Positions 1 through 55,942 of a DNA stretch of 55,942 nucleotides are shown in pieces. The DNA comes from a virus. Its lineage: Duplodnaviria > Caudoviricetes. Positions within the stretch are counted from its first letter, which is position 1, and each line of letters opens with the position of its first letter. The position numbers and the translations under genes were made by a program. Below the pieces are notes generated by a model. That model was not told the origin of the DNA. It saw only the letters and a list, made by a program, of their open reading frames with translations, and made no database searches. The stretch is from positions 1-55,942 of the IMG/VR virus record IMGVR_UViG_3300042893_000841, one strand, 5' to 3'.

Positions 1-2
1 CA

Positions 3-1511
3 TATTATAAAGGAAGTCAGGGGGCATCACCATCAATTGGGGTTGCACCAGACCCAAGTGCGGGACAGACAGTTTACGATGAATCACCATTAGTACAATC
101 ACTAACGTCAACTTTAACTTGTGACGGCATGGTTTCACTACAATGTTATCAAGGTACTGGAACAGGAATAACCGTTAATCAAAATTGTGATGTTCCTTCA
201 GACCGGGTTAAACAAGGGTGTTATTGTTTGTTAAATAAAAAATACTTATTGGAGTATGGTGATGATGTTAAATTATTTTTAGAGTGGAAAACAAGATTTA
301 CAATGACATTTGCGGCTTGTAGGGGAGTATTCTCACAAACATTCCAAAACAATTGGATTAATGGGGTTTTATATATGTTTACCTTTAATAAGAGTACAAC
401 ATATAAGTTAAATCAACCTGATGAACCAATATATAATTATTGTAAAGATACGGTAATATTTAATAAATTTAATAATGGATTTTACTATAGAAGTTCTCCT
501 TGGGATGGAACTGATTTTATTGGAGTTAATTCACCACCACCAAGCCCATTTATACCAGTAGAACTTATAACTGAATACCCAGGATTAGGGTATAATAACC
601 AAAGAATCCAGTTCCCAACCACTGTTATGGATTTAGGGCCTAGAGATAGTTTTATTAGTGAAATATGTAATGATGGAAACTTTAATGGATATATTGCCGA
701 CCAAATTAGATCAACATCATATAAAGATAATTCAGACATAATACAAATGGGATTCATATCTAGATTATTAAATCAAAGTGTGATAGACCAAATGTTTCCG
801 GTAGGAAATCCTAATGGTGGAAGTAGTGAAGGTAAAGGAATTATACAATTCTTTAATAGTACTAGAGATGGTGAAAGAATTGATGGTGATATCGCACAAG
901 CGTTATCGATTAATTCTGAGTGGAGAGTTACACCTTATTTGAATGAAAATTATAGAGATTTTGATTTATTCATTGGTGATGATGGGGTTGGAGCTAAACC
1001 AAGACCTGTATTTGGAGTTTTCTTTTCTTCTAGCACTGAAGAATACCAATATAGAAGGAGATTAAGTCCGGGTATTGAAACTTACGCTAGTTCTTGTGGT
1101 AATTTAACATCTTATTATGGTTATCCTAACGACCAAGTTGTCCCACATTATAAATGGAAAATTGCGGGAGCATCAAATAACATTTTTGGTACTGAAAATA
1201 ATAACTGGGTTACAACATCTAATCAGAATGTTTCCGGTTTAGGGTTCTATAGTCAAGAATATCAAAACTTAGATTTTAATAATCCTTTAGAATATTACCA
1301 AGCAGGTACAAATCACGGATTTATAACTAGGTTTAATATTAATGGCAATCCTGTACCATATATTGCAAACCCAAACCCAACAATAACACACGGGACACCA
1401 AATGGAAATCCAATAATAGTCGGAGCACCATTCTTCTTTTACTTTGGGTTAAATAACGGAAACACCGCAATTGATAAATTCATAAAACTTTATGTTGAAA
1501 CTGCAGAATAA
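3..1511 (+). CDS. Virion structural protein (tail/baseplate region), 5'-truncated by window edge
   Basis: Frame is open from position 3 (YYKGSQGASP...) through the listed ATG at 129; Cys/Asn/Gly-rich; stop overlaps the next start (TAATG). Confidence 0.6.
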   Translation, partial: YYKGSQGASPSIGVAPDPSAGQTVYDESPLVQSLTSTLTCDGMVSLQCYQGTGTGITVNQNCDVPSDRVKQGCYCLLNKKYLLEYGDDVKLFLEWKTRFTMTFAACRGVFSQTFQNNWINGVLYMFTFNKSTTYKLNQPDEPIYNYCKDTVIFNKFNNGFYYRSSPWDGTDFIGVNSPPPSPFIPVELITEYPGLGYNNQRIQFPTTVMDLGPRDSFISEICNDGNFNGYIADQIRSTSYKDNSDIIQMGFISRLLNQSVIDQMFPVGNPNGGSSEGKGIIQFFNSTRDGERIDGDIAQALSINSEWRVTPYLNENYRDFDLFIGDDGVGAKPRPVFGVFFSSSTEEYQYRRRLSPGIETYASSCGNLTSYYGYPNDQVVPHYKWKIAGASNNIFGTENNNWVTTSNQNVSGLGFYSQEYQNLDFNNPLEYYQAGTNHGFITRFNINGNPVPYIANPNPTITHGTPNGNPIIVGAPFFFYFGLNNGNTAIDKFIKLYVETAE

Positions 1512-3268
1512 TGGGAATAGATAGTCCAACAACAATAGTTTTAGGGAGTTTACGAAATAAAACCGCAACTGATACTGATGGTTCTGAAAAAATAGTTTTA
1601 GAAGGAACCAATAAAGAAATTGTGGAATATGAAAGAACTATTGATGTAAATGCGTTACAAGTTTTTGATGATGAAAGACAAGAATCGGAAATATATAGAC
1701 CAACATCAAAATACGATGTTATTTTTAAAAACGCATATTCTGGTATCACAACATACCCACCATATAGGGATTATTTATATTACGTAAATATTGAAGAAAG
1801 TGCCGGACAAGTATTATGTGGTACCCCATTTAATATTGTTCCTTGGTTTGGATACCCCCAATACTCTGAGTTTGATTTTGAAAGAACGGACAACTCAAAA
1901 GTTGGATACACTTCAGGATTAAATAATCATCAAGATTTTTTAAATATTAGTGCAACAACATATAATTGGACACATTATTTAAGTTACCCATTTGATAATG
2001 ACTATAACCAACAGTTATTTGCAAATGACCCAACCAGTTTAACAACTTGGAATTGGGTTGCGTCAGATGGTATACCCTTTGTTATTATTTCTAACTCTGA
2101 TAATATCATTAGATTTAAATGTCCTATGTCACACGGGTTAATTACCGGTGAGTACGTACAGTTGTCTTTTGATTATAACGGAACCACAGTTTTTACCGTA
2201 GATTCTTTGGGTGATGGTGGATCTGGTAGTGAGTTTGTAATGTTTAATTTATTCAATATTGGTTATTTAGGAACAACATTTGATGTTGGAGTAACAGGAA
2301 CCTTTAAAAGAGTTTTAGACCCAATTAACTCCGGAGAAACAACATCAAAGTATTATGTTAGAGTTAATAAAATTTTAACAAATTCAGAAGATGCAATTTT
2401 AGTTAAAGCGGCTTTTGAACAAAACATTTTTAACGGTAAAAGTAAACTTGAAAAAGTTTTATCCGGTTTTACACCAACCTTAACGGTATTAACCCCACCT
2501 ACATTACCAAGAACCTCAATTTTAGAAGGAAGTCAAAGTTATACATTATCTTTTAATAGAGATATTGATGTATCATTGTTAATTGATAATCAAAAACGAC
2601 CAATAACGGAACTATTCTTTACTACTATTTGGAAAGGTTATTATGGATGGACAGATAGATTAAAAAAAGGACATTACTTTAATGTGTATCTTGATAGTTC
2701 TATTCCAAACCAATGGTGGGATTTAACAAACCCATTGTCTGACTCAACTATAGTAAATATTCCATACACCTCAAACTTAGGGTTTGGACCATTTTATTAT
2801 AATCAAGATTTATTTTCTGGGGATACTATAGATGGTGACTATTGTGAGTGGAATGACTATGAGCAACTTGAAAGAGTAATATCAAGACAAATTAATAAAT
2901 TCACATTTAATCAAAGTTGGTTTACTCAATTAGATTCTTCACCAAACACAAATAAATTTGGTTATTACTATTATCCACATAACCCAATAAAACTTAAAGT
3001 CTATTCTGATTATGTGGAAGAAGGGGACGCTCTTACGGTAGAGGGAATACCAAATTATGCGTTCTACTCAAATATGTCAAATAGTTTTAGATGGAGAGAT
3101 ATATATCCATATGGGTTTGTTGACAATTTAGGGAACGGAGTAGATTACCCGTTTTCAAACGGAAGACATTATCCGTTTAAAAATACAATATTCAGAATTT
3201 TTTCTGAAGGATCAGGAATTGCTGATATAACACAAATTGCAGAACCTACGATAGATGAGTGTGAGTAA
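1511..3268 (+). CDS. Putative virion structural protein (585 aa)
   Basis: Long ORF, translationally coupled within the structural operon; beta-rich aromatic composition. Confidence 0.55.
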   Translation: MGIDSPTTIVLGSLRNKTATDTDGSEKIVLEGTNKEIVEYERTIDVNALQVFDDERQESEIYRPTSKYDVIFKNAYSGITTYPPYRDYLYYVNIEESAGQVLCGTPFNIVPWFGYPQYSEFDFERTDNSKVGYTSGLNNHQDFLNISATTYNWTHYLSYPFDNDYNQQLFANDPTSLTTWNWVASDGIPFVIISNSDNIIRFKCPMSHGLITGEYVQLSFDYNGTTVFTVDSLGDGGSGSEFVMFNLFNIGYLGTTFDVGVTGTFKRVLDPINSGETTSKYYVRVNKILTNSEDAILVKAAFEQNIFNGKSKLEKVLSGFTPTLTVLTPPTLPRTSILEGSQSYTLSFNRDIDVSLLIDNQKRPITELFFTTIWKGYYGWTDRLKKGHYFNVYLDSSIPNQWWDLTNPLSDSTIVNIPYTSNLGFGPFYYNQDLFSGDTIDGDYCEWNDYEQLERVISRQINKFTFNQSWFTQLDSSPNTNKFGYYYYPHNPIKLKVYSDYVEEGDALTVEGIPNYAFYSNMSNSFRWRDIYPYGFVDNLGNGVDYPFSNGRHYPFKNTIFRIFSEGSGIADITQIAEPTIDECE

Positions 3269-4070
3269 ATATAAATTATTGGTTCCAACAACGGATAAAC
3301 AAATAAATATTCCTATTGAAATAAAATGGGATTTTACTGAGCGCGACCAGGCAATTGACGTATATCAAGAACAAATTGTTGGGGATTTAATAGGAGAACC
3401 AACAGATTTTGAATTATCAAGATTTTCACATCAGTCTTATTTACCACTAAATGGTGGAACAAATTTACAAACAAGTGTTAATTATGAATTTAACTTTTTT
3501 GATAGTGGTCAAACAATAAATAACCCAGCGGCTTGGATAAATAGTTATCGATACGAAGGATTTTCTGCGTCGGATATATATTATTACATAAAACCTTTTA
3601 CAAAATCATTCTTTAAGTTGGATTTTTATGATACAAGAATCGACGCATCACAAACAAATTATTTTACAATAATATTACCAGTACAACAAGGTGATTTTGA
3701 AACTGTCACAATATCCCAATCTTTATCTAACATAAAAATTCGTAAACCAAAATTCAAATTAGATTTTGTTGGTGATAAAGAAGGGTTTTTTATTTATTGG
3801 TTAAGGAACAGAGGTTATATTGATATGGACGAATTCTATATGTCAGCTAAATTTTTTGATGCAAGAACTGGTGTGTATGTTAAAATGATGAATAGACCAC
3901 AAGGATCGTTATCAGGAAACTATTATACATTTAATGGGGAAGATTTTTTCTATTACAAAGTTAAATTAGATTATAATACAAAAACATATCAAGTATTTTC
4001 AACTGTAACAGGAAACCAGGTTGGGACCGACATAAACCCAATTTTATGGTATGAATACCTTAACCCTTAA
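3255..4070 (+). CDS. Putative virion structural protein (271 aa)
   Basis: Overlaps upstream gene; operon context. Confidence 0.5.
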   Translation: MSVSKYKLLVPTTDKQINIPIEIKWDFTERDQAIDVYQEQIVGDLIGEPTDFELSRFSHQSYLPLNGGTNLQTSVNYEFNFFDSGQTINNPAAWINSYRYEGFSASDIYYYIKPFTKSFFKLDFYDTRIDASQTNYFTIILPVQQGDFETVTISQSLSNIKIRKPKFKLDFVGDKEGFFIYWLRNRGYIDMDEFYMSAKFFDARTGVYVKMMNRPQGSLSGNYYTFNGEDFFYYKVKLDYNTKTYQVFSTVTGNQVGTDINPILWYEYLNP

Positions 4071-4072
4071 TT

Positions 4073-5245
4073 ATGGAAGAACAAAAATATTATTTTAAAA
4101 TATCTCCGGAAAACATTGAGGCGGATCTTATTATTGTTGATTATACTGCAAGTACCGAAACCAATTATGAAATAGATCCTTGTTGTCCAATAACTGCAAT
4201 AACAACAAATGTTATTACTGGTAGTACTGGGGTTTATACCGGAATGACTTATATTTTGTCAGGAGGAACAAATGGCGAATCTTTATTAACGTGTTTAACA
4301 ATACCATTACTATTTACTGAAACCGCAATTGACTTTGGGTACTATACTCCATTTGATGGGGCGGCAATACAAAAGGATACTATAACTAACTTTTTGTATT
4401 CAGCAACAACCGCCAACCCTTATGATGTATTATTTTTTAACACATCAGATGAAGGGTTAAAGAAATTTTTATCACTATGTACTTTTGTTTTAGATTGGGG
4501 GGACGGTTCACCACTTTTTACATTAACAAATACCACACCTGTTTTACATACTTACCCTGCGGCAACAACACAATATGAAATTATATTAACTTGTTATTCA
4601 CCATGGGGAATATCCACAGTTACAAAACCTGTTAATATACCGTATACTGACGTTATAATACCTAACTCAGGGGGTACCGCATATTTTACTGCCTTTGGTT
4701 GTAATTGGACAGGAACACCAGTTAGTTACGATTATATATTTACTGGGGACTCAAACACATCAATTGATGATTATGATAGTAGTACATTTACTACAGTACC
4801 TTTTTTAATTACAGGGTATACACAAAGTACTTTGAGTGATTTATCACAATACGGACCAAAATACAATTTATTTGGAGGTAAATATAAATTAAATATTCCA
4901 GTAACAGGGACCTCCGCGAGTTACGGAATTGTATATGGACCAGACCCAACCAATACCTATACCGCATATACCGTAAATGATATTTTATATTGGGATATTA
5001 ACGACGGGACTACAATTTATTTTATTTCTTCTTATGGTATAGATAAGGATGAGTATGTTTTGTCAGCATTAACAAAAAATGAAGCATTATTAAATGTAAT
5101 TGATGAACCACAAATACAATCTGAATTATTTATTGAAAGGGGTAAAATTTCTGGGTTAGAGGCGTTACAAAGGTTGGGGGAGGTTGATAATTTAGGTGAT
5201 ATAACAAAATATGGTTATGGATACTTTAATGTCAAAAAATACTGA
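4073..5245 (+). CDS. Putative structural protein with PKD/Ig-like domain
   Basis: DWGDGS...HTY motif typical of PKD domains; Thr-rich. Confidence 0.55.
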   Translation: MEEQKYYFKISPENIEADLIIVDYTASTETNYEIDPCCPITAITTNVITGSTGVYTGMTYILSGGTNGESLLTCLTIPLLFTETAIDFGYYTPFDGAAIQKDTITNFLYSATTANPYDVLFFNTSDEGLKKFLSLCTFVLDWGDGSPLFTLTNTTPVLHTYPAATTQYEIILTCYSPWGISTVTKPVNIPYTDVIIPNSGGTAYFTAFGCNWTGTPVSYDYIFTGDSNTSIDDYDSSTFTTVPFLITGYTQSTLSDLSQYGPKYNLFGGKYKLNIPVTGTSASYGIVYGPDPTNTYTAYTVNDILYWDINDGTTIYFISSYGIDKDEYVLSALTKNEALLNVIDEPQIQSELFIERGKISGLEALQRLGEVDNLGDITKYGYGYFNVKKY

Positions 5246-5289
5246 TTAAAGTATTTATAAAAAGATAAACAAATTTATAACTAAAAAAC

Positions 5290-6198
5290 GTGGCTACAGG
5301 AAATTATGGAACAATAAGACCATCAGATGTAAGTCCTGACGATGTTGAGATAATATTGAATTATACACCGTCTAGAGATAACACTGATAATTTTTTACTA
5401 ACAAAGTTAGACGCTAAAACTATATTGAAGCCGTATTTTCATAATGCAGATACTGGTGGAAACGCAAATGTTGAATTACTTGGTGGTTTATATAATTTAA
5501 AATTACCAGCAGACCAATTTAATAAACTTGGTATTTATACATTATACATAAGACCGGCAGAAATAAGAACTACAATCACTGATTGTGGTGTTTTATCGGC
5601 ATTACCAAATGTTAAAGGAATTGTTATTGATATTAATAATGTTCCGGTTGATTACAGAAATAAATTTATTAATCAAGGATTAATAGGTTTCAGAGTTGAA
5701 TATTTAAATGCGAATGGAACTAAAATACCTAATTTCTTTAGGATTATTACCTCATCATTTTATTGTGAACCTGTTTATCAAAACTTAACAAATACTTCAC
5801 AAAAATCTATTAGATATAGATATGTTGAGAGTAGTACTAATTTATTATTTTGTACTTTATCACCATCAGCATCGCCAACTAACAAACCAAGTGCAACACC
5901 GTACATTGGACAACCAAACCAAAATATAATAATAAGTAATACCTTCTTTAACCCAATCACTACTGAGATAGAGATTGTTGACCAAGACATCTCAACACTT
6001 GCAATTGCTCTTTATGGTAATCAAACTAAATCAATTGATGATGGTATTTACACAATTTACGACAATCAAAATAACATTTATAAACAATACAATCTATACG
6101 AAATTAAGGACCAGTTTAATGAATTATTATATGAGGTTAGACAGGATAGAGGAACTAATATAGATTTTAGTAAAAGTTTTAATAACATAACAGGATAA
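5290..6198 (+). CDS. Putative baseplate/tail structural protein (GTG start)
   Basis: Follows a TATTTAT motif; coupled to the 999-aa baseplate-like gene. Confidence 0.5.
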   Translation: MATGNYGTIRPSDVSPDDVEIILNYTPSRDNTDNFLLTKLDAKTILKPYFHNADTGGNANVELLGGLYNLKLPADQFNKLGIYTLYIRPAEIRTTITDCGVLSALPNVKGIVIDINNVPVDYRNKFINQGLIGFRVEYLNANGTKIPNFFRIITSSFYCEPVYQNLTNTSQKSIRYRYVESSTNLLFCTLSPSASPTNKPSATPYIGQPNQNIIISNTFFNPITTEIEIVDQDISTLAIALYGNQTKSIDDGIYTIYDNQNNIYKQYNLYEIKDQFNELLYEVRQDRGTNIDFSKSFNNITG

Positions 6199-9197
6199 TG
6201 GCAATTAATAAATTTACTTGTCCACCACAGGCCTCAGGCCAAGGATCGTTCTCAGACAACTTAGTTGGATTCCAATTAATTGATGGGGGAGGATTTACGC
6301 AAGGAAATTTTGAATTTACTACTGGTATTTCGGAAAAACAAGATAGAAATTTTGAGATAGGTGTCTTTTCTGACCCTATGAGTTTAACAAGTATGAATAT
6401 TGAGGATGTTGAACAATCAAAAATGTTAATTGCGAATAATTTCCAAGTTTATCCAAATTATGATTTAACCCAAATAACAAATTTTACATTATATGGTTCG
6501 TTAGTACTTAGAGTTTCTTCGTCTATTAGAAAGATTATTAATTTTTTTCCTGCTGGGTTAGAAGTTCTAAATTATAGACCTGATTATACAACTGGATATA
6601 CTGCAGTTAATATTGTTTATGACAGTGTAGAAAATGAAACTTATTTTGATTTAGATATATCCGCAATAAGAAACCCGTTTGGTATTGATTATACAACAAA
6701 TGCGGACAAAAACATTCTTTCATCTGAAATATCAATATCCCAGTTAAGAAATTTAAAACAAAATTTTAACAAATATGGTTTATTTGTGAATGGTGGGGTC
6801 TATTCAATAAATGAGATAGTTCCCACAACCGAAAACGATCAGTATCTAAGAATTTATGTTATTGGAGAACCATTCCCAAATAAATACCAAACTGAAGAAG
6901 ATATAATAATAAGACCTACCGATTTTTATGTTAATAAAGTATTTAATGAAGATTTAGATGCGGTTGAAAACTTCTTACTTAATAGACAGAATTACCCATT
7001 ATATACCGCATACTTTCAAGTACCGGTTGAAAATGAAGATGGGACATATACGTTTAGTTACCAAACATTAAGATTTCCTACCGATGGAAAATGGAATTTG
7101 GACCTTAGAACCAAATCTTTTGAGAATTACTTATCGGAATTAAATAAATTTGCAACAAATTTTGATTCATATAAAACAAATTTAATCTCTAGATTTTTAA
7201 CTACCGCATCCCTAAAAGAATTTGACACAACAGATAAAAAACTTGAAAAAGTTTTACAATTATATGGTAGAAGTTTTGACGAAACTAAAAAATTTATAGA
7301 CGCTCTTGCAAATATGAATTCAGTTAGGTATAATGTTAAAAATGACATACCATCACAATTACTTAGAAATTTAGCACAAACTTTAGGATGGAAAATAAAT
7401 ATGTCCCCTATTAGTGAAACTGAATTATTAGATTCCGTATTTAAGGGGGCTGAAAGTAATTTTAGTGGAGTCCCTATTGGACAAACTCCGGAAGAATTAA
7501 ATTACCAATATTTTAGAAATCTTTTATTAAATTCTGCCTTCTTATTCAAATCAAAAGGAACTAGAAAATCTATTGAAATACTAATGAGATTGATAGGAGC
7601 TCCGGAATTTTTAGTTGAGTTTAATGAACATATATATGTTGCCGACCAAAGGATTAATATTAATGACTTTGAAACAAAATACCTTTCAATATCTGGAGGA
7701 ACCTACGTTCAACAAATACCGGTATTAGATTACACCGATGTGTATTCTATTATGGGAGTACAATATACTGGAGTTACATTATCAAGTATAACTAGGGATG
7801 TTAGTGTTACTCTTTCTGATTACCCCATAGACCAATTTGGTTGCCCCAGCATGCCAGTTGAAAGTGACACATATTACTTCCAAATCGGAGGAGGGTGGTT
7901 TGAATCAACACCACAACATAGAATGCCGGAAAAGATAGATTTGACAACAAGTGTGTTTACCGGAACAAATCCTTCATATCAAACAAAATTATTACCATTT
8001 AATTATGGTGAAGAATATCTACAAAGATACAGACAATTCCCCTATATGGATATGGGATTCAGATTGAGAAAAATTGTGGATAATAAAAAAAGTTGGACAG
8101 ACCACGAAAGTATTTTAAGAAAAAGTTCTGATGGTAATTTTAATGCGTATTATCCAGTTTCGGAAGACTGTTTAGTTCTTAATGTTAAGAATGTTGATAT
8201 CATGTTAAATCCAAGTTTAGGGTTGGTCTATGATGTATGGTCTATGTCTAGATTATATAATTACCCAATACCTAATCAAGGATTAAATTATGTTGAACCA
8301 ACATATTGTAACCCAAACCCAAACACACCATACCCTAAAAGGGGTGGTATTGATTGGACTGAAATTATACCTAAACCAAAAGAAAAAACATTCTTTGAAT
8401 TTGCCCAAACTTTTTGGCATAATACAATTAATGTTAGAAATAGACAATTCATAACTGACGGTAAAACCGGTGGTTATCCTACATTACAATCAATCTATTG
8501 GAAATATTTGGAATCAAAACAAACTGTTAACATCCCAAATGATAATTTCACATATCAAACAATGATTGATTATGTGAATGGTCTTGGAGATTATTGGATT
8601 AGATTGGTAGAACAAATGGTTCCAGCAACAACAATATGGAATACCGGAGTTAGATTTGAGAATTCAATTTTCCATAGACAAAAGTTTGTTTGGAGAAGAC
8701 AATACGGATGTCAAATTGTTCCAATACCTTGTAAACCTTGTCTTTTAACTTCACAATTATTTGCTTTTGATTGTCCCACCCAGTTTATTGAATGTGGGTT
8801 ATATCCTTGGACAAATAATCCAAATATTGTTTCTTTTGGTACTATATTGGCAGAAACTTTAAATAATTATTTATTGGCGAATGGTTTAACTTTAAGTGAT
8901 TGTTTATTAAATACAATTGTTGTTCATTGGTATGTTGATTTAAGATTAAACGGAGTTCCATTAACTATAGACCTATTTACAACAACAAGTGGGTATTCTG
9001 TAATACCAACAAATTCTGAATGGGTGAGCGGATTAACCCAATCTTTAAATAATTTACAAAATGACGGACTAACTTATTCTATTGATGAGGAAAATAATTC
9101 CGTAACTGTTTTTAACATAAATTGTACACCACTTAGCCTTGACGATACGTTTGAGATTAATGTTGGTTTGGACTTTAATATACTGTGTAATCAATAA
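6198..9197 (+). CDS. Baseplate wedge / tail-formation (P2 gpI-like domain) protein
   Basis: LLRNLAQTLGW and LFKSKGTRKSIEILMRLIG resemble the gpI/baseplate wedge signature (L..LA..lG...KGT..si..l). Confidence 0.6.
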   Translation: MAINKFTCPPQASGQGSFSDNLVGFQLIDGGGFTQGNFEFTTGISEKQDRNFEIGVFSDPMSLTSMNIEDVEQSKMLIANNFQVYPNYDLTQITNFTLYGSLVLRVSSSIRKIINFFPAGLEVLNYRPDYTTGYTAVNIVYDSVENETYFDLDISAIRNPFGIDYTTNADKNILSSEISISQLRNLKQNFNKYGLFVNGGVYSINEIVPTTENDQYLRIYVIGEPFPNKYQTEEDIIIRPTDFYVNKVFNEDLDAVENFLLNRQNYPLYTAYFQVPVENEDGTYTFSYQTLRFPTDGKWNLDLRTKSFENYLSELNKFATNFDSYKTNLISRFLTTASLKEFDTTDKKLEKVLQLYGRSFDETKKFIDALANMNSVRYNVKNDIPSQLLRNLAQTLGWKINMSPISETELLDSVFKGAESNFSGVPIGQTPEELNYQYFRNLLLNSAFLFKSKGTRKSIEILMRLIGAPEFLVEFNEHIYVADQRININDFETKYLSISGGTYVQQIPVLDYTDVYSIMGVQYTGVTLSSITRDVSVTLSDYPIDQFGCPSMPVESDTYYFQIGGGWFESTPQHRMPEKIDLTTSVFTGTNPSYQTKLLPFNYGEEYLQRYRQFPYMDMGFRLRKIVDNKKSWTDHESILRKSSDGNFNAYYPVSEDCLVLNVKNVDIMLNPSLGLVYDVWSMSRLYNYPIPNQGLNYVEPTYCNPNPNTPYPKRGGIDWTEIIPKPKEKTFFEFAQTFWHNTINVRNRQFITDGKTGGYPTLQSIYWKYLESKQTVNIPNDNFTYQTMIDYVNGLGDYWIRLVEQMVPATTIWNTGVRFENSIFHRQKFVWRRQYGCQIVPIPCKPCLLTSQLFAFDCPTQFIECGLYPWTNNPNIVSFGTILAETLNNYLLANGLTLSDCLLNTIVVHWYVDLRLNGVPLTIDLFTTTSGYSVIPTNSEWVSGLTQSLNNLQNDGLTYSIDEENNSVTVFNINCTPLSLDDTFEINVGLDFNILCNQ

Positions 9198-11506
9198 TGA
9201 GTTATATTAATTTTATATCGTTTACTGTTACTGGAGATTGTGGTAATCTGAGTGTTGGTGAAATGTCTTTCACTATAACCGGAGACTCACCTACTTGGAT
9301 TGTAACCGAAGGACCACCATATACTGGTTTATTACCTTTGTCTGGTTTAACACCTGGAGATGAAACCTATTATGTTGGTGGATTAAGTGCCGGAACATAC
9401 TCAGTTATCGTACAAGACACCGCACCAACCGGCCCAACACCACCATTTAGTGTAACAACAACATTTAATATTTCTTCAGGTACTACCGTTTATTTGGATG
9501 CGGAAGGAACTACTTGTGGTTTAAATAATGGTTCATTAACTGGTTATACCGGAAATTTTTATGGTAATTCATCATTTTATTTATATACACTTTTAGGTGA
9601 TTATGTAACAAGCGCTCAAACACCTTATAATATTGGATATGTTATTTTTCCTAATTTATCTGCCGACACTTATTATGTTATTGGTGATGATGGTGGTGGT
9701 TGTACTGGGAGAAGTGAATCGGTAATAATTAATGTAAGTAGTTCTTTTGATTATGGTTATTATGCCGTGGACGATGCGAGTTGTATAAACAACCAAGGTA
9801 GTGGTAAAATATACTTAACAGGACTTACAACACCAACAAGTGCCTACACAATTAATTGGATATCAAATGTTAATGGTCAAACAGGAACAACCGTAACCGG
9901 ATTAACACAAGGGTTATATACGGTCGAAGTTACCGACACAATCGGATGTATAGTTCAAAAAAACATTCAAATAGTTAATGTACCTAAAATAGGTATAGGA
10001 GCAACATATATTACATCACCAGGATGTTTCCAAAATAACGGAGAAGTAACGGTTGTTGTTACTGGAGGAACCGCACCATTCTACTACTACGCCTCAAATG
10101 GGGATGACTTTATTGGTTTTGGTACATCACATACATTTACAGGATTAACCAATGGGATATTAACAATAACGGTAACTGACGCTGGTCTATGTAATGACAC
10201 AATACAAGTTAATCTTGTTACACCAAATTCTTTTGGTGTTGTAAATGTCGTTACAACAAATTCAAATTGTAATTCAAATAACGGATCGATATATATAACA
10301 ATTAATAATGGAGTTGGGACTGGTAACTACAATTATACTATTTCTGGGTCTAACGGAACAAATCAAGTAAATGTTGCCGGAGGACTATCACAAACATTTC
10401 AAGTAGGTACTGGGGACTATGTGATTTTAATTGATAATGGGGCGGATTGCCAATATACTGGAACAACAAGTGTTTATAATGTTGATAAATACACAATAAC
10501 GGGTTTAACTCTTAATACGTCTTGTGGTTTAAATAATGGAACCATAAAAACATCGGTATCAACGGGGGCAGTTTATCCTTTGTCATATCAGTTAGTGGGT
10601 CCAATAGGTAATTCAATAACCACAACACAATTAAATGGTAATTTTAGTGGATTACAAGCGGGTACTTATAATTTAACTGTTACAGACGCAACTGGATGTC
10701 AACAAACAATACCAATATACATTGCACCATCAAGCCCTATGTATTTTGATTTTATGACCTTTAATCCGGTGTTTGGTAACGATGGTCAAATAAATGTTTT
10801 AATAACAAGTGGTACACCACCATTCTCATATACTTGGACTGGTAATGTGGGGGTACAAACAGGGATTGTAATTACAGGATTAACATCGGGAGTGTATAGT
10901 TTAACAATAGTTGATGATAATGGTTGTTCATTTACAAGAATTGTGAAATTAAAAGGTACTGAACTTTTTGGAACATACTCAGTGTTCAATATATGTGAAC
11001 AAAATTTTGAAGATTCTAACATTGTAGGTAAAAGAGGTATTTTACAAATGTTTAATGAAGGGTTTTACGATTTAACTTCCGGAGATACAAATTGTATTGT
11101 TAATTCTGCGGAATTTAACTTACAAGTTATTGTTGGTGGTGATGAATTAATTGAAACAATATATTATTCTACAGGACTTGATGATTACCCAAGTGAAGTT
11201 GTGTGGGCTGATTCATTAATAGAAATGTTACAAACATTTGTTGGTATTGGAGATGTAACAATAGATTATGTTAACAACAAAATAACAATAACTAATGATT
11301 GTGAAGAGATTATTAAAAATTGTAGAACAAAAACTTACAATTTATTAAATGATACTAAAATAACGGTTAATTTAATTATCAATTACGATATATCTTGCGT
11401 GGCGTGTGAACCAACACCAACTCCGGACATTCCAATTAATGCAATTATTACTAATAATAATGAATATATGGAAACTGGTGATGATGAATATTTACAATAT
11501 AATTAA
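9197..11506 (+). CDS. SprB-repeat adhesin-like virion/fibre protein
   Basis: Repeated C..NNG.i....GGTAPF/Y...GL..G.Y.vTVTDa.GC units (SprB repeat); C-terminal PTPTP. Confidence 0.75.
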   Translation: MSYINFISFTVTGDCGNLSVGEMSFTITGDSPTWIVTEGPPYTGLLPLSGLTPGDETYYVGGLSAGTYSVIVQDTAPTGPTPPFSVTTTFNISSGTTVYLDAEGTTCGLNNGSLTGYTGNFYGNSSFYLYTLLGDYVTSAQTPYNIGYVIFPNLSADTYYVIGDDGGGCTGRSESVIINVSSSFDYGYYAVDDASCINNQGSGKIYLTGLTTPTSAYTINWISNVNGQTGTTVTGLTQGLYTVEVTDTIGCIVQKNIQIVNVPKIGIGATYITSPGCFQNNGEVTVVVTGGTAPFYYYASNGDDFIGFGTSHTFTGLTNGILTITVTDAGLCNDTIQVNLVTPNSFGVVNVVTTNSNCNSNNGSIYITINNGVGTGNYNYTISGSNGTNQVNVAGGLSQTFQVGTGDYVILIDNGADCQYTGTTSVYNVDKYTITGLTLNTSCGLNNGTIKTSVSTGAVYPLSYQLVGPIGNSITTTQLNGNFSGLQAGTYNLTVTDATGCQQTIPIYIAPSSPMYFDFMTFNPVFGNDGQINVLITSGTPPFSYTWTGNVGVQTGIVITGLTSGVYSLTIVDDNGCSFTRIVKLKGTELFGTYSVFNICEQNFEDSNIVGKRGILQMFNEGFYDLTSGDTNCIVNSAEFNLQVIVGGDELIETIYYSTGLDDYPSEVVWADSLIEMLQTFVGIGDVTIDYVNNKITITNDCEEIIKNCRTKTYNLLNDTKITVNLIINYDISCVACEPTPTPDIPINAIITNNNEYMETGDDEYLQYN

Positions 11507-11508
11507 AT

Positions 11509-11724
11509 ATGCAACAACTAACTTTAAATAGTATCATAGGGTTAGTACCCCCATTTAGTGGATACGCTTGTGACGTTTACGGGAACCAATGTGAATATAT
11601 TGGAACAATAACCTCAACACCAGTAACTATAACATTACCCCCACCTTTTGACATGGCCCCAACAATAGGGTTTAAATTAATTGATTCTACTGGGTGTGAA
11701 AAATTTGAAATCTTAGATTGTTAG
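11509..11724 (+). CDS. Small Cys-containing protein, paralog of 19381..19602
   Basis: PF..Y.CD.....C.Y...I pattern and C-terminal IDSTGC shared with 19381..19602. Confidence 0.6.
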   Translation: MQQLTLNSIIGLVPPFSGYACDVYGNQCEYIGTITSTPVTITLPPPFDMAPTIGFKLIDSTGCEKFEILDC

Positions 11725-11824
11725 TGGTGTAATTAATAGTTACACAACATACATTAACTTAAAAAGTATTCCAGTTAATCCGGAAATAAATTCACTTTAT
11801 TTATTTTAACAATATATTTTAAAT

Positions 11825-12805
11825 ATGAAAGATATTGTATTTGTAACTGCACAACCTGACGTTCCATATTTTCATTGGCAGGTTAAATTATATGTTCATA
11901 ATTTTATTGAGAAGGGAATTGACCCTAAAAAAATTCACGTAATTTTTGCTATGGTTCACGGATCAAAAGAACTAACAGAAGGAGCAAAAAAATTAATGGA
12001 CTATGGTATTAATGTTCATTTTTTTGATGATAATAGAAGTAAAAATTTATATATACCTAGCATAAAACCTTATTTGATATTTAAGTGGTTAGAAAAAAAT
12101 CCTGAATTAGGTAAATGTTTCTTTTTACACGATGCCGATATAATCTTTAATAAATTACCAAACTTTGATAGTTTATTAAGTGATGATATTAATTATTTAT
12201 CAGACACAATAAGTTATATTGGATATGATTACATTATGGATTGTGGTAATAGATATGAAAAACAACATCCTTCATCTGAAAAAGGACAATTAATAAGTGA
12301 AATGGCAAACATAATTGGGATTGATGTTAACACAATAAAAGAAAATCAAGAAAATTCTGGGGGAGGACAATACCTTATAAAAAACACCGATTATAAACTG
12401 TGGGAAAAAATATACATTGATTCAACACCATTATATAATCAAATGTTAAGTTACCAAAAAAGATTCCCAATTAATCCAGGACAAATACAGTTTTGGACTG
12501 CTGAAATGTGGTCCGTTTTATGGAATTTATGGTTACATAATCATAAAACAAAAATAACAAAAGAATTGGATTTTTCCTGGGCGACGGATAATGTTAATAG
12601 GTATAATTCTATGCCAATACTACATATGGCCGGAGTAACAGATGACCTAAAAGGAACTAAATTTTATAAAGGAGAATACATTAATGTCGACCCAATAGAA
12701 AAATTAAGAGAAGATGAGAATTACTTTAATTATGTTGATAAAAATAGCTCAACAATAAAATATATTGAAGTAATGAAATCTTTTATTCAAAAAACTAAAA
12801 TCTGA
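11825..12805 (+). CDS. GT-A glycosyltransferase, SERGT/HPAT (GT96/GT95)-like peptidyl O-glycosyltransferase
   Basis: Ordered motifs YFHWQ, YIPSIKP..WL, HDADII (DxD), GG, WTAEMW, ILH match plant SERGT1-type YFDWQ, YPAINKP..WL, LDADMI, WISEMY, LLH as recalled. Confidence 0.65.
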   Translation: MKDIVFVTAQPDVPYFHWQVKLYVHNFIEKGIDPKKIHVIFAMVHGSKELTEGAKKLMDYGINVHFFDDNRSKNLYIPSIKPYLIFKWLEKNPELGKCFFLHDADIIFNKLPNFDSLLSDDINYLSDTISYIGYDYIMDCGNRYEKQHPSSEKGQLISEMANIIGIDVNTIKENQENSGGGQYLIKNTDYKLWEKIYIDSTPLYNQMLSYQKRFPINPGQIQFWTAEMWSVLWNLWLHNHKTKITKELDFSWATDNVNRYNSMPILHMAGVTDDLKGTKFYKGEYINVDPIEKLREDENYFNYVDKNSSTIKYIEVMKSFIQKTKI

Positions 12806-12818
12806 TTATTTATAATAA

Positions 12819-14597
12819 ATGGAAACTTGTTTTAAATTGCTTTCTTGTGATGGGTCTTATAATCCATTTAACTCTAATAATCCTAATTTATCTGGGTATG
12901 TTGATACATTTATTACCATTGATTTATTAGGTCCTTTAACAGGAACCCCAGAAACCCAATTTTTAGTTAAAAATTTAGGTGAAATTGATTGTGTTACAGG
13001 ACAAACTTTTAATATTATTAGTAGTGCCGAAACTTGTGATTGTCAGTGTTATATTTTTAAAACGCCCGAAGAACCAATATTAACCACATATGTTGATTGT
13101 GACTATAATTTGTTAGAGGTTTATTTACCTACAGGAAAAACAACAAACTTATGTAGTGTCATTAAACCAATTTTTGATATTGGAGATCCTTTACCAATAA
13201 AGTTAGGGGGAATATGTGTTAGTGGGGATTGTCCAAATTACGACATGCCTGTTACTATTGAACCCAGAAATGAATGTGACGTACTTACAATATTTCCTAT
13301 GGGTGTTGATTGTATTATCCAAAATCCAACTAACGATAGAACATTTGACGGAGCGGCAGCATTATCAATTACCGGAGGAACACCACCTTATACGGTAATT
13401 TGGGATAGTGGAGGTATTGCACCAACAATATATAATTTAAATGCTGGTTCATACGGAGCAACCGTAACCGATTTTTATGGTGATTTTATTATTAACACAA
13501 TTTGTGTTTTAACTGCCGAAACAACAACAACCACAACAAGTACAACAATAAAACCACCTATCGAATATAGTGATTTATGTGGAATTGCAACAATTAGAAG
13601 CAAAATAATCGGAGTACCCATTGACTATGTACAAATACAATTAGAACCTAATGGGGCAATTAACGGTAAAGAAAGTTGGATATCCCCAGACACCCAATAT
13701 TTATTATCTTGGATTACCGGAGCAACAAACCAATGGGTTTTAACTGGATATCCATCACCATACATTAATATCGTAAACGCAAATCCGGCAACACCACCAT
13801 TAACTGGATGGCAAGTATTAGGAGGAATAGAAGTTTATAATTTTACACTTATTAGTGGAGACTGTACAAGTGATAGTTTGGTAGGATTTAACTTAACCAA
13901 AAATGACCCTATTTGTGGTAATAGTGGAAGCATCCTTATCCAGGCTTATGGTGGAACTGGAATTTATGAATATTCAATTGATAATGGGATTAATTATACC
14001 TCAAACCCTATGTTCCAGAATTTAGGTTCAGGATCATATGTTGTTTACGTGAAAGATTCTAATGGAGTTACATTTCTTCAAAATGTGTCATTAATACAAC
14101 AACCAACAACAATTTATACAGTTGAATTAAACGTAAATACGGCAACAAATACATTTAGTATTAATTGTCCTTTATTATTACCAGGAGACACATTAACGTT
14201 TAATTTAAATAATAATAGTAATTTACAATATTACCCTAACACTCTTTCACCAGTACCTTTATATAATAATGTTGTTACTATAAATGGTTTTGGGCCAATG
14301 ACTTTAGTAACAACAAACAATTCACAAAATGTTTTAAGTTTACCTTGTTCTATAACACCAATAACTCAATTACAACAAGTAAAAGCATATAGTAATCAAA
14401 TAACATTAAGTTATGGTCAAACAATTACAGGTTCTTTTACCAATAGTTTAGTAAACTACTCACCTTTTGGTTATTGTGTGTTAGCACAAAAAAATTATCA
14501 ATTATTTATGACAAATGCAAAAATTAATAATTGTAAGTGTTGTAGTGTTATTATAAAAAACCCACCGTTATCTACCCCTATAATCGTAAAAAATTAA
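12819..14597 (+). CDS. Cys-rich SprB-repeat virion/fibre protein with poly-Thr linker
   Basis: GGTPPYTVIW, GGTGIYEYSIDNG, YVKDSNG SprB units; ETTTTTTSTT linker. Confidence 0.7.
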   Translation: METCFKLLSCDGSYNPFNSNNPNLSGYVDTFITIDLLGPLTGTPETQFLVKNLGEIDCVTGQTFNIISSAETCDCQCYIFKTPEEPILTTYVDCDYNLLEVYLPTGKTTNLCSVIKPIFDIGDPLPIKLGGICVSGDCPNYDMPVTIEPRNECDVLTIFPMGVDCIIQNPTNDRTFDGAAALSITGGTPPYTVIWDSGGIAPTIYNLNAGSYGATVTDFYGDFIINTICVLTAETTTTTTSTTIKPPIEYSDLCGIATIRSKIIGVPIDYVQIQLEPNGAINGKESWISPDTQYLLSWITGATNQWVLTGYPSPYINIVNANPATPPLTGWQVLGGIEVYNFTLISGDCTSDSLVGFNLTKNDPICGNSGSILIQAYGGTGIYEYSIDNGINYTSNPMFQNLGSGSYVVYVKDSNGVTFLQNVSLIQQPTTIYTVELNVNTATNTFSINCPLLLPGDTLTFNLNNNSNLQYYPNTLSPVPLYNNVVTINGFGPMTLVTTNNSQNVLSLPCSITPITQLQQVKAYSNQITLSYGQTITGSFTNSLVNYSPFGYCVLAQKNYQLFMTNAKINNCKCCSVIIKNPPLSTPIIVKN

Positions 14598-14620
14598 ATA
14601 ATAAAATATTTATCACATAA

Positions 14621-17296
14621 ATGGCATATATAATAAAAAATACATCAGGATTAGTTAACACAAGAGTTACCGACGTTGGTAGACAGAAAATGTCCCAGGG
14701 TAACTTTAATATTTCTTATTTTCAAGTGGGGGATAGTGAGATATCATACGATAAACTACCAGCAACTTATAATCAGGCAAATAGTTTTATTTTAGAACCT
14801 GGGTTTAATAGTCAAAATACTAGCGGAGCTCCCCAATCAAACAAACAATATGTTAAATACCCATATTATGCCGATTCAAACCAAAGAAATACATATGGAA
14901 TACCCTTTATGGACTCAACAATTGATCCGGTATTTAATCGAGCTCCTTTAAGAGGATTTTTTGGGGGAATAACAACCGCAACAACAATAAATTGGGAAGT
15001 TTTAGTTGGGGATAATTATGTCCTTAGTTCTAATTATATGGTGGATATGTCAATGCTTAATGGGTCAAATCAAATTGAGTTAATATATTCTGGTTGTAAT
15101 AGAACAAGTGAGACAACTCCACAAATTGGGGATATTATCACAATTTATTATGATGGGAATGCATTATTAAATTGTGAGTGTATAAACTTACCAACACCAA
15201 CCCCAACACCTTCAGTAAGTGTGTCCCCAACGGTAACTATGACCCCAACACCAACACCTTCACCAACAGATATTTGTGCGTCATCAACACCAACACCAAC
15301 ACCAACAAGAACTCCTTGTTTAACCCCAACACCAAGTCCTGAGTGTCCATTACCACCACCACCGGAGTGTTTTATGGGAATGAATAGTTGTTATACTATT
15401 TTAACATATAGAATTATTGATGTTTGCGGTGATTTAATAACTTTAGATAGACCAACACCAGATTATACAAACTTACTTGTTATGTGTTATTCAAGAGTAT
15501 TAATATACCCTCAAAATATGACACAAATATATGATAGTATAACACCAGGACCACATTGGAGTGAACAAGTTATAAATTTTGAATCTATATGTGATACTGA
15601 CCAGTTTGATGTTAAAGTTTGGAATATGAATATTCCTTGGACAGAAAATCCGGCAGGTTTAATCCCATCATTATTTGAGGACTACACTAAATTTGGTTCT
15701 ATTAATTATATAGGATCAAAAGAATATTTTGGATATAACTCAAGTTCTGGTCAAACAGATACTGATTATGTTTATTATTATAATTCATTTGACGAAATTG
15801 TTCAGGTTAAACCGGAAGAACAAAAGGCAATTGCGATTATACATTATACTAATCAAACAATAGATTTTTTCTATGGTGAGAAATTTGCGTTAGAACCATA
15901 TGATGTGACAAACCCAGAAGACACAACAGGTCAAGCAAGAAACTTTAAATTACATATTCCTTGGTTAATGTGGCATAAAAATCCTGAATGTTGTTTTGGA
16001 CAAACATTTTGGGTAGATCCTCCAGGGTTTGAAGACAAAGAATTATTTACGGTTCATTACCTCAAATCAACTAAGAATGAAGATATGAACCAACCTGGTA
16101 TGAGATATTACCATTTATGGGACACAAACCCTAATTCAGATGGAATCCCAAGTAGAATAGGTAAAGTTTTCCCTGACAGTAAGTTGGTTATTATTGATGA
16201 TGAAGAAATAATTGCCGCAATGTCTTATAAATCAAATAGAAACTGGACGTTACCGGCACCTCAAGTATCATTAATAACACCAAATACTTGTGATACCACA
16301 ACATCGGCAACTGGAATCCTAACAGGAAATTCAGAGACAATGTTTATAACATATAGATTAACTAATGACAATGAATTTACAAATTCATTGCATTGTAATT
16401 ACTATTCAAAAGTTATTGGTAATAATAATGATTGTAATCCGGATACTTCTAAAAATATTGCAATTAGATTTGGTCCTGAGTTTGGATGTTTAGTCCAACC
16501 AGTTCATAATCATATAACAACTACAACCACAACAATACCAGTTTGTCAAAGATATGAAATCATTAATAATGGTGATAAAGGTGTGATCGTAACGTTTACG
16601 CCTTGTTGTGATGAAACAAAAACATCACCACTATCATTACCCGGATCGACAGGAACACAACTTTGCTCAAGCACCGATATTGACCCAATTTCATCCGCGG
16701 TGACAATAACCAATTTAGGTGATTGTCCTTCGTGTATTACAACTACAACAACAACATTTTGTCCTACATGTGAGGTACCTTTAGGTTTTTATGGTAATAG
16801 ATTTGAAATATTAGCACAAAAAGTTGTAACAGGAACTAGACCAGATTCCACAAAATGGAAAGTCATTGATTTTACTCCACTTATTAGCGGAACCTCAATT
16901 AATGGATACTTAACTCAAAATGGTATTACTGGTAGTACTTTTATAATATCAAATGAGAATTATAATGTCGCACCTTACTATAATTTAAATACATTCATCC
17001 CATTAACACCTAACGGTAATGTTGGAGCAAAATTAAACTTTGGTGATGAATATTATTTTTATGGAGCTTTTGAAACAGATATACAGGCAACAATATATGA
17101 AATGAAATATAAAATTAATTTAAGTTCTAGTGAATTCCAGGTATCAACAAACCCATCTTGGACTCAAGGGACTACATCATATGTTACTGAAATTGCGTTA
17201 TTGGATGAAAATAAAGATATATTAGTTATGTCAAAACTACAATCACCAACAATAAGACAAGGTACCCAACAATACGTGATTAAAATAGATTTATAA
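14621..17296 (+). CDS. Tail fibre/collar-type protein with Pro/Thr-rich inserts
   Basis: N-terminal TDVGRQKM..G...ISYFQVGD and C-terminal YVTEIALLDENKDILVMSKL resemble tail-collar fibre (DUF3751-like) termini; PTPTP and TTTTT tracts. Confidence 0.6.
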   Translation: MAYIIKNTSGLVNTRVTDVGRQKMSQGNFNISYFQVGDSEISYDKLPATYNQANSFILEPGFNSQNTSGAPQSNKQYVKYPYYADSNQRNTYGIPFMDSTIDPVFNRAPLRGFFGGITTATTINWEVLVGDNYVLSSNYMVDMSMLNGSNQIELIYSGCNRTSETTPQIGDIITIYYDGNALLNCECINLPTPTPTPSVSVSPTVTMTPTPTPSPTDICASSTPTPTPTRTPCLTPTPSPECPLPPPPECFMGMNSCYTILTYRIIDVCGDLITLDRPTPDYTNLLVMCYSRVLIYPQNMTQIYDSITPGPHWSEQVINFESICDTDQFDVKVWNMNIPWTENPAGLIPSLFEDYTKFGSINYIGSKEYFGYNSSSGQTDTDYVYYYNSFDEIVQVKPEEQKAIAIIHYTNQTIDFFYGEKFALEPYDVTNPEDTTGQARNFKLHIPWLMWHKNPECCFGQTFWVDPPGFEDKELFTVHYLKSTKNEDMNQPGMRYYHLWDTNPNSDGIPSRIGKVFPDSKLVIIDDEEIIAAMSYKSNRNWTLPAPQVSLITPNTCDTTTSATGILTGNSETMFITYRLTNDNEFTNSLHCNYYSKVIGNNNDCNPDTSKNIAIRFGPEFGCLVQPVHNHITTTTTTIPVCQRYEIINNGDKGVIVTFTPCCDETKTSPLSLPGSTGTQLCSSTDIDPISSAVTITNLGDCPSCITTTTTTFCPTCEVPLGFYGNRFEILAQKVVTGTRPDSTKWKVIDFTPLISGTSINGYLTQNGITGSTFIISNENYNVAPYYNLNTFIPLTPNGNVGAKLNFGDEYYFYGAFETDIQATIYEMKYKINLSSSEFQVSTNPSWTQGTTSYVTEIALLDENKDILVMSKLQSPTIRQGTQQYVIKIDL
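15191..15363 (+). repeat. (Pro-Thr)n / Pro-rich low-complexity coding repeat
   Basis: ccaaca-type hexamer repeats encoding PTPTPTPSVSVSPTVTMTPTPTPSPT...PPPP. Confidence 0.9.
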
Positions 17297-17344
17297 AACT
17301 ACAATTTTTTAACATTTCATTTATAGTTAAAATAAAACTATTTT

Positions 17345-17950
17345 ATGGCAAAAACTATGAAAAATTCACCAAAAGTTTTAGGGTTAGATATTTCCACAAA
17401 AACAATTGGATGGGCTTTATTTGATATTAAAACCCAAGAGTTATTAGAATTAACTCACATATCACCAAGACCTAAAATGGGTAATGAAGTAGATAAACTA
17501 AAAGAGTTATTATTAAAATCAGAAATATTTGCCGAAAAAGTTAAACAATATGTTGGTTTAGGTATAGTAAAAGTAATTATTGAAGAACCACTACTTAACT
17601 CAAATAATGTTTATACCATACAAACCCTTTTAAGATTTAATAGTTTTATATTCAAAGAAATATATAATATTTTAGGTATTATTCCTGAATTTGTCTCAAC
17701 ATATAACGCTAGAAAATTTGCTTTCCCAGAATTAGTACAAGAAAATGATAAGAAAAAATTTGTCCTATTTGGGGGATTACCAAAAGACATTGATAAAAAA
17801 ATGATTATTTGGGAAAAGGTTGCAAAAAGAGAACCCCAAATTACGTGGAGTTATACCAGAAATAATACATTAAAAAAGGAAAATTTTGACCAAACAGATG
17901 CTTACGCTTGTGTTTTAGGGTTTATGAGAAATAATAATATATGGGAATAA
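17345..17950 (+). CDS. ruvC: RuvC-like Holliday junction resolvase
   Basis: VLGLDIS..T.GW, IIEEP, DQTDA acidic catalytic motifs of the RNase H-fold RuvC family. Confidence 0.8.
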   Translation: MAKTMKNSPKVLGLDISTKTIGWALFDIKTQELLELTHISPRPKMGNEVDKLKELLLKSEIFAEKVKQYVGLGIVKVIIEEPLLNSNNVYTIQTLLRFNSFIFKEIYNILGIIPEFVSTYNARKFAFPELVQENDKKKFVLFGGLPKDIDKKMIIWEKVAKREPQITWSYTRNNTLKKENFDQTDAYACVLGFMRNNNIWE

Positions 17951-17974
17951 TATTGGTTTAAACATCAATAATTT

Positions 17975-18007
17975 AAAATACCATCTTTTTAGGTGGTATT
18001 TTTTTTT
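17975..18007. terminator. Intrinsic terminator between convergent genes
   Basis: AAAATACCATC-loop-GGTGGTATTTTTTTT hairpin with U-tract. Confidence 0.75.
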
Positions 18008-19379
18008 AACCACAAATATTACCTGTTGGTGTGATTTGTAATGAAGGGTTGTACCCAATAGGGATCGTTGACGAACATATTATTAAACTTTGGTATGATT
18101 GTATCATACCGTCAATTGGTGGTTTATCCCCACAAATTGTATATTGGTATTCCTGTGATGTAGCAGCTTGATTCACCAAAAGATATTCCGTTATAATACA
18201 AGGAGATATGGTTGTTGTTGTTGTGGTTGTTGGTGTTGGAGACGGGCAAGGAACACTTAGTAATGTTGTGTTAAAATTTAAGTCAAAACAATCTACGGAT
18301 GGATTGGTATTTAAAACAATAACCCACTCTAATGTGGTACCTATTGGAAGTACGCTGTCTATTTCTAAATAAGCCCCTAAGATATTTGTTGTAGTTTCAG
18401 TTGCATTCCATCGACCATTGATATTATCCCAATAAATGTTATAAATGTACTGCGGTGAAATAGGGAATGGAAAACTCCATGTGTATGATAATTTTCCATT
18501 TATAAATGTGCCAGGATTAACATTTACAGTTCCACATTCAGAATTCATAATTAAACATTCTAAAATTGGATCGGGAGTTGGAGTAATACAATCTAAACAA
18601 GCTCCTTGATTAAACGGACCAATTAATCCTACAATTTGTATGTTGTCAATACCACTTATATTGTCGACTAAACCCTCAAATGTTGCACAAATACCAATAC
18701 CGTTAATGTATGTACTATACACGTATCCTTCACTAATTGTATTTCCTGATGAATCAAGTAAAATTTGTGTGGTGTAATATTCTAAACCAGTAAAACAATC
18801 AACAAACTTTTTAGTGTTACCACACCTCATATATTCGTCAAAAATATTAAAATTAACTATTCCATTAATATCACAAGGTCTTGTAACTTCAGGTGAAGGA
18901 GTTGGTGTTGGGGTATTTGTTGGAGTAGGAGTTGGGGTGTACCCAGTTATCATAACATCAATAAGAAATCCACCACAAGGATTTGATGTGGTTGGTGTTG
19001 GTGTTGGCGTTGGGGTTGGAGTATTTGTTGGTGTTGGTGTTGGAGTTTGGGAAACTAAACAATTAAAAATTGCGTTAAAATCAAAAGAATCACATGCCGA
19101 TGTTGTTGTTGTGGTTGTTGTCGGACATAACCCACTAAAAAAAAACCCTGAATCTAAGTCAGGAAAAGTGGAACCAACACCAGATGGACCAAATTGGTCA
19201 CAAGTACCCCCCAAACTTAAAGATAAACACCAAGAATCTTCAGTTAATGAATAATATATAAAATATCCATTAGTTAAACCTGTAAAATAATTATATCCAT
19301 TATATGTAAGAGATAAATTATATTCACCATCATAAGATTGACTCGTATTAAAAATACAATAGTTTTCGTCAGTGGCCAT
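18006..19379 (-). CDS. Cys-rich Pro/Thr-repeat virion/fibre-like protein
   Basis: TPTPTPTNTPTPT and TTTTTT tracts separating Cys-rich modules, like the 12819 and 14621 genes. Confidence 0.65.
   Translation of the reverse strand: MATDENYCIFNTSQSYDGEYNLSLTYNGYNYFTGLTNGYFIYYSLTEDSWCLSLSLGGTCDQFGPSGVGSTFPDLDSGFFFSGLCPTTTTTTTSACDSFDFNAIFNCLVSQTPTPTPTNTPTPTPTPTPTTSNPCGGFLIDVMITGYTPTPTPTNTPTPTPSPEVTRPCDINGIVNFNIFDEYMRCGNTKKFVDCFTGLEYYTTQILLDSSGNTISEGYVYSTYINGIGICATFEGLVDNISGIDNIQIVGLIGPFNQGACLDCITPTPDPILECLIMNSECGTVNVNPGTFINGKLSYTWSFPFPISPQYIYNIYWDNINGRWNATETTTNILGAYLEIDSVLPIGTTLEWVIVLNTNPSVDCFDLNFNTTLLSVPCPSPTPTTTTTTTISPCIITEYLLVNQAATSQEYQYTICGDKPPIDGMIQSYQSLIICSSTIPIGYNPSLQITPTGNICG
18895..19122 (-). 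repeat. (Thr-Pro)n and poly-Thr coding repeats
   Basis: ggtgtt/ggagtt hexamer repeats on + strand. Confidence 0.9.
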
Positions 19380-19380
19380 A

Positions 19381-19602
19381 TTATATTGTTAAAATCTCAT
19401 TTATTTGACATTCATTATTATCAATAACCCTCAAATTAAATTCTGTTGAGTTTGCATAAATAATTGGAACCTCAAACGTGTAAGGTAAATCTCCGGAATT
19501 TATTGTTGACACATAAACACAAGATGTCATACCTGTATCACACACGTAAACATCAAATGGTGTTGAACCTGAAATATCGTTTATTGTTATATCTATTGGC
19601 AT
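19381..19602 (-). CDS. Small Cys-containing protein, paralog of 11509..11724
   Basis: GSTPFDVYVCDTGMTSCVYV...VIDNNEC; preceded by TATTTAT. Confidence 0.6.
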   Translation of the reverse strand: MPIDITINDISGSTPFDVYVCDTGMTSCVYVSTINSGDLPYTFEVPIIYANSTEFNLRVIDNNECQINEILTI

Positions 19603-19640
19603 ACTACAATAAATATAGAACTTTATAAAAACTTCTGTAG

Positions 19641-19669
19641 TTGATAAATTTAAATATTTCTTGTATATT
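19641..19669 (+). promoter_or_regulatory. Sigma70-like promoter of primase operon
   Basis: TTGATA-N17-TATATT just upstream of ATG 19677. Confidence 0.55.
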
Positions 19670-19676
19670 ATAAAGG

Positions 19677-20576
19677 ATGGAAGAAAACGAAGCGTTAGTC
19701 GAATTATTAGAGGAAATTTTAGGTGATCATGGACTACACTACGGTAACCGAGGACAAATATCGTTCAACTGCCCAGTTTGTGATGACGATATGAACAAAC
19801 ATAATTTAGAAATAAATTATATAAGTAATGTTTATAAATGTTGGAGTTGTGGTGATGTTGAAGGTACTCATGGACCTTTGGGAAAATTATTTGATAAATT
19901 TGGGAACAAAAAACAAAAAAAACTTTATTATATATTAAAACCAGAAACTGCGCCCATAAAAGAAAAAAAATACAAAAAATTAAAGTTACCGGAAAGTTTT
20001 ACATTATTTAAAGATTCACATAAGATTTATCCAATTAGAAGACAAGCATATAATTACTTACAGAGTCGTGGAATAACAGATGAGATGATTGAAAAATATG
20101 GTATTGGTTTTTGTGATAAAGGAAATCATGTGGGTAGAATTGTCGTACCTTCTTATGATATAAATGGTGAGTTAAATTATTACGTTGCTCGTAGTTGGGA
20201 TTCACATACTAAATTTAAATACAAAAATCCTGAGGCGGAAAAAGACAAAATAATATTTAACGAAAAGTTAATTAATTGGGATAATGATATCTACTTGGTT
20301 GAGGGTGTGTTTGACGGATTTTTCCTGGACAACTCAATACCAATGTTAGGAAAACATATGTCCGAAATGTTATTTGATAAAGTTTATAATAACGCAAAGG
20401 GAAATGTTATAATTGCATTGGACGGGGATGCGTGGAATAACGCAATTAAACTTTACCACGAATTAAATGGTGGTAACTTATATGAAAAAATAAAAATAGT
20501 GAAATTACCTAAAGACCAAGATGTGTGTGATTTGAGAGGTAATATAAATGAATATTTTATAGAAATAAAAGATTAA
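19677..20576 (+). CDS. dnaG: DNA primase (DnaG-type)
   Basis: Zn-binding CPVC...CWSC; TOPRIM LVEGVFD and ALDGD motifs; KYKNP. Confidence 0.9.
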   Translation: MEENEALVELLEEILGDHGLHYGNRGQISFNCPVCDDDMNKHNLEINYISNVYKCWSCGDVEGTHGPLGKLFDKFGNKKQKKLYYILKPETAPIKEKKYKKLKLPESFTLFKDSHKIYPIRRQAYNYLQSRGITDEMIEKYGIGFCDKGNHVGRIVVPSYDINGELNYYVARSWDSHTKFKYKNPEAEKDKIIFNEKLINWDNDIYLVEGVFDGFFLDNSIPMLGKHMSEMLFDKVYNNAKGNVIIALDGDAWNNAIKLYHELNGGNLYEKIKIVKLPKDQDVCDLRGNINEYFIEIKD

Positions 20577-21430
20577 TGGATTTAAATAAAATAGCGGAAG
20601 AGATTAGAGATATTATCTCAAAAAAACAAAAAGAATTCCAACTAACATTTGAGGAAGACGCTCATAAGTATACAATGTTGGATACTAGTGGTAAATTAAG
20701 GGACAATTTTCCTTCGGTTTCTAAATTAATGAAATTATTTTATAAGGAATTTGACTCTGAGGGAATATCATATAGAAAGGCAAATGGGGATCCATATGAA
20801 CAACAACGATTGTTGGAGGAATGGGCAAATGCTGGCACATATTCTACAAACATGGGTTCTCGTGTTCACTTCATATTAGAGAAACATACGTTAGAAGAAT
20901 TTGGTATTGGTAAAGAAGTGAGACAACCAATTTATGAATGTGATGCCGAACAGATAGTAAAAGGTGATACTATGGTTGTTGCTGGTAAACAATATATTGA
21001 TTTACTCAAAGAACGTAATTGTATTTTACTTGATACGGAGATGGTTTTAGGTCACCCTGAATTAGGATATACAGGACAACCAGATAAGGTATGGTTAATT
21101 ATTGGTGTCAATGGGGATCTTGGTATTTTGATTACTGATTGGAAGACAAACAAACCTAAAAACTTTGAAAAGAATAAGTTTACAAAACCGATGAAGAAAC
21201 CATTTGAAGATTTACCTGATAACGCTCTTGGTCACTACAACACCCAATTACCATTCTATGGTAAGTTATTATTAAAGATGTTGGAAGGGACAAAATATGA
21301 AAATATAAAACTGATGGGTTGTATTGTTGTGTTATTAACGGAAGAAAGAGAATTTGTTGAACATAGAGTTTCAAAAAAAACTATTAACACAATTCTTGAA
21401 ATGGATATGAAAAAGTATTTGACAAAATAA
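20576..21430 (+). CDS. PD-(D/E)XK exonuclease
   Basis: PSVS, GSRVH..LE, TE, GQPD, DWKT, QLPFY motifs. Confidence 0.8.
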   Translation: MDLNKIAEEIRDIISKKQKEFQLTFEEDAHKYTMLDTSGKLRDNFPSVSKLMKLFYKEFDSEGISYRKANGDPYEQQRLLEEWANAGTYSTNMGSRVHFILEKHTLEEFGIGKEVRQPIYECDAEQIVKGDTMVVAGKQYIDLLKERNCILLDTEMVLGHPELGYTGQPDKVWLIIGVNGDLGILITDWKTNKPKNFEKNKFTKPMKKPFEDLPDNALGHYNTQLPFYGKLLLKMLEGTKYENIKLMGCIVVLLTEEREFVEHRVSKKTINTILEMDMKKYLTK

Positions 21431-21447
21431 ATAAATTAAACTATATT
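21419..21447 (+). promoter_or_regulatory. Sigma70-like promoter
   Basis: TTGACA(21419)-N17-TATATT(21442). Confidence 0.6.
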
Positions 21448-21452
21448 ATAGT

Positions 21453-21563
21453 ATGGAAATGACAATTACACCAATTTGGTACACAATCCAAGCAGTTTGG
21501 TACTCCAACACTACTTGGGACACTGAAAAAATTAAAATAAACATAAATTATATTATAAAATGA
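21453..21563 (+). CDS. Small protein (36 aa, MEMTITPIWY...), below ORF-track cutoff
   Basis: Follows the promoter; ATGA overlap with the next gene. Confidence 0.45.
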   Translation: MEMTITPIWYTIQAVWYSNTTWDTEKIKININYIIK

Positions 21564-21775
21564 ATGATGATATCATAAGACCTAAGATTGATCTTAGGCA
21601 ACAACCAACTATTATTTGTGAGGAGTGCAAATCAAAATTCTTCAAAGAAGTAACTATGTTGAAGAAAGTCCCTAAATTATTAACAGGAAGTTCGGAAGAT
21701 ACAGTGGTACCATTCCCAACATATATGTGTAATAGTTGTGGATTTGTAAATGAAGAATTCTTAATTTTTGAATAA
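21560..21775 (+). CDS. Zinc-ribbon protein
   Basis: CEEC...CNSCG. Confidence 0.7.
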   Translation: MNDDIIRPKIDLRQQPTIICEECKSKFFKEVTMLKKVPKLLTGSSEDTVVPFPTYMCNSCGFVNEEFLIFE

Positions 21776-21921
21776 TGGAAATAGGTAAAATGACAATAAA
21801 TCAGGCATACCCACACCTTAGAAGTGTGGCTTTGGCTTACGGATTAAATTTAAATAGAGTTAGAGAATTTAGATTCGCTAGACTTATATTGGTAAACCTA
21901 TATAATAGAGAATTAGTATGA
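21775..21921 (+). CDS. Small protein (48 aa, MEIGKMTINQAYPHL...), below ORF-track cutoff
   Basis: TAATG coupling upstream and ATGA coupling downstream. Confidence 0.6.
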   Translation: MEIGKMTINQAYPHLRSVALAYGLNLNRVREFRFARLILVNLYNRELV

Positions 21922-22157
21922 CACATAAAGAATTTTACATTTGGTTGGAAGGTTACCTATATGGTAAACTTGAAAATAAACACATTGAGATTACACCTAT
22001 AGTTGAAAAAATGGGTGAAGTAAAGGATGGACCAAAATTTGGAATTGCCGAACCCTACAGAATACCAATACCTATAAATCCATTCCCAATAAAAGATGAC
22101 CCTTATAAACCACCATTTGAAGTATATTGCGGAGATAAAACACAATTAAACGATTAA
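21918..22157 (+). CDS. Hypothetical protein
   Basis: N-terminal MT.KEF.IWLEGYL motif; coupled start. Confidence 0.6.
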   Translation: MTHKEFYIWLEGYLYGKLENKHIEITPIVEKMGEVKDGPKFGIAEPYRIPIPINPFPIKDDPYKPPFEVYCGDKTQLND

Positions 22158-22160
22158 ATT

Positions 22161-22403
22161 ATGAAAAACGTATTATACATTATATGTTTATTAGTAGTTA
22201 TTATAACTTCTTATAAAACAAAATCTAATTGTGATGATTATACCCAAAAATTAAATAATGAGATAGACTCTCTTGAAACCCAAATTAAAAGTAAAAAAGA
22301 TTCTATTAATCTATTAAACAATTATATAGTTTTCTTAGAAAATGAAAACCAGTTTTTAGGTAGTGTTCTTGCAGAGAAAGAATTAGAAGACGGTATTGAA
22401 TAA
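22161..22403 (+). CDS. Membrane-anchored coiled-coil protein
   Basis: N-terminal hydrophobic segment plus heptad region. Confidence 0.55.
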   Translation: MKNVLYIICLLVVIITSYKTKSNCDDYTQKLNNEIDSLETQIKSKKDSINLLNNYIVFLENENQFLGSVLAEKELEDGIE

Positions 22404-22437
22404 CAAACAAATAAATTAAACAAACAAATAATTAAAA

Positions 22438-22695
22438 ATGAAAAAAAGAACACTTAATGAGTTAAGACAAGAGAAGGAATTTGGTTATAAGGCACCATTA
22501 ACAAATGTAGAAATTAATGAGATGGAAATAACAAAACAAATTAAACTTGCGTTAGAAAACTCTAACTTAAATGTTGTTATTACACCAATTATGTTTGATC
22601 CAAACGAATTTATACCAGTACTGGGTGTGTTAGTAAAAAACGAAGATTCGAGTTATACTAAAAAATATACAATAACGGTTAAACCAAACAATTAA
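22438..22695 (+). CDS. Hypothetical protein
   Basis: ORF with A-rich leader in operon. Confidence 0.5.
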   Translation: MKKRTLNELRQEKEFGYKAPLTNVEINEMEITKQIKLALENSNLNVVITPIMFDPNEFIPVLGVLVKNEDSSYTKKYTITVKPNN

Positions 22696-22698
22696 ATA

Positions 22699-23073
22699 AT
22701 GAAATCAAGTATAATATTAAACATCCTTTTGTTTTTTATTACATTCACATCTGTATCTCAGATAATAGGAACAACATATAAGCTTGATAGTATAGAAATT
22801 GCACAATATGATTTACCAACAGAGGTAACATGGTATAACGCTAAAAGGGAGTGTAAAGAATTAGGTAAAGGTTGGAGATTACCAACTAAAGACGAATTAG
22901 ACAAAATGTATAACAATAAGGATTTTATAGGTAATTTTGTTAACACTAATTATTGGAGTTCTACAGAGTATAATTCTAATTATGTTTGGATGCAAGTGTT
23001 TACACACAAACTTATAGCAATAACCTTAAAAGAAGGACACATTAATGCTAGAGCAGTTAAAACAATTAAATAA
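22699..23073 (+). CDS. Secreted DUF1566/Lcl C-terminal domain protein
   Basis: Signal peptide; TW..A...C...GWRLPTKDEL...YWSSTE...ARAV. Confidence 0.8.
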   Translation: MKSSIILNILLFFITFTSVSQIIGTTYKLDSIEIAQYDLPTEVTWYNAKRECKELGKGWRLPTKDELDKMYNNKDFIGNFVNTNYWSSTEYNSNYVWMQVFTHKLIAITLKEGHINARAVKTIK

Positions 23074-23087
23074 TTAAAATAATAAAA

Positions 23088-23708
23088 ATGAGAGATTTAA
23101 AAAAAATATTCACTGAAATATACGAAAGTAATTCTTGGACTAGTTCCGAAAGTAGGTCAGGACTTGGTTCTGAATTGCTTAGCACTGAAACAATACGAAA
23201 AGAACTACCAGAAGTATTTAAAAAATTTAACATTAAAAGTGTTTTGGATATACCATGTGGGGATTTTAATTGGATGAGTAATGTTGACTTAAAAGAGGTT
23301 CATTATATTGGTGCTGACATAGTGGAAAATATGATTGAGGACAACAAAAATAATTTTAAAGATTATGAATTTAAAGTTTTAGATATAACCGAAGATGACC
23401 TACCCAAAGTAGATTTAGTTTTTGCTAGAGACATTTTAGGTCATTTTGATTATGAAAATATTGAAAAAACAATAAAAAACATAATTCGTAGTGGTAGTAA
23501 ATATTTGTTAACAACTTCTTTTACAAAATGGGAATATAATATAGACATAAAAAATGGAGATTGGAGACCAATAAATTTAATGTTAAAACCATTCTTATTT
23601 AAACCAATTTATTTAATTAATGAAAATTGTTTTGAAGGAGATTTTCAATATAATGACAAGTGTCTTATATTATTTGACTTAAATAAACTTTATTGTGGAT
23701 TAAAATGA
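23088..23708 (+). CDS. Class I SAM-dependent methyltransferase
   Basis: SRSGLGS, VLDIPCGD, YIGADIV, DLVFARD..GH, WRPINL. Confidence 0.8.
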   Translation: MRDLKKIFTEIYESNSWTSSESRSGLGSELLSTETIRKELPEVFKKFNIKSVLDIPCGDFNWMSNVDLKEVHYIGADIVENMIEDNKNNFKDYEFKVLDITEDDLPKVDLVFARDILGHFDYENIEKTIKNIIRSGSKYLLTTSFTKWEYNIDIKNGDWRPINLMLKPFLFKPIYLINENCFEGDFQYNDKCLILFDLNKLYCGLK

Positions 23709-24484
23709 TTAAAACCCTAATACACTTTTCTGATTTACATATCAGATTATATAAGGATCACGATTTATACCGTTCAATATTAGAAACGGCAATTGAACAA
23801 TGGAAAGAATTGTCTCCTGACCGTATTATATTTACTGGAGATTTAGTTCATTCTAAAAATCAAATGACACCTGAACTTATTGAGTTTGTTGCTTGGATTT
23901 TAACTGAATGTTCATCAATCGCTAAAACAATTATTATACCAGGTAATCACGACTTTTTGGTAAACAACACCGAAAGATTGGATGCACTTACACCTATCAT
24001 TAACTCTTTGAATAATGATAATATTGTATACTACAGAGATAGAGGTGTGTATGAGGATGATAACATTAGTTGGTGTGTTTATTCACAATACCAAGGAAAC
24101 ATTCCTCCGGATTTAAATGTTGCAACTGGAATAAAAGTTGGGTTATTTCATGGACCAATTCAGGGGATGAAAACAGATCTTGGGTTTGACTTTGGGGAAG
24201 AGGCTTATGACACCGAAAAGTTTAATGGACTTGATGTTGTGTTGTGTGGGGATATCCATAAAAGACAAGAATTTAAATTTAAGACGGGTAAAGGATATAT
24301 GATAGGATCACCAATACAACAAAATATGGGAGAAAGCATATCCAAACACGGATATGGGATTTATGATGTTGAAAACAAGGAATATAAATATAAAGATTTA
24401 TTTAATCCAAAACCATTTTTAAAATTTAACATTAAATCATTTGAAGATATTGAAAATGGAACCGAATTACTCAAAAATCTTTAA
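23705..24484 (+). CDS. sbcD: SbcD/Mre11-like metallophosphoesterase nuclease (gp47-like)
   Basis: SDLH, GDLVH, GNHD, FHG, GDIH motifs; start taken at MIKTL. Confidence 0.85.
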   Translation: MIKTLIHFSDLHIRLYKDHDLYRSILETAIEQWKELSPDRIIFTGDLVHSKNQMTPELIEFVAWILTECSSIAKTIIIPGNHDFLVNNTERLDALTPIINSLNNDNIVYYRDRGVYEDDNISWCVYSQYQGNIPPDLNVATGIKVGLFHGPIQGMKTDLGFDFGEEAYDTEKFNGLDVVLCGDIHKRQEFKFKTGKGYMIGSPIQQNMGESISKHGYGIYDVENKEYKYKDLFNPKPFLKFNIKSFEDIENGTELLKNL

Positions 24485-25091
24485 TAAAGAAACTCTAAGC
24501 AGTGTCGAGAGTTTTTGTAAACTCAATAATATTGATGATGTTGATAGTTTTATTAAAAACGTTTTTCAAGAAGGGTTTAACATAAAGAAGTATGGTCTTT
24601 TGGGAAATACGGTTAATAAAGGTGAAAAAGACTTAAAAACGGGTATTGTTGGTGAAAAACAGGTAGAAATTGAGGTAATCCGTGAAATACGGGTGGAAGT
24701 ACCTGTTGAGGTTATTAAAGAGGTTGAGAAAATTGTCACAAAAATAGAATACATTAGTGACAAAACAAGTGAAAGCGAACTGTTGTTAAAAATACAACAG
24801 TTGGAAGAAGAATTTTCCACTAAAACGACAGAAATGGAAAATATTTTCCAAAATAAAATGTCTAAAAAGGATGAAGAATTAGACGAACTTAGACGTAATT
24901 TAGACATTCCTGTAACAAATAATAAGATAAATATGTTACAGGAAACACTTCAGAAGTTAAGAAAAGAAATGTCAAACAAAGACGAAAAAATAAAAGAGTT
25001 AGAAAAAATAAACAATAACCTCCAGAATACAACACAAAATAATGTAGGTGCGATATTCCTAAGGGGTTCAAATTTAAACAATAGATTATGA
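24456..25091 (+). CDS. Coiled-coil protein
   Basis: VEVPVEVIKEVEKIV repeat and long heptads; start taken at MEPN. Confidence 0.55.
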   Translation: MEPNYSKIFNKETLSSVESFCKLNNIDDVDSFIKNVFQEGFNIKKYGLLGNTVNKGEKDLKTGIVGEKQVEIEVIREIRVEVPVEVIKEVEKIVTKIEYISDKTSESELLLKIQQLEEEFSTKTTEMENIFQNKMSKKDEELDELRRNLDIPVTNNKINMLQETLQKLRKEMSNKDEKIKELEKINNNLQNTTQNNVGAIFLRGSNLNNRL

Positions 25092-25438
25092 TACAATTAT
25101 TAATTTTTATGGTCGTTGCATATGGTATGACAACGATTTTAGTTTATGGGTCCATATTTAACGGATTAAGAAATAAAATCCATAATTGGGGTAACAATAA
25201 AAACGCTCCTTTTAGTAAGGTGGGTAAGTTTATTTCAGAACTTATTTCCTGTATTTTATGTACTGGGACATGGGTTGGATTTATTTTATCCTTATTAATG
25301 TTTTCTCCAATATCACATTTCATTGGACTTAATGAATATTATTCCGTATTTTTTGACGGAATGTTATCTGCCGGTTCTGTATGGGCAATAAACGCAATTA
25401 TAGAATGGTTTGAAGAAAATAGACCAAGTAATAAATAA
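25088..25438 (+). CDS. DUF1360-like membrane protein with CxxC
   Basis: IF..LR...ELISCILCTGTWVG; about 3 TM segments. Confidence 0.6.
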   Translation: MIQLLIFMVVAYGMTTILVYGSIFNGLRNKIHNWGNNKNAPFSKVGKFISELISCILCTGTWVGFILSLLMFSPISHFIGLNEYYSVFFDGMLSAGSVWAINAIIEWFEENRPSNK

Positions 25439-25454
25439 AATAAAATAAATAAAA

Positions 25455-25748
25455 ATGGGAAAGAAAGATAAAGAACACAGATCAAAAGTGGCAAAAAGAA
25501 ACGTAAAATCTAATCAAGAAAAATACGCAATGCAAAATGCATTAAATAAAATTATGAAGAGAATGGCCGAAGAGAAGGAAGCAGAAACCCTATCAGTTAG
25601 TGTTGGGGAAAAGGAAGTACCATTCCAAGTAGAATCACTTCCTGTAGGAAACTCTATCGTTAACTTCAAAGAAGAAAACGCACAACTACTAACCGTTGAA
25701 AAAGATATGGAAAGTACTGATGTTGATACAACAAAAGAAGAAAACTAA
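25455..25748 (+). CDS. Hypothetical protein
   Basis: Basic N-terminus, acidic C-terminus. Confidence 0.55.
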   Translation: MGKKDKEHRSKVAKRNVKSNQEKYAMQNALNKIMKRMAEEKEAETLSVSVGEKEVPFQVESLPVGNSIVNFKEENAQLLTVEKDMESTDVDTTKEEN

Positions 25749-25754
25749 AAAAGA

Positions 25755-28130
25755 ATGGATTTATTTAATCCACCAAAATTATACAATTACAATATTATGA
25801 TTAAAGACTTAGAGTTTTCAAAATATGAAAACCCAACAATACAAGTTGTATGGGAGGATATACAAGAAAATTTTACTCAAGATAAAATTAAAAGTGTTAA
25901 ACATTATTTTCAAAAGAAATATAATACAACAAATGTTAATGTTTTAACTAAAGTTAAAAATGTTGATATGGAAACAACACAAACTGTTGATGTGTCGGTT
26001 AATATAACTGACGTTAATTATCAGTTGAATCTTTTAAAGAAATTTTTGGAATCTAAAGGATATGATAAAAATCTGGATGACATTTTAAATCTTAATCGTA
26101 CTGTTGAAAATAAAATGCAGGAAGACCACGAGGACACTGCCCAGTTTAATAAATGGTATATTAAAAACATTGAGTTTTCAAACTTCCTTTCATATGGTGA
26201 AAATCAAAGATTAGATTTTGATAAATGTGATGGCATTATAGTTGTTGAATCTAACCCACCAAACTTTGGAGGTAAAACAGTTTTGACTGTGGATTTATTA
26301 ATGTTCTTATTTTTTAATGAAACAACTAAGACAACAAAGGCAGAAGAAATATTTAACCGATTTACCGATAAAAACTCGGTAGTTGTTAAAGGTGAAGTTG
26401 CAATTGATGGTGAGGATTACATTATTGTTAGAAAGATTGAAAGAAAACTTTCTAAAAAGGAAGAATGGAATGTAAAAACAGAATTAGACTTCTTCAAAAA
26501 AATGTCGGACGGTAGTCTACAGAATTTTACTGGAGAACAAAGAAGAGAAACTGAAGCGTTTATTAAAAATTCAATAGGAACCAAAGAGGATTTCTTAATG
26601 ACAATACTTACAACCGCCACAAATCTTGAAGAGTTGTTGGAATCAAAACCAACGGCAAGAGGACAGGTCCTATCAAGATTTATGGGTCTTGAGTTTTTAA
26701 AAAGGAAAGAGGAGGTCGCAAAGGAGATATATAGTACCTTTAGTAAATCAAAACTATCAAATTTGTATAGTTCTGAACAACTAAAAACTGATATTGAAAC
26801 TTATGGGGCTAAAATCGTTGAATACAATGATCAGATTGAAGACAACAAAAAAGAACTGGAGGATATAGAAGAAAAGATATCCAAAGGTAAAGAATATCGT
26901 GATGATATGTTAAAGAAAAAACATAATGATATTGATAAAGAAATTGCTCTGATGAACCCTGATAAAACTCAAGATGAGGTTGTTAAGTTAAATAAAGAAA
27001 AAGACGAATTCCAGGTTAAGTCGTTAGAACTTAATGTTGTTGAACCTGAAAATTATTACCACGAAGATGACCACGACAAAGTAAAGGAGGATTATAAAAA
27101 AGTTTATACTGAAAAAGTAGAACTTGATACTAAAATTTCTGAGATTGAAAAACTAAAAAGTTCAGTTGAAGGCGGAATCAAATGTGAACACTGTGGAATT
27201 GAGTTAATGAACGCATTAATTACCCAACAAAAAATTGCAGAGCTTGATGGTTATATCATGCATAAAGACCAAAAAGAGGGGTTAATGACTGTTTTAACAA
27301 GCAAAGAAAAAACTTTTGTTGAATCAAAAAAACAGTTTGATGAATATGAAAAGAATAAGTTAATTAAAGAGAAATACGATTTAAGTATTGAAAGTTGTGA
27401 CCTTAAAATCAATGGTCTTAATGATAAATTAAGAAGATGGTCAGAAGTTCAGGATAAGATTAAATTGAACACTCAGATTGATGGTCAGTTAATAAAGGCA
27501 GATCTTAGATTGGAAGAGTTGGATATATTGAAAAAAAATAAAAACACTGAGATAACGACCTGTGAATATAACATCAAAACAACTGAGGAAAAAATAACCA
27601 ACAATAACTTGTTGATTGTTAAAATTAAAGGTGAAGAAGAAAAGGAAAAGATTTATAAAATGTATCTTGAGGCTTACGGAAAGAATGGGGTTTCAAAAAT
27701 CATAATGAAAACAATGATGCCACTAATCAATTCTGAACTACAAAGATTGATGGAAGATAGCTGTTATTTTAAATTAGAAATTAGGATTAACGATAAAAGT
27801 GAAGTTGAGTTTGTAATGATTGACAATGGAACTGGTGTTGAAAAATTAATGGTCTCTGGTTCCGGATATGAAAAAACAATTGCTTCATTAGCGTTAAGAT
27901 CTGTATTGAGTAAGGTATGTTCATTACCAAAACCAAATGTTGTTGTATTTGATGAGGTGTTTGGTAAAATCAGTAATGACAACTTAGAAATGGTATCTGA
28001 GTTCTTCATTAAGATTAAAGATTACTTTGAAAAGATATTCGTTATAACTCACAATCCTATGGTTAGCCAATGGGCAGATACAATAGTAAGAATTACAAAA
28101 GAAAATAATATTTCAAAATTGATAAATTAG
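25755..28130 (+). CDS. sbcC: SbcC/Rad50-like SMC ATPase (gp46-like)
   Basis: NFLSYG, Walker A NFGGKT, zinc hook CEHC, signature SGYEK, Walker B VVVFDE, H-loop ITH. Confidence 0.9.
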   Translation: MDLFNPPKLYNYNIMIKDLEFSKYENPTIQVVWEDIQENFTQDKIKSVKHYFQKKYNTTNVNVLTKVKNVDMETTQTVDVSVNITDVNYQLNLLKKFLESKGYDKNLDDILNLNRTVENKMQEDHEDTAQFNKWYIKNIEFSNFLSYGENQRLDFDKCDGIIVVESNPPNFGGKTVLTVDLLMFLFFNETTKTTKAEEIFNRFTDKNSVVVKGEVAIDGEDYIIVRKIERKLSKKEEWNVKTELDFFKKMSDGSLQNFTGEQRRETEAFIKNSIGTKEDFLMTILTTATNLEELLESKPTARGQVLSRFMGLEFLKRKEEVAKEIYSTFSKSKLSNLYSSEQLKTDIETYGAKIVEYNDQIEDNKKELEDIEEKISKGKEYRDDMLKKKHNDIDKEIALMNPDKTQDEVVKLNKEKDEFQVKSLELNVVEPENYYHEDDHDKVKEDYKKVYTEKVELDTKISEIEKLKSSVEGGIKCEHCGIELMNALITQQKIAELDGYIMHKDQKEGLMTVLTSKEKTFVESKKQFDEYEKNKLIKEKYDLSIESCDLKINGLNDKLRRWSEVQDKIKLNTQIDGQLIKADLRLEELDILKKNKNTEITTCEYNIKTTEEKITNNNLLIVKIKGEEEKEKIYKMYLEAYGKNGVSKIIMKTMMPLINSELQRLMEDSCYFKLEIRINDKSEVEFVMIDNGTGVEKLMVSGSGYEKTIASLALRSVLSKVCSLPKPNVVVFDEVFGKISNDNLEMVSEFFIKIKDYFEKIFVITHNPMVSQWADTIVRITKENNISKLIN

Positions 28131-28153
28131 TAATAATTTACTACATTTAAACT

Positions 28154-28963
28154 ATGGAAAAAAATACAATTTATTTGGAGGATAATTTGGTAACGTTATC
28201 TAATATGGAAGATAACTATATTGATATGAGTATTACGTCACCTCCGTATGATAATATTAGAAAATACCACGGATTTTCTTTTGATATGGATAAATTAGTT
28301 GTTGAGCTTTATAGAACCACAAAAATTGGTGGGGTTGTTGTGTGGGTTGCAAATGACCAAGTAGTGAAGGGTTCTGAATCTGGAACAAGTTTTAGACAAG
28401 CTTTAAAATTTATGGATGCGGGATTCCTATTACATGATACAATGATTTATGAAAAAAACTCAAGTTCTTACCCCGCTAGTGCTAAAAGTAACAGGTACAC
28501 TCAAATATTTGAATACATGTTTGTATTCTCAAAGGGTAAACCTAAAACCTCAAATCTTATTTGTGATAAAGCAAATAAATGGGCGGGACATACAAATTGG
28601 GGTAAAAACACAAAACGTATAGGTGAAAACGAACAATTGGTTGGAGTGGAAGATATTAAACCAGTCCCAGATTTTAGTCCAAGAAATAATATTTGGAGAT
28701 ATGTTAATGGTGGTGGGTTTGCATCTAAAGATAAAATAGCACACAAACATCCAGCAATCTTTCCTGAAGAATTAGTTAGGGACCATATAAATACCTGGAC
28801 TAATCAGGGTGATTTGATTTATGACCCCTTTATTGGGTCCGGAACCGTAGCTAAAATGTGTATTTTAATGAATAGAGACTACATTGGTAGTGAAATCTCA
28901 CAAGAATATGTTGATATATGTAACGAAAGAATAAAAATTACGTTAGATTCTTTGGGTAGTTAA
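28154..28963 (+). CDS. N4-cytosine DNA methyltransferase, beta class (M.BamHII-like)
   Basis: TSPPY precedes DPFIGSGT; GSESGTSFRQAL, HDTMIYEK, HPAIFPE closely resemble M.BamHII as recalled. Confidence 0.85.
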   Translation: MEKNTIYLEDNLVTLSNMEDNYIDMSITSPPYDNIRKYHGFSFDMDKLVVELYRTTKIGGVVVWVANDQVVKGSESGTSFRQALKFMDAGFLLHDTMIYEKNSSSYPASAKSNRYTQIFEYMFVFSKGKPKTSNLICDKANKWAGHTNWGKNTKRIGENEQLVGVEDIKPVPDFSPRNNIWRYVNGGGFASKDKIAHKHPAIFPEELVRDHINTWTNQGDLIYDPFIGSGTVAKMCILMNRDYIGSEISQEYVDICNERIKITLDSLGS

Positions 28964-28988
28964 TATTTTTTTATTAAATTTGTTGTAT

Positions 28989-29516
28989 ATGAGTAAGAAA
29001 CCTAATATTTATGGCGGTGGGGCAAACACAAATCTAAACGGACTTTCGTTTGAAGAAAGAACATGTCTTATTGAGGCCTTTAAAAATCACGAACAAATCA
29101 AAGTTAATGAAAAAAATCAAATAATTTTTAATGGGGAAGTTATTGGGTTTTACACAGAAAAACACAATTTTTATAAAGATTTTTTAAAACCATTTGGCAT
29201 TAACTATAAGGACATTATATCAAAAAAACTTTTACCCGATAGTGTTTTTGTTAACACTAAAAACAAAACCGTTTACATTATTGAAAAAAAGTTTCAAAAA
29301 TCTGAAGGTTCTGTAGATGAAAAACTACAAACAGGCCCATATAAAAAAAGAATGTTTGTTAAGTTATGTGCTGGTACCGAATATAATGTCGAGTACTATT
29401 ACTTATTAAATGAATGGTATTCTAAAGATGGTTACCGAGACGTAAAGGATTATTTAAGAGAATCAGGATGTAGATATTATACCAATACAATTCCCTTATA
29501 TTCTTTAGGGGTTTAA
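28989..29516 (+). CDS. Type II restriction-endonuclease-like PD-(D/E)XK nuclease
   Basis: LLPD...IIEKKFQ..GSVDEKLQT; directly downstream of the MTase; start taken at MSKK. Confidence 0.65.
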   Translation: MSKKPNIYGGGANTNLNGLSFEERTCLIEAFKNHEQIKVNEKNQIIFNGEVIGFYTEKHNFYKDFLKPFGINYKDIISKKLLPDSVFVNTKNKTVYIIEKKFQKSEGSVDEKLQTGPYKKRMFVKLCAGTEYNVEYYYLLNEWYSKDGYRDVKDYLRESGCRYYTNTIPLYSLGV

Positions 29517-29584
29517 AAAAATTTGTAGTTAAATGATAGATATCACAGAAAAAACATTACCTTTGTAATATAAAATATAAAAAT

Positions 29585-30097
29585 ATGAATTACTTACTTT
29601 TTGTCTACTACAATGTTGATGTAGTAGATTCAGAACAAATGACAAATGAAATTGGAATGTCAATCTCAGATAAAATGACTTCAAGGGAAGTTAAGTTTAT
29701 GTTTGGAGATAAACACGCAATATTTCATTTTGCATCTAACTTAACAATTGATGAAATGAGTGGATGGGTTGATATAATCTTAGACGACTTAGATTGTTTT
29801 GAGTATTTTTTAGTACCAAAACCAAGAAAGTACGAATCAAATTTTGACAAAGACAACCTAAACCATCTTCTTTCGTTAAAGAAAACAGTTAAAAAAACAC
29901 CACCAAAGGTTATTGAATTTGGTAAACACGCTGGTAAGGACTTTACGGAAATTGCGGAGCTTATTATGAGTTTTAAAAGACCTGAAGTTTGTAATATGAC
30001 ACTTGACGAGATACTTGATAAAATTAATTTAGAGGGTATGGATTCATTATCAGAATTAGAAAAACAAAAATTAGACGAATATTCAAAATCAATTTAA
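29585..30097 (+). CDS. Hypothetical protein with C-terminal LDEILDKI..G..SL...EK helix pair
   Basis: C-terminal motif like the small domain at the end of Bacteroidota rhomboid proteins; TACCTTTG (29558) upstream. Confidence 0.5.
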   Translation: MNYLLFVYYNVDVVDSEQMTNEIGMSISDKMTSREVKFMFGDKHAIFHFASNLTIDEMSGWVDIILDDLDCFEYFLVPKPRKYESNFDKDNLNHLLSLKKTVKKTPPKVIEFGKHAGKDFTEIAELIMSFKRPEVCNMTLDEILDKINLEGMDSLSELEKQKLDEYSKSI

Positions 30098-30105
30098 TTA
30101 AATAT

Positions 30106-30906
30106 ATGAAAGACAAAAATTTAGGATCACCAATTAACCAGGAAGAAATTTACCACTATCTTAAAGATATTAGGAAGATAAAAGTCATGACACCTGATCG
30201 TGAAAAAGAATTAGCAAAAAAAATGAAATCGGAAGAAACTTCTGATAGAGAAAAAAAGAAAATAGAGGAAGAACTATTACAGGGTAATCTTCGTTTTGTT
30301 ATTACGGTTGCAAAACAATACCAAAACCAGGGATTGGATCTTTCAGATTTAATTGCTGAAGGTAATTTAGGTCTTATGAAGGCAATTAAAAATTTTGATT
30401 GGAATAAAGACCTTAGATTTATTTCATATGCGGTTTGGTGGGTTAAACAATCAATACTTCAATCACTTAATGATAACTCAAGAACAATTAGGTTACCGGT
30501 CAATGTTGTTCAGGATTTATATAAGGCTAAAAAAGAGGTTGAAAAGACAGGTAAAAAAATGGATGATAAGTTTACATCATTACCCTCAATTATAAACCTT
30601 AATATGAGTATTAACGAGGACGGTGATACATTAATTGATATGATTAAGAATAATGACGCTGAAGCTCCGGATGCGGCGTTTGACACTAAAGATATTTTAA
30701 AAGATAAATTATTATCCTTACTCAACGTTTTAGATGACCGTGAAAAATCAATTATTGGTGACTATTTTGGTCTTACCGGAACACCAAGAACTTTAGAGGA
30801 TATCGGTTCTGATTTTAATTTAACAAAAGAAAGGGTTAGACAAATTAAAGAGAAGGCCTTAAGACGACTCAGAAATGATAGTTCTGAATTATTTGACTAT
30901 ATCTAA
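30106..30906 (+). CDS. rpoD: RNA polymerase sigma-70 family factor (Bacteroidota RpoD-like, no region 1.1)
   Basis: NLRFVITVAKQYQNQG, EGNLGL, FISYAVWW, IRLP, TLEDIG, LTKERVRQIKEKAL. Confidence 0.92.
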   Translation: MKDKNLGSPINQEEIYHYLKDIRKIKVMTPDREKELAKKMKSEETSDREKKKIEEELLQGNLRFVITVAKQYQNQGLDLSDLIAEGNLGLMKAIKNFDWNKDLRFISYAVWWVKQSILQSLNDNSRTIRLPVNVVQDLYKAKKEVEKTGKKMDDKFTSLPSIINLNMSINEDGDTLIDMIKNNDAEAPDAAFDTKDILKDKLLSLLNVLDDREKSIIGDYFGLTGTPRTLEDIGSDFNLTKERVRQIKEKALRRLRNDSSELFDYI

Positions 30907-30926
30907 ATAATTTTTTATACTTTTTG

Positions 30927-30957
30927 TTTGGCGGTTTAAAAAAAATCATTATCTTTG
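30927..30957 (+). promoter_or_regulatory. Bacteroidota housekeeping-type (early) promoter
   Basis: TTTG-N19-TATCTTTG (-33/-7 consensus). Confidence 0.75.
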
Positions 30958-30980
30958 TAATGTATCTAAAACGAAATATT

Positions 30981-31427
30981 ATGACAAACGAAATCATCAA
31001 AGTAACAGAAGGAACAATGGCAGGAGACGTATTCTACGGGTCTTTTAACACAAACATCAAAGGTAAAAGAATTACCGTTGGGGTATCTAACCACCTTAAA
31101 GACGCAGACAAAGAATACGAATTCCGTATCGCAAATAAATGTCAGGCAGGGTTCATCAATATCCACGACACTAAAGGAACTGCGTCAAGCGTAATCCGTG
31201 GATACCAAAAAAACTCATTGGTAAATATCCAAGCAAAAAATGAGTACGGTTACTGGATGAACGTTTACACCGTCAAAGGAGGTAAATGGTACTCAATCGA
31301 CAAAGGGTTCCTGGATGTGTTAACCGTAGGAACTATGAGAGAGTCATTCCCCGATATGTGTGACATGGAACTTTGGGGTAGAATGGGAGCAAAAACTTGG
31401 GCAGACAAATCATTTAAACAAAATTAA
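30981..31427 (+). CDS. Hypothetical early protein
   Basis: Start moved to MTNE, downstream of the promoter; C-ending codon bias. Confidence 0.6.
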   Translation: MTNEIIKVTEGTMAGDVFYGSFNTNIKGKRITVGVSNHLKDADKEYEFRIANKCQAGFINIHDTKGTASSVIRGYQKNSLVNIQAKNEYGYWMNVYTVKGGKWYSIDKGFLDVLTVGTMRESFPDMCDMELWGRMGAKTWADKSFKQN

Positions 31428-31431
31428 AATT

Positions 31432-31764
31432 ATGGGAACTTACATTCACACTTACAAGAAAAAATTTGATAAAAACGCAACACTTAACGAGGAGAAGGTT
31501 GTTGTTGGACAGGCAACATTTATATGTCGCCAAGATTGGTCAGATAATTACTCACCATCTGAGAAGAGAGAAATGACAAGAGCTTATGCTTTAACTAAAA
31601 ATGACCAACCTGAATATATTACATTCGATGGTGAAATGGTTTATAAAAATAATAAAAAAGGTGTTTGGTCGGACGGAAGTGGTTTTTGGGGAGGTATTGA
31701 CCACAAAAATGATTTTGTTGGAACATTAAAAAAAGTTGGTAAAAAATATATAATTGAAAAATAA
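31432..31764 (+). CDS. Hypothetical protein
   Basis: Start moved to MGTY, 4 nt after the upstream stop. Confidence 0.55.
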   Translation: MGTYIHTYKKKFDKNATLNEEKVVVGQATFICRQDWSDNYSPSEKREMTRAYALTKNDQPEYITFDGEMVYKNNKKGVWSDGSGFWGGIDHKNDFVGTLKKVGKKYIIEK

Positions 31765-31769
31765 AAAAC

Positions 31770-32216
31770 ATGGGAAGCGTAATTGACTATATAGAATGTC
31801 CTAATTGTAAACAAGAAGCGTTTAGCGATTTCTATTACAAGACAGGAGAAGAATACATAAGTTGTAATAATTGTGGATATCATTATTCCCAATCTTATAA
31901 ACGAGATGATGATGGTAAATTTATTACTAAGGATGGTACTGATGATAATCATTTTGATAATTTAATTTTGGTTGTGAACGAATTAAAAAATCCATACGGT
32001 TCTTACCGGTTAAAAGTTTATCAATCACCAGCAACTCAGTGTGGTTCTTTTGAAACTGAGGAACAATATAACGAATTTAAATTGAATCTTAATGAGGATG
32101 TTGAAATTGAGTTTTGTTCTGTATCAAGATTTTTAGATGGTGATATCAAAGTTGAAATGTTAATTGATAATGGTCCTGAGGTTGATTCCTCCGGATTCAC
32201 CAAAGAAGATAGATAA
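31770..32216 (+). CDS. Zinc-ribbon protein
   Basis: CPNC...CNNCG. Confidence 0.65.
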   Translation: MGSVIDYIECPNCKQEAFSDFYYKTGEEYISCNNCGYHYSQSYKRDDDGKFITKDGTDDNHFDNLILVVNELKNPYGSYRLKVYQSPATQCGSFETEEQYNEFKLNLNEDVEIEFCSVSRFLDGDIKVEMLIDNGPEVDSSGFTKEDR

Positions 32217-32246
32217 TTAATTTAAAATAACAACCCTATCATATAT

Positions 32247-32274
32247 AACCCCCCACCTAAAATGGGGGTTTTTT
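32247..32274 (+). terminator. Intrinsic terminator
   Basis: AACCCCCCA-loop-TGGGGGTT followed by TTTT. Confidence 0.8.
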
Positions 32275-32311
32275 GTTTATCTTTTATATTTATTAAGTAT
32301 AGTTTATTAAT

Positions 32312-33502
32312 ATGAAAGAAAAATTTTTACCTTGGTTTATGTTATTTTGTGCGTTGGGTTTATCTGGAACCGCAGCATATTATTCGGTTGTTGGATTATC
32401 AATTGTTTTTGTTGGTGTTGCATTACCAGTTATTATAATGGGATCATTCCTGGAAATATCAAAAATTGCAATTGCAACATACCTTCACGATAAATGGAAA
32501 GAAACATATGGTATTCTTAAGATTTACATGTCAATCGCTCTTATAGTACTATCTATAATTACCTCTTTAGGTATATACGGATTGTTAAGTACAGGATTTC
32601 AAGGGAATATTGCAAAACTTGAAATAAATGAAAAACAAGTTAAAAATATTGAAGTTAAAAAGAAAAGGTTCGAAGAAGTTAAAGACGAACTAACAAAAGA
32701 AAAAAACACTTTAGACGGAGACATTACAAAGTTAAGAGACGGAGTATCTAATAACACAACAACACAATCTGTGGATAGAAAAACCGGACAGGTAGTTACA
32801 AGAGCCAACGACGGTAATAGAAAATTATTTGAATCTCAACTATTACAAGCACAAGTAAGAAGAGACACAATAGCAAAAAGAATTGATAATATGAATGATA
32901 GTATCACTAAGATTGATATTGACATTTTAAATATGGAATCAAAAGAAATTTCGGGAAGTGAGTTGGGAGCTTTAAAGTATGTTAGCGAACTACTTGATTG
33001 GGACATTAAACGAACGGCAAACCTTTTTATTTTAATTCTAATATTTGTGTTTGATCCATTGGCAATTACGTTAGTTATTGCAACAAACCAAGCATTTAAA
33101 GGAAAAAGAAAAGACAAAGATTCAGAGAGGGACACCAATGTCCCTCACAAAGAAGAGACCATACATGATACAATACATGATACAATACATGATGAGGTTG
33201 AAGTAACCGACCAAGTACCAAATAGGTACCGACCAAATACCGACCAAATAAAAAGGGTATGGGACAGGGTAAAAAAATTAAAAAAAGAAAGTAAATTACC
33301 AGAACCAACTGAAGAAGATTTAGTAGATGAACCTACGGAATTAACATTTACCCCCCACGACATTTATGAAAACGAAACACCAGTACCGTCAATATATGAT
33401 GTACCGGATGAGGAATTATTTGAGGAAGACATTTATTATGTTGAAAAAACTGACGAACCAAATAAAATTAAAAGATTAACATACAAAAAAACAAATGATT
33501 AA
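32312..33502 (+). CDS. Multi-TM coiled-coil membrane protein
   Basis: Three N-terminal TM helices, coiled coil, TM IFVFDPLAI, low-complexity tail. Confidence 0.65.
   Translation: MKEKFLPWFMLFCALGLSGTAAYYSVVGLSIVFVGVALPVIIMGSFLEISKIAIATYLHDKWKETYGILKIYMSIALIVLSIITSLGIYGLLSTGFQGNIAKLEINEKQVKNIEVKKKRFEEVKDELTKEKNTLDGDITKLRDGVSNNTTTQSVDRKTGQVVTRANDGNRKLFESQLLQAQVRRDTIAKRIDNMNDSITKIDIDILNMESKEISGSELGALKYVSELLDWDIKRTANLFILILIFVFDPLAITLVIATNQAFKGKRKDKDSERDTNVPHKEETIHDTIHDTIHDEVEVTDQVPNRYRPNTDQIKRVWDRVKKLKKESKLPEPTEEDLVDEPTELTFTPHDIYENETPVPSIYDVPDEELFEEDIYYVEKTDEPNKIKRLTYKKTND
33161..33193 (+). repeat. 12-bp tandem repeat (ATACATGATACA x2.75; IHDT)
   Basis: Direct reading. Confidence 0.85.
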
Positions 33503-34091
33503 TATAATTGAAAAAAAAATTGAACATTTTGTTGGGGTTGAAAATAAAAAAACCCAGATAATTTTAACACATACCTCAAGAAACGTTAAAGAATATTTAA
33601 CATCATTAAAGTATAGATATAATAAAAAATATGATAAAATTCCTCACTTCATAATAACACGAGACGGTAAGATAATACAAACTTTAGACACAGAAAAGTA
33701 CTCAAAGTTTTTGAATAACTCCAAACACGATAAACAATCAATTATAATATGTTTAGAAAATTTAGGTTGGTTAGAAAAAGAACCATTAAAAAATTATCAC
33801 ATTAATTGGATTGGAAGTATTTATAAGGAAAAGGTATTAGATAAAAAGTGGAGGGATTATTTTTTTTGGGAACCTTATACAAAAATACAGTTGGATAAAA
33901 CGGCTGAGTTGTGTAAAAAATTATCAAAAGAACACCCAATAAATTTAACCTGTATTGGTCATAATACAAAAACAAATAGAATGGAAACATTTAATGGAAT
34001 TTTAACTAGGTCAAATATTGATGAAGATTCCACAGATGTAAGTCCAGCTTTTGATTTTGAATATTTTATAAAAAAATTAGAAAATGAATAA
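33495..34091 (+). CDS. Amidase_2 (N-acetylmuramoyl-L-alanine amidase) fold protein, possibly inactive
   Basis: IILTHT, HFIITRDGKIIQ, SIIICLEN, YTKIQ, GH, DVSPAF. Confidence 0.7.
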   Translation: MINIIEKKIEHFVGVENKKTQIILTHTSRNVKEYLTSLKYRYNKKYDKIPHFIITRDGKIIQTLDTEKYSKFLNNSKHDKQSIIICLENLGWLEKEPLKNYHINWIGSIYKEKVLDKKWRDYFFWEPYTKIQLDKTAELCKKLSKEHPINLTCIGHNTKTNRMETFNGILTRSNIDEDSTDVSPAFDFEYFIKKLENE

Positions 34092-34725
34092 TTACGAAGA
34101 AATTAAAAATTTATTAAACGCATCAAGAAACCTTTTGGGGGGGTCACAAATGATTGAAGAACAAAAATCAATCAAAAAAAGATACGGCCTAATTACTGAA
34201 CAGGGGGGAGATGATACTGAAACAATAGATGCTCCAGACAACACCATTGACAGATCAAACCCAATGAAAGACATTGAGAGTAAAATCAAATATGACACTG
34301 CGGAAGATGGTGAAGAAGGTGAAGAAGTGGATGAAATGAAAAGCGATAAGAAAAAGGGTTATAGAATCTCTGGAGGTATATTCTATATTCATGGTAAAGA
34401 TAATAAAGATTTGCAATTAACAACCGACGATAAGATTGCGTTCCAGGAAAGTATGGATGAGTTTGTATCTGAGGTTGCTGAAATAGTGGACTTTAATAAA
34501 TTAAATTTATATCCAAACAACGTTGAGTGGTCAGGTAAAATTACTGAATATGATATAGAGTTTTTCTTTTCAATTGGAGAAAGTAATGGGGTTTATATAA
34601 ACGGTACTATGATGAAAGTTGACGCGGAATTTTTAACCATGATGAATAAACTACAAACATATTATGAAAAGTTTAAATCAAAATGGTCAAAAGTAATTGC
34701 CTCAAGAAAAAAAACTAAAGAATAA
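34084..34725 (+). CDS. Hypothetical (probable head-associated) protein
   Basis: EIKNLLNASR...LITE N-terminus, acidic linker. Confidence 0.5.
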   Translation: MNNYEEIKNLLNASRNLLGGSQMIEEQKSIKKRYGLITEQGGDDTETIDAPDNTIDRSNPMKDIESKIKYDTAEDGEEGEEVDEMKSDKKKGYRISGGIFYIHGKDNKDLQLTTDDKIAFQESMDEFVSEVAEIVDFNKLNLYPNNVEWSGKITEYDIEFFFSIGESNGVYINGTMMKVDAEFLTMMNKLQTYYEKFKSKWSKVIASRKKTKE

Positions 34726-35078
34726 TGAAAGAATTTTTTAAAGTATATTATAAAGAGATAATCCAAGCAGTGCTTGGGTTGTTATTAATTTTTTTATTGG
34801 TGAGAACATTTACACCAGCTCCAGATAAATCCGAATTATTAAAATATAAATTAGAACAGTTGGACCAGAACATTAATAAAATGAAACAACTACAACTACA
34901 ACTTAATGATTCTATATCATCTTACAAAAAGGACATAAAAAAAATTGACGAGAATATTTCAAAAATAAAAATTGAAAAATCTACGGTTAATAATTTCTTT
35001 GAACAAAAAAAAGAAGAAATAAAAGGAATGGATAAAAAAGAAATTGACAGTTCATTTAAACAAAGATATAAATATTGA
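34725..35078 (+). CDS. N-terminal TM + coiled-coil protein (i-spanin-like)
   Basis: Single TM followed by heptads, near the amidase-fold gene. Confidence 0.45.
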   Translation: MKEFFKVYYKEIIQAVLGLLLIFLLVRTFTPAPDKSELLKYKLEQLDQNINKMKQLQLQLNDSISSYKKDIKKIDENISKIKIEKSTVNNFFEQKKEEIKGMDKKEIDSSFKQRYKY

Positions 35079-35080
35079 TT

Positions 35081-35497
35081 ATGAAAAAAATTATATTAAT
35101 AACGTTATTAATGTTTTCTTTTGTTAGTTTAAGCCAAACAAACCCACAGAAAGAAGACACCACAACAATATGTTTTCCTGTTAATGTGGGTAAACAAATA
35201 TTATTAGATTTAAATGATCTCGATAGATTAAAAAAACAATCTGACTTAGATAAAAAAGAAATTCTGGAACTTGAAAATAAAGTAGTTAAAGTGGAAGGTA
35301 TTGTTAAATTTTTAGAACAAAAAGATAAAAATAACGAAGTTATTATTAAAGATACTGAGGAAAAAGTTAAACTTCTTGAGGAGGATAACAAAGATTTAAG
35401 AAAAGAAATAAAAAGAATTAAAACTAAGAATACAATAATTGAAGTTGTATCTGGAGCTATTGTTGGGGCATTAACCTATATTTTAGTATTTAAATAA
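35081..35497 (+). CDS. Secreted coiled-coil protein with C-terminal TM (spanin-like)
   Basis: Signal peptide MKKIILITLLMFSFVSLSQ; C-terminal hydrophobic helix. Confidence 0.45.
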   Translation: MKKIILITLLMFSFVSLSQTNPQKEDTTTICFPVNVGKQILLDLNDLDRLKKQSDLDKKEILELENKVVKVEGIVKFLEQKDKNNEVIIKDTEEKVKLLEEDNKDLRKEIKRIKTKNTIIEVVSGAIVGALTYILVFK

Positions 35498-35498
35498 G

Positions 35499-35747
35499 AT
35501 GGCACTAACTCAAACCGAAAAAAAAGAAATGGAAACTTTGGTTAGAAAAGAAATAAAAGATTTCTTTGGGTCAAGTACCGCAAAACAGTTTGAGGATAAG
35601 TTAATAGACAGAGTTTCAAAAGAGATGAAACGAGGTGGTAAACTAGATGGTCAATTAAAAGACTTGATAATTAAATCTTTCAGAGAGTTCTATACTATTA
35701 TGTATCAACAAAGAAGTTTCTGGGAATCTAAATTCAAAGGAATGTGA
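35499..35747 (+). CDS. Hypothetical protein
   Basis: Coupled ORF. Confidence 0.55.
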   Translation: MALTQTEKKEMETLVRKEIKDFFGSSTAKQFEDKLIDRVSKEMKRGGKLDGQLKDLIIKSFREFYTIMYQQRSFWESKFKGM

Positions 35748-36442
35748 AACCATCAATTACAGATACATTTAATAAAGAACTTAATGCCGCTATGTTTGAT
35801 AGTAATGTTTTAGGTCTTGAAGCATCAAAATCAAAAAAAGAGTTTGAGATTAAAGAAGATGGTGAAAGACATAATTATAAACCATTAGAATTTTTAAAAG
35901 ATGGTGAATCATTAAGTGAAATATTGTCATTAGTTAAGAATAAAAAAATCTCCAAAAATAAAATCAGAACTGGAATTAAAAAACTTTTAAAAAATCCCGA
36001 AGATTTAAATAATTTTTTACAATCAATTTTAGATGGTAGAACAAAAAAAGAGGAGAATAAAGAAGCTTCTGTTTCAGGAGCTGGTGTTGGTATGTTTTTA
36101 GGACAACTTTCAGGGGAAGAACCTAAAAAAGTTGAAACAAAAGAGGCGGCAGTATCAGGAGGTGGGGTTGGTGCTTATGAAACCCCCAAGGCCTGGGCAA
36201 AAAGTACATCAAAAAAAGATTGGAGAGGAAAGTCAAAAACACAAATACCAGGAGGTACATTCGTTCAGGTTAAAAAAAAATGTAAAAGTTTTCCATATTG
36301 TAATCAAGGCGATACAGGAGCTCTTAATTTTTATGAAAGTGAAAATATTAAAACGGTAATAAAAAATGTCTCACACAAATACGGATTATCTGAAAACGAA
36401 ATAAGAGAAATTATATTTAAAGAAATTAAAACAAATCGTTAA
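35744..36442 (+). CDS. Probable head-associated protein
   Basis: Duplicated KEA.VSG.GVG motif; VKKKCKSFPYCNQG. Confidence 0.5.
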   Translation: MKPSITDTFNKELNAAMFDSNVLGLEASKSKKEFEIKEDGERHNYKPLEFLKDGESLSEILSLVKNKKISKNKIRTGIKKLLKNPEDLNNFLQSILDGRTKKEENKEASVSGAGVGMFLGQLSGEEPKKVETKEAAVSGGGVGAYETPKAWAKSTSKKDWRGKSKTQIPGGTFVQVKKKCKSFPYCNQGDTGALNFYESENIKTVIKNVSHKYGLSENEIREIIFKEIKTNR

Positions 36443-36470
36443 TAACAAATATTTATAATAAAATGCAATT

Positions 36471-37565
36471 ATGAGAAATTCAAAACAATACATAGATTCA
36501 TTGGTTAACAAACTTTTAAAAGAAACTTTAGAAGATAAGGCAAATGAGGTTATGGAAAAATTAAACTTCAAACCAGGTAAATCCTTTGACTATGTTCAAG
36601 AAGGTAATATGTGTGAAGAATGTGGTTCAGAAATGAATGAAGGTAACTGTATGGAATGTGGTTATAAATCCGGAGAAGTTATGGAAAAACTATATGGTGG
36701 ACAATCTGATTTAGATAAAAACGAAAACGGGATATTGGACGATGAAGATTTTAGAATGATGAGAAGAAAAAAATCTGAAATGTCTGAAGAAGATGAATAT
36801 TCCAATATGTGCGAATCATGTGGTGGTGATATGAGAGAAGGTGAGACATGTGAAGAATGTGGTGGTGATATGGGAATGGGCAAAAACATTAAAGAAACTG
36901 TTTATAGATTAGTTGATGGTAATAATTCTGAACTTTTTACAGAAAACGAAATAATTGATATCATTGAAAATATTGTTAAAGAAGAAAAGAAAAAAGAAGA
37001 CAACATTACTAAAGGGGCGTCACATAGAGGGTATAGTGAGTATGAGAAGGCACATAAAGGTTCCGGAAAAGAAAATAAACAATATCTTGATTCTGTGGCA
37101 AAAAAACTTACTGAATATTTAAAAGATGGTTCTAAAGGTAAGTATAATACAAATCCTAAACATTTTCCTAAAGGTAATGGTCAATTGGCTAAAATGGATA
37201 AAATGGCTTATGAAATTGATGATGAAGGAATTGATTTTAATGTGGAAATTGCTGGACAGAATATTCCTGATTACGACGGAAAACCACCTAAAAAAGAATT
37301 TATTGAAAAACAAATTAAAGGAAGTTCTACTAATGGTAACAATCAAGATTGGGCAAATGCTGAAAATACTGGAGTTAATGATAAGTTTGCCAAATATTTT
37401 GAAGATGACCAATTGGCAAAATGGAAAGATGAATCATACGGAAGAGTACCTTCTCCAGTTTATGATGAAATAACCGAGAAAGGTAAAAATAAAGGTAAAA
37501 CTAAATTGAAAGAAGAGTTTGATAGAATGAAAGGGTTGATTGGATACGACAGAAAAACCCAATAA
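36471..37565 (+). CDS. Probable head/scaffold-associated protein with CxxCG repeats and EF-hand-like loop
   Basis: Four CxxCG motifs; DKNENGILDDED loop; LKE/IKE/ITE motifs; TATTTAT upstream. Confidence 0.5.
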   Translation: MRNSKQYIDSLVNKLLKETLEDKANEVMEKLNFKPGKSFDYVQEGNMCEECGSEMNEGNCMECGYKSGEVMEKLYGGQSDLDKNENGILDDEDFRMMRRKKSEMSEEDEYSNMCESCGGDMREGETCEECGGDMGMGKNIKETVYRLVDGNNSELFTENEIIDIIENIVKEEKKKEDNITKGASHRGYSEYEKAHKGSGKENKQYLDSVAKKLTEYLKDGSKGKYNTNPKHFPKGNGQLAKMDKMAYEIDDEGIDFNVEIAGQNIPDYDGKPPKKEFIEKQIKGSSTNGNNQDWANAENTGVNDKFAKYFEDDQLAKWKDESYGRVPSPVYDEITEKGKNKGKTKLKEEFDRMKGLIGYDRKTQ

Positions 37566-37610
37566 TTTACAAATTCATAAAATAAATTATAATTCTCCAT
37601 AGGACATCTT

Positions 37611-38084
37611 ATGGAGAATTTTTTTAATTATATAACTAAGCCTTTGGATTTTGACGAGATAGACATATGGTTCAAATCAAATAATATTATTTTTGAAAAA
37701 ATGGATTTGTTTTTTGATTTTACATATTCGTTAACCATGGTAGTGCTGGACACATATTTAGGTGGAAATTTAAATGATGGTGAGAGTAAAATTGAAATGA
37801 CAACTGAGGACAACTTAAACCATTTTAATTGGTGTTGGAAAAAAACAATAGAAGATTTTAAAAAAGAAAGTATTATAATTGAAGAAGAGGGAGAACACTA
37901 CAACTACTTTAAAGAGTTTTTTAATGAAATTTTTTATAACCATAAAGAAGATAAGGTTAGAAAATCAATAGGGGATTTTTTTGTGGAGATGTTTGATAGA
38001 AAAAAACCATTCACCAAATCTGATTTAGATGTAATTTTATCAATTTATCGTTCTATAGATAGTAATATGTCAATTACCTATTGA
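37611..38084 (+). CDS. Hypothetical protein
   Basis: ORF preceded by TTTACA-N16-TATAAT (37566-37593). Confidence 0.6.
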   Translation: MENFFNYITKPLDFDEIDIWFKSNNIIFEKMDLFFDFTYSLTMVVLDTYLGGNLNDGESKIEMTTEDNLNHFNWCWKKTIEDFKKESIIIEEEGEHYNYFKEFFNEIFYNHKEDKVRKSIGDFFVEMFDRKKPFTKSDLDVILSIYRSIDSNMSITY

Positions 38085-38140
38085 CAAAATAAAATATAGT
38101 ATTAAAATTAAGTTTAATAAACTTTTTAATTAATATTATA

Positions 38141-38320
38141 ATGACAGAAGAAACAACAATCCAAAAAATTAAGTTGTTAGTTGAAACACTTAGTGCTGAC
38201 TTTGATAAGTTTGGTAGCGGTAATAACGCTGCTGGAACAAGAGCAAGAAAAACATCACAAGAGTTAAGAGAATTACTAAAAACACTTAGAGGAGAAATCT
38301 TAGAAACAAGAAAAAAATAA
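38141..38320 (+). CDS. Hc1/histone H1-like nucleoid-associated protein (59 aa), missing from ORF track
   Basis: MTEETT...DFDKFGSGNNAAGTRARKTSQELRELLKTLR; GNxAAGTRARK signature; TTGACA-N16-TAAAAT upstream at 38081. Confidence 0.8.
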   Translation: MTEETTIQKIKLLVETLSADFDKFGSGNNAAGTRARKTSQELRELLKTLRGEILETRKK

Positions 38321-38322
38321 CT

Positions 38323-38508
38323 ATGTTAGACGTTAATAACATTTTTTTATTCTTATTCATATTCTCTTTATTAGGTGTGTTTAGAGTTATTTTAATGACT
38401 TTAGTTTCCCTATTTAGAACACCACCAACAAAAGTTGGGTTTTCTATTAGGGAAACTATTTTTTTTGGTATTTTCTTATCATACATATTAACTTATATTT
38501 TTAAATAA
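38323..38508 (+). CDS. Small 2-TM membrane protein
   Basis: Two hydrophobic segments. Confidence 0.55.
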   Translation: MLDVNNIFLFLFIFSLLGVFRVILMTLVSLFRTPPTKVGFSIRETIFFGIFLSYILTYIFK

Positions 38509-38513
38509 AAAAC

Positions 38514-38942
38514 ATGGCGTTTTATAAAGAAATAGAAAAAATAGTAAATTACTTAAAATCCATCAGAAAAATGGAGAAGTATTTAAGTTTTGATATGGAG
38601 TTCCCAAATACCTGGAGAATCCCTAAAAAATATGCGATTGAGGGTAAAGTGGTTGAACAGGAAAAAACAACTCCAAACACAAGATTAATTTCATTTATTG
38701 CCGAATTAACTGAAGAGGAAACTAATAAAACAATTAGTAACATTACAATGATAGTTGATTACAATAAAGAATTGGAAGAAAAAGAAATATTATTTCAAAA
38801 CAAAGTTGAAGAATTAAAAAAGATTTTTGAAAAACAAAATTTAGATAAATTACAAAGTTTAAAATTTGATTTAAAAGAATTTAAATTAGGAAGTGATGAC
38901 GATGAAGAACAAAGAAACACAGATTCAGTGGTTACAGAATGA
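38514..38942 (+). CDS. Hypothetical protein
   Basis: Operon ORF with coiled C-terminus. Confidence 0.55.
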   Translation: MAFYKEIEKIVNYLKSIRKMEKYLSFDMEFPNTWRIPKKYAIEGKVVEQEKTTPNTRLISFIAELTEEETNKTISNITMIVDYNKELEEKEILFQNKVEELKKIFEKQNLDKLQSLKFDLKEFKLGSDDDEEQRNTDSVVTE

Positions 38943-39087
38943 ATTGAAGAAGGACCAACAGGATCTAGAAAAAGAAAAATTAAAATTTATTGAAAAAATA
39001 AAAGGAATTGATAAAGAAATAATCATTCCTAAACCAAAAAAATTAACATTATGGCAGAGGATAAAGCAGGTATTGATTCAATCTTAG
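38902..39087 (+). CDS. Small hypothetical protein
   Basis: C-terminal KLTLWQRIKQVL amphipathic helix. Confidence 0.5.
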   Translation: MKNKETQIQWLQNELKKDQQDLEKEKLKFIEKIKGIDKEIIIPKPKKLTLWQRIKQVLIQS

Positions 39088-39383
39088 AGAGTCTAGCGTT
39101 AATAACCGATGGAGTCCAATCACTGTTCCCAACAAGTAAATCGGTTTTAATATATGAATTAAATTCTGGAGATTTTACTTATATCAAATCACACTTTAAA
39201 AATATTAAAATTGATGAGAATCAAATAAAAATAGATATTTCTGGTACAGAGGTTATTTTTATTTTGGAGAACTCATATAAAGAACAATTAATTAAAAAAG
39301 AAACTGAAAAAGTTAAAACTAAGTGGGAAAAAATAAAATTATTTTTCACTACTAAAAGTGGTAAATCTACGGTAGAGGGATGA
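39051..39383 (+). CDS. Hypothetical protein
   Basis: Overlapping operon ORF. Confidence 0.5.
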   Translation: MAEDKAGIDSILESLALITDGVQSLFPTSKSVLIYELNSGDFTYIKSHFKNIKIDENQIKIDISGTEVIFILENSYKEQLIKKETEKVKTKWEKIKLFFTTKSGKSTVEG

Positions 39384-39977
39384 TTTAGAAATACCTTTTT
39401 TTTCTAATAAACCATACAAGTATTTTTTTTGTGATTTTGAAGAATCGGAAACCATAATACAATCTATTCTACCTTTACTAAACATATAGTTTTCAAGAAC
39501 TGTTAAAAATCTTGAACATTCATTTACACTTTTTAATGAAAAAATATTAATATTATCATCTTCCTGGACCGCAATTTTATTATTTATTTTTGATATAAGT
39601 TTTAACCCCGTTTTAGGTAAGTAATTTTTAATAAATGATTCTACGGTTATCTTTTTTTGTTTTTGTACATCATATATCATTTCCTCTATTTTATAATCGG
39701 ATATCTTAGTTAAAGAGTAATCAGGATCATCCAGGTCAACCTTTACTTGTCTCCCTAAGGAATCTTTCACAAAATATAAATCAAAATCTGTAGAATCTTT
39801 TTCTAAAAAACCAAGTTCATACACACAAGTTTTACCATTCTCAAATTTACGATCAAAAATAACATTATTGGACTTTATTAAATAATCATAATGGTCTTTG
39901 GCTCTATTAAGAGTTTTAAACTTCTTGATTATTTTCCTTCTTTCTTTATTTTTAAAGAGAACTATTAGATAATTCAT
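39339..39977 (-). CDS. Hypothetical protein (basic)
   Basis: 212-aa ORF divergent from dnaJ. Confidence 0.6.
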   Translation of the reverse strand: MNYLIVLFKNKERRKIIKKFKTLNRAKDHYDYLIKSNNVIFDRKFENGKTCVYELGFLEKDSTDFDLYFVKDSLGRQVKVDLDDPDYSLTKISDYKIEEMIYDVQKQKKITVESFIKNYLPKTGLKLISKINNKIAVQEDDNINIFSLKSVNECSRFLTVLENYMFSKGRIDCIMVSDSSKSQKKYLYGLLEKKGISKSSLYRRFTTFSSEK

Positions 39978-40022
39978 AATTTTTTAACTATAATATAAAA
40001 ATATAATCAAAATCATAAATAA

Positions 40023-40955
40023 ATGAATGTTCAGGATCATTATTCTGTTTTAGGTGTTGAAGAAACCGCAACTCAGGAAGAAATAAAAAAAGCGTATAGA
40101 AAGTTAGCAAAAGAAAATCACCCAGATAAAGGGGGAGATGAAGAGTTGTTCAAACAGATATCGGGAGCTTACGATATTATTGGAGATGAAAATAAAAGAC
40201 AACAATATGACCACCAAAGAAAAAATCCATTTGCCGGAATGGGGGGTTCACATGCCGATTCAATGAGTGATTTATTTAATCAGGCTTTTGGTCACCAAAG
40301 ACAACAACAAAGAGTTCATACCACAAACCTAACTATAAATGTTGGCGTATTAGAATCTTATCTTAGTGATAAAAAAGAAATTAACTACAAGAGAAAAACT
40401 ATGTGTGAACCTTGTGGTGGTAATGGAGGTGATAAAAAAGTTTGTGTTGTTTGTAATGGGGTTGGTCAAGTTATAAGACAAATGGGTAGTGGTATGTTTA
40501 TACAAGTGGTTGCAATGACTTGTGAAGGTTGTAACGGTAAAGGTAAAACAATAACAAACCCTTGTTTTGTGTGTAATGGAAGTGGAGATAAAGATGAAAT
40601 AAAAAATATTGAAATAAAAATACCTCATGGTATTGATAATGGTCAGTTTTTTAGATTACAAGGAATGGGGGATTTTAGAAATGAGGTATTTGGAGATTTA
40701 ATTGTTAGAGTAAATCTGGAACCACAAGATAATTTTGATAAATATGAGAATCATTTAGTTTATAATGCGTATTTTGATTTGGACGACATTAATAAAAACT
40801 CATTTGATATACCACATCCTGAAGGTAAACTTAACATTAAGTTCCCTAAAACGTTTGATACGTCAAAACCATTGAGAGTAAAAGGTAAAGGATTTAAAAC
40901 CCAGGTTATTGGGGATTTAATGGTTAATCAATATGTGAAGTTTCACAGGGATTAA
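40023..40955 (+). CDS. dnaJ: DnaJ chaperone
   Basis: J-domain with HPD, four CxxCxGxG repeats, C-terminal GDL substrate-binding domains. Confidence 0.93.
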
Positions 40956-41113
40956 AATAATGAACTAATATCCTTAATCAAGGATACTATACCATAGATT
41001 GCCAGTGTAAACATAACACCACCAAAAATAAAAACAAATCTTTGTGTTCTAACGGATCCTTTATCTGTCTTACAAGATTGACATCCTACTTTTGTTGCTT
41101 CTTTTTTTTCCAT
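40952..41113 (-). CDS. Small CxxC membrane protein (53 aa, [15 protein letters not shown]...), missing from ORF track
   Basis: Open frame just downstream of 41122 gene; CQSC plus one TM. Confidence 0.6.
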
Positions 41114-41121
41114 AATTTAAG

Positions 41122-41598
41122 TTAATTGTGATAAATAATAATATCACCTCTTACAATTTTAGTAAAGTTATTTTTAATAAATTGTTCTTTTATGATTGTA
41201 TCACCATTACTTGTGATTATAACTAATGTGTTTTGATTTTTTATGTTTAGTTTTTGTGGGTGTTTAATGGCGGTTGCAATATTTAGTTTATATTCACCGT
41301 CATCAAAGTGTGGGTAAATGATAAAATCAAATCCATTCCAATTATCCCTAACAAAAATAGAATCTTTTTTACGGTTTACAATGACATCTTTAGCGACATT
41401 ACTGATAATATCGTCAAACTCAAATACAATATCCCCCAAATCCTCAAAGTTAGGTCTTGATTTTAATGATATTGGATTATTAGCAATTTGAGTATGATCT
41501 GTAGCAACAATATTAAATACATCACCCTCTTTCTCAAAAGAACCTAAGGTTATCCTATCCTCTACTATTAAGGATTTTAATACTGAAAGTAGTTTCAT
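41122..41598 (-). CDS. Hypothetical (probable virion-internal) protein
   Basis: Start taken at MKLLSVLKSLIVE, after TATTTAT (41604-41610) and the terminator. Confidence 0.6.
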   Translation of the reverse strand: MKLLSVLKSLIVEDRITLGSFEKEGDVFNIVATDHTQIANNPISLKSRPNFEDLGDIVFEFDDIISNVAKDVIVNRKKDSIFVRDNWNGFDFIIYPHFDDGEYKLNIATAIKHPQKLNIKNQNTLVIITSNGDTIIKEQFIKNNFTKIVRGDIIIYHN

Positions 41599-41611
41599 AT
41601 TATATAAATAT

Positions 41612-41638
41612 AAAAACCCCCCGAAAAAACGGAGGGTT
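41612..41638 (-). terminator. Intrinsic terminator of candidate ncRNA
   Basis: AACCCTCCG-loop-CGGGGGGTT followed by a U-tract on the minus strand. Confidence 0.8.
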
Positions 41639-41832
41639 CTACAAGATAGTTTGTCCAATTGAGGAAGGTCTCTATCTAACCCGAATCGTTTTCCATCACC
41701 AGATTCTCGGCAGTCAGCTTTCAAGTGGGAGGGCTGACATTCCCTTTGCGTCGACACACCCAACACCAGGCGGTCAGATTGTAAATTAGGATTTCTGACA
41801 TCCTTGTTTTCAGTAGTGTTAACCACATCAAC
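41612..41832 (-). ncRNA. Candidate structured non-coding RNA (~220 nt)
   Basis: GC-rich island with several hairpins, flanked by a Bacteroidota promoter and an intrinsic terminator. Confidence 0.65.
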
Positions 41833-41836
41833 AATA

Positions 41837-41867
41837 CAAAGATAGTGAAGTTTTTGGTTCTGCCAAA
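41837..41867 (-). promoter_or_regulatory. Bacteroidota-type promoter driving the candidate ncRNA
   Basis: TTTG-N19-TATCTTTG on the minus strand. Confidence 0.75.
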
Positions 41868-41898
41868 ACGTTTGTAATTTTTTTTTAAAAAACTTTCA

Positions 41899-41927
41899 TT
41901 GACTGATTACCATAAATATCTTATATT
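41899..41927 (+). promoter_or_regulatory. Sigma70-like promoter of dam
   Basis: TTGACT-N17-TATATT. Confidence 0.55.
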
Positions 41928-41933
41928 TTATCT

Positions 41934-42773
41934 ATGTTAAGTTATATTGGTGGTAAGAGTAAGATCGGAAAGTGGATAGTCCCTTTCTATGATAAGAATA
42001 TGGAAACGTATGTTGAGACGTTTGGAGGAATGTTTTGGTGTTTTTATAATATGGACTTGAAAGAGTTCCCTAACCTAAAGAAAGTTGTTTACAACGACTT
42101 TAACCCATTGAACTACAACTTATTTAAGTGTATTCAAAACCCAACAGAGTTATTGAAGGCAATCAACTCAATTGATTGTCAAAAATTTGGTGAGGTACCA
42201 ACCCCACCATTATATAAAGAACAATTTATCAGGTTCCAGGCTGAAATATTTAATGAAGGTTTCAACGTAAAACCTGAAGATTACGAAGTTGCTGCAAAAT
42301 ATGTTTACATTTTAACTCAAGTATTCAGTGGATCAAAACCTGAGACAAGTTCTTTTATTGACCTTAAAGGTAAGTACAAGTCAAAGTATTTGACGTTTAG
42401 AGATAAACTATTAAAACCGGATTGGATAGAACATTTCTTAAAGATAACTCACGTTGAGAATATGGATTTTGCTGAGGTTATTGAAAAGTATGATTCACCT
42501 AACACTTATTTTTATGTGGATCCCCCATATTGGAAAACAGAGAACTATTACTCCAACCATGACTTTGATCGTCAAGACCACGAAAGACTTTCAAAATCTT
42601 TAATAAGTATGGAAGGTAAATTCAGTTTATCATATTATGATTTTCCTTTATTATCCGAATGGTTTCCAAAAGATACATATACCTGGGAGAAAAAAGAATT
42701 CGCTAAAGCGGCAGCAGCAAAGAAAGGAACAAAACAAAATATGGGTGAAGAATTATTAATAATGAATTACTAA
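41934..42773 (+). CDS. dam: Dam-family (D12 class) N6-adenine DNA methyltransferase
   Basis: YIGGKS, YVETFGG, NDFN, DPPY, SYY, ELLIMNY. Confidence 0.85.
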   Translation: MLSYIGGKSKIGKWIVPFYDKNMETYVETFGGMFWCFYNMDLKEFPNLKKVVYNDFNPLNYNLFKCIQNPTELLKAINSIDCQKFGEVPTPPLYKEQFIRFQAEIFNEGFNVKPEDYEVAAKYVYILTQVFSGSKPETSSFIDLKGKYKSKYLTFRDKLLKPDWIEHFLKITHVENMDFAEVIEKYDSPNTYFYVDPPYWKTENYYSNHDFDRQDHERLSKSLISMEGKFSLSYYDFPLLSEWFPKDTYTWEKKEFAKAAAAKKGTKQNMGEELLIMNY

Positions 42774-42817
42774 TGACATTTTTTTATTGTTTCTAATATT
42801 TATAATAAAAACTTATT

Positions 42818-44881
42818 ATGGAATTACTTGGTATTTTATCTAAGGTAGTAAAAGAAAACGTAAACGTTAAAAGGATATTATTAGAATATCCAGAATCTAC
42901 TGTTAATAAATTGGTTGCAAAGTTTTTAAAACAAACTGAAGATAGTGAAGATAATATAAAATTAGTTATTTCTGATTTTGAAAGATTTAAAGGTGGTTTT
43001 GCTATAGATGAAAAAAATGAACTTAAACAACTTAACAACGAGTTAAAAACTTTAGAACCGTCCTCTCAAGATTATAAAGATTTACAAACTAGAATTCGTG
43101 ATTTAAATAAAACGGTACAAGATACTTTAGACATATTTAAGTACGACTATGAGAGTTTAAAAAATCTGACTGCGGATAAGTCGACAAAACAAAAAACAAA
43201 AAAAGACCTTGAAAGTATTGCTCAAGAGTTTGTAACAAAATATAAAGGAACAGATTTACAATTAGTTAAATTAAATATTAAAAAATATTTTGAATTAAAA
43301 ACTTTATTCCCAGAACAAAAAGTGTTTAAAAAGGAGGTAACCGAATACACACCATCACAATTAAATGATATTTCATCAAAATTATTCTCAAAGTTTGATG
43401 AACGAGGAGAAAATGTCTTAACCAAAAGAATTACCGAAAAGTTTGCAAAAGAAAATCCGGACGACGACCAAATGACGGTAATCCTACCAAGAGCTAAAAG
43501 ATTTGTTAAACACTATGCGTTAATACCATTAAACACTAAATTAGTTGCTTATATGTCATTTGATGATTTTGAGCACATAGTTGATGGGTATACCCCAATG
43601 GAGGAAGACGAATATAGTTTACCTGAGATTGATTTAGGTGATGTTGATGTTGCTTATGAGGATGACAATATCTTAATATTTGCTCCGGATGAAAAACAAA
43701 AATGTATTAACATTAGAAAGAAACACGCTCCAGATAGAAGATGGTGTACATCTTGGGAAGGATCAAGTAACTATTATTACAATTATAGATTAAATCAAAA
43801 CTTAACGCTATATTATGTTATTAGTAAAAATTTACCAGAATCTGATTTAAATTATGCGGTTGTTGTTCTTGTTGATAGATATGGGGAAAAAAGATTAGCA
43901 GATGGTTCTAACTCCGGAAGGTTTGCTGGTAGTACGGTTATTCCTTGGAGAGAAATGGTACAGAAGGTACCGGCATTAGATGGTAAAGAACGATATCTTG
44001 AAGCTAAACCATATAGTGCGGAAGATAGTGATAAAATGCAAAGATATAAGTCATATAATTTAACTACAACCGACCCTATTAGTGAATTGGGTAGTATTGA
44101 AGAGGTTGAATTATGGATAGAATTAAGAGGACCTGACTTTAGAAATATGTCAATGGGAGATGAAATATTCTCTAACTTACCGGAGGAATTACAGAGAAAG
44201 TATATAGGTTTAGGTAGTGAGTTAAGCGCCGGAATGGTTAGAGGACTTAAAGAAGGTGCAATGACTTACTATGTTTCTAAAAAGAAAGAAAAGTTACTTA
44301 CAAAAAGGTTATCAGAAATATCTGAAAATGATATGCAGGTTATTTTGAGTAAAGAAATGAGACCATATTTTAGACAATTAAAAAGAAAATATTCAGAAGA
44401 ACTTGAAACTAGTTTTGATCCTGAGTTTATTCCAATATCATATCCTAGCGATAATAACGCTAAATTTGCCAGAATGTTTGGGTTAGAAACGTTATTTGAC
44501 CTATTACCGGATAATACAGAATTTTTACAGATTGAAAATAAATCAAAAGATAGTGTAATTTATACTATTCCAGAAACAATAGGTAAATTAACAGAATTAA
44601 CAACTTTAGTTTGTGATAACATTATTAGAGAGTTGCCAGAAGCAATAGGTAATTGTAGACAGATGATATTTTTAAATTTGACAAATAATAAAGAATTGAA
44701 TACACTTCCAAAAAGTATTGCCAAACTAAGTTGTTTGGACTTTATTTCTGTTATGGGGTCTAATATTGAGATTGACAACCTACCAAAAGATATTTTACCG
44801 TATATGGATCCTACATCGGATTTCTTTACGGTTAATTTCCCAGCAAAAATGAAAAAACACTGTAATTCAGAAACAAGTTAA
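42818..44881 (+). CDS. Large protein with central WCTS domain and C-terminal leucine-rich repeats
   Basis: IPETIGKLTELTTL, LPEAIGNCRQMIFLNL, LPKSIAKLSCLDFI LRRs; N-terminal VVKE/ILLE; TATTTAT upstream. Confidence 0.7.
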   Translation: MELLGILSKVVKENVNVKRILLEYPESTVNKLVAKFLKQTEDSEDNIKLVISDFERFKGGFAIDEKNELKQLNNELKTLEPSSQDYKDLQTRIRDLNKTVQDTLDIFKYDYESLKNLTADKSTKQKTKKDLESIAQEFVTKYKGTDLQLVKLNIKKYFELKTLFPEQKVFKKEVTEYTPSQLNDISSKLFSKFDERGENVLTKRITEKFAKENPDDDQMTVILPRAKRFVKHYALIPLNTKLVAYMSFDDFEHIVDGYTPMEEDEYSLPEIDLGDVDVAYEDDNILIFAPDEKQKCINIRKKHAPDRRWCTSWEGSSNYYYNYRLNQNLTLYYVISKNLPESDLNYAVVVLVDRYGEKRLADGSNSGRFAGSTVIPWREMVQKVPALDGKERYLEAKPYSAEDSDKMQRYKSYNLTTTDPISELGSIEEVELWIELRGPDFRNMSMGDEIFSNLPEELQRKYIGLGSELSAGMVRGLKEGAMTYYVSKKKEKLLTKRLSEISENDMQVILSKEMRPYFRQLKRKYSEELETSFDPEFIPISYPSDNNAKFARMFGLETLFDLLPDNTEFLQIENKSKDSVIYTIPETIGKLTELTTLVCDNIIRELPEAIGNCRQMIFLNLTNNKELNTLPKSIAKLSCLDFISVMGSNIEIDNLPKDILPYMDPTSDFFTVNFPAKMKKHCNSETS

Positions 44882-44882
44882 C

Positions 44883-45173
44883 ATGAAAAACGTAGACGTA
44901 GAGATTTATATAAGTAATTTAATTACATTTTTTGATAAAAATCCAAATGACTTAATGGAGTTAATTGGTAAATCACAAAAAGAAGAATTTTTTGTTAAAT
45001 TAAGAGAAAAATGTGAATTAAATTTTAAAGAGGGGAAGGATGTTGTTTTAACAAAGGAACAGATAATTGATGTTGTTTTGGAACTTAAATTACATATAGC
45101 TAAGGGGGAAAAAATCACAAAGATTACAACCGCAATTCAGAAAACAAAATTTGGTGATATTATTTTAAATTAA
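44883..45173 (+). CDS. Hypothetical protein
   Basis: Coupled ORF. Confidence 0.55.
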   Translation: MKNVDVEIYISNLITFFDKNPNDLMELIGKSQKEEFFVKLREKCELNFKEGKDVVLTKEQIIDVVLELKLHIAKGEKITKITTAIQKTKFGDIILN

Positions 45174-45185
45174 TTTTTAAAAATG

Positions 45186-45216
45186 CTTGTTGATTTAATT
45201 TTATTTTGTACATTTG
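45186..45216 (+). promoter_or_regulatory. Bacteroidota-type (early) promoter
   Basis: CTTG-N19-TACATTTG. Confidence 0.6.
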
Positions 45217-45238
45217 TATTATAATAAAATTTAAACAT

Positions 45239-45994
45239 ATGATATACACACCAGAATTAATTAAATCAGTTGCCCCCGCTATCTTTGCAACAACTCCATC
45301 ATTAAAAATGACAAACAAATATGAGTTTGTCCCAACAGACAAAATCATGGAGTACTTTGATAAAGAAGGGTGGGAGGTTTCATCCGTCAAACAAAATGGT
45401 AGAGGAATCCATTCTTTACATGAAGTAAAATTCCGTAACAGTGAACTTCCTGCGGTAGGAGACACTTTAATTGAGGCGATTATCAGAAACTCACATAATG
45501 GAATGTCGTCATTCTCTATGAGTGCCGGACTACACCGATTAGTATGTAGTAATGGATTGACAGTACCAACATCAGTAGCTGACAAATTTAGTATCCGACA
45601 CAAAAACTTTGAACTTGACGATGTCAAAATGTTAACAGAAAGTTTTGCAAAAAAACTTCCAAAAATTGAACATTCAGTTAGTCGTATGATGTCTCGTGAA
45701 TTAACAATAGACGAAAAGATTAATTTTGTTAAAAAAGCAACAACACTTAGATGGAGTAATGGTTCAGTACCATCTACTTTAGATATGGTAGACCTTTTAA
45801 CACCTAATCGTAATGAAGATGAGGGTGACGACCTTTGGAAAGTATTTAACGTTGTACAAGAGAAATTTGTACGTGGTGGGGTTAAGTATCAAACAAACTC
45901 AGGACGTAACACAGGACTCAGAGGTTTAAAAAACATCATGGCCGTAAACACCATCAACACTAAGTTGTGGGAAATGGCAGAAGAGATGTTATAA
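45239..45994 (+). CDS. DUF932/DUF945 family protein
   Basis: APAIFA, YEFVPT, NSHNGMSSF...GLHRLVCSNGL, IRH, LWKVFNVVQE, NTKLWEMAE. Confidence 0.85.
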   Translation: MIYTPELIKSVAPAIFATTPSLKMTNKYEFVPTDKIMEYFDKEGWEVSSVKQNGRGIHSLHEVKFRNSELPAVGDTLIEAIIRNSHNGMSSFSMSAGLHRLVCSNGLTVPTSVADKFSIRHKNFELDDVKMLTESFAKKLPKIEHSVSRMMSRELTIDEKINFVKKATTLRWSNGSVPSTLDMVDLLTPNRNEDEGDDLWKVFNVVQEKFVRGGVKYQTNSGRNTGLRGLKNIMAVNTINTKLWEMAEEML

Positions 45995-46003
45995 AAAAAC
46001 AAA

Positions 46004-46030
46004 TGTGGGGGATTTACCCCCACACTTTTT
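46004..46030 (+). terminator. Intrinsic terminator
   Basis: TGTGGGGG-ATTTA-CCCCCACA-CTTTTT. Confidence 0.75.
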
Positions 46031-46034
46031 AAAT

Positions 46035-46364
46035 ATGGAGCACTTTAAAAAAGAAGAAGAATTTATAAAAACACTGATTAAAAAAACTGGATCATTGTTT
46101 AGTACGGTAATTGTAGAAACGGCAACCATAACTCCGGATGATTTAATTACGAGGGATAATTTTACGACGGAATACCTGGAAAGTATTTGGTTACCTATGG
46201 ATAAAAAAATATTTCATTTTGAAGGTATTTTCAAAAACAAGTCAGATATTTATCTTTACCTATCTAAATACGATAACGGACCATATAGGTTAAAAATAAT
46301 ATACGAAATTAGTAAACTTGATGAGGTTACTCTTTTCATTAAACAATTAAGTAAATTAAAATAA
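46035..46364 (+). CDS. Hypothetical protein
   Basis: Start moved to MEHF, after the terminator. Confidence 0.55.
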   Translation: MEHFKKEEEFIKTLIKKTGSLFSTVIVETATITPDDLITRDNFTTEYLESIWLPMDKKIFHFEGIFKNKSDIYLYLSKYDNGPYRLKIIYEISKLDEVTLFIKQLSKLK

Positions 46365-46365
46365 A

Positions 46366-46680
46366 ATGGAAATAAATAGTATTGATTTAAAAGAAAAAAT
46401 TAATAAAGGGGAAAAAATAATCGTTGAGTTTTGGGCTGAATGGTGTGGACCTTGTAAAATGATGAAACCAATATTTGAAAGAGTTGCAACAAATAATACG
46501 TCAGACGTTCAAATGTATACAATGAATATTGATAATAACCGAGAAGCCGGACAATCATTTGGAATTAGAAGTATTCCTACAGTTAAAATTTTTAATTCTG
46601 GAGAATTAATTGAAACTAAAGTGGGTGTGTTGTCTGAACAACAAATAAACGGAATTGTAAATGAATTAATCAATGGATAA
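46366..46680 (+). CDS. trxA: Thioredoxin
   Basis: FWAEWCGPCK, IRSIPT. Confidence 0.92.
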   Translation: MEINSIDLKEKINKGEKIIVEFWAEWCGPCKMMKPIFERVATNNTSDVQMYTMNIDNNREAGQSFGIRSIPTVKIFNSGELIETKVGVLSEQQINGIVNELING

Positions 46681-46957
46681 AGTCGCGGTTTTATTCACAA
46701 TGAAAAGTTGTCCTTTTTGTGTGGATCTTAAAGAAATGTTAATTAAAGAGGGAATTAATTTTGTTGATAGGGATATTAACGAATATGAAGAAGAATATAA
46801 TCTTTTTGTTGAGGTTACTGAAAATGAATATGTACCCGCATTTATGTTAATTGAATCTCCGGAGAATGAACCAATAACTGAGTTGTTTGCCCCAGACAGA
46901 GATTTTGATGATATTAATGAAGGGTTTGAAATTATAAAAGCGTTTTTACAAGATTAA
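46673..46957 (+). CDS. Glutaredoxin/NrdH-like redoxin
   Basis: CPFC, YVP cis-Pro motif. Confidence 0.8.
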   Translation: MDKVAVLFTMKSCPFCVDLKEMLIKEGINFVDRDINEYEEEYNLFVEVTENEYVPAFMLIESPENEPITELFAPDRDFDDINEGFEIIKAFLQD

Positions 46958-46976
46958 ATTAATTTTTTTTACGGTT

Positions 46977-47153
46977 ATGAGCAATATTGAAGAAATACTT
47001 TTTGAATCATATAATTTGGGAATCAAAGATGATGTGTTTAAAGAAGTTGATAAACTTATGTTATATAAAAAATACTACAATCTTAAATTGGCGTATGAAG
47101 AGGCATTTAATAATGTTATTAAAAATGTAGAAATTAAAAATTTTAATAACTAA
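46977..47153 (+). CDS. Small hypothetical protein (58 aa, MSNIEEILFESY...), missing from ORF track
   Basis: Open frame between the redoxin gene and terminator. Confidence 0.55.
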   Translation: MSNIEEILFESYNLGIKDDVFKEVDKLMLYKKYYNLKLAYEEAFNNVIKNVEIKNFNN

Positions 47154-47171
47154 TAAAAAATAATATATAAT

Positions 47172-47204
47172 AAAAAACCCCATCTTTACAGGTGGGGTTT
47201 TTTT
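47172..47204. terminator. Bidirectional intrinsic terminator
   Basis: AAAAAACCCCATC-loop-GGTGGGGTTTTTTT between convergent genes. Confidence 0.85.
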
Positions 47205-47206
47205 GT

Positions 47207-47902
47207 TTAAAACATTATTGTGTCTTTTAATCTATCTTGTGTTAGATATGGTTTTTCTTTTACTGGGAAGACGATATCTTGAAAAAGGTCATAGTCCTTA
47301 AGTTTTTCCGCAAAAGTAGTTAAATCAAAATCAAACACATCTAAAATTAATGACTCAATACTTTTATTATCTAACCTTGATTTTGACATGACTTTAATTT
47401 TTAAATCCTCATCTTCATTAATTTTTTTTGTAAAATAAAAATCTATCTCATCGGAACCTATCGTACTATAGATATGATTAAAAATATAATGAGAATAATA
47501 TATCATCAACCTACCACAATTTAAACTATAACCATATGGGAATTCGGAATTAACAGACAATTCAAAAAGTGGTTCAGGTTCATCAACAAAAACATCCTTG
47601 TTTACCTTAACCCAACCATTTTCAATATTATTAACTTCTTCACCATATCTGATAACATCAATGGTATTTAATTTATCAATCTCAATATCCGGAATTAATT
47701 CTGAAAACCAATCGGTAAATTCTTTTTTTATTTTTTCCAGGTCTAACACTTCGTTACTTGTTGTCACACCATTAATCACCATAAATGGGCCACAATCTGA
47801 AACCTGGATTATTGAGTTCTCTTTTTTATCTATTTTAGATAAAATAAAATCGGATAGTAAATTTACTACACCTCGTCTTGAATTTTTATTAATTAATCTC
47901 AT
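47207..47902 (-). CDS. Degenerate SAM-synthetase (MetK)-like protein
   Basis: Remote resemblance to MetK N domain (LSDFIL..., VINGVTTS...D) and C domain (R...Y...YI..HI, LILDVFDF, PY..D); no GHPDK motif. Confidence 0.4.
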   Translation of the reverse strand: MRLINKNSRRGVVNLLSDFILSKIDKKENSIIQVSDCGPFMVINGVTTSNEVLDLEKIKKEFTDWFSELIPDIEIDKLNTIDVIRYGEEVNNIENGWVKVNKDVFVDEPEPLFELSVNSEFPYGYSLNCGRLMIYYSHYIFNHIYSTIGSDEIDFYFTKKINEDEDLKIKVMSKSRLDNKSIESLILDVFDFDLTTFAEKLKDYDLFQDIVFPVKEKPYLTQDRLKDTIMF

Positions 47903-47950
47903 ATTCTGTTTTTAACAATGAATATGGTTTTTATTTGGATATATAAATAG

Positions 47951-48958
47951 TTACTCCATATAATCCAAAAATGAATCATTTAAGTATTCTTTCACTAAAC
48001 TATAATCTGAGTATTCACGTAAGTTTAACTCAAAATGTCCTATACAATGGTTCATTTCTGTTGATAACATCTCTAAATAGGATCCTTGATTTATTAATTG
48101 TTCGTCATCATACTCTTTCATACAATCTAAAAAATTAAACATATCCACTTTTAAATTTTTAATTTTACAGTTAATATAACTTTTAGTTCTACCACCTCCT
48201 ATGTCTTTTTTTTCCCATTTAAAATCTGTATCAACGTAATCACTTAAATGAGTTTTTATTTGTTTAAATGCCACATCGTTCCAAACCTCATTATATGCCA
48301 CATTATGTAAAGACCGTAAGTTACTTTTTAATCTTGTTAAGTACCCGGACTTTATTAATTCATCAAATGTTTTTCTATCGGATAAAACATAATTAATGTT
48401 TTCATTATTTATTTGAACATTACCATTTTCATCCGTATTATTCTGAAAAAATAAACCACCAAAATGATCGGAATCAAGTTCAGAATTTTCTAAATCGCTA
48501 AGAATAATATTTTTTAATTCTAACAGATTTTTTTCATCCAGGTCTGAAACAATATCAGAATGATAACTACTCACGGTATCTGAAAACATTTCAAACCAAT
48601 CCTCACCCAGCACTTCTTTAACAACTTTAGCGTCAGACATATTACGACTATAACCATCATCAAAAAGAACTGAAAATTCAGTTAATGAGTCAATTTTCAT
48701 ATAATACTCATCCCCTATTTTATTAATATCATCAAAATAATCTAAAAAATAATCAGGACCATATTCTTTTAATAAAATAATACTAGCCTCGTTAAACTCA
48801 TATCCAGTTAATGAATCATACATAGATCTATAATCAATAAGATTAAGTTTATTTTTAGATTTAACATACTTTAAAAAAGTTTGAAAATCATTAAAAATAG
48901 ATTCAACCCTATCCCAATTACCACCATTAAATAATTCTATTACTTTATCTACATTCAT
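47951..48958 (-). CDS. Acidic protein, tandem paralog of 48958..50064
   Basis: Shared DTV...D...L.E.NL, LKS.L.S.H..AYN, GSY.EM, Y.DY.L..Y.N..F motifs. Confidence 0.65.
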   Translation of the reverse strand: MNVDKVIELFNGGNWDRVESIFNDFQTFLKYVKSKNKLNLIDYRSMYDSLTGYEFNEASIILLKEYGPDYFLDYFDDINKIGDEYYMKIDSLTEFSVLFDDGYSRNMSDAKVVKEVLGEDWFEMFSDTVSSYHSDIVSDLDEKNLLELKNIILSDLENSELDSDHFGGLFFQNNTDENGNVQINNENINYVLSDRKTFDELIKSGYLTRLKSNLRSLHNVAYNEVWNDVAFKQIKTHLSDYVDTDFKWEKKDIGGGRTKSYINCKIKNLKVDMFNFLDCMKEYDDEQLINQGSYLEMLSTEMNHCIGHFELNLREYSDYSLVKEYLNDSFLDYME

Positions 48959-50064
48959 TATATGTAATCACCAAAATATTCATTTATATACTTATAAATT
49001 AAACGATAGTCGGGATAATCTGGAATTCTAAAATCAATACCATCATAAACATCATCATCAAATAAAGATTTCATCATTTCAGTGTAACTACCATAATAAT
49101 CTAAATTATTATAATAACTACCGTATTTGTTCTCATATAAAAATGATTCCACATTACCTTGAAAATCTGAAATTTTAATATAGGAATGCCATTTAACCTT
49201 ATCACCGGATTTAATTTCCTCATCAATTATTTTTGAACTAAAAAACTCAGTTAATCCATTATAAACAAGGTTATAAATCTCACTTTCATATGCCGAATTG
49301 TATGCGTTAGAATGTATTGAATATAATTCACTTTTTAAATCATCTAAATCACCATCAAGAAGTTCATTCATTGCTTCACTATCTTTAATTAAAGACTTAA
49401 CATTTTCACTTGTTATCCTAAAGAATCCTTCACGATTTTGTTCATCTGATAGTTCGTCAAAAAAATCTGAACTATAATCCTCCACATTTAAATCCACATC
49501 ACCAATATTCTTTAATATATAATTCTCTAAATATCCTAAATTAACCTCATTAAGTTCCCCAATCACATCGTTATAGATATCATCAACTGTGTCCCAATAC
49601 CTATCATAATCAAGACCCTCCTCACTTAAGGATGATTTTGCAACATCTTTAGCGGTTACATCACGACCACTATCATCAAAAAATTGTGCAAGTTCTTCTC
49701 TATCACTTAAAAACAAATAAAAACCATCAGACCTCATAGTAACATCTGATAACAATGAGTCACAGATATACTTAAGGGCAGAATTTGAATCCTCAGATAC
49801 CCAACGATAAAGAAATAAGTTTTTTATTTCATCTGGTAAGTAATTATATTCTAAAGAATCCATAAATTTGTTTTCATACAAGAAATCAAAAAGTTTTGAA
49901 TCCGAATCATAATCACTATAACTAATATTCCCCACATCAAGTTCTGATTGTCTACCTTTTTTTATTACCAGAGTTAAAAAAGACCTAACATTATTGAATA
50001 TGGATTTTAAGTCATTTTCAAAATGACCAGAATTAAAAGATTCTATTGCTTTGGATAAATTCAT
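48958..50064 (-). CDS. Acidic protein, tandem paralog of 47951..48958
   Basis: Start taken at MNLSK after TATTTAT (50070-50076); D/E-rich. Confidence 0.65.
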   Translation of the reverse strand: MNLSKAIESFNSGHFENDLKSIFNNVRSFLTLVIKKGRQSELDVGNISYSDYDSDSKLFDFLYENKFMDSLEYNYLPDEIKNLFLYRWVSEDSNSALKYICDSLLSDVTMRSDGFYLFLSDREELAQFFDDSGRDVTAKDVAKSSLSEEGLDYDRYWDTVDDIYNDVIGELNEVNLGYLENYILKNIGDVDLNVEDYSSDFFDELSDEQNREGFFRITSENVKSLIKDSEAMNELLDGDLDDLKSELYSIHSNAYNSAYESEIYNLVYNGLTEFFSSKIIDEEIKSGDKVKWHSYIKISDFQGNVESFLYENKYGSYYNNLDYYGSYTEMMKSLFDDDVYDGIDFRIPDYPDYRLIYKYINEYFGDYI

Positions 50065-50077
50065 ATTGTATAAATAC

Positions 50078-50103
50078 AAAAAAAGGTGGAAAATTCCACC
50101 TTA
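50078..50103 (-). terminator. Intrinsic terminator
   Basis: AAGGTGGAA-TTCCACCTT hairpin with U-tract on the minus strand. Confidence 0.7.
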
Positions 50104-50131
50104 TAAATACAAAAAGACAAATTATAACAAA

Positions 50132-50278
50132 TTATTTTTTATTATAATATTTCTCAATAACCTTTTTTACGGATTCCTGAACTGTTGCATTCTTAACTGT
50201 TTGTGGTTGTTGAGCATTTTGATTAACTTGAGGTTGAGCCGCTTGTTGGTTACCTTTATTTTTACATCCGCATCCCAT
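50132..50278 (-). CDS. Small protein (48 aa, MGCGCKNKGNQQAAQ...), missing from ORF track
   Basis: TATTTAT (50311-50317) upstream and terminator downstream. Confidence 0.65.
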   Translation of the reverse strand: MGCGCKNKGNQQAAQPQVNQNAQQPQTVKNATVQESVKKVIEKYYNKK

Positions 50279-50362
50279 AGTAAAGTGTTTTTATTAGGTT
50301 TATTTTTAATATAAATATCTTCATATCTTCATATTTGTAAATAATTCAATATTTATTGTTAT

Positions 50363-51871
50363 ATGAAAAAAATTATTAGGCTTAGTGAAAGCAACTTAAT
50401 TAAGTTAATTAAAAATATTTTAACAGAAGATGAATCAGAGAACTATGAGATATCTTCACAACAATATATGGACCTTTTAAAGAGGGTAAATAATATTGCT
50501 CATGCTATACCTAAACTACCCCAATTCAAAGGAAAAAGAATTGTTGTTAATGGAAGTTTAGATTTATCTAAAAAACCAATCACAAGTTTGGGTAATATTA
50601 TTGTAAATGGAAATTTAGGTATTTCAAACACTAATATAAAAAGTTTAGAAGGAGTTGAGGTTAAAGGACATATGAGTTATTGGAATACTCCATATTACGA
50701 AGTACAACAAAAAATTGCTAAACAAAAATTATATAGTGATGCTGAAGAAAGAAGAGAAGATAATGAGTGGGATTTAAATAATACTGATACTGAAGGTGAA
50801 ATGGCAAATGTTGCTTTTAAATACGCGGTTTCGGAGGGATTATTAGAGGTTTTGAGTGATGAAGAAAAACAAGAACTAATAGATTTAAAAAATAGAATAT
50901 CTGAATTAGAATCACGAATGGAAGTGGAAGATGATGAGGATATTTATGATGAATTATCGGAGGAAGTTGATGAGATGCAAGAAAGAATTGATAAATTATC
51001 GGAATATGTTGATATATATGACTTAGTCCCATCTGGAAGACATTATGATTTACACACGTTTGAGTCTTTAACAGAACAATTTACAATTTCTGTTGGTACC
51101 ACAGATGAAGCTGATGAATCAGTTAAAGATTATTTTCAAGATTGGATTGATAACCCAGAACATTATTTAAGTGCGAACCAATTAGAAGATCATATTGATG
51201 GTGACCAAGTTGCAGATGACTGGGAGGAAACCATTAGAGAATGGATATATGATAGTCCTGACTCATATTCTGTTGATAAAGAACTAAGTCGTGACCAAGA
51301 AGATGAAATTTGGTTACTTGAAATGGAAATGTGGGTATATAGAAATGAAGGGTTAAGAGCCCCAATTAAATACCCAACAAAAGAAGAAAATGGAAGAGTT
51401 TTTAATTTTTATGATGATGACACAGAAATTGAGTATGATTATAAAAATGAAAGTAGTGATCCACAAAAATCTCATTGGGTTTTATATAAAGATGGTGTGG
51501 TTGTCTCGCCACGTCAAATATATGACGATGAAGACACACAAGAACACGAAGATGAACGTGACAGTAGAATTTCAGATATTGAATCTGAAATAGATAATAT
51601 AAAAGATGACCCAGATGGGGATTTAGATGAAAGCTCCGTTGAAAGCTCCGTTGAAGACCAAAAATATGAAATTAGTCGTAATCCTGTTAATTTTTTAAAA
51701 AATGAAATGGGTTTTGATTCAAGTGATATTATTAAATATGTCGATAAAGATGGTCTTTTAGATAGTTTAATAAGTGATACTGATTATGGTGAAGCTCTTA
51801 ATGGTTATGATAATACTTACGATGAAATGACTATTAATGGTACTGAATATGTTGTAATGAGAACAGATTAA
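50363..51871 (+). CDS. Highly acidic, probable virion-internal protein
   Basis: MKKIIRLSESNLIKLIKNILTE leader; short V.G.L.L solenoid repeats; D/E-rich body. Confidence 0.6.
   Translation: MKKIIRLSESNLIKLIKNILTEDESENYEISSQQYMDLLKRVNNIAHAIPKLPQFKGKRIVVNGSLDLSKKPITSLGNIIVNGNLGISNTNIKSLEGVEVKGHMSYWNTPYYEVQQKIAKQKLYSDAEERREDNEWDLNNTDTEGEMANVAFKYAVSEGLLEVLSDEEKQELIDLKNRISELESRMEVEDDEDIYDELSEEVDEMQERIDKLSEYVDIYDLVPSGRHYDLHTFESLTEQFTISVGTTDEADESVKDYFQDWIDNPEHYLSANQLEDHIDGDQVADDWEETIREWIYDSPDSYSVDKELSRDQEDEIWLLEMEMWVYRNEGLRAPIKYPTKEENGRVFNFYDDDTEIEYDYKNESSDPQKSHWVLYKDGVVVSPRQIYDDEDTQEHEDERDSRISDIESEIDNIKDDPDGDLDESSVESSVEDQKYEISRNPVNFLKNEMGFDSSDIIKYVDKDGLLDSLISDTDYGEALNGYDNTYDEMTINGTEYVVMRTD
51629..51652 (+). 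repeat. 12-bp in-frame tandem duplication (GAAAGCTCCGTT x2; ESSV)
   Basis: Direct reading. Confidence 0.85.
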
Positions 51872-51910
51872 TATTTACAGAATTAGAATATATGTTTATG
51901 TTTATGTCAA

Positions 51911-52693
51911 ATGGGAAGAAAAAAGAAAATAGAGTTTTTAATGAGCACCGACTGGATGTTTGAAAAACCAATTGACAGAGAACACAAGGAATATAGATTA
52001 CTATCATATTTTCAAAAAATGGGTGAAAAATTGGATAAGATGGAACTTTACCCAGGTTTTATTGAATTATCATTGCATTTAGCAAATGTTCAAACTCTAA
52101 TAAAAGATAAAAAAATAATCTACACTAATAAAAAATTCGCAACAGTTGATGACGAACTGTTGGTAAAGGATTTAAAGGTAAGGGACGTTCCTGAGATGTC
52201 TGAAGAGGAATATCAAGAATTTATAAAAATATTATCATATTCCGCCCCAAGAATGTTTGAATATTTTGGTATTGCAAAATCTGTATGGGAATTAGTTTTT
52301 GATAGTGTAAATCTGAAAGTTAGAAAAAATACAAAAAACATATTATCCTTAAAAGGTTATTTTTATCATACCGATGAAAAAACAAAAAAATGGTATATTT
52401 GGGAATACGAGAAAAAACCAGCAGCAAAAGGATCTCCTGAAAATATTATGGTTGTTAATTTAATTTATTCCGATGTGAAAAATGATTTGACAATACCTAA
52501 AATAGTTTCTACATTTAGTCGATGGAATGTTGATGGAGGCACAAAAATGCCTGTGGTTGAAATGTTAAGTAAAGGAGATTTCCCAATAAATGAAACTCTT
52601 TTGCCTTTATTTAAAAGAAAATTAATTTCTTACATTGACCAAAAACAACTTATTGAAAATTATAAAAAGAAAAAAGAAGAATTAAATTCTTAA
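51911..52693 (+). CDS. Hypothetical protein
   Basis: DW.FEKPID.EHKEY.LLSY motif; TTTACA-N17-TATGTT upstream (51874-51902). Confidence 0.6.
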   Translation: MGRKKKIEFLMSTDWMFEKPIDREHKEYRLLSYFQKMGEKLDKMELYPGFIELSLHLANVQTLIKDKKIIYTNKKFATVDDELLVKDLKVRDVPEMSEEEYQEFIKILSYSAPRMFEYFGIAKSVWELVFDSVNLKVRKNTKNILSLKGYFYHTDEKTKKWYIWEYEKKPAAKGSPENIMVVNLIYSDVKNDLTIPKIVSTFSRWNVDGGTKMPVVEMLSKGDFPINETLLPLFKRKLISYIDQKQLIENYKKKKEELNS

Positions 52694-52696
52694 ATA

Positions 52697-52879
52697 ATGG
52701 GTTTTAATAAAAGATTTTTAAAGAAAGAAAACATCCTTATTCATCTTAATGACATTATGACCTATTTGGATGCTGATGCGGTTATCAGTACAGATGAATT
52801 TTCACATAATGTTTACAAAATATTTAATGAGGGAAAAACAAAAGAGGAAATAATAAAATATATAATAGAAAATAAATAA
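52697..52879 (+). CDS. Small hypothetical protein
   Basis: MGFNKRF N-terminus; operon ORF. Confidence 0.55.
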   Translation: MGFNKRFLKKENILIHLNDIMTYLDADAVISTDEFSHNVYKIFNEGKTKEEIIKYIIENK

Positions 52880-52887
52880 AAAGTAAT

Positions 52888-53715
52888 ATGGAATTATTAG
52901 AAGGAATGAGAAATGACTGTAAAGAAGGAAACATAAGTTGGTTTCCTGAAAGACAAAAAACATTAATTGACTTAATAAAAAAAAATAAACCTCATAGTAT
53001 AATTGAGATTGGTTTTAATATGGGCCACTCATCTCTAATAATATGTGATACTATTGCTAGAATGAAACAAGATGGTGAGTTTGACGATGAACCGGTAACC
53101 ATTAATATTTTTGATATTTGTGAACACGAATGTACTGTAGAAAATTTTGAAATACTTTCAGAATCGGTTAAACCTTATGGGATATTTATGAATCTAATTC
53201 CAGGGTCTTCTTTAGATACTATACCTAATTTTATGAAGGCTCACGATATTATGTTTGACTTTGTTGAAATTGATGGGTGTCATACTTATGAATGTTTACT
53301 TAAGGATGTTGAAAATACCTGGGACAGAGTTAAACCTGGGGGTATAATTTATATAGATGATTATAAATCTACTGAGGTTAATATACCTGATGTTGATAGA
53401 GGTATTGAAAGTATTAATTGGGAAGGATTTAACACTTATTATATTGATGGTGCATTTTGGGCCAAAAAGAAATTTTTAACACTTGAAGATTTATTAAAAC
53501 CTTATGAACAAGTTAATCACCCCCAACATTATGGAGGAGAAGATAATATTTATGAGGTAATCAAAGTGATAGATGCTTGGGATTTGGGATTCTCACTTGG
53601 TAACACAGTAAAGTATATTTCAAGAGCGGGAAAAAAGAATAAGGAAAAAGAATTAGAGGATCTTAAAAAGGCTTTATGGTATTTACAACACCATATTAGT
53701 AACTTAGAAAATTAA
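52888..53715 (+). CDS. SAM methyltransferase (Methyltransf_24-like) fused to DUF3310 domain
   Basis: EIGFNMGHS, GSS, IDGCHTYE, KPGG.I.IDDY; then VNHPQHY...GNTVKYISRAGKK...EDLKKALWYL. Confidence 0.75.
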   Translation: MELLEGMRNDCKEGNISWFPERQKTLIDLIKKNKPHSIIEIGFNMGHSSLIICDTIARMKQDGEFDDEPVTINIFDICEHECTVENFEILSESVKPYGIFMNLIPGSSLDTIPNFMKAHDIMFDFVEIDGCHTYECLLKDVENTWDRVKPGGIIYIDDYKSTEVNIPDVDRGIESINWEGFNTYYIDGAFWAKKKFLTLEDLLKPYEQVNHPQHYGGEDNIYEVIKVIDAWDLGFSLGNTVKYISRAGKKNKEKELEDLKKALWYLQHHISNLEN

Positions 53716-54062
53716 GGTTTGATTATGACACTATCACCTTCTTTTATGTCATATTTGTCAGAATCACCACCATTAATTTCTAAAATTAAATCACCTTCAC
53801 CTTGATATGTTTGACATTTTTCTTTATTACAAGGGGGACAATCCTTATGTATCTTTGAAACTTTCATATCCTTTATAAAAATAATATCCAAATGAGTTTT
53901 ACAATTTTTCATCCAAAAAGAATGTTGCCCTGGTTTCATAACAAACAACATCCCATTGATATTATCACTAAAAGAGTTATTCATCATACCGTGTTCAATA
54001 TCCTTTTCGGAAATCATTGTAACAACATTAAACAAATTATTATTAATTATTACTTCATTCAT
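53712..54062 (-). CDS. DUF192 family protein
   Basis: GMM, GMLF, FWMKNC..LDIIFI, PC, LEINGG. Confidence 0.85.
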   Translation of the reverse strand: MNEVIINNNLFNVVTMISEKDIEHGMMNNSFSDNINGMLFVMKPGQHSFWMKNCKTHLDIIFIKDMKVSKIHKDCPPCNKEKCQTYQGEGDLILEINGGDSDKYDIKEGDSVIIKP

Positions 54063-54074
54063 ATTTATAAATAT
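54061..54074. promoter_or_regulatory. Palindromic bidirectional late-type promoter
   Basis: ATATTTATAAATAT contains TATTTAT on both strands between divergent genes. Confidence 0.5.
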
Positions 54075-54080
54075 TAAGTT

Positions 54081-54500
54081 ATGGCAGATTTTAAAAGATA
54101 TTCCGGAATACTACTAAAAAATAAAGACAATGTCTTATTATGTAAACGATCACCTAAAGAATCATTAGCGAATCAATGGTCTTTACCTTCAGGACATATT
54201 GAAGGCAAAGAATCGCCTTCAGATGCAGCATTAAGAGAATTTTATGAAGAAACCAACATCAAATTAAAAAATGATATTAATTTAGTTGGATTCATAAACA
54301 AATACAAAGAAGACGGAATAACAAAAAGAGGTATAATGTATGTGTTTAAATCAGAAACAAACACTGAAATCCTACCAAATTTAACTAAGGCTAAAGATGG
54401 TCACGAACATACAAAATGTAAGTATTTTAGTAAAAATGAAATACCAGTGGGTAAAAATAACGAACAATTGTTAAAAATTATTAAAAAAATTTTAAAATAA
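54081..54500 (+). CDS. NUDIX hydrolase
   Basis: PSGHIEGKESPSDAALREFYEETNI Nudix box. Confidence 0.9.
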   Translation: MADFKRYSGILLKNKDNVLLCKRSPKESLANQWSLPSGHIEGKESPSDAALREFYEETNIKLKNDINLVGFINKYKEDGITKRGIMYVFKSETNTEILPNLTKAKDGHEHTKCKYFSKNEIPVGKNNEQLLKIIKKILK

Positions 54501-54585
54501 ATTGGTTTTTGGTAAGTATTGTGGTATTTATAATACACAAAACTTAACCCACCTTCTTCTTAAAATTAAAAAATGGTTTAGTCTC

Positions 54586-54626
54586 AAAGCCCGCAAAATT
54601 TGTAAAAAAATATTTGTGGGTTTTTT
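54586..54626 (+). terminator. Intrinsic terminator
   Basis: AAGCCCGCAAA...TTTGTGGGTTTTTT. Confidence 0.65.
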
Positions 54627-54656
54627 GTTTTTATAAGAATAAAATGTTTATATTTG
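54624..54656 (+). promoter_or_regulatory. Bacteroidota-type (early) promoter
   Basis: TTTG-N21-TATATTTG. Confidence 0.6.
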
Positions 54657-54660
54657 TACT

Positions 54661-54936
54661 ATGAATAAAACAGGATATAATATTAGAGTGATAAACGAAA
54701 AGATGGGTGAATTCATCAACGAGACATTTGTTGACCAACTACAATTTAAATTGTTTTTAAAAATGGTACACGGATGTATTGAATTGGGTGAAGACCTATC
54801 ATTCTTTAATGGGACTACTTTTTTGGTACACATACCAAATAAAATTCTTAAGGATAGTGTTGTAATTACCACAACTAAAGAGGTAAGTATTGTTGAACAA
54901 GTTAAAAGCAAAATTGAGGCTTTTGTAACCAAATAA
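54661..54936 (+). CDS. Hypothetical protein
   Basis: Immediately follows the promoter. Confidence 0.6.
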   Translation: MNKTGYNIRVINEKMGEFINETFVDQLQFKLFLKMVHGCIELGEDLSFFNGTTFLVHIPNKILKDSVVITTTKEVSIVEQVKSKIEAFVTK

Positions 54937-54947
54937 TGAAGTGTATT

Positions 54948-55388
54948 ATGAAAAATGTTTTTTATTTAATTTTAGTGGTTTTTGGGTTAACGTCTTGTAC
55001 GAAAGAAAATATCGGACCACCAAACCCACCACAACCAATTATCACGGATAGTACAACTATTGACTCAACATATAATTTGATTGGACAGACCTGGGTAATT
55101 AATGGGTACCGAGTTGGAGAAATTGGAAGTATTATAACAACTAACGATACCGTAACTTTCAATACATTAATAGGTTATGAGTTTAACGGAAATCCTGCAA
55201 CATACTCGTTCTACCCAACCGCATCGGCATATAATCTAACAATGAACTATACTCCTTGGGGTAATTTAAGTGGAACCATTTATGAGGGTAATCTTATTTA
55301 TGGTAGTATATTAGGATTAAAGTTTACTGATATAACTATGGGATCTGGTAATCAAACTAATTACTATCTGTGGATGTTTAGAATTTAG
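54948..55388 (+). CDS. Lipoprotein (lipocalin-like Bacteroidota type)
   Basis: Signal peptide with lipobox LTSC-TKE; LIGQTW motif. Confidence 0.7.
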   Translation: MKNVFYLILVVFGLTSCTKENIGPPNPPQPIITDSTTIDSTYNLIGQTWVINGYRVGEIGSIITTNDTVTFNTLIGYEFNGNPATYSFYPTASAYNLTMNYTPWGNLSGTIYEGNLIYGSILGLKFTDITMGSGNQTNYYLWMFRI

Positions 55389-55447
55389 TTTCCTTGTTTA
55401 TAAAAATAAGGTGGTGGAAGATCGACACAATCCTTGTGCGACCCTAT

Positions 55448-55477
55448 AAAAGGAATCAGAAATGGTTCCTTTTTTTT
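55448..55477 (+). terminator. Intrinsic terminator
   Basis: AAAAGGAATC-loop-GGTTCCTTTTTTT. Confidence 0.75.
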
Positions 55478-55506
55478 GTTTTATTAGAAAATTATTCTTA
55501 AATTTG
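55475..55506 (+). promoter_or_regulatory. Bacteroidota-type (early) promoter
   Basis: TTTG-N20-TAAATTTG. Confidence 0.6.
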
Positions 55507-55510
55507 TTTT

Positions 55511-55903
55511 ATGGAAAAAATGTTATATTTAGTTAGAGGAATACCAGGAAGTGGTAAGTCTACATTTGCAAAACAATTAGCCCCAAATTGGGTTTTTGAA
55601 GCAGACCATTATTTTTATGATAAAAATGGGAACTATAATTTTATTGCGTCTGAAATAAAAGAGGCACATAAAGAGTGTCAAAAATATGTTGGATACGCGA
55701 TGGAGTCAAACACACCAAAAATTGCCGTATCAAACACATTTACACAAGAGTGGGAATTACAACCTTACTATGAGTTGGCGATTAAATACGGTTATTATGT
55801 AACTTGTATTGTGGTTGAAAATAGACACGGAGGTGTAAACCAACACGGAGTACCTGAAGAAAAAGTAGAACAAATGAAAAACCGTTTTGAAATAAAATTA
55901 TGA
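55511..55903 (+). CDS. P-loop kinase (AAA_33 / polynucleotide-kinase-like)
   Basis: RGIPGSGKST, EADHYF, AHKECQ, VSNTF, HGVP. Confidence 0.85.
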   Translation: MEKMLYLVRGIPGSGKSTFAKQLAPNWVFEADHYFYDKNGNYNFIASEIKEAHKECQKYVGYAMESNTPKIAVSNTFTQEWELQPYYELAIKYGYYVTCIVVENRHGGVNQHGVPEEKVEQMKNRFEIKL

Positions 55904-55942
55904 GTTTTAAAAAATTATTGACAACAGGAAAAGTGTGGATAA
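55900..55942 (+). CDS. 5' end of a gene truncated by window edge
   Basis: ATGA overlap; MSFKKLLTTGKVWI. Confidence 0.5.
   Translation, partial: MSFKKLLTTGKVWI

Follow-up and report, generated by a model that had tools for sequence, protein, structure and literature searches.

The 55,942-nt stretch of DNA analyzed here, from a large, uncultured tailed phage (IMG/VR record IMGVR_UViG_3300042893_000841, positions 1 to 55,942; hereafter the window) carries a predicted glycosyltransferase gene in a cluster with genes for fibre-like proteins, some of which contain Thr-rich or Pro/Thr-rich tracts. The genes of this region are as follows:

6198..9197, plus strand: tract-free member of the same-strand block, 999 aa, given for context only
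9197..11506, plus strand: SprB-repeat protein upstream of the enzyme gene, 769 aa, with PTPTP (11411-11425, residues 739-743) and TTPTS
11509..11724, plus strand: small protein directly before the enzyme gene, 71 aa, paralog of the 19381-19602 product
11825..12805, plus strand: predicted glycosyltransferase, soluble GT-A type, 326 aa, unnamed phage family phrog_4417
12819..14597, plus strand: fibre-like protein and candidate acceptor, 592 aa, with an SprB repeat and an internal TTTTTTSTT (13521-13547)
14621..17296, plus strand: candidate acceptor, 891 aa, with a (PT)n-rich linker (15191-15340), PPPP and two T6 runs
18006..19379, minus strand: candidate acceptor, 457 aa, with T7 (19098-19124), (TP)n x5 (18891-19046) and PSPTPTTTTTTT (18210-18245)
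19381..19602, minus strand: small paralog of the 11509-11724 product at the far end of the cluster, 73 aa

To locate Thr-rich tracts, six-frame ORFs of at least 60 aa across the window were scanned for [TPS] runs of at least six residues with at least three Thr. Such runs were confined to the ORFs at 12819, 14621 and 18006, which all lie downstream of the enzyme gene and no more than 6.6 kb from it; the other ~49 kb of the window had none. Thus, the clustering of tracts exceeds chance. The first-pass annotation, which placed the enzyme among genes with Thr/Pro linkers, holds for these three ORFs, whose products are presumably virion proteins, but less so for the gene at 9197-11506, which is a weak candidate acceptor or a putative non-acceptor in this genome since its tracts are limited to PTPTP and TTPTS. 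The latter protein has a Pfam SprB match (2.7e-8) and a weak match to phrog_26672, 'virion structural protein' (1.1e-5). In the 891-aa protein, four (PT)n/(TP)n stretches occupy residues 191-240, PPPP lies inside CPLPPPPEC, and the T6 runs (16517-16534 and 16739-16756) flank a Cys-containing module of ~70 aa. The Thr runs of the window are encoded by mixed ACA, ACC, ACT and ACG codons and are therefore not pure DNA microsatellites. Tracts persist across orthologs in the lineage of the window with variation in length and composition: they were found in 37 of 54 orthologs of the 12819-14597 product, 58 of 60 for 14621-17296 (again variable in both respects) and 59 of 59 for 18006-19379, while 36 of 73 orthologs of the 9197-11506 product have longer tracts and only 2 of 62 orthologs of the 999-aa protein have one. 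The two small paralogs share 33% identity over 69 aa (BLASTP, E 5e-10). The tracts in the window are internal linkers and could be mere flexible spacers. A tblastn search of isolated phages with the 891-aa and 999-aa proteins gave no match.

Translation of 11825-12805 confirmed the reported order of motifs, namely YFHWQ, YIPSIKP, WL, HDAD, WTAEMW and ILH (starting at residues 15, 76, 88, 102, 224 and 265, respectively). The DxD motif corresponds to D103-A-D105 and the conserved His to H267; in an alignment of 56 sequences (A1), D105 and H267 are invariant and D103 is conserved in at least 90%. The AlphaFold model (pLDDT 96.8, pTM 0.93) predicts a single Rossmann-like alpha/beta/alpha domain consistent with the GT-A fold, in which H102-D103-A104-D105 directly follows the strand at 98-101, the placement of the GT-A DxD motif. 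No membrane segment was detected, as the maximum 19-residue Kyte-Doolittle mean was only 0.55. Moreover, 13 of 30 longer relatives contain a second known glycosyltransferase domain (GT7C in four, GlcNAc-type in three, GT6 and GT2 in two each, and a weak GT25 in one), with one of the 13 fused to both GlcNAc-type and O-FucT domains; Methyltransf_24 is also found among the partner domains. The predicted fold, the DxD/His conservation and these fusions all support the earlier reading of the gene as a glycosyltransferase. The product is probably a metal-dependent, cytoplasmic, soluble GT-A enzyme of the GT8-like type, presumably with a retaining mechanism.

The best structural matches to the model are glycogenin, Skp1 galactosyltransferase and UGGT, none of them DNA-modifying enzymes. 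WbbM and LgtC, which act on LPS, score within ~1 Z unit of them, however, so that fold likeness does not name the acceptor. The retaining enzymes of CAZy families GT8 and GT24 among the matches (glycogenin, Skp1 alpha-galactosyltransferase 6mw8, GlyE, LgtC and the UGGT catalytic domain) share 6-12% sequence identity with the window enzyme. GlyE belongs to the pneumococcal serine-rich repeat protein pathway. We know of no GT8/GT24 enzyme among these with a poly-Thr acceptor such as that proposed here. Pfam Glyco_transf_8 matched neither the window protein nor, at E<=1, any of the 56 rows of A1; no Pfam family was found in the window protein at E<=0.01, and the NCBIfam search gave no match. Searches of the PDB with the sequence and with the profile gave no real match: AAR2 and TAL-effector repeats came up through composition, and GNPTAB, of the Stealth/GlcNAc-1-phosphotransferase-like sugar-phosphate transferases, at E 0.18. 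A much weaker structural match is the A64R glycosyltransferase (2p6w) of chlorovirus PBCV-1, a eukaryotic virus with a glycosylated capsid; a poly-Thr acceptor of A64R is not known to us.

A likeness to plant and algal hydroxyproline arabinosyltransferases (HPAT, GT95) had also been suggested, and it persists as a lead. HPAT and SERGT1 (GT96) modify hydroxyl side chains within Pro-rich repeats. Among 70 relatives, the best match to PF23452 (HPAT) was P0264, with 21.9 bits against a curated cut-off of 23.9 (E 1.3e-4; residues 9-242 on profile positions 9-230 of 307), and HPAT labels 20 of the 30 named language-model neighbour clusters of the enzyme. On the other hand, the window protein itself has no Pfam match, HPAT matched only two of the 56 rows of A1 at E<=1, and a PF23452 search across the record of the window found nothing, with control genomes equally silent. 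The 85 matches of a homolog search from P0264 included none that was HPAT-annotated or plant-named, no solved HPAT or SERGT structure appears among the structural matches listed, and SERGT1 came up in none of the searches. HPAT enzymes act on Hyp and SERGT1 acts on Ser, as opposed to the Thr proposed for the phage, and HPAT enzymes carry a Golgi type II membrane anchor that has no counterpart in the window enzyme, which lacks a hydrophobic segment. The RB69-type DNA arabinosyltransferase was discarded as a possible relative, since the accessible part of PMC6024577 describes it as a GT-B enzyme.

We also examined the position of the enzyme gene in this and other phages. The window block is colinear with that of a complete relative of 290,887 bp, in which baseplate wedge genes (gp25-like and gp6-like) immediately precede it; the 6198-9197 gene is colinear with this baseplate-downstream block. 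The relative has one enzyme gene, and 5 of its 16 tract-bearing ORFs lie in the surrounding 12.5 kb (binomial 4e-4). The enzyme gene of phiFL1A has the major tail protein gene on one side and the tail chaperone/tape-measure genes on the other; in VPE25 and PLE3, it separates the capsid gene from the head-tail connectors. In all seven isolated phages examined, proteins beside the enzyme gene contain Thr runs. All 11 genomic matches to an ACN-x5 pattern in phiFL1A lie where the capsid-position and tail-tube genes encode their C-termini. This DNA pattern was uninformative in two jumbo relatives, with as many or more matches to a reversed-pattern control (22 against 10, and 25 against 43), and was replaced there by a protein-level scan. 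In a distant enzyme subfamily, the directly adjacent ORF has a Thr tract at 20 of 24 loci (two of the other four are cut at the edge). The co-occurrence suggested by the first-pass annotation was thus found: the enzyme family and Thr-rich tracts go together in unrelated phages, the tracts being on capsid, tail-tube or fibre-like proteins.

Loci for contrasts between enzyme-positive and enzyme-negative relatives were retrieved via tail-tube cores, independently of the presence of the enzyme. Among 27 loci of the phiFL1A type, poly-Thr tails were present in 12/12 enzyme-positive and 0/15 enzyme-negative loci; the tree contains four changes, with enzyme and Thr-run traits identical in every row. 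Here, the capsid-position tail, located 2 kb and several untagged genes away, also co-varies with the enzyme (27/27 loci). In the PLE3 type (80 loci, 70 assessable), Thr tails were found in 35/35 enzyme-positive versus 5/35 enzyme-negative loci. The contrasts between SA2 and an 87%-identical relative and between VPE25-like phages and distant relatives point in the same direction. The phiCTP1 type gives no contrast, as no enzyme-negative relative was found among its tail-tube loci. Tallied by hand, ~9 contrasts are concordant, none is opposite and ~1 is a tie (two-sided sign test, ~0.004; ~0.016 with well-supported branches only).

Several exceptions were observed. Five PLE3-type proviruses, three of them at least 96% complete, have a T7 tail on the tail-tube protein and no enzyme-family gene anywhere in the record, and two enzyme-positive PLE3-type loci (L188 and L194) lack the tail-tube tail. 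In the distant subfamily, one enzyme locus (L369) has no tract within 5 kb on each side, and another (L370) has none in the available DNA (1.8 kb upstream). Among 80 loci sampled by a Thr7-coding pattern, the enzyme lies within 2 kb at only four (3 contigs); when the 27 larger contigs were searched whole, it was found elsewhere in three, and in one of the seven that are at least 90% complete. The enzyme implies a Thr tract far better than the converse, and most poly-Thr loci have no enzyme. In addition, the enzyme gene is physically linked to the tagged genes, so that one recombination could move both and a functional tie is not needed.

The pairing of the enzyme with Thr tracts in many unrelated phages suggests that these phages probably sugar-coat their own particles. 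We consider it likely that the phrog_4417 enzyme O-glycosylates Thr-rich tracts on virion proteins. Made during late gene expression, it would act in the cytoplasm and move a sugar from a nucleotide sugar to the hydroxyls of Thr (and Ser) residues within Thr-rich or (PT)n stretches. The acceptors would be the interdomain linkers of three adjacent fibre-like proteins in the window, and the poly-Thr C-terminal tails of capsid and tail-tube proteins in small siphoviruses. The original proposal of glycosylated Thr/Pro fibre linkers is thus backed in its enzyme and in the family-wide association with tracts; the acceptor, the sugar and the retaining mechanism are what we infer. Such glycans may affect hydration, stiffness, protease or antibody shielding, or adhesion of the particle.

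An unlikely alternative is that the acceptor lies outside the particle, for example in a polymer of the host envelope (teichoic acid, LPS or capsule) or in a precursor of it, the tracts being flexible linkers of a shared mobile structural module. The closeness of WbbM and LgtC in fold, the many poly-Thr-bearing phages without the enzyme, the orphan Thr tails and the possibility that linkage alone explains co-transfer would all fit this reading, but the enzyme is soluble without a membrane segment, and its gene lies in late structural operons rather than at lysogeny or moron positions, even in the temperate phiFL1A. Furthermore, a linker role leaves pure poly-Thr at the very end of capsid and tail-tube proteins (C-terminal) unexplained, as well as a capsid-position tail that tracks the enzyme from 2 kb away at every phiFL1A-type locus. 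It is quite improbable that the virion proteins are glycosylated outside the tracts, with the latter serving as spacers or enzyme docking elements. The modification sites are deduced here from genes alone, and in Che8, from the closest characterized system, neither the capsid nor the tail-tube protein ends in poly-Thr; yet at phiFL1A-type loci L103 and L110 (tail-tube core branch lengths 0 and 0.01), the Thr tail is the only feature gained or lost with the enzyme in near-identical tail-tube proteins.

Glycosylation of hydroxymethylated bases in phage DNA as an anti-restriction modification has a very low probability. Some phages are known to hypermodify DNA with GT-A enzymes, and the window contains several DNA methyltransferases; but according to the accessible part of bioRxiv 10.1101/2023.12.21.572611, the genes of such enzymes adjoin those of C5-methyltransferases plus 5mYOX or thymidylate synthases, whereas phrog_4417 genes lie in structural modules. 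The annotation of phiFL1A (temperate, 38.8 kb) includes neither a hydroxymethylase nor a dioxygenase, none of the 50 structural matches listed is a DNA glycosyltransferase, and co-variation with Thr tails would be left unexplained.

The closest known case of the proposed O-glycosylation is virion glycosylation in mycobacteriophages Che8, Corndog and Myrna (Freeman et al. 2023, Cell Host Microbe, via PMC12363180 and PMC12619734), apparently with unrelated enzymes and different acceptor ends. As described in the accessible parts of the latter two sources, these phages modify the C-termini of their own capsid and tail-tube proteins by phage-encoded cytoplasmic glycosyltransferases. The suggestion that such a module is of a type mainly known from eukaryotes is unsupported or goes too far, as phage-encoded virion glycosylation has already been described (PMC12363180, PMC12619734) and GlyE, a GT8 enzyme that glycosylates bacterial serine-rich adhesins, is among the structural matches. 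The same kinds of partner domains (GT2, GT25 and Methyltransf_24) that are fused to phrog_4417 relatives occur in Che8 gp108-110. By Pfam, however, gp108 is GT2 plus methyltransferase, gp109 GT2 and gp110 GT25, different from the window enzyme family, and hhalign gave probabilities of 0.06-0.23% against these proteins as single-sequence templates. In contrast to the Che8 genes at the far right genome end, phrog_4417 genes lie inside the structural operon, and the hosts are Bacillota and probably Bacteroidota instead of mycobacteria. We found no literature on the phrog_4417 family, on poly-Thr tags of phage particle proteins or on a tie between HPAT and phage glycosyltransferases, most subscription journals being outside the coverage of the search.

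More tentatively, with a chance that we put somewhat below even, enzyme and tag may form a portable module across tailed phages. It would pair one soluble GT8-like enzyme with a tag of simple genetic make-up, poly-Thr or (PT)n, which could be added to whatever particle protein is exposed, be it the capsid, the tail tube, a sheath insertion or the linker of a fibre. The module would be spread among phages infecting Bacillota and Bacteroidota, whose genomes range from 38 kb (temperate siphoviruses) to 300 kb (jumbo myoviruses). In some lineages, ribosomes would reach the tag only by programmed frameshifting where the capsid or tail-tube gene ends, so that only a fraction of subunits would bear the glycan brush; such junctions are predicted for the VPE25 capsid-like gene (-1, at its end) and the SA2 tail-tube gene (+1, after it).

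Phage particles are usually regarded as bare protein. If the proposed O-glycosylation is true, glycosylated virions would be common well beyond mycobacteriophages, including phages of Enterococcus, Staphylococcus, Lactobacillus, Lactococcus and Clostridium, relevant to therapy and dairy fermentation, as well as abundant aquatic jumbo phages. Direct testing is feasible in the cultured phages phiFL1A, VPE25, PLE3 and SA2. The enzyme and its tag could also be used as a simple genetically encoded handle by which chosen proteins are O-glycosylated in the cytoplasm. For the phages themselves, such a coat would bear on antibody recognition, stability and adhesion to mucus or host surfaces, and on the interpretation of cryo-EM maps and virion mass spectra.

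The window has a G+C content of about 30% and an estimated completeness of 19% (CheckV), and complete relatives of this phage measure 290,887 and 318,164 bp; thus, the window represents a piece of a jumbo phage. All five motifs that the first-pass annotation had read in the glycosyltransferase ORF are present and in order (YFHWQ at residue 15, YIPSIKP at 76 with WL at 88, HDAD at 102, WTAEMW at 224 and ILH at 265). That annotation had also counted four tract-bearing genes around the enzyme. We scanned every six-frame window ORF of at least 60 aa for [TPS] runs of at least six residues with at least three Thr, and three ORFs only were recovered, whereas the fourth proposed gene (9197-11506, 769 aa) contains just PTPTP and TTPTS.

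Enzyme and tract-bearing ORFs in the window
11825-12805, plus strand: enzyme ORF, 326 aa
12819-14597: 592-aa protein with TTTTTTSTT
14621-17296: 891-aa protein with four (PT)n stretches, PPPP and two T6 runs
18006-19379, minus strand: 457-aa protein with T7, five (TP)n stretches and PSPTPTTTTTTT

Thr codons are mixed within these runs, and the Thr/Pro tract pattern beside the enzyme gene is confirmed as real and non-chance. The GVGVGV repeats of a 146-aa plus-strand ORF at 18814-19254 come from reading the (TP)n tracts of the 457-aa gene in antisense; this ORF is almost certainly not a gene. Two paralogous ORFs of 71 and 73 aa (11509-11724, plus; 19381-19602, minus; identity 33%, E 5e-10) with Cys positions in common flank the cluster at both ends. 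The 769-aa and 592-aa proteins contain SprB repeats and the former has a weak "virion structural protein" match; beyond these, the libraries searched gave no other name for the neighbouring ORFs.

Gene order is conserved among 80 relatives whose enzymes are 59-76% identical. Tracts are found in 58 of 60 orthologs of the 891-aa protein, 59 of 59 of the 457-aa protein, 37 of 54 of the 592-aa protein, 36 of 73 of the 769-aa protein and 2 of 62 of the 999-aa protein (6198-9197). Since the tracts persist while their length and make-up differ among orthologs, composition rather than sequence looks to be under selection. The complete 290,887-bp relative (G001) has a single enzyme gene and 16 tract-bearing ORFs out of 908, five of which fall in the 12.5-kb region surrounding that gene (binomial 4e-4); the remainder include the tail sheath and ORFs neighbouring a second glycosyltransferase, unrelated to the first, and a giant collagen-like fibre. 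The 1107-aa sheath (L203, 1451-4774) carries PPTTTSTTT and PTTTTTTT, the fibre ORF (L220, 1-9369; >3,100 aa) crosses the contig start, and at L220 15397-17193 a 167-aa ORF with (TP)7 is immediately followed by the unrelated glycosyltransferase (phrog_24687, E 1.4e-164). The G001 genes for tail sheath, tube and hub occupy 31-37 kb, with gp25-like and gp6-like baseplate wedge genes at 59.3-61.6 kb. Because ORF order from window base 3 to 17296 matches, strand included, that of G001 61.6-87.2 kb, the stretch immediately past the wedge genes, synteny would place the enzyme gene in the baseplate/fibre block of a myovirus.

Elsewhere, the window encodes a full DnaJ (40023-40955; J domain, zinc-finger and C-terminal domains), SbcCD, a sigma factor, three DNA methyltransferases, thioredoxin and NUDIX. 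In its DnaJ and likely Bacteroidota host it recalls the "moraphages" of PMC12619734. A protein at 52888-53715 has a Methyltransf_24 domain and DUF3310; Methyltransf_24 is also fused to GT2 in gp108 of mycobacteriophage Che8 and to the enzyme relative P0169.

The enzyme belongs to phrog_4417 (E 1.8e-70), labelled "unknown function", which comprises 838 representatives when clustered at 50% and no fewer than 595 IMG/VR loci. In an alignment of 56 members, D105, H267 and G270 are among the invariant residues and D103 is conserved at 90% or more. The AlphaFold model built from this alignment (mean pLDDT 96.8, pTM 0.93) was searched, separately from Foldseek, against about 48,000 representative solved chains, rows at most one Z unit apart being ties.

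Fold matches of the enzyme model
Glycogenin: Z 14.8 and 14.7
Skp1 alpha-galactosyltransferase: Z 14.4
WbbM: Z 13.8
UGGT catalytic domain: Z 13.8
LgtC: Z 13.7
GlyE, enzyme of a pneumococcal serine-rich-repeat protein: Z 13.5
PBCV-1 capsid glycosyltransferase: Z 11.1

Foldseek agrees with this search. The model has a GT-A fold, with the retaining GT8/GT24 enzymes as its nearest group; owing to ties within one Z unit, the fold is silent on protein versus lipopolysaccharide acceptors. We found no hydrophobic segment in the enzyme. Among 30 longer relatives scanned, 13 contain a second known glycosyltransferase domain and others methyltransferase, radical-SAM or F5/8-type-C domains, which fits an initiating enzyme whose product would be extended in some phages. 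P0124, a 269-aa database protein 72% identical to the enzyme over residues 95-282, combines a GDP-mannose 4,6-dehydratase fragment with the C-terminal portion of the enzyme. The fusion may be a gene-call or assembly artefact, and is a hint that, in this relative, a gene of a GDP-sugar pathway neighbours that of the enzyme. The likeness to plant hydroxyproline arabinosyltransferase (HPAT, PF23452) proposed in the first-pass annotation survives as a real but distant lead, not as membership. No Pfam model matched the window enzyme. The relative P0264 matched HPAT at E 1.3e-4 (21.9 bits, below the cut-off of 23.9), with residues 9-242 aligned to positions 9-230 of the 307-position profile, and two of the 56 alignment rows matched at E up to 1. 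The HPAT label is carried by 20 of 30 named language-model neighbour clusters, and a homolog search started from P0264 reached no named plant protein. The enzyme represents a new, unnamed family that looks GT8-like.

The family occurs in 77 isolated phage records, every one below 60% identity (tblastn), with hosts including Lactobacillus, Enterococcus, Staphylococcus, Lactococcus, Clostridium and Chryseobacterium. Seven isolated phages, picked for diversity without regard to Thr content, all have Thr runs on proteins adjoining the enzyme gene.

Thr runs beside the enzyme gene in isolated phages
phiFL1A: poly-Thr ends on capsid-position gp45 and major tail protein gp50; gp51 (enzyme) right after gp50
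VPE25: T10 at the tail-tube C-terminus; also a 393-aa protein
PLE3: capsid, tail tube and a 129-aa poly-Thr ORF immediately before the enzyme gene
SA2: tail tube and an overlapping ORF
phiCTP1: three proteins
Iacchus (myovirus): two small ORFs
Chryseobacterium phage MA9V-3: two ORFs, tracts 20-40 residues long

All 11 ACN-x5 matches in the phiFL1A genome fall inside gp45 or gp50. In VPE25 (L002, 5700-5870), the capsid-like CDS just before the enzyme gene terminates in VVATAK, and a start-less -1-frame ORF carries on past it as SKVTPQPTTTTTTTVKPTTTTT. Because this T-rich ORF is kept in all five VPE25-like genomes (L002, L206-L209) although the junction sequence varies, a programmed frameshift through which some of the subunits gain a poly-Thr tail is suggested. 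In SA2 (L114, 7560-7930), the tail tube stops at STTTTTTTTP, and the +1 frame, annotated as a separate overlapping CDS, encodes about 90 more residues rich in Thr/Ser runs, which may be a frameshift extension of the tail tube.

Co-occurrence across phages, which the first-pass annotation had put forward as a check, was borne out in IMG/VR loci retrieved with tail-tube cores from which the tails had been removed, i.e., blind to the enzyme. In the phiFL1A type, the enzyme lies directly 3' of the tail-tube gene in 12 of 27 loci; the tail tube and the capsid-position ORF both carry poly-Thr in 12/12 enzyme-positive loci, versus a T5 run in 0/15 enzyme-negative loci. The core tree has four changes in enzyme state, and every row shows the matching Thr state; this gives four independent pairs, two on well-supported branches. 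Of 80 PLE3-type loci, 70 were counted (the other ten did not cover the enzyme position): a T5 run is present in 35/35 enzyme-positive loci (33 on the tail tube) and absent from 30/35 enzyme-negative ones, a T7 tail being kept in the other five; the four independent pairs comprise about three concordant, one without difference and none opposite. SA2-lineage L197 (tail tube 87% identical) lacks both enzyme and tail, and in the VPE25 lineage both are present in four close relatives and missing from three distant ones. Counted by hand, about nine contrasts are concordant and none opposite (sign test ~0.004). In a distant subfamily (30-71% identical to P0264), an ORF adjoining the enzyme gene has a Thr tract in 20 of 24 loci, the others being two edge-cut loci and two genuine exceptions.

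The pairing is asymmetric: the enzyme is nearly always accompanied by Thr tracts, and Thr tracts often occur without a phrog_4417 enzyme. The five PLE3-type proviruses noted (L119, L120, L121, L126 and L127; three are 96-100% complete) keep TTTTTTTSK on the tail-tube protein, and their whole records contain neither an enzyme-family gene nor other Thr runs. With the capsid tail and poly-Thr ORF lost as well, these proviruses probably arose by recombination of head/tail modules; still, a Thr tail can exist where the enzyme is absent. Two enzyme-positive PLE3-type loci lack the tail-tube tail. In a reverse sample, 80 IMG/VR loci were picked solely by a Thr7-coding pattern; in-frame runs of at least six Thr occur in 65 of them, and the enzyme lies within 2 kb in just four (three contigs). 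Among 27 contigs of this kind of at least 30 kb searched whole, it occurs elsewhere in three, including one of the seven at least 90% complete. The remaining tracts must be explained by other enzyme families, by host enzymes or by linkers that carry no glycan.

Glycosylation of phage DNA is an unlikely role: known phage DNA glycosyltransferases adjoin methyltransferase/dioxygenase or thymidylate-synthase genes, according to bioRxiv 10.1101/2023.12.21.572611. The annotation of phiFL1A (temperate, 38.8 kb) has no such genes. Modification of the host envelope is compatible with the fold; however, this role sits badly with an enzyme that is soluble and whose gene lies within late structural operons, and with a capsid tail that co-varies with the enzyme. 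Physical linkage can account for some of the joint transfer of enzyme and tract, yet not for the cargo being a poly-Thr tag every time.

The closest known system, as described in PMC12363180 and PMC12619734, is mycobacteriophage virion glycosylation. Che8 uses three enzymes from other Pfam families without profile similarity to phrog_4417, and its capsid and tail-tube ends are not poly-Thr. Our literature search found no paper on phrog_4417 or on poly-Thr phage-particle tags, most subscription journals lying outside it and absence thus being unproven. The pairing of enzyme and Thr tracts is a real feature, and the proposed glycosylation of these tracts is well supported by comparative evidence. 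On these genomic comparisons, the system appears to be a new variant of already known phage virion glycosylation.

Follow-up and report, generated by a model that had tools for sequence, protein, structure and literature searches.

This study identifies a gene for a structured non-coding RNA of about 225 nt, located on the minus strand at 41836-41612 of a 55,942-nt stretch of viral DNA (IMG/VR record IMGVR_UViG_3300042893_000841), referred to here as the window. Judged from the sequences of its relatives, this RNA gene is genuine, previously uncatalogued and modular, and is found in large freshwater phages. The parts of the RNA follow one another as a 5' hairpin, one or two units of 57-61 nt, a third module related to the units and a terminator (Table 1). 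In each unit, a GUCAG/CUGAC hairpin that may form an H-type pseudoknot comes first, and a second hairpin, whose loop is of the GGUGA type, comes after it. A first-pass annotation of the window had proposed such a structured RNA with a repeated motif, and the promoter, hairpins, third stem, terminator and GC-rich island that it listed all lie where it placed them. The proposal is now supported by homologues, by covariation among 44 distinct units and by a contig from an RNA library.

Table 1. Features predicted for the RNA gene and the linked open reading frame in the window
Feature	Positions	Strand	Basis
Promoter: TTTG (41867-41864), 19-nt spacer, TATCTTTG (41844-41837)	41837..41867	-	sequence
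Predicted non-coding RNA, ~225 nt	41612..41836	-	homologues, covariation, no conserved ORF, metatranscriptome contig over 41660-41812
5' hairpin, UUGU...ACAA closing an inner GUGG/CUAC stem	41805..41836	-	folding of relatives
Unit 1 core, candidate H-type pseudoknot	41773..41804	-	model R1, E 9e-20
Linker hairpin 1, GUGUUG/CGACGC, loop GGUGUGU	41748..41766	-	covariation
Unit 2 core	41713..41744	-	model R1, E 1.4e-14
Linker hairpin 2, GAAUC/GAUUC, 14-nt loop including GGUGA	41683..41706	-	covariation
Third module: GGGUU, stem AGAUAG/CUAUCU, loop with ACC-UUCCU	41644..41682	-	homology
Intrinsic terminator AACCCUCCG-UUUUUU-CGGGGGGUU, then U run	41612..41640	-	terminator prediction
TATTTAT motif, 5 nt before ORF ATG	41604..41610	-	recurrent motif
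Linked ORF, 158 aa, MKLL family, N-terminus MKLLxxLKxLIxE	41122..41598	-	RelE/RegB-like fold, weak

The two promoter elements form what we take to be the -33/-7 pattern of a Bacteroidota sigma-A type promoter, and from these signals the 5' end of the predicted RNA is expected a few nucleotides past 41837. The layout TTTG-N19-TAnnTTTG is retained upstream of most homologous RNAs. At the other end of the gene, the terminator stem (41640-41613) has 11 pairs followed by a U run, and terminator stems covary among the relatives, in agreement with the annotation of a host-type promoter and a terminator belonging to the RNA itself. Terminator-like sites in the 2-kb region number three against 0.8 expected. 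The GC content is 0.48-0.51 over 41650-41799 compared with 0.22-0.30 in the flanks. Folding of the single sequence gives a z-score of only -1.4, and 20 of 200 shuffled sequences fold equally well. The window sequence alone does not set the RNA clearly beyond chance, and the proof comes from its relatives.

These relatives are present in dozens of freshwater phage contigs. Among viral contigs we found 18 unique homologous RNAs of 136-230 nt, and 41 of 48 pattern matches in metagenomes are real copies. The phages that carry the RNA form a freshwater clade of roughly 290-305 kb whose promoters are of the Bacteroidota type. When 185,579 species genomes were scanned for the pattern, no homologue was detected; the three matches, in unrelated GC-rich genomes that lack the flanking features, were judged to be chance hits. 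The RNA therefore does not evidently imitate an RNA of the host. In a lake metatranscriptome (X2), a 172-nt contig with a depth of 48.4 covers 41660-41812 with one mismatch. None of the four metatranscriptome runs yielded anything covering 41302-41636 or 41838-41904, and the other three (X1, X3 and X4) matched only parts of neighbouring genes, at 90-99% identity, with no contig on the RNA.

Structural analysis of the units reveals the same arrangement of strands in both copies of the window, which model R1 recognizes as two diverged units; among the 18 unique RNAs of viral contigs, 11 contain just one unit. The stem of unit 1, GUCAGA/UCUGAC (41799-41794/41778-41773), has an A-rich loop at 41787-41779, and the upstream AGGAU (41804-41800) is able to pair with AUCCU in the loop (41792-41788). 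The stem of unit 2 is GUCAGC/GCUGAC (41738-41733/41718-41713), with GGGA (41744-41741) able to pair with UCCC in the loop (41730-41727). The third module, whose stem lies at 41677-41672/41649-41644, has the strand order of the units, and its GGU and ACC could pair, so it is possibly a degenerate pseudoknot; L004-type RNAs have a homologue of this module in their 3' part. As annotated before, UCC occurs in all three loops of the window RNA. The 5' segments of the relatives differ in sequence, and despite this all 13 unique ones fold into a hairpin, with minimum free energies of -2.2 to -9.3 kcal/mol.

The covariation check in homologues gave a strong positive result. Over the 44 distinct units, 92.3% of the cells pair, compared with 80.4% in shuffled alignments (reached in none of 500). 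The covariation score is 0.375; shuffled alignments score 0.158, again with none of 500 reaching the observed value, and slid partners do not exceed 0.167. In the linker hairpin, all six pairs show compensatory double changes and 96.5% of the cells are paired. The convincing sites of covariation are the hairpins at 41766-41748 and 41706-41683, the 5' hairpin and the terminator, and the G-U pairs are compatible with the minus strand only. By contrast with these freely varying adjoining stems, the GUCAG/CUGAC core is almost invariant across the 44 units, as are its UCC and A residues; such a nearly invariant core must be recognized by something specific. The compensatory A-U to C-G change that the first-pass annotation had read from the window falls on pair six of the GUCAG stem. 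Relatives do not keep it: this pair is AU in 13 units, CG in six, unpaired in 20 and gapped in five. Judged by eye from a list, 42 of 42 unit contexts would allow the upstream flank to pair with the loop. In alignment A3, the four flank-loop pairs are 91.7% paired and there is one double change only (AU 17, GC 4), which stems entirely from one diverged unit type. Covariation has shown that the unit hairpins exist, while the alignments are compatible with a unit pseudoknot in which the UCC loop pairs with the upstream AGGA or GGGA and the A-rich segment is the third loop.

The RNA matches none of the catalogued families that we searched. Rfam 15, with its models for riboswitches, 6S, RNase P, SRP and known phage motifs, gave no match at the gathering score over the entire window, and no riboswitch family matched even at E <= 10. 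The best scores within 41400-42000 were rimP with 21.5 bits (cut-off 47), lying on the terminator, and Bacilli-1 with 20.7 bits (cut-off 55.6), on the promoter region. ARAGORN detected no tRNA or tmRNA gene in the whole window, in keeping with the first-pass annotation, which did not recognize the RNA as a tRNA, tmRNA, RNase P or known riboswitch. In blastn searches against annotated phages, the matches overlapped the RNA by only 10-14%, by chance, and the dam matches were distant. A literature search on non-coding RNAs of Bacteroidetes jumbo phages offered nothing relevant. By a term search, a report on freshwater bS21-encoding Bacteroidota phages (PMC9723584) mentions Flavobacterium twice and contains no mention of non-coding, intergenic, promoter or DnaJ.

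Downstream of the RNA, with a gap of about 15 nt between the terminator and its ATG (41598), lies an ORF of the MKLL family, a hypervariable family of 158-170 aa whose types share only 27-50% identity. We counted the linkage of RNA and ORF at 80 loci picked solely by a neighbouring dam gene: 20 have both, one has the RNA only, three have the ORF only and 56 have neither, the loci being related and the counts not independent events. Hence the ORF is present in 20 of the 21 RNA-bearing loci. The RNA class also follows the ORF subfamily, as GUCAG-type RNAs always accompany A2-type ORFs and L004-type RNAs accompany A4-type ORFs. No A2-type ORF without the RNA was found among the dam-anchored, ORF-side and metagenome loci, several of these records being fragments, and an ORF-side profile search, which used a narrower alignment of the family, placed 10 of 10 full-length ORFs on RNA-carrying contigs. 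A4-type ORFs lack the RNA at three of 11 dam-anchored loci (L011, L013 and L051), and no unit occurs elsewhere in these three records, which are only 17-49% complete. The RNA-ORF pair also occurs in a second context, after a NUDIX gene (L124 and L149), and again in L141, there with the ORF in convergent orientation.

The neighbourhood of the RNA is nevertheless far from uniform, and the segment between dam and a small membrane-protein gene is highly variable. In viral contigs a co-oriented gene always lies 3' of the RNA. The genes found downstream include an MKLL ORF, one for a small membrane protein, one encoding an acidic product and one of 297 aa. The RNA persists at loci that have lost the ORF or lack it (L057, L120, L095 and L119), and 14 of the 38 assessable metagenome loci have no co-oriented ORF, among them L187 and copies with only a small membrane-protein gene following. 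The next gene is convergent in L141 and L171, and in L141 it is an ORF that shares the N-terminal region of the family. L187 carries the module 4 nt ahead of a tRNA (Rfam tRNA, 36.7 bits), with no terminator, and L150 carries two separate RNA copies 1 kb apart; a tRNA scan of six relative loci found one distant tRNA-Asp (L150) only. The description of the RNA as stand-alone in the first-pass annotation thus fits its own promoter and terminator and the ORF-less copies, but not the tight linkage to an RNase-like ORF at the dam-anchored loci.

The MKLL protein itself has no recognizable relatives by sequence, since single and profile searches of the ORF against Pfam, PADLOC, PHROGs and PDB sequences returned nothing significant; the ESM Atlas gave no usable match, and Foldseek against PDB gave nothing at E <= 0.001 (best E 0.29). 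Two independent structure models of the family have pLDDT values of 79 and 79.8, and both list RelE, ParE, HigB, YafQ, YoeB, BrnT, CdiA-CT RNases and T4 RegB among their matches. RelE (2khe) scores Z 4.8 (rmsd 3.8, 77 residues aligned) in one model and Z 5.1 (rmsd 3.5, 80 of 89 aligned) in the other, RegB (2hx6) scores Z 3.0 and 3.4, and many ParE, HigB and YafQ matches fall at Z 3-4.4, all of these values, at or below 5.1, being under the reliable level of the tool and perhaps reflecting a common arrangement. In BFVD the ORF matches a RegB-like phage 'site-specific RNA endonuclease' at E 0.06. In these models the MKLL protein weakly but repeatedly resembles RelE/RegB endoribonucleases. A speculative idea, set aside, likened the N-terminal motif to a signal for capsid targeting or proteolysis such as T4 internal proteins have. 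The TATTTAT motif in front of the ORF precedes the ATG of about nine window ORFs by 5-7 nt, as well as the related ORFs without RNA in L011 and L013, and it is a possible separate phage-specific promoter or start signal. The idea that it marks late or structural genes found nothing informative in PHROGs, where one of 10 TATTTAT-preceded genes was named (NUDIX hydrolase).

We tentatively favour the reading, possible though short of probable, that the RNA is a putative trans-acting partner or inhibitor of the RNase-like MKLL protein. Host RNA polymerase would start at TTTG/TATCTTTG and stop at the intrinsic terminator to give a discrete RNA of about 225 nt, which we infer from the sequence signals and the one metatranscriptome contig. 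This RNA would work in trans as a protein-binding RNA, with the neighbouring hypervariable MKLL protein of RelE/RegB-like fold as its presumed partner, and copies that have no ORF could still neutralize related RNases. Against this reading count the weak fold matches, the A4-type ORFs that lack the RNA, the many RNAs with one unit, and the promoter-like TATTTAT between the terminator and the ATG, given which the RNA and the ORF need not be co-transcribed. With the tight linkage at 20 of 21 loci, a role as partner or antitoxin-like RNA is no less likely than the free decoy, and the putative 'antitoxin mimic' role suggested earlier is, by analogy, compatible with the data. A more elaborate form of this reading, which we regard as speculative and unlikely, is a new jumbo-phage toxin or immunity module, in which a pseudoknot array made early from the host-type promoter neutralizes the RelE/RegB-fold endoribonuclease, while orphan and tRNA-fused copies serve as decoys for related RNases, be they from rival phages or from abortive-infection systems of the host.

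By analogy, the locus, in which RNA repeats are followed by a terminator and an RNase-like gene, is laid out like a type III toxin-antitoxin module such as ToxIN, CptIN or TenpIN, which likewise has a promoter, repeated RNA units, an intrinsic terminator and, in the phage case, a gene for about 160 aa close behind. In the available part of PMC3401426, ranges for unit length, copy number and protein size of type III loci are tabulated, and their components are described as typically 1-50 bp apart. The phage units of 57-61 nt, the roughly two copies in some relatives and the ORF size fall within these ranges, as does the gap of about 15 nt between terminator and ATG (PMC3401426, in the same part). 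A palindromic terminator separates the repeats from the ORF over short distances in the phage locus too, the phage RNA may form pseudoknots, and in both the RNA can outlast the protein gene. However, the MKLL protein matches no ToxN, CptN, TenpN or AbiQ model in Pfam or PADLOC, and its weak fold matches are to RelE, ParE and RegB rather than to the Kid/MazF-like ToxN. ToxN, CptN and TenpN are absent among the structural matches, an absence that, according to the tool, does not exclude the family. The phage units also differ in being diverged and interspersed with covarying hairpins, with a single unit at many loci; a separate promoter-like motif precedes the ORF, A4-type ORFs also occur without the RNA, and the carrier, instead of being a bacterium or a plasmid, is a jumbo phage that looks lytic.

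Other known systems share single features with this locus. As modelled, the MKLL protein compares with T4 RegB and the RelE/YoeB toxin fold in being phage-encoded, about 155 aa long and built on a beta-alpha-alpha-beta-beta-beta core with an extra N-terminal helix, but it has no sequence similarity to them, its matches lie below the trusted level, and T4 regB has no known RNA partner. The similarity of RegB, RelE and YoeB is described, and the idea of an anti-RegB partner raised, in the available part of PMC3014915; our literature search found no RNA antitoxin of a RelE-like toxin. The pseudo-ToxI of PhiTE, an antitoxin-mimicking phage RNA that corresponds to the 'antitoxin mimic' of the first-pass annotation, is, from the portion of PMC3475682 at hand, comparable as a phage-borne repeat RNA that could neutralize an RNase toxin, whereas here an RNase-like gene is linked and the genome scan found neither a host toxin nor a host RNA with the motif.

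The reading that we favour has to be weighed against an independent, stable, trans-acting RNA whose invariant pseudoknot-like core would recognize a conserved factor of the host or the phage, for instance as a decoy or sponge for a host defence or RNA-binding protein, or which would be processed alongside tRNAs, the ORF being cargo of a variable island. The invariant GUCAG/CUGAC, UCC and A residues beside freely varying stems suggest a conserved partner, and, since the core stays invariant across ORF types at 27-50% identity, not a variable protein, which argues against the MKLL protein as the partner. Retention of the RNA without the ORF, the metagenome loci lacking a co-oriented ORF, the convergent gene in L141, the tRNA in L187 and the two copies in L150 point the same way, as do the promoter and terminator of its own and the variability of the region between dam and the membrane-protein gene, where 56 of 80 loci carry neither element. 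Against such independence stand the strong linkage to the ORF family in three arrangements and two genomic contexts, the match between RNA class and ORF subfamily, and the absence of a homologue from the species-genome scan, no candidate host partner being known; we hold it to be a serious but rather unlikely explanation. That the sequence codes for an N-terminal extension of the downstream ORF, starting at GTG 41826, or is neutral DNA with chance hairpins, is hardly credible. Its frame is open from 41826 through the ORF in the window, and the single-sequence z-score is modest; however, the window's is the only one of the 18 homologues with an open frame across the RNA, the other 17 have stops in every RNA-strand frame, and no protein-level conservation of the extension exists. 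This explanation is already contradicted by these stops and by the compensatory changes in several helices, and also faces unit lengths that differ by non-multiples of three, a conserved promoter and terminator, and an RNA-library contig of high depth confined to the region.

A cis-acting leader appears improbable. Its modules would respond to a ligand or protein, or would alter RNA polymerase, and thereby determine if transcripts from the early promoter run past the terminator into the next gene, as with a riboswitch-like attenuator or a put-like antiterminator. Small H-type pseudoknots with an A-rich loop are a typical shape of small aptamers; those of preQ1-I and SAM-II have the strand order stem 1, stem 2, stem 1', A-rich loop, stem 2', and the put RNA of HK022 is an element just past an early promoter and before a terminator. 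The strand order of our units and the succession of promoter, structured element, terminator and, about 15 nt on, an ATG resemble these, RNAs of viral contigs always precede a co-oriented gene, and GGGUU of the third module could pair, by eye, with the AACCC that opens the terminator. However, this pairing shows no compensatory change, L118 having AGGUU against an unchanged AACCCC, and neither a covarying antiterminator nor a consistent regulated gene, as expected of a riboswitch or attenuator, was found. The downstream genes differ and belong to no conserved regulated class, the RNA also occurs where nothing co-oriented follows (convergent genes in L141 and L171), in L187 a tRNA follows without a terminator, and the ORF keeps its TATTTAT start motif and occurs leaderless in L011 and L013. 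The absence of any riboswitch family match at E <= 10 argues in the same direction.

To our knowledge, few structured non-coding RNAs of phages are described, and almost none from uncultured freshwater Bacteroidota phages, which are abundant; the present RNA is widespread in its phage clade and has an unusually clear modular grammar. If it restrains the RelE/RegB-like MKLL protein, the range of RNA antitoxins would widen to include a new toxin fold and lytic phages, and neutralization of a RelE/RegB-fold endoribonuclease would make it the first RNA antitoxin for that toxin superfamily, bearing on the question, posed for T4, of an antagonist to RegB-type nucleases. Should the RNA act on its own, it would be a candidate decoy for a factor of hosts whose phylum, as far as we know, lacks classical RNA chaperones. 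Either way, it is a defined RNA family that could enter Rfam.

Some minor points concern location and repeats. The stable RNAs C and D of T4 are small and lie in a tRNA cluster; most loci of the phage RNA have no nearby tRNA and the window has none, but the RNA can adjoin a tRNA gene, as in L187, and is likened to them by location alone. Pairing of the RNA with the start of the ORF mRNA was dropped as an idea, as the window's 8-nt complementarity is, by eye, absent in L012. A CRISPR-like mini-array was rejected, the window units being only about 60% alike with covarying hairpins between them. Tandem Repeats Finder reported no repeat in the window, and in the relatives it reported 2.1 copies of 57 nt at 93% in L058 and 2.0 copies of 92 nt at 83% in L124.

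Between a promoter and a terminator, the minus strand beside the divergently transcribed dam gene carries a stretch of about 225 nt, whose features are collected in the table below. The promoter matches a pattern, TTTG-N19-TATCTTTG, which is of the Bacteroidota -33/-7 type. Three terminator-like sites, including that of the RNA, occur in the 2-kb region, where shuffled sequences give 0.8. The GC content is 0.48-0.51 across 41650-41799 and 0.22-0.30 alongside, and every stem and loop described in the first-pass annotation was found at its position. The window RNA taken alone folds barely better than shuffled sequences (z = -1.4; 20 of 200 shuffles fold equally well), and the case for an RNA therefore rests on comparison with its relatives. 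CheckV rates the window, an IMG/VR virus record, as 19% complete and related contigs of 290-304 kb as 97-100% complete, which makes the window virus a jumbo phage.

Features of the RNA gene, the adjoining ORF and the TATTTAT motif in the window
Feature	Position	Strand	Remark
Promoter TTTG	41867-41864	-	then 19 nt, then TATCTTTG at 41844-41837
RNA, about 225 nt	between promoter and terminator end	-	read from sequence
Unit 1	41806-41746	-	model R1, E 9e-20
Unit 2	41745-41686	-	model R1, E 1.4e-14
Terminator	41640-41612	-	AACCCUCCG-UUUUUU-CGGGGGGUU and U run
158-aa ORF, start ATG	41598	-	downstream of TATTTAT 41610-41604
TATTTAT sites	12807, 14503, 14607, 36450, 50350	+	among others
TATTTAT sites	54073, 50076, 41610 (41610-41604), 19615	-	among others

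The relatives were pooled from dam loci and from three pattern scans of viral contigs. Among the 522 dam relatives in IMG/VR the best 80 were taken as anchored loci; the region upstream of dam is highly variable among them, and blastn with the RNA finds matches in 21. Two groups resulted: a GUCAG-type group with 18 unique RNAs of 136-230 nt from viral contigs, and an L004-type group, named after one locus, which has the promoter, 5' hairpin and 3' module in common with the first and differs in the middle. One metagenome scan added 48 stretches, namely 41 with a unit, six unrelated chance matches and one partial copy without the GUCAG core (L165). All copies keep the same order of promoter, 5' hairpin, one or two units, third module and terminator. 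The 5' hairpin varies in sequence, and 13 of 13 unique 5' segments fold as a hairpin. Each unit reads AGGA-U-GUCAG-(2-4 nt)-UCCU-(A-rich 9-10 nt)-CUGAC and continues into a hairpin with GGUGA or GGUGUGU in its loop; after the two units of the window, the next best match to model R1 there has an E value of 0.83. The two units of L058 are a recent duplication (57 nt, 2.1 copies, 93%), and the duplicated piece in L124 comprises a unit and a third module (92 nt x 2.0); Tandem Repeats Finder did not detect the window units, which are too diverged. Some metagenome copies combine GUCAG units with an L004-type module (L147, L150, L155, L163), and others combine them with a different 3' module (L141, L156, L171), so that the RNA is combinatorial. 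Several of the contigs with L004-type fusions have structured non-coding regions that exceed 300 nt in length. One complete 304-kb genome has exactly one unit; L150 holds two separate copies about 1 kb apart in one phage (5498-5558 and 6561-6621, minus strand).

Comparison of these sequences argues for a conserved structure. Across a model-based alignment of 44 distinct units, 92.3% of cells pair, against 80.4% in shuffled alignments, and the covariation score is 0.375 against 0.158 in shuffles and at most 0.167 with slid partners; none of 500 shuffles reaches either value, counts that are not probabilities because the sequences are related and their alignment favours the model structure. In the linker hairpin all six pairs show two-sided changes, and 96.5% of cells are paired in these units; energy minimisation folds 19 of 20 unique linker segments into a hairpin at this place, L125 folding otherwise. 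Two 21-unit alignments, one by MAFFT and not structure-fitted, the other to the model, agree with this result. The covariation in homologues that the first-pass annotation had proposed as a check is thus present. Its own compensatory pair did not hold up: this is the sixth pair of the GUCAG/CUGAC stem, unpaired in 20 of 44 units. That stem is nearly unvarying, its two central pairs being invariant and the adjoining ones conserved in 42 and 43 of 44 units. Read by eye, the 5' flank could pair with the loop in 42 of 42 unit contexts (AGGA:UCCU, AGGAU:AUCCU or GGGA:UCCC). The unit core may accordingly be drawn as an H-type pseudoknot, which remains a proposal because a single compensatory type (AU 17, GC 4) backs this pairing. 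In most relatives the third module, GGGUUGAUnACCyCAA...GAAAUAAU, includes an 11-nt mini-hairpin whose arms covary (AUUC/GAAU, ACUU/AAGU, AUCC/GGAU, ACC/GGU) and which is too weak for prediction alone. The terminator stems covary as well, and the G-U pairs of the helices are compatible only with the minus strand.

Judged by its reading frames, the region is non-coding. An open frame crosses the RNA in the window only, the other 17 of 18 homologues being interrupted by stops in each of the three RNA-strand frames, and units vary in length by 1-4 nt; protein-level conservation of the upstream ORF extension, which the first-pass annotation had named as evidence against an RNA, is absent. Its view that the RNA belongs to no known class agrees with Rfam 15, which gives no match in the whole window at gathering scores and, at E <= 10, only far-sub-threshold matches on the terminator and promoter. 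ARAGORN calls no tRNA or tmRNA in the window, and annotated phage genomes contain nothing similar to the RNA except short chance overlaps. A motif scan of 185,579 prokaryote species, one genome each, returned three matches, all rejected: they lack the flanking features, and their number is about that expected by chance. The parts of the literature consulted on RNA antitoxins of RelE-like toxins and on ncRNAs of Bacteroidetes jumbo phages hold no account of this element.

Seven RNA runs contain small shares of a 2-kb query, and four were compared in detail. In a lake metatranscriptome (X2), a 172-nt contig with adapter letters at its 41660 end covers 41660-41812 with one mismatch at a depth of 48.4, and dam pieces, 90-95% alike, have depths of 3.6-8.8; such contigs do not rank genes by depth or give strand or ends, and DNA carry-over is possible. 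Positions 41302-41636 and 41838-41904 are covered in none of the four runs. The X2 contig is compatible with an abundant short RNA, short of proof. It is the only contig over the RNA and lies wholly inside it, with one end after the 5' hairpin and the other in the third-module loop; it may be a processing product or some other defined fragment, or just one amplified molecule.

Among 1.84 billion representatives, 26 are related at E <= 0.001 to the 158-aa product encoded downstream, which has no sequence match in Pfam, PADLOC, PHROG or PDB. The seemingly distinct ORFs that follow the RNA form one hypervariable family, here called MKLL, with 27-51% identity to the window protein (one near-identical exception, 88%), a common N-terminus MKLLxxLKxLIxE and a few polar residues that are nearly invariant. 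A distant branch of it is formed by the ORFs downstream of L004-type RNAs (hhalign 90.5%, E 1.4e-6). AlphaFold models of two different members (pLDDT 79.0 and 79.8) agree in topology. RelE, ParE, HigB, YafQ, YoeB, BrnT, CdiA-CT RNases and T4 RegB recur among the highest-ranking structural matches, all of them weak; the best match is RelE (Z 5.1, rmsd 3.5, 80/89 residues), RegB reaches Z 3.0-3.4, and Foldseek finds no significant match in PDB and a RegB-like phage endonuclease in BFVD at E 0.06. From these models the family may be a RelE/RegB-like endoribonuclease, a lead to which we give about even odds. The 687-aa ORF on the far side of dam (42818-44881, plus strand) starts with MELLGILSKVVKE, resembling the family N-terminus, and the two may share an N-terminal signal; the T4 internal-protein targeting sequence could offer a comparison. 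Internal deletions in L057 and L120 (also L177, L080/L140) join the first codons of the ORF to the last 16 or so (NNFTKI..GDIIIY); L057, L120 and L177 retain an intact RNA, and L080 has lost it together with most of the ORF.

The 80 dam-anchored loci comprise 20 with RNA and ORF, one with RNA only, three with ORF only, all of the distant branch, and 56 with neither. These counts, and those that follow, are not independent events because the genomes are related and partly from the same assemblies. A protein-side search gave 10 full-length matches, all in contigs where the RNA had already been found. Among the 41 metagenome copies a co-oriented family ORF lies downstream in 24 (one a short remnant) and is missing in 14; in the other three the contig ends too early. 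Of the 14, four are followed only by a small CxxC membrane-protein gene (L145, L166, L185, L188), which in a fifth, L177, comes after a fused ORF remnant. Four others precede a convergent ORF (L141, L156, L171, L182) that, as inspected in L141, has only its N-terminal 42 residues in common with the MKLL family. In L187 (9433-9628), one more of the 14, 4 nt and no terminator separate a unit and third module from a downstream 98-nt tRNA, which has a long insertion (36.7 bits to the Rfam tRNA model, cut-off 29; no ARAGORN call). The RNA-ORF pair recurs in L124 and L149 in a second context, downstream of a NUDIX gene and with a further ORF intervening.

Type III toxin-antitoxin loci are defined by RNA units, a terminator and an RNase gene (PMC3401426); the order of RNA and RNase-like ORF matches this layout, and the sizes fit. 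We consider it possible, if somewhat short of probable, that the RNA is a partner or inhibitor of the RNase-like protein. A partnership in trans is favoured because A2-type ORFs, those found with GUCAG-type RNAs, are never seen without the RNA, which itself occurs without the ORF, because RNA class matches ORF branch, and because the association persists after a change of orientation. The partnership is weakened by an RNA core that is invariant across very different ORF types, by frequent orphan RNAs, one of them before a tRNA, by distant-branch ORFs without RNA and by weak fold evidence. It is also weakened by the TATTTAT between terminator and ATG, which suggests that the ORF has its own start signal. 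An independent trans-acting RNA with another, conserved partner is somewhat less probable than the partnership, a cis leader of the ORF is quite improbable, and next to no weight goes to the region not being an RNA.

About nine ORFs in the window have TATTTAT 5-7 nt upstream of their ATG, and the sites at 41610 and 50076 are each directly 3' of a terminator. The motif could be a phage-specific promoter of nearly leaderless mRNAs, or a start signal. Host-type promoters, TTTG-N19-21-TAnnTTTG, occur at 30920-30962, 54620-54663 and 55470-55513 with the -7 box ending 2-4 nt before the called ATG, which points to leaderless early mRNAs or to start codons located farther downstream. A conserved gene encoding about 53 aa (40952-41113, minus strand, and relatives), with two CxxC pairs, a C-terminal membrane helix and no PHROG match, always comes next after the variable region, and a DnaJ-like gene (40023-40955) converges on it. 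In L124, paralogous acidic ORFs starting MKILITEN (2123-2674 and 4011-4493) stand on either side of the NUDIX-RNA region; one of the two separates the RNA from the MKLL-family ORF.
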